The notes: generated by a model not told the origin, from the letters alone. A stretch of 13,666 bases of DNA from Promethearchaeota archaeon (GCA_048938445.1 JBHLME010000121.1:1-13666), one strand, 5' to 3'. Positions 1 to 13,666 are shown, counted from the first letter of the stretch. Program-made: numbers and translations.

Positions 1-523
1 AAGGTAATTTATCTAAAATGCTCTCATAAAAGTCTAACATCTGCTCACTAAAACCTCGCTCAGGAACAGAGAGAAGAAAATCCTCTCCAGATATCCTTCT
101 TTTTTTCAAGTGTTCTATGATTACTCTTTTTCGCGATAATTTACTTAATTTATCTTTGCTTAACTCTAAAAATTCCAATGATATAGGATTTAAATTGAAT
201 GTTTCTCTCCAACAACCTTCAAATAATTGATTTATTTCTCTATCATCAGGTTTAAGTTTTAAGTATTCCATAAATTTTTGTTCATTATCTAAGGAACCTA
301 ATAACTTCCTCAATTCTTCAAATTTTTGTTCTAATAAGTTACATGCTTTCATGTATGTCTTAGAATTTTCATCAAGATAATTTACATTAATAATTTTTTG
401 TAATTCTATAAAGAGAGGTACTAATTCATAATTCAGTAGATTTATCTTACCATTGATAACTTGCTTTTGAATATCATCGATTTTTGTTGTCAATATCTCC
501 GATAGTTCTTTGACCTCCTCCAT
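1..523 (-). CDS. Kleisin/ScpA-like SMC accessory protein (3' end runs off window)
   Basis: Not in the ORF track. ATG at 523-521 directly abuts the SMC stop (TGA 526-524), and the frame is open to position 1: MEEVKELSEILTTKIDDIQKQVINGKINLLNYELVPLFIELQKIINVNYLDENSKTYMKACNLLEQKFEELRKLL...FSEQMLDFYESILDKLP. The N-terminal helical pattern (INLLNYEL...ACNLLEQK) resembles the ScpA N-terminus. Position behind smc fits a kleisin. The product call is inference. Confidence 0.6.
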   Translation of the reverse strand, partial: MEEVKELSEILTTKIDDIQKQVINGKINLLNYELVPLFIELQKIINVNYLDENSKTYMKACNLLEQKFEELRKLLGSLDNEQKFMEYLKLKPDDREINQLFEGCWRETFNLNPISLEFLELSKDKLSKLSRKRVIIEHLKKRRISGEDFLLSVPERGFSEQMLDFYESILDKLP

Positions 524-3500
524 TCATTCTACCTCTGTGATTAATTTTGGTTTAAAAATAGTTGATAATTCTTTTTTCCCAACTCTCGCTACTCCTATTA
601 TCTTATCTGCTAACAGATATAATTTATTCGAAGTTTTAGGTAAAAACATAATCATTTGAATAGGGTTTTGTTCTAATGTTGATTTAATAAGTTGATAAGA
701 AACTTCAGCATTCTTATCATCTAAAAACATACCAGCCTCATCGAACATGCACAGTGGAGAGGGTTTAATTTCTTGTAAAGAGAGCATCAAACAAATCGCA
801 ATCATAGAAATTTGACCCCCAGATAAAGCACTAAATGTTTTTAACTGATCTTTTGAGGTAGCGGCTTTAATTTTTACGCCTAATTCCTCAAAATTGCCGA
901 CTAATTCTAAGCTACAATATGACTTTATTTGTGAGGATTCAAATTTAAAATTTATTTTTGATTTTAAGTCATTAAGAACTACCTTAAATTTCTCATAATA
1001 AGCATCTTCAAGTTTATTCTCGGTTTTCATTGCTGATTTTATATCATTTTCCAAATCTTTTTGATTTTTAGCAATTTTTTTTAAACTATTCAATATTTGG
1101 TCTCTCTCTACTAAGAGTGAATCATCCACGTCCATATATTTCAACAATTTCTTTTCAATTTTTATGAGATCTTCTTGGATTAACTCAATAGAACGTGGTT
1201 GAAAATCTTTAAAATCCTTTAATTGAAGGTTTATTCTTTCAAGAGCTCTCTTCTTTGTATCAATGTCATTATTTAATGAATTTAAAGTGATATTTTCTTG
1301 TTCAAAATCAATATTTAATTGAATATTCTTCTTATCTAATTCCATTTTTTCAGTTTTAATTTTATTTACTTCTTCTTTTAATTTTAAAATTTTTTCTTCG
1401 CTCTCATCAATATTATTTTCAATAGTTTCCAATTCTTGATATATCTTAAAAGCATTTTTATCTGCTTTTTGAAATTCTGATTTTTTATCATCATATTCTT
1501 TCTTAATAGTATTAACTTCAGTTTCTAATAAAGTAACTTTTTGCTCCATTTCATTTAGGACTTTTTGATTAACTTTCTCTTTTAATATCCATTTTTTCTT
1601 TTTGTCATTTAATTCAGTTAATTCCTTTGGTATTCTTTTAATTCGATGGATTATCTTGAAAAAATCAGGATCTTTCTGAGCTTCTAATTCACTTATTTTT
1701 AAATCGAGATTATTTATCTTCTCCTCATTTTCTTTTATTAATTCTTCATGAGCATAGATTTTTTCATATAACTCATTTTTTTTATTTGTTAATCTTTGCT
1801 TTTGATTAAAATTATACAATAAATCATTGAAAGCTTCCTTTTTTTTATAAATCTCTTTTTGAATATTATCTAGCTTGGATAAATCAACTCTAAAATTTGA
1901 AATATTCTCATTTAATCTCTTAATTTCACTTTCTAATAATTCTGATTGCTCTTTTTGCGTTCCTACAGATAAGGTACCTTTTAATTGTTTAATAAAAGGA
2001 GTTTCATATACATATTTATAAGAAATGATTTGCTCTCCTTTCAGAGTGACACATTTTCCCTTAAAATCATGATTTTTATATAATTCCTTTCCAGCAATAA
2101 AATCTTTGGCAACCAAACAATTTGTTACCTTTGAATAGATAACTTTTTTAATATCTTCATCGTCATCTACAATTTTTATTAATTCAGCAAGATAACCAAT
2201 AATACCCCTTGCTGAAATCTTCATTAATGGCAATACCTTGAGATTCTTTGGAACATAGATATTACAATAGGCATTATACTTATTTTTAAGTCTTTTAATT
2301 AATTCTAACGTATCCCAATTATCTACAACAAAACTATAAAGTAATTTTTCTCCAAGTACAGACTCAATTGCATAACTCAATGAGTCATCATATTTTATAT
2401 AATCAATAATAGGACCTTTAGCATTTAATTCACGTTTTTCAATCTCTTCCTTAAGGATGGTAATATTAGTTGGTAGAATGACTTTTCTTTCTCTAAGGGA
2501 GGCTTGTAAAGGTTTTAATTTTCGAATCTTTTTTATTCTTGTTTGTTCCATTTGTTCAATAGCATTTTCCAAAGAGAATATTTTCGCTGAAACTTTTCCT
2601 AATTCATTATTAAATCTTCCTAACAAATCTTTAGTAGGATTTTCAAGAAACCATTTATTTAATTCCAATTTATGGTCAATATCTTTTAAACTTTGAAAAA
2701 TTTGATTTATTTCAGAATTAATTTCTTTAATTATGGTTTTAAAATCTTCAATTTCTTTTAATTTCTTATTTTTATCGGTAGTTATTTGGTTATACGCATC
2801 TAAGAATTCCTTATTTTGTTCAATTTTTTTTGTTAAAGTAGCCTGTTCATCGATTAGGTTATCAATTACTCCTTCTAATTTAGATATTTCGTCTTTTATC
2901 AGATTAGTCTCTTTTTTTACACTTTCTCTTTTACTAATATGATTATTCAATATTTTTTCTTTTTGCGCTAAAAATTCATTTAATTTCTCGAGTTCTTGTT
3001 TTACTTGTATTTTATTTTTTTGCCAATTTTCAATTTTTTTTACTAATTCTTTTTTTTTATAACTTAATTCCCCTATCTTCATTGAATAGTCATTTATATT
3101 TACACCAATTTCATCAATCCTCCTTTGAAATTTTTCAAGTTCATCATTGCACGTTCGTATTTCATAGTTTATAATGTCAATATTTACTTTTGTCTTCACA
3201 ATAAGTTCATTTATTTTGTCTATTTCTTCTTGTATTATTTTCTTATTTGCCCATAAAAGCTCATCTTCGAATTCTATTTTTTTCTTTAATAACTTTTTTT
3301 TCTCTTCTAAGCGTTCTAATTTTGGTCTTAAAAGATCCAATCCGATATTTAACGTATTTTTTTTAGTAATTATTGAATTAAGTTCTGATTGTAAACTCTT
3401 TACATCATTCTTTTGTTGCAAAATTTCGTCTCTTAAACTCTTTAATCCTATCCCTTCTTCAAGAAAATTACATAATTCTATTGGTTTTAATGATTTTATT

Positions 3501-3961
3501 GAATCAATCTTACCTTGACTAACAAATGCAAAATGATTATCTGGATTAAAATTAAATTCCTTAACAAGCTTTTGAATTTCTTTAGATGATACTCTTTTGA
3601 ATGATTTTTTACCCTTTTCTTGCATTGAAAAAAAAGGGGATTTCCCTCTTATTACAGTCCTTTGTATTTTAACCATTCTTCCTCTATTATTAATATGGAG
3701 TTCAACCATTGCATGTTTTTGACCATTTCTTATAAAATCTGACCATTTTGAATATCGCTCATCCCTTTCATTACTACCTAATCCAAATTTAATTGCTTGA
3801 AATATAGAGGTTTTTCCGCTCCAATTTGGACCAATTACTAAATTAAATTTTGCATCTTCAAAATCAATTTCATCTTTTTCAAATGAAAGGAAATTTTCTA
3901 AAATTACTTTACTTATATAAACATCTCGTAATATAGACATAATTTGACTTGGAGCTGCCAT
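524..3961 (-). CDS. smc: SMC-family ATPase with hinge, SMC5/6-like
   Basis: 1145 aa with N-terminal LENFLSF, Walker A GPNWSGKTS, Q-loop FAFVSQG, two long coiled coils around a hinge (KGPIIDYIK...AIESVLG), signature LSGGQ and Walker B/D-loop LCMFDEAGMFLD. Confidence 0.92.
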   Translation of the reverse strand: MAAPSQIMSILRDVYISKVILENFLSFEKDEIDFEDAKFNLVIGPNWSGKTSIFQAIKFGLGSNERDERYSKWSDFIRNGQKHAMVELHINNRGRMVKIQRTVIRGKSPFFSMQEKGKKSFKRVSSKEIQKLVKEFNFNPDNHFAFVSQGKIDSIKSLKPIELCNFLEEGIGLKSLRDEILQQKNDVKSLQSELNSIITKKNTLNIGLDLLRPKLERLEEKKKLLKKKIEFEDELLWANKKIIQEEIDKINELIVKTKVNIDIINYEIRTCNDELEKFQRRIDEIGVNINDYSMKIGELSYKKKELVKKIENWQKNKIQVKQELEKLNEFLAQKEKILNNHISKRESVKKETNLIKDEISKLEGVIDNLIDEQATLTKKIEQNKEFLDAYNQITTDKNKKLKEIEDFKTIIKEINSEINQIFQSLKDIDHKLELNKWFLENPTKDLLGRFNNELGKVSAKIFSLENAIEQMEQTRIKKIRKLKPLQASLRERKVILPTNITILKEEIEKRELNAKGPIIDYIKYDDSLSYAIESVLGEKLLYSFVVDNWDTLELIKRLKNKYNAYCNIYVPKNLKVLPLMKISARGIIGYLAELIKIVDDDEDIKKVIYSKVTNCLVAKDFIAGKELYKNHDFKGKCVTLKGEQIISYKYVYETPFIKQLKGTLSVGTQKEQSELLESEIKRLNENISNFRVDLSKLDNIQKEIYKKKEAFNDLLYNFNQKQRLTNKKNELYEKIYAHEELIKENEEKINNLDLKISELEAQKDPDFFKIIHRIKRIPKELTELNDKKKKWILKEKVNQKVLNEMEQKVTLLETEVNTIKKEYDDKKSEFQKADKNAFKIYQELETIENNIDESEEKILKLKEEVNKIKTEKMELDKKNIQLNIDFEQENITLNSLNNDIDTKKRALERINLQLKDFKDFQPRSIELIQEDLIKIEKKLLKYMDVDDSLLVERDQILNSLKKIAKNQKDLENDIKSAMKTENKLEDAYYEKFKVVLNDLKSKINFKFESSQIKSYCSLELVGNFEELGVKIKAATSKDQLKTFSALSGGQISMIAICLMLSLQEIKPSPLCMFDEAGMFLDDKNAEVSYQLIKSTLEQNPIQMIMFLPKTSNKLYLLADKIIGVARVGKKELSTIFKPKLITEVE

Positions 3962-3979
3962 CGTTCATCATCTCATATA

Positions 3980-5227
3980 TTAATCCTTCCCAAAAGCAAG
4001 CTTTATTAAATCAACTCTTTTTTTAGCTTTTTCCAAGTTAAGTTGTGCCCTACTAGGATTATCATTTAAAATAAAGGGATATTGAGCTAGTAATTTCCTA
4101 TCATTTTCTTCAATTGGTTCTTTTTTTTTTAATTTATCAATAATGAGCAGGATTTCACTATAATTCCTCGAAGCTGCGTCTTCATATAATTGACTAAGCA
4201 TGAATTCAGAATAGCCTTGTTTTTGAATTCTATTAATAATATCATCAATACCTGCCATATTCAACAAAAAATCCTCATTATCATCCGATATTTCTGTAAT
4301 GATGGATTTTTCTTTATGATTTCCCATTAATTCTTTAGTTCTTAGATGATCAGGTAAAAAAGAAGGTATAAATTCACCAGATTCAATCAATTTTACAATT
4401 ATATCAGTTATTTCATTACTAGTTTCATTTAAATCAGAATTTAAAAAATGTTTCAAGATAGCAACTTTTAGTAATTGTTTTAGGTTTAATACTTCCCAAT
4501 TTTTTGTATATGTCACCACAGTATTAATATCAAAAGAGATTCTAGTATTTTTTTCTGCAAAATCTCTTAAGATGGTCTCACGTTCAATCTTGTTTAATAT
4601 AGGAATATTAATAAAAAGGTCAAAAACTTTATATATATCCTCAGAATTATTGATAAACTCTTGGTATTCATTTGTAACCCATACCAATATTTTATTATTC
4701 TCCTTGTAAGAAATATCCATAAATCTATCCCGCCAATAATTCATGAAAGTATTAAAAAGGCTTTCTCCATCAAGAATTTTCTTTAAATTTTTAGACTGAT
4801 TTATCAATATCAAGATTTTATTGTTATTTTTCTTAGACTTGTTTTCCTCATTTATTTTTACTTCAGAATTAAAATCTTCTAAAATTTTATTAAAAACGTT
4901 AATAAAATCGTTAGGAGCTTTTATAATTTCAGTAGTATCTAATTCAATAAAGTCCAGATAATAATTATTTGATATCAACTTTATATAATCTAATATATCC
5001 GTCCCTGAAGGAGCATTGATTAATAATGTGCCTTTAGGTTTAATATAGTTATAGATTTCCAATTCTTCTGAAGTAGTCATCATTAATTTAAAATAGTTTA
5101 TAATATCATTATATTTATCACGATAGAATATTTCTCCTTTATCAATTTTGATATCGGAAGATTCTATTCTCTTTAAAAATCTATTATGTTCTGAAATATC
5201 AAAAATATCGTTCATTAAACATTCCAC
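3980..5227 (-). CDS. Degenerate (probably inactive) AAA+ ATPase-like protein
   Basis: PKGTLLINAPSGTDIL matches the PKGxLLxGPPGTGKT context of classical AAA proteins but lacks GKT. The Walker B position reads ILILINQ. Later LVWVTN and VFDLFINIPILNKIERETIL resemble the AAA sensor-1 and RFD..I.IP.P....R..IL lid region. Confidence 0.6.
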   Translation of the reverse strand: MECLMNDIFDISEHNRFLKRIESSDIKIDKGEIFYRDKYNDIINYFKLMMTTSEELEIYNYIKPKGTLLINAPSGTDILDYIKLISNNYYLDFIELDTTEIIKAPNDFINVFNKILEDFNSEVKINEENKSKKNNNKILILINQSKNLKKILDGESLFNTFMNYWRDRFMDISYKENNKILVWVTNEYQEFINNSEDIYKVFDLFINIPILNKIERETILRDFAEKNTRISFDINTVVTYTKNWEVLNLKQLLKVAILKHFLNSDLNETSNEITDIIVKLIESGEFIPSFLPDHLRTKELMGNHKEKSIITEISDDNEDFLLNMAGIDDIINRIQKQGYSEFMLSQLYEDAASRNYSEILLIIDKLKKKEPIEENDRKLLAQYPFILNDNPSRAQLNLEKAKKRVDLIKLAFGKD

Positions 5228-5424
5228 TTTATTTTTTTAATTTGAATTTCAACATTATTTTAATGGTGGGACACCATATATAAATTTATGTGAGAAGATT
5301 GTCAAAATCGGTAAGATCCGATAAATTTAAATAAGGATATTAACCATGACAATATTTATTACTGATATATTACTTCTTTTTAAATTTGTTACTTAGAATA
5401 TAACAGATAAAAATAAAAATATGA

Positions 5425-5459
5425 GGGAGAGTATATTTTTCAAAAAAGTATACTCTTTT
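5425..5459. promoter_or_regulatory. Inverted repeat in divergent intergenic region (operator or hairpin)
   Basis: AGAGTATA (5428-5435) and TATACTCT (5449-5456) form perfect 8-bp arms, extendable inward by T5/A-run pairing and outward by G.U pairs. Function unknown. Confidence 0.3.
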
Positions 5460-5561
5460 AATCCCATAAATAGTAATAAAAAAAAAAATTAGATATAAAA
5501 ATATGTAAAATATTATATCTATACTAAAATTAAAAATATGATTTTATAGGTGCAATAAAAC

Positions 5562-6476
5562 ATGACAGATCCAGTTATCCAAACTTATATGTATATACTG
5601 ACTCCATTTATAGCAGTTATGTACCCAATTATTTTCAAGTATTTATTTAAGCTTAAGCTCAAATCAAATGAATTTAGAATTATTTTGATTAATAGTATTG
5701 TCATAGCAACAGCCGTTTTTATTACTGAAGTTTCCGTAAATTTTCAGAATTTAGGTTTGTTTCTTCTCTTGGGAATAATTACAGGAATCATTTTTGTTGG
5801 AATGATGTATTATATCATAAAATTGCTCAAGAAGCAGAATAAGGAGATAACTCTGAGAAGACGCAAGGTAGAAAATGTGCTTGAAGTCAGTGAACAAGCT
5901 TCTGAAAAGGTCTCTAATAGCGCAACATCACTCGCAGCAAGTGCTAATGAAATTAATGCTTCAGCCGAAGAAATTTCAGCGACTACCTTAGAAATTGTCA
6001 CGAAAGCTCAAAAACTAGAAAGTACTTTAAAGGAAATCAATAGTATGGCAAATGAAATTAAAGTAATCGCAGATATTATTACCAGCATTTCAGAACAAAC
6101 CAATTTACTTGCATTAAATGCTAGTATTGAAGCGGGTCGTGCAGGAGAACATGGTCGTGGATTTGCAGTTGTAGCTGAGAGAGTTCAAAAGTTAGCTGAA
6201 GAATCTAAGAATTCAGTTGGACAAACAGGTGACTTAGTTGAATCAATTACTAAAAAAATATTAGGAGCATCGATAGATAGCGTGGATATAACTCGTGGAA
6301 TGGAGGAAATTAGTGCTTCAACTGAAGAACAAACTGCTTCTATGGAAGAAATATCTGCTACAGCAGCACAATTAGGACAAGAAGCTTATTTATTGAAAGA
6401 GGCAATTGCTAAAGAAATAAAAACAAAAATAGATATAAATGAACCAAAAAGAATTACAAAAAAAAAGTTAAAATAA
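5562..6476 (+). CDS. Methyl-accepting chemotaxis protein (three N-terminal TM helices, short signalling domain)
   Basis: Canonical MCP hairpin tip [40 protein letters not shown], methylation helices ASAEEISA and [16 protein letters not shown], and a hydrophobic N-terminus. Confidence 0.92.
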
Positions 6477-6499
6477 ATGTTTACAGTATAATTTAACAA

Positions 6500-6892
6500 C
6501 TATATATCTAATTCTTCTTTAAATAATTTAATATAATTCTCAAATTCATCCATCATCAAGTCGTAATAAGTAAATTTACCTTTTTTCCAACCTCTGATTA
6601 ATCCTATTCTTTCTAAGGACCGTAAATGATGGGAAATAGAGGGTTGAGATTTGTCTAATATAGTTTCAAGCTCGCACACGCATTGCTCTCCCTTTTCTTT
6701 TAAAGTCTTGATGATCATTAAACGATCTTTATTTCCTAAAGAATTAAAAAATTCAATAAGTTGAGAAAATTTCTGACTCATCTTCAATTTCATTCCATAG
6801 TCCTTTAATTCTTTGAAATAAGTCTCTACACATCCATTTTCATTACATGAACACAAAATTTCTTTTATTTCCTTTTCACGCGTGAGATCCAT
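6500..6892 (-). CDS. arsR: ArsR/SmtB family metalloregulator
   Basis: FNSLGNKDRLMII...CVCELETILDKSQPSISHHLRSLERIGLI...GKFTYY has the ArsR wHTH and the alpha3 CVCEL As(III)-binding motif. There is an extra N-terminal CSCxxxxC. The gene is divergent from the acr3-containing cluster. Confidence 0.9.
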   Translation of the reverse strand: MDLTREKEIKEILCSCNENGCVETYFKELKDYGMKLKMSQKFSQLIEFFNSLGNKDRLMIIKTLKEKGEQCVCELETILDKSQPSISHHLRSLERIGLIRGWKKGKFTYYDLMMDEFENYIKLFKEELDI

Positions 6893-6990
6893 GATGATCG
6901 TTTAATTATTAGTTTTTCTTCTTATAATATTACTATAATTGATGGTTTAAATTTTTTTCGATTCATATAAATAAAATCTAATTCAAATAA

Positions 6991-7040
6991 AAAAATTTTT
7001 AAATGAAGCAATTTATTACTATATCAATGCTTCTTGACAC
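6991..7040 (+). promoter_or_regulatory. Candidate archaeal promoter plus ArsR operator
   Basis: A-rich BRE-like run and TTTTAAA TATA-like box at about 6991-7003. The imperfect dyad ATATCAA-N6-TTGACAC (7021-7040) sits near the expected start site, and GAAGCA-N17-TGCTTC spans 7005-7033. The AT-rich background makes this tentative. Confidence 0.3.
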
Positions 7041-7057
7041 ATTTTTTTTTAAAAAAT

Positions 7058-7819
7058 ATGATAAAAAAAAATCTAAATCAAAACCATAACATCAAAGTAG
7101 GAGTTATTTCTGATGGTAAATATGGTGAAAGAGCTTTTGAAAATATAAAATCCTTTTTTAATACTAAATGGATTATAGTTCCTGATATCCCTACAAATAT
7201 AATGTTAGATAATGATTTAGATCTTGAAATTCCTGAATGTGATATCTATATTTCTTATGTTAGACATCCAGATATAATAATACAAATAGTAGAACTCCAA
7301 AAACCCGTGATACTTGGTATCCTTCCTGGAATAGGATTATATAAGCAAATTAAAGATATTAATTCAAAGGTCATTCACGTGCCAACAATGTGTTCCCTTG
7401 AAGATAATACTGGAATACCTGAAATAGATGAATTTGCTAAATTCTTTGGGAAACCTATTTTTATACCTACAATTGATGAGAATAATGTTTTTACGAAGAT
7501 TAACCTGATTAGATCTTCATTATGTGGTTCTTCGAAAGCTGGGGCTAATTTCTTATTAAATAAAGAATTTAATGAAAAAAACTTGCAAGAATTCGCCATA
7601 AGGGTTTGTCATGAATGTCGTGCACCCCGATTTGGTAATACGTGTGATAAGGAATCTGCAGGGATTAATCATATTATAGCTTTATTAAGTTGTATTTCTC
7701 CCGAAATCCTTATTCATAGTAATGAAAACTTGAAATCTTTCATGAAAGATATTCAAAAAGAATATGAAAAAAGATTAGATATATCAAGAAGTCTAATTAA
7801 TGAGGTAAATTTAACATGA
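7058..7819 (+). CDS. DUF166-like Cys-containing protein
   Basis: GKYGER, YVRHPD, PTMCSLE...PEIDEFAKFFGKP, RSSLCGSS and CHECRA motifs resemble the DUF166 family. ATG 7058 is preferred over the track's TTG 7034. The TGA stop overlaps the acr3 ATG (ATGA 7816-7819). Confidence 0.7.
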   Translation: MIKKNLNQNHNIKVGVISDGKYGERAFENIKSFFNTKWIIVPDIPTNIMLDNDLDLEIPECDIYISYVRHPDIIIQIVELQKPVILGILPGIGLYKQIKDINSKVIHVPTMCSLEDNTGIPEIDEFAKFFGKPIFIPTIDENNVFTKINLIRSSLCGSSKAGANFLLNKEFNEKNLQEFAIRVCHECRAPRFGNTCDKESAGINHIIALLSCISPEILIHSNENLKSFMKDIQKEYEKRLDISRSLINEVNLT

Positions 7820-8865
7820 ATGATACAATAAAAATAGAAACGAACATACAGGACGCCAAAAAACTTGGTTATTTTGAAAAATTACTTCCATTATGGGTTG
7901 CTATTTGTATTATTATAGGTATCCTTTTATCTTTAATTCCAGGTTTAAGCAATATCCTTAAAGCTTTGGTTATACCATATACAGGGATATCTATACCAAT
8001 TGGAATATGTTTATTTTTAATGATGTACCCAGCAATGTTAAACCTTCAACTAACTGAATTGAAAAAGCTAGGAAAAAATCCCATACCAATTATCTTGACT
8101 CTAATATCTAATTGGATCGTAGCCCCATTGGTAGGTTTATTAGTTGCAAGAATTTTTTTAACGGGAAACGATGACCTAATACTTGCAATTATATTATTAT
8201 CCAGTTCACCTTGTACCGCAATGGTATTAGTTTGGGGTTGGATGGCACGTGGTAATCAAGAACAAAATGTAATTAATACGAGTATAAATACAATTACAAT
8301 TATCTTTCTCTACGTTGGAATAGTAACTTTGTTAACAGGAATTCAAAATATCCCAATAGATCCACTATCTTTATTAATTTCGTTGGTTTTCTTTATTGGT
8401 CTTCCACTATTAGCCGGAATTGTTAGTAAAAAAATATTAATTTCATCTAAAGGTGAAATTTGGTTTGAAAAGAAATATAGACCCTTTGTAGGAAAAATTT
8501 CTATTGTTGCTTTATTAACGACATTAATAATTCTTTTTTCAATGAACGGTGATGTTCTTCGAAATTATCCAGAGTTATTGATTTTAGTATCAATTCCTCT
8601 GTTAGTAGGATTTGTAATTGTTGTAGGTTATAATATCTTAATGACTAAAATATTCAAACTATACTATCGAGAAGCAATTATAACTGTTATTATTGGCTCA
8701 TCAAGTCATTTTGAAATTGCGATAGCAACTGCAGTTGGAATAGGTAGTGCTATTGCAGCTCTTGGTACCACAATGGGATTGTTTTGGGAAGTTCCTGTTA
8801 TGTTATCTATAGTATATCTAGGAAGATTTTTATTAAAGAAAGGTTTTTGGAAAGAAAATCAATAA
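7816..8865 (+). CDS. acr3: Acr3 family arsenite efflux transporter
   Basis: FEKLLPLWV, IPIGICLFLMMYPAM, NWIVAP, SPCTAMVLVW (conserved Cys), GSSSHFEIAIATAV and EVPVML motifs, with about 10 TM segments. Confidence 0.95.
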   Translation: MNDTIKIETNIQDAKKLGYFEKLLPLWVAICIIIGILLSLIPGLSNILKALVIPYTGISIPIGICLFLMMYPAMLNLQLTELKKLGKNPIPIILTLISNWIVAPLVGLLVARIFLTGNDDLILAIILLSSSPCTAMVLVWGWMARGNQEQNVINTSINTITIIFLYVGIVTLLTGIQNIPIDPLSLLISLVFFIGLPLLAGIVSKKILISSKGEIWFEKKYRPFVGKISIVALLTTLIILFSMNGDVLRNYPELLILVSIPLLVGFVIVVGYNILMTKIFKLYYREAIITVIIGSSSHFEIAIATAVGIGSAIAALGTTMGLFWEVPVMLSIVYLGRFLLKKGFWKENQ

Positions 8866-8888
8866 TTTTTTTTTTATGGTGAAGAATC

Positions 8889-10553
8889 ATGGCTGTTGTC
8901 TATATGAGAAAATTGGAAGAACAACCGGCAACTTACGATTCAAATTTCACTACACTTACTAAGGGTGTTAACCTCAAGGTTCATGAATGGGTACTTGATC
9001 GAGTTGGTAAATCCGAGTCGATTTTAGAATTAGGTTGTGGGACTGGTCTGTTAGCCACTAAATTAGCACTAAAAGGAAATGATGTTCTTGCTCTAGATAA
9101 AAATTTCTTTATGATTAATCAAGCAATGCAAAATTATCCTTCTAATACAGAAATAAACCTAACTTATCAAATAGGTACGATCAACAATACCCCTATTGAA
9201 CCAGAGTCAAAAAATGTCATCATCAGTACATTTATGTTATCCGAGCTTCGCCCTCTTGAACAACAAATTTTGCTAAGAAAAGCTTGGAAAATATTAAAAC
9301 CAAATGGAAGATTAATTTTAGCCGCAGAATTCATGCCATCTGGATTTTGGAAAATCCCTTTTAGAATAAAAAGATGGTGGTATAAGAAAAAACTTAAACG
9401 TCTCAGACTAAAACAAACCTTTCTATTAAATTGGTTTCATAAATATATAGAACCAATAGGTTTTCAAGTGATAGAACAGAAAAAATGGAATCATGGAGCA
9501 ATCCAAGCCATGGTTTTAAAAAAAAATGATAAAGATCAACCTGGTTATTATTTTGCTCATCAAAAAGAATTTAAGGGAATAAAATCCCAATTACGAATCT
9601 ATAGATGCTTGTTTACGGGTCAAGTTGATCGAGTGCCAATAGAACCTGGAGTATATAAATCAGGTAATCCAACAAGAAATTCTCCGATAATTGTTACCGC
9701 GAACTATGAATATACCTATATTAAAGTAATGCGCGATTTAAAAGGAATTGATGCGTGGGTTTTATGTATTGACTCAAATGGTATAAATGTATGGTGTGCT
9801 GCCCGAGGAAATGATTTCGGAAATAATCAACTTCTTGAAGTGGTAGAGGCAACGAATATTATCAATATGACTGATACAAGAATCCTATTACTACCTCAAC
9901 TATCTGCTGGAGGTGTTGCTGTACCTCAATTGCCAATAAAATCAGACACCTTCCCCTTTAGCATAAAATATGGACCGGTATGGTCGAAACATTTGCCACA
10001 ATTCCTAAGAGAAAAACCTGCTAAAAAATCAGATAAAATGAAACTGGCAAAATTTAACATATCTCATAGAGCAAGGGGAGGGATAACTCATACTACTTTT
10101 TTATTCAGAAAAATTTTTATTTATCCTATTATAGGAATGTTCCTTTTATTTACAATATTAGGATTAATTTTTAATCAAAGATGGTTTTATAAATTCTTTT
10201 TTATAGGTGAATTCTCCTTATGGATCATAATTACAAATTTTATTATTATTTTTTTATTTCCACTATCAAAGTTTACACGAATTTTCATCTATAAAGGAAT
10301 TTTCTACGGAGGAATTAATCTATTTATATTATTGGGATTAAATTGGTTAATACATTATTCATTCCTAAATATATTATGGTTTTCTTGGTTTTATTTTTGG
10401 ATAGCTTTCTTTTCAACGATGTCTTTAAGTGGATACACGATGTCAACAAGTCCAAATGAAATTCAAACTGAATATCCTACATTTAGTAGGATAAATAAAA
10501 TCTTATTAATTTTAAGTATAATATTTTTAGTTATTGGAGTCATATTCTATTAA
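8889..10553 (+). CDS. hgcA: HgcA-like corrinoid membrane protein fused to an N-terminal class I SAM-dependent methyltransferase
   Basis: Residues ~1-215 carry ILELGCGTG motif I, ALDKN and ISTFMLSEL...LKPNGRLILAA. The corrinoid domain has IEPGVYKSGNP...SPIIVTANY...WVLCIDSNGINVWCAARG (cap helix, Cys codon 9795-9797), LLLPQLSAGGV and YGPV. The C-terminus has 4-5 TM helices. An hgcB-like gene follows. Confidence 0.85.
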   Translation: MAVVYMRKLEEQPATYDSNFTTLTKGVNLKVHEWVLDRVGKSESILELGCGTGLLATKLALKGNDVLALDKNFFMINQAMQNYPSNTEINLTYQIGTINNTPIEPESKNVIISTFMLSELRPLEQQILLRKAWKILKPNGRLILAAEFMPSGFWKIPFRIKRWWYKKKLKRLRLKQTFLLNWFHKYIEPIGFQVIEQKKWNHGAIQAMVLKKNDKDQPGYYFAHQKEFKGIKSQLRIYRCLFTGQVDRVPIEPGVYKSGNPTRNSPIIVTANYEYTYIKVMRDLKGIDAWVLCIDSNGINVWCAARGNDFGNNQLLEVVEATNIINMTDTRILLLPQLSAGGVAVPQLPIKSDTFPFSIKYGPVWSKHLPQFLREKPAKKSDKMKLAKFNISHRARGGITHTTFLFRKIFIYPIIGMFLLFTILGLIFNQRWFYKFFFIGEFSLWIIITNFIIIFLFPLSKFTRIFIYKGIFYGGINLFILLGLNWLIHYSFLNILWFSWFYFWIAFFSTMSLSGYTMSTSPNEIQTEYPTFSRINKILLILSIIFLVIGVIFY

Positions 10554-10596
10554 AAAAAGAAAAAAATAAAAATTACATATATATTATTGAATTGAA

Positions 10597-10911
10597 ATGA
10601 CTGAATTAGAAAAAAAACCTATTTGTTGCGCCCCTTCAGCAGGAAAAACAATTAATATACGAATTTTAATAGATTCAACGAAATGTACAGGTTGCGGATT
10701 ATGTGGGGAATTATGTCCATTTGGTCTTCCCATTCCTACTAATAATGGAAAATTTGAGATCAAAAAACCAGAATTATGTACTGAATGCAGCGCATGTCAA
10801 AGGAATTGCCCTGCTCAAGCAATTATAATGCAAGAGCGTGTAGGTTGTGGCTGTCTCTGGGATGCTAGAAAGCGATTAAATGATAAGAAAAATTCGTGTA
10901 ATTGTTGTTAG
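10597..10911 (+). CDS. hgcB: HgcB-like 2[4Fe-4S] ferredoxin
   Basis: CTGCGLCGELCP and CTECSACQRNCP, then VGCGC (cf. HgcB GVGCA) and a C-terminal SCNCC Cys tail. It lies directly downstream of hgcA and has an extra N-terminal CC. Confidence 0.82.
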   Translation: MTELEKKPICCAPSAGKTINIRILIDSTKCTGCGLCGELCPFGLPIPTNNGKFEIKKPELCTECSACQRNCPAQAIIMQERVGCGCLWDARKRLNDKKNSCNCC

Positions 10912-10937
10912 AATTTAATTTATAGGTGATCAAGAAA

Positions 10938-11354
10938 ATGGATGAAGAAAAAAAGGTAAAAGTAGAATCATCAGCAACATCCTGTTGTGAATCCTCGCAT
11001 TCAGATTGTTGTGATGCTTCAAATAATTATAATTCAATAACACATAAAAATCAAGTTTCAACATCAACTATAAAAGAGGGGGAAATTTCACCTCAAAAAT
11101 TAAAAGTTGATATTTATGTACCATTAGAAACATGTTCATGTACATGGGTGCAATTTATGAATTTGATGTTTACTGCATTAACCCCATATATTAAATATAT
11201 AAGACATGAGACAAGATCATTGAACTCTGAGGAAGCGCGCAAGTTGAATTTAAAAGGTAACTGTGTAATTGTTGAGGGAAAGAAAAAATATACAACTTCT
11301 CATGCTCTTAAACAAGATTTACCCGCCCTTCTTAAAGAAAAGGGTTTAATTTAA
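10938..11354 (+). CDS. Cys-rich thioredoxin-fold-like putative metal(loid) chaperone
   Basis: ATG 10938 follows SD AGGTGAT (10924-10930); the track's GTG 10926 lies within this SD. The low-complexity N-terminus has SCCESSHSDCCD, then VDIYVPLETCSCTW (CxC after beta1) and NCVIVEGKK, reminiscent of ArsD/Trx-like domains. Fold and function are inferred. Confidence 0.55.
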   Translation: MDEEKKVKVESSATSCCESSHSDCCDASNNYNSITHKNQVSTSTIKEGEISPQKLKVDIYVPLETCSCTWVQFMNLMFTALTPYIKYIRHETRSLNSEEARKLNLKGNCVIVEGKKKYTTSHALKQDLPALLKEKGLI

Positions 11355-11392
11355 AATTAAATGTTCAAAAAATCAGAAGGAGGTATGATAAA

Positions 11393-11857
11393 ATTAAAAA
11401 AATCACTTTTCAATTGAGAGTACCGGTTAATGGTATCGCGAAAAACAAGGAATTCACTGTTCAAGTTAAAGATGATGCTATCTTTATTGAAGCCTTAGCG
11501 ATGGTAGATAAATATATTTTTGAACATCCGGATGAATCACATTTCGCATCACATCCTCCAGATAGCTTTATTCGTAGTTATTTACAATTATTTTGGGACC
11601 CTATTGAGGATAAAATTCATTCCGATATTGATGTATTTGCTGCGAGCGTGAGAGGCTTCATGCCAATTAAGAAGAGGATGGATTATAATCTATATGACGA
11701 TTCTGAAATATCACTAACTTCGTCTGCTTGAGGGTGATGAGCGAAATTGGCAAGCAGAGTTGACTATGGAAGGTTTAAAACGATAATTCGCAAGAAGTAT
11801 GGAAAAGAAAATGAATACTTCGCTCATTATTTTAATAAACATGATAGAGATGCATAG
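11393..11857 (+). CDS. Putative multi-selenocysteine ubiquitin/MoaD-like protein, paralog 1 (154 aa, 3 UGA, motif A-U-G-U-U, probable ATT start)
   Basis: The track ORF 11414-11731 continues in frame through TGA 11729, 11735 and 11738 into AKLASRVDYGRFKTIIRKKYGKENEYFAHYFNKHDRDA, ending TAG 11855 then TAA. This tail is conserved in paralog 2. SD GGAGGT (11379-11384) precedes ATT AAA AAA ATC ACT TTT. A SECIS-like hairpin starts 5 nt after the stop. Confidence 0.75.
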
Positions 11858-11862
11858 TAAGA

Positions 11863-11914
11863 ATGATTTTTTTCAAAAAATTGTAGTGAAAAAATGACAA
11901 GAGGAGAGTATCCT
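11863..11914 (+). promoter_or_regulatory. SECIS-like 3'-UTR RNA element, copy 1
   Basis: ATGA-T-TTTTTTCA-AAAAATTGTAG-TGAAAAAA-TGAC-AAG-AGGA-GAGTA-TCCT: AUGA/GA tandem G.A core, 8-bp stem, A-run apical loop and a small 3' hairpin. Confidence 0.75.
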
Positions 11915-11958
11915 AATACTATCTATATATTATAAAAAAAATGAAGGAGGTCGTATAA

Positions 11959-12429
11959 ATTAAAAAAATAACTTTTACAATTAGCATACCAATAAAAGAT
12001 CTACAAGAGGGCAAGACGTTTACTGTTGATGTCAAGGATGATGCGAACTTTATTGAAGCATTGGCTATGGTTGATAAATATATTTTTGAGCATCCAGAAC
12101 ATTCCATTTTTCCCATACATGAAGGATATATCCATAATTATTTGCAATTAATAGTGAATCCTGAAGAAGATTACATATATGATGATGTTGGTCTCGCGCC
12201 TTATGCTCCAAACGAAGAAGGTCTATTAAGAAAGTTTAATCCAATTCAGGATGACATTTTTTTTAGTTTATTTCCAGACAGTGTTATAGATATACAGCAA
12301 GATTTTGGATGTTGATGACAAAAAGTGAAAAATAGGTTAGAAATAGGTAGGTTTAAATCAGTAATTCGAGAGAAATATGGGAAAGATAATGAATATTTTT
12401 CTCATTACTTTAAAAATTATAAAAAATAA
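11959..12429 (+). CDS. Putative multi-selenocysteine ubiquitin/MoaD-like protein, paralog 2 (156 aa, 2 UGA, motif G-C-U-U, probable ATT start)
   Basis: The frame opens right after TAA 11956 at ATT 11959 (IKKITFTISIPIKDLQEGKTFTVDVKDDANFIEALAMVDKYIFEHPE...), homologous to paralog 1, with SD GGAGGT at 11946-11951. After DFGC come TGA 12313 and TGA 12316, then QKVKNRLEIGRFKSVIREKYGKDNEYFSHYFKNYKK and TAA 12427. A SECIS-like hairpin starts 2 nt later. Confidence 0.75.
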
Positions 12430-12431
12430 GA

Positions 12432-12483
12432 ATGATATCTTTCAAAAAATAGTAGTGAAAGATTGACAATAGGAATGCCTCCT
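12432..12483 (+). promoter_or_regulatory. SECIS-like 3'-UTR RNA element, copy 2
   Basis: ATGA-T-ATCTTTCA-AAAAATAGTAG-TGAAAGAT-TGAC-AAT-AGGA-ATGCC-TCCT, with two compensatory pair changes relative to copy 1. Confidence 0.8.
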
Positions 12484-12553
12484 TATTATTCATAATAAAA
12501 ATTTTTAATGATTTGACTATTTTAAATAAAAATAACAAACAGTAATAAAAAAA

Positions 12554-12778
12554 ATGACGTTAAAATATTATAGTAATATCAACTGCCCCGATTGTGCACA
12601 TATAAATACTGTAAAAATTCCTGAAACTATGTGACTTAATTGGATTGAATGTGAAAACTGTAAAAAAAAGATTATAGGAAAAGAAAACAATCATGATTGA
12701 GCTTGAGTATTTTGTAGCTATGGGGATGTACCTTGACTACATGTTCAAGTACAAGAGTTGAAAAAGAATGAAAATTAA
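12554..12778 (+). CDS. GDCCVxC-family selenoprotein (74 aa, 4 UGA read as Sec)
   Basis: Missed by the ORF track. It reads MTLKYYSNINCPDCAHINTVKIPETMULNWIECENCKKKIIGKENNHDUAUVFCSYGDVPULHVQVQELKKNEN with TGA at 12632, 12698, 12704 and 12734. It matches the family pattern CPxC...MPxxAC...CxxC...GDCCVFCSYGxVPC, with every UGA at a family Cys position. It ends in TAA followed by a SECIS-like element. Confidence 0.85.
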
Positions 12779-12785
12779 AATATGG

Positions 12786-12837
12786 ATGATATCTTTCAAA
12801 AAATAATAGTGAAAGATTGACAATAGGATTGCCTCCT
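12786..12837 (+). promoter_or_regulatory. SECIS-like 3'-UTR RNA element, copy 3
   Basis: ATGA-T-ATCTTTCA-AAAAATAATAG-TGAAAGAT-TGAC-AAT-AGGA-TTGCC-TCCT, 50/52 identical to copy 2 with both differences in loops. Confidence 0.8.
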
Positions 12838-13093
12838 ATAAAACTAGAATTATAATTAATAAATTTAAATAGGTTTTAATCTAACTAATCTTAATGAAAT
12901 CGATTTTCTTTAAAATAAGCAAGATCCTTATTAACTCTTGGATTTAATAGCTTGTTTTATCCAAATCATATGAAAGGTATTGTAATCTAGATAATATTTA
13001 ATTTCTTTATTGTCAATAATTATAAATAAAAATAAATTCAAGAATTAATAATATAAATATAGAAAATAAAAGAATATTTTATGTTAAAAAAAA

Positions 13094-13666
13094 ATGGAAT
13101 CAACACCTATTGATGAAGGAAAGAAACGAGACCGAGATATAAAAAATGAGGAATATCTCTCGAGTTACACCCAACATCTAGAAAAACGTCTCCGTAATCT
13201 TGAAACTGAGATTCAATTATTAGAAAATACTAGAAAAAAACTTGAGAAGGATGTTATCGGTTTAAGAGATGAATTAACTACATTAAACGAACCATATCAA
13301 ATTACTGGTACAATTATAGATATTTTGGATGATTCTAATGAGAGAATAGTCATAAAATGCTCTACTGGTCCAGATTATGTAGTTAAAGTACATAAAGATA
13401 AAAAAAAAATTAAATTTAGTTCTGGTATGGAAGTTTCATTGAATAGTAGGGATTATTCGATTTTAGAAATTCTTCCTTCTAATATTGATCCATTTATAAA
13501 AGGCATGGAATTGCATGAAAATATACCAGAAGTCTCTTATAGTGATATAGGGGGATTAGATGAACAAATACTAGAGATTAGAGAAACTGTAGAGCTACCT
13601 TTATTAAAACCAGAATTATACAGTAGAATTGGTATTGATCCTCCAAAAGGAGTATTATTACACGGT
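13094..13666 (+). CDS. pan: Proteasome-activating nucleotidase (5' part, runs off window)
   Basis: Not in the ORF track. MESTPIDEG... has an N-terminal coiled coil ([16 protein letters not shown]), an OB domain (EPYQITGTI...[12 protein letters not shown]...VSLN) and then [47 protein letters not shown], the PAN/Rpt AAA start. Confidence 0.9.

Follow-up and report, generated by a model that had tools for sequence, protein, structure and literature searches.

The window, a stretch of 13,666 nucleotides from a Promethearchaeota archaeon (GCA_048938445.1, JBHLME010000121.1:1-13666), contains a small gene of the GDCCVxC/GOS_B family that very probably encodes a true four-selenocysteine (four-Sec) protein. 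The joint explanation that we prefer, and hold to be reasonably probable, is that of a genuine four-Sec gene whose product binds Hg(II)/As(III). Taken separately, a role in the selenolate-rich binding or hand-off of these metal(loid)s is given a little better than an even chance. The features on which the analysis is based are collected in Table 1.

Table 1. Positions of the four-UGA gene, of its SECIS element and of the neighbouring genes in the window.
Feature	Position	Strand	Remarks
Metal(loid) gene context (block)	6500..11354		
ArsR/SmtB regulator	6500-6892	-	
DUF166 protein	7034-7819		
ACR3-type arsenite carrier	7816-8865		230 bits, below the cut-off of 283
CpaM-like methyltransferase fused to HgcA-like corrinoid/membrane protein	8889-10553		cap-helix motif GINVWCAARG
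HgcB-like ferredoxin	10597-10911		ends with CNCC
Cys-rich protein	10926-11354		142 aa, two CC pairs
Neighbour gene A	11393-11857	+	~154 aa, ...SSA-U-G-U-U-AK..., probable ATT start, paralog of B
SECIS of gene A	11857-11903	+	
Neighbour gene B	11959-12429	+	~156 aa, ...DFG-C-U-U-QK..., probable ATT start
SECIS of gene B	12426-12472	+	
Possible archaeal TATA box	12521..12528	+	TTTAAATA, 25 nt upstream of ATG, read by eye
Predicted four-Sec CDS, GDCCVxC/GOS_B family	12554..12778	+	ATG start, 74 codons and TAA; product MTLKYYSNINCPDCAHINTVKIPETM-U-LNWIECENCKKKIIGKENNHD-U-A-U-VFCSYGDVP-U-LHVQVQELKKNEN
UGA codon 27 (predicted Sec)	12632..12634	+	152 nt upstream of SECIS AUGA
UGA codon 49 (predicted Sec)	12698..12700	+	86 nt upstream of SECIS AUGA
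UGA codon 51 (predicted Sec)	12704..12706	+	80 nt upstream of SECIS AUGA
UGA codon 61 (predicted Sec)	12734..12736	+	50 nt upstream of SECIS AUGA
Eukaryote-like SECIS (Asgard type I)	12786..12820	+	begins 8 nt past TAA
SECIS AUGA	12786-12789	+	
SECIS helix	12790-12797 with 12811-12818	+	
SECIS apical loop, A-rich	12798-12810	+	AAAAAAUAAUAGU; AAAAAA at 12798-803
SECIS GA	12819-12820	+	
Second small hairpin	12823..12839	+	UAGGA-UUGCC-UCCUA, directly 3' of SECIS

The original prediction had reported four in-frame stops, all of them TGA, in a reading frame where the two CxxC knuckles and the VFC motif remain cysteines. Both observations are correct, since the ORF contains exactly four internal stops, all TGA, at codons 27, 49, 51 and 61, and its five other Cys codons (C11, C14, C33, C36 and C54) are all TGT or TGC. 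A contig of 302 nt from an independent assembly of another study (run X5) spans positions 12514-12812 with no listed difference in a TGA codon. Four variants of this contig fall into the ORF, three of which (12562, 12628 and 12652) are synonymous when the codons are read by hand, the fourth (12743) replacing Val by Ile. Among the public runs listed, no RNA run containing this sequence appeared. The number of TGA codons is not in itself significant: in this AT-rich window, genetic code 4 yields 39 ORFs of 50 aa or more, of which 7 contain at least four TGAs, so that the count alone lies within chance. The six other ORFs overlap real genes in other frames or on other strands. The significance of the four-UGA ORF rests on the family match, on the conservation in relatives and on the SECIS element, not on the count. 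Upstream, the TATA-like sequence and the absence of a Shine-Dalgarno motif (sequence read by eye) suggest that the gene may have its own promoter and be expressed from a leaderless mRNA. Gene callers drop the four-Sec gene or translate its UGA codons as Trp, and it is therefore missed in surveys of protein databases.

The assignment to the GDCCVxC family was checked with the model NF041374. When the UGA codons are read as Cys, the protein is recognized with 57.1 bits (cut-off 40) over the model positions 1-57 of 58, in agreement with the predicted family. The scores obtained when UGA is read as X, W or G are 43.0, 42.3 and 44.1 bits, respectively, all above the cut-off, and the preference of the model for Cys over the other readings is thus of 13-15 bits. 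A six-frame read-through search with the same model gave 42.2 bits. A word-based protein search recovered two relatives only (68% and 62% identical), both called with TGA as Trp. The profile built from 11 orthologs recovered 1072 proteins at E ≤0.001 among 1.84 billion; the top five after P0006 (P0007-P0011) are of the Asgard form with W at all four sites, and the remainder are all-Cys proteins.

A MAFFT alignment was realized with the 11 Asgard orthologs and 137 Cys-form members of the family, in which nine Cys are conserved. The zinc-ribbon columns C11, C14, C33 and C36 are occupied by Cys in 137, 137, 137 and 134 of the 137 relatives, respectively, and all four residues are kept in the window protein. 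The columns of U27, U51 (second Cys of the CC pair) and U61 (Cys of the VP-C site) contain Cys in 131, 136 and 136 of the 137 relatives, and C54 corresponds to Cys in 136. The column of U49 contains Asp in 107 of the 137 sequences, namely the D of GDCC. The statement that the UGAs lie exactly at conserved Cys sites is consequently valid for U27, U51 and U61, that is for three of the four, and fails for U49. The column following U49 is the first Cys of the CC pair in 129 of the 137 relatives and is occupied by P, A, N, S, T or R in the Asgard form. The CC pair had also been described as expanded to UxU. This description has to be abandoned: two alignments agree on an identical spacing between G and V, GDCCVFC becoming G-U-x-U-VFC, and the insertion model was rejected. 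Read from the alignment, the change in GDCC is the shift of one putative ligand by one residue, Asp being replaced by Sec and the first Cys being lost. The literal pattern G-D-C-C-V-x-C with its vicinal Cys pair is absent from the window protein (D-U-A-U-V-F-C) and from the orthologs (G-U-x-U-[VIM]-[FYL]-C), and the protein was therefore classified as a Sec-rich form that diverges from the typical members of the family.

That members of this family may contain Sec was also part of the original prediction. The name of NF041374 includes the term "(seleno)protein", and Zhang & Gladyshev (2008, PMC2398784) give 11 Sec forms and 125 Cys forms for GOS_B. The window protein shares with NF041374/GOS_B a homology over the whole domain (about 70 residues), the CPxC...CxxC ribbon, the positions C27, VFCSYG and PC, the mer and ars neighbours and the replacement of Cys by Sec that already occurs in the family. 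NF041374 appears as "hypothetical protein GOS_B" with one Sec in Table 1 of a 2026 review (PMC13188914), compared with four here and five in one relative. For the new families of PMC2398784, bacterial in-frame SECIS elements were predicted, whereas the gene described here has one archaeal eukaryote-like SECIS in its 3' UTR.

The four UGA codons are conserved at the same columns in 22 loci from 21 genomes, which comprise 12 orthologs detected among 61 relatives and 9 further genomes of the same order found among 301. Scattered TAA or TAG stops, expected if the gene was decaying, are absent from the aligned body of all 22 loci, and the alignment of the 11 ortholog sequences contains no indel. 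In the 61 relatives, the family HMM detected 12 loci with TGAs, and translation showed that all 12 have four TGAs at identical columns; five more matches, located inside long ORFs of 145-1474 aa (E 3e-4 to 6e-3), were treated as chance. The phylum was represented by 301 genomes, 47 of them with a family match. All 15 matching genomes of the window's own order carry the four TGAs, with five in G047, where a fifth Sec replaces the zinc-ribbon Cys36 (CGGU). In three other families of the phylum, the gene of the 32 genomes with a match is free of internal stops, and the homologs translated from these families are all-Cys DCC(V/I)(F/Y)C forms (15/15). The residues C33, C36, G42, N45, C54 and P60, which follow the UGAs, are invariant in 11/11 orthologs. 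The metagenome relative P0002 displays a Cys at column 51, and the locus of G054 is without a clear start. Three of the genomes with the gene (G044, G050 and G055) consist of a single contig. Several orthologs end with UGA used as a true stop, 5-12 nt before the SECIS.

The host is a Loki-type Asgard archaeon, and a homolog of the ESCRT-II protein Vps25 is found in its genome with 43.7 bits (above the Pfam cut-off; 0 of 14 control genomes). The genome encodes SepSecS (471.7 bits, cut-off 224.85) and a SelD with one UGA (181.3 bits). A candidate tRNA-Sec adjoins the SepSecS gene and has a UCA anticodon, a 9-bp acceptor, a 4-bp T stem and an insertion in the region of the D arm; its Rfam score is 39.5, below the threshold of 47, and ARAGORN detected no tRNA-Sec in this genome. 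The window follows the ordinary table 11, with ORFs of 1145, 554 and 415 aa devoid of TGA. UGA is an ordinary stop in some neighbour genes, which indicates that the recoding is local. A global reassignment of UGA (codes 4 and 25) was rejected on the basis of these long TGA-free ORFs, of the TGA stops and of the HMM scores.

A single 3' SECIS had been expected for the gene, and a single element is indeed present in the 3' UTR. A repeat of ~60 nt stands behind the four-Sec gene and behind both genes upstream, with the core AUGA / 8-bp helix / AAAAAA / GA. The reading of this repeat as a promoter (TTGACA inside) was dropped once it proved to be a SECIS. The AUGA, AAAAAA and GA columns are invariant in 8/8 aligned elements. 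In the helix of these eight elements, 93.8% of the cells are paired, versus 59.0% in shuffled alignments (0 of 500 reached the observed value) and 44-53% in slid ones, and each of the eight pairs shows changes on both sides. The same element is found with the selD gene of this genome (KIHG-U-SCK). A covariance model (R1) was built from the eight aligned elements, and 150 of the 8731 first-look candidates were scored. In this genome at least eight matches were obtained, which are the three copies of the window, the 3' UTR of selD, three elements behind genes of the VhuD/FrhD type, which contain two UGAs each, and one unclear case. In the family f1, R1 occurs directly behind the GDCC gene in 14/14 loci. 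In the family f2, the model built on f1 gives one weak match in seven loci (17.2 bits, E 0.22); by eye, five of the seven loci present the succession AUGA-stem-AAA-ministem-stem-GA, and these five elements look type II-like. At the two f2 loci of G044 (L008) and G047 (L095), no clear canonical SECIS was seen by eye. The Rfam scan of the window with E up to 1 gave no match to any family, including the SECIS families.

The small hairpin located 3' of the SECIS has a counterpart in 17/17 SECIS elements examined, and it may be a substitute for the lower stem, an arm of a three-way junction or a terminator. Since the UGAs that act as true stops are located 5-12 nt away from the SECIS and the Sec codons at least 38 nt upstream of it, the arrangement of the sequences suggests a minimum UGA-to-SECIS distance for decoding.

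A zinc-ribbon scaffold had been proposed for the protein, and the structural analysis is consistent with it. The AlphaFold2 model obtained with 119 sequences is confident (pLDDT 95.2, pTM 0.82) and consists of two beta hairpins that carry both knuckles, followed by two helices. Its structural neighbours are weak zinc-ribbon or zinc-finger modules. The best Foldseek match in the PDB has an E-value of 0.33, and the wide search with VIA-align gave at best an NZF zinc finger (Z 3.7, rmsd 2.3 over 43 residues). By sequence, the PDB contains nothing past the zinc ribbon of eS27 (E 0.07) and no solved relative. The lack of an informative fold relative does not show that the fold is new. No HMA or ArsD domain was detected among the Pfam/NCBIfam matches with E up to 0.01-1.

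The gene stands downstream of a block of metal(loid) genes, from which it is separated by genes A and B. Together, A, B and the GDCC gene comprise nine Sec codons in 1.4 kb, each gene with its separate SECIS. MerA and ArsM were not found above the cut-offs in this genome. Among the relatives, G014 and G023 encode MerA (512-530 bits, cut-off 454) directly downstream of the gene and in the same orientation, and the downstream protein of G267 and G258 is 62-63% identical to the MerA of these two genomes. In G021 and G017, ACR3 and ArsM, or ArsM alone, together with a B-like selenoprotein, lie upstream of the gene. The arrangement of G311 is that of G000, the genome of the window (Cys-rich protein, A, B, GDCC), and in G055 the metal genes nearby are limited to ArsR and an HgcB-like ferredoxin. 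Overall, MerA adjoins the gene in four of the 21 Sec-form genomes, and ars-type or A/B genes are found in about five (G000, G001, G017, G021 and G311). No recognised metal gene is present in the examined flanks of 11 other Sec-form genomes, flanks that extend over ~1.5 kb or less on each side in seven of them (G264, G289, G209, G233, G158, G047 and G054). Concerning the Cys forms, the proximity of the family to mercury-resistance genes was confirmed on a sample of 25 evenly spaced rows of 353 plasmid records, with merP adjoining in 15 of them, merT in one and ACR3 in one, many of these rows being one mobile mer element and hence not independent. The bacterial operons with a Cys form have the orders merR-merT-merP-GDCCVxC and arsR-arsC-ACR3-GDCCVxC-...-arsM.

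In the mechanism that we propose, all four UGAs would be decoded as Sec by tRNA-Sec, SepSecS, SelD and EFSec of the archaeal/eukaryote type, the four recodings being directed by the single kink-turn SECIS that follows TAA. The product, probably cytosolic, would have its N-terminal four-Cys zinc ribbon as a scaffold, and five other chalcogen ligands (U27, U49, U51, C54 and U61), four of them selenolates, would make up a second cluster. The clustering of residues 27, 49, 51, 54 and 61 is proposed from the sequence pattern alone. The metal(loid)s bound by this second cluster would be thiophilic ones, namely Hg(II), As(III) or both, and the metal would be either sequestered or passed by ligand exchange to the enzymes or carriers encoded alongside, which could be MerA or ArsM in relatives and the HgcAB-like corrinoid methyltransferase pair and ACR3 here. 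Such a role would resemble that of NmerA/MerP or ArsD. In sulfidic sediment, the selenolates, which are deprotonated at neutral pH, would bind more tightly and more rapidly than thiolates. A thiophilic metal(loid) is what the mer and ars contexts share, and a selenolate-rich protein of binding or hand-off is therefore favoured; the very strong Hg-Se bonds argue for a sink over a hand-off. We infer the incorporation of Sec in vivo and, from the gene context and the chemistry, the metal ligands, the bound metal and the hand-off, the literature search having returned no experiment on any member of the GDCCVxC/GOS_B family. A larger scheme, which we regard as possible yet rather doubtful, is a selenium-based relay for Hg/As trafficking in Loki-type Asgard archaea, going from selenolate to selenolate through the UGUU, CUU and U...UxU...U proteins, with an HgcA-type corrinoid methyltransferase, ArsM, MerA or ACR3 as targets that it may serve. 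If this relay is true, it would include the first biological metal chaperone with a Se4S site.

Among the other explanations, the one that survives best, although we judge it unlikely, is a redox protein in which selenol would alternate with (di)selenide or selenylsulfide at the UxU and U/C pairs, the binding of metal not being the end function; its tasks would be the reduction of arsenate, the regeneration of the cysteines of ArsM/MerA or the detoxification of peroxide. The vicinal UU motifs of genes A and B could form diselenides, thioredoxin and ArsC genes are present in a bacterial ars operon holding the Cys form, and according to Mariotti 2016 (PMC4989117) the majority of known selenoproteins have an oxidoreductase function and carry Sec at the redox-active position. 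Against these points, the model contains only a zinc-ribbon-like module and no thioredoxin-like fold, the five conserved chalcogen positions exceed the need of a redox pair, and the mer and ars contexts have a thiophilic substrate in common but no common redox step. Furthermore, MerA uses NAD(P)H directly.

It is quite improbable that the second cluster holds a separate structural or redox metal, either another Zn, Fe or a selenolate-ligated Fe-S cluster, and that the protein acts as a small electron carrier for ferredoxin, HgcA-like proteins or MerA. The nine conserved Cys of the family would suffice for two tetrahedral sites, HgcB-like ferredoxins are encoded at 1.5 kb or less in G000, G021 and G055, and the HdrA of Loki has Sec within 4Fe-4S binding motifs (PMC4989117). 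However, an extra electron carrier would be unexpected in the classical bacterial mer/ars operons where the family occurs, the spacing C...x21...CC-xx-C...x6...C fits no ferredoxin motif of Pfam/NCBIfam, and a shift of a ligand by one residue (DCC to UxU) would, in our view, be accommodated more readily by a flexible site for a substrate than by a cluster of fixed geometry.

A selenium-gated expression, where UGA27 would be read inefficiently, the usual product would be a peptide of 26 residues, the complete protein would require abundant selenium and the gene would act chiefly as a sensor or store of selenium, appears very improbable. Four successive UGAs would multiply the inefficiency, and four Sec in 74 residues represent a high selenium load; but the protein is conserved after each UGA in 21 genomes, the all-Cys relatives indicate that function resides in the complete protein, and the fragment of 26 residues would have one zinc knuckle only. 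Finally, the reading as no selenoprotein at all, either a decaying pseudogene or a gene with UGA as Trp or Gly (codes 4 and 25), is effectively refuted and deserves almost no credence: seven relatives of the collection are recorded with W (P0002 at three of the four sites, P0003 and P0007-P0011) and the genome is AT-rich (29.6% GC), but long neighbour genes, some of which stop at TGA, are free of it internally, the frame is interrupted by TGA only, at four columns shared by the 22 loci, three UGA columns are near-invariant Cys in the family with the HMM favouring C, and the genome has both the SECIS and the machinery for Sec.

The small soluble proteins NmerA/MerP (HMA fold, GMTCxxC) and ArsD (Cys12-Cys13-Cys18) resemble the window protein by their location in mer/ars operons and by their clustered and vicinal chalcogen ligands. 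They differ from it in that no relation of sequence or fold exists, the window protein being a zinc ribbon with mostly selenolate ligands. The likeness is thus functional only, and by analogy the Hg(II)/As(III)-binding protein proposed here most likely works like them.

The SECIS shares with the lokiSECIS and the Asgard eSECIS-like elements of type I (Mariotti 2016, PMC4989117; Huang 2024, PMC11227280) the AUGA...GA core, the adenines that open the loop, the location in the 3' UTR and the service of several UGAs by one element, as in HdrA-VhuD (PMC4989117). In this genome, the elements of selD and vhuD have the same architecture. It differs from the known elements of type I by its gene family, which is outside the seven Asgard selenoprotein families listed by Huang 2024 (PMC11227280), by its distances (50 nt from the last Sec codon and 8 nt from the stop) and by the second small hairpin that always follows, a description of which was not found in the portions of PMC4989117 and PMC11227280 at hand. 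Among the multi-Sec proteins summarised in PMC4989117, HdrA of Loki has up to four Sec and VhuD two, and SelP and SelL are multi-Sec proteins of eukaryotes. The window gene has in common with them several UGAs per mRNA, a 3' SECIS and close Sec pairs (UxxU in SelL, UxU here). The window protein is much shorter, four of its 74 residues (5.4%) being Sec, and a single SECIS serves its gene, compared with two for SelP. In the window protein, Sec is presumed to ligate metal, as opposed to catalysis or transport of selenium in the known multi-Sec proteins.

According to the 2026 review (PMC13188914), the number of Sec in a prokaryotic selenoprotein does not exceed 2-3, which is reached in a few families only. 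No multi-Sec or Asgard form of the GDCCVxC family was found in the literature covered, which for Huang 2024 comprised sections of the article itself. Both the family and the type of SECIS were described before; the archaeal form with 4-5 Sec, the altered motif and the two multi-Sec companions were not found in this literature. With this gene, the archaeal selenoproteome would gain a family, and 4-5 Sec in ~74 residues would represent the most Sec-dense prokaryotic protein found on record. One eukaryote-like SECIS could then drive four closely spaced recodings in an archaeon, which bears on the origin of the SelP-style processive decoding. The gene offers a natural test case for processive decoding of multiple UGAs, where the SECIS appears to tell the Sec codons from the UGA stop. 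The company of MerA, ArsM, ACR3 and HgcAB-like proteins points to a selenium chemistry directed against Hg and As, or transforming them, in anoxic sediments, and in the metal-binding reading Sec would act as a metal ligand and not as a redox catalyst. The window also encodes a proteasome-activating nucleotidase, an SMC protein and an MCP.

The four-Sec gene (the main gene) is preceded by two genes, A and B, which are paralogs and carry one SECIS element apiece. Both probably start with the codon ATT, with the motif GGAGGT located 7-8 nt ahead. The two proteins have no match in Pfam or NCBIfam. Relatives occur in 46 of the 61 related genomes, and almost every one of these relatives has 2-3 in-frame TGAs. 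The proteins look like a widespread Asgard selenoprotein family outside the seven published ones (Huang 2024, PMC11227280).

Location of the features (G000 is the genome of the window; C-numbers are its contigs)
Feature	Position	Length	Remarks
CpaM-like methyltransferase-HgcA-like fusion, HgcB-like ferredoxin, Cys-rich protein	window 8889-11354		
Gene A with its own SECIS	window 11393-11903	~155 aa	vicinal Sec motif SSA-U-G-U-U-A
Gene B with its own SECIS	window 11959-12472	~155 aa	vicinal Sec motif FG-C-U-U-Q
Second hairpin, main gene	window 12823-12839		
Second hairpin, other window copies	window 12470-12485 and 11910-11925		approximate
Second hairpin, elsewhere in genome	G000 C226, C204, C4, C20		
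tRNA-Sec candidate	G000 C108 end / C157:3-72		adjoins SepSecS (C157:147-1448)

All 17 SECIS elements examined have a second small hairpin 3-7 nt 3' of the GA; its stem covaries and its loop contains GC. In the vhuD elements, both hairpins are enclosed by a lower helix, which forms a three-way junction. No description of this second hairpin was found in the available text of the Asgard SECIS literature.

In four orthologs of the main gene (L009, L086, L088 and L094, from genomes G021, G267, G289 and G158, respectively), UGA apparently also serves as the terminator. This codon is 5-12 nt ahead of the SECIS AUGA and the final Sec UGA 38-50 nt ahead of it, which hints that the distance to the SECIS separates stop from Sec. 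In the ortholog L095 (genome G047), a fifth in-frame TGA stands in place of the final zinc-ribbon Cys (CGGU), and the core of the SECIS is apparently AAGA and not AUGA.

The tRNA-Sec candidate displays a UCA anticodon, a 9-bp acceptor and a 4-bp T stem; its score is under the Rfam threshold and ARAGORN did not detect it. It contains an insertion of ~35 nt in the D-arm region; the intron of the published Loki tRNA-Sec is in the T arm, according to the available text of that report (PMC5330540).

Upstream, a CpaM-like methyltransferase and an HgcA-like corrinoid/membrane protein constitute one fused gene product, the HgcA-like part of which contains the Hg-methylation cap-helix motif GINVWCAARG. 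The next gene encodes an HgcB-like ferredoxin with CNCC as its last residues, and a Cys-rich protein of 142 aa with two CC pairs is also encoded downstream of the fusion. This set, whose putative substrate is Hg or As, occupies the position of ArsM in relatives; every score is below the equivalog cut-off. The DUF166 gene (window 7034-7819) weakly matches (34 bits) the NCBIfam model "DUF166 family (seleno)protein DfsP"; no TGA was observed in its reading frame.

Among sediment metagenome contigs, the summed depth reaches up to 200-fold over the SECIS stretch (window 12782-12845) versus 3-10 over the gene, consistent with a short element that recurs downstream of many genes and in many organisms.
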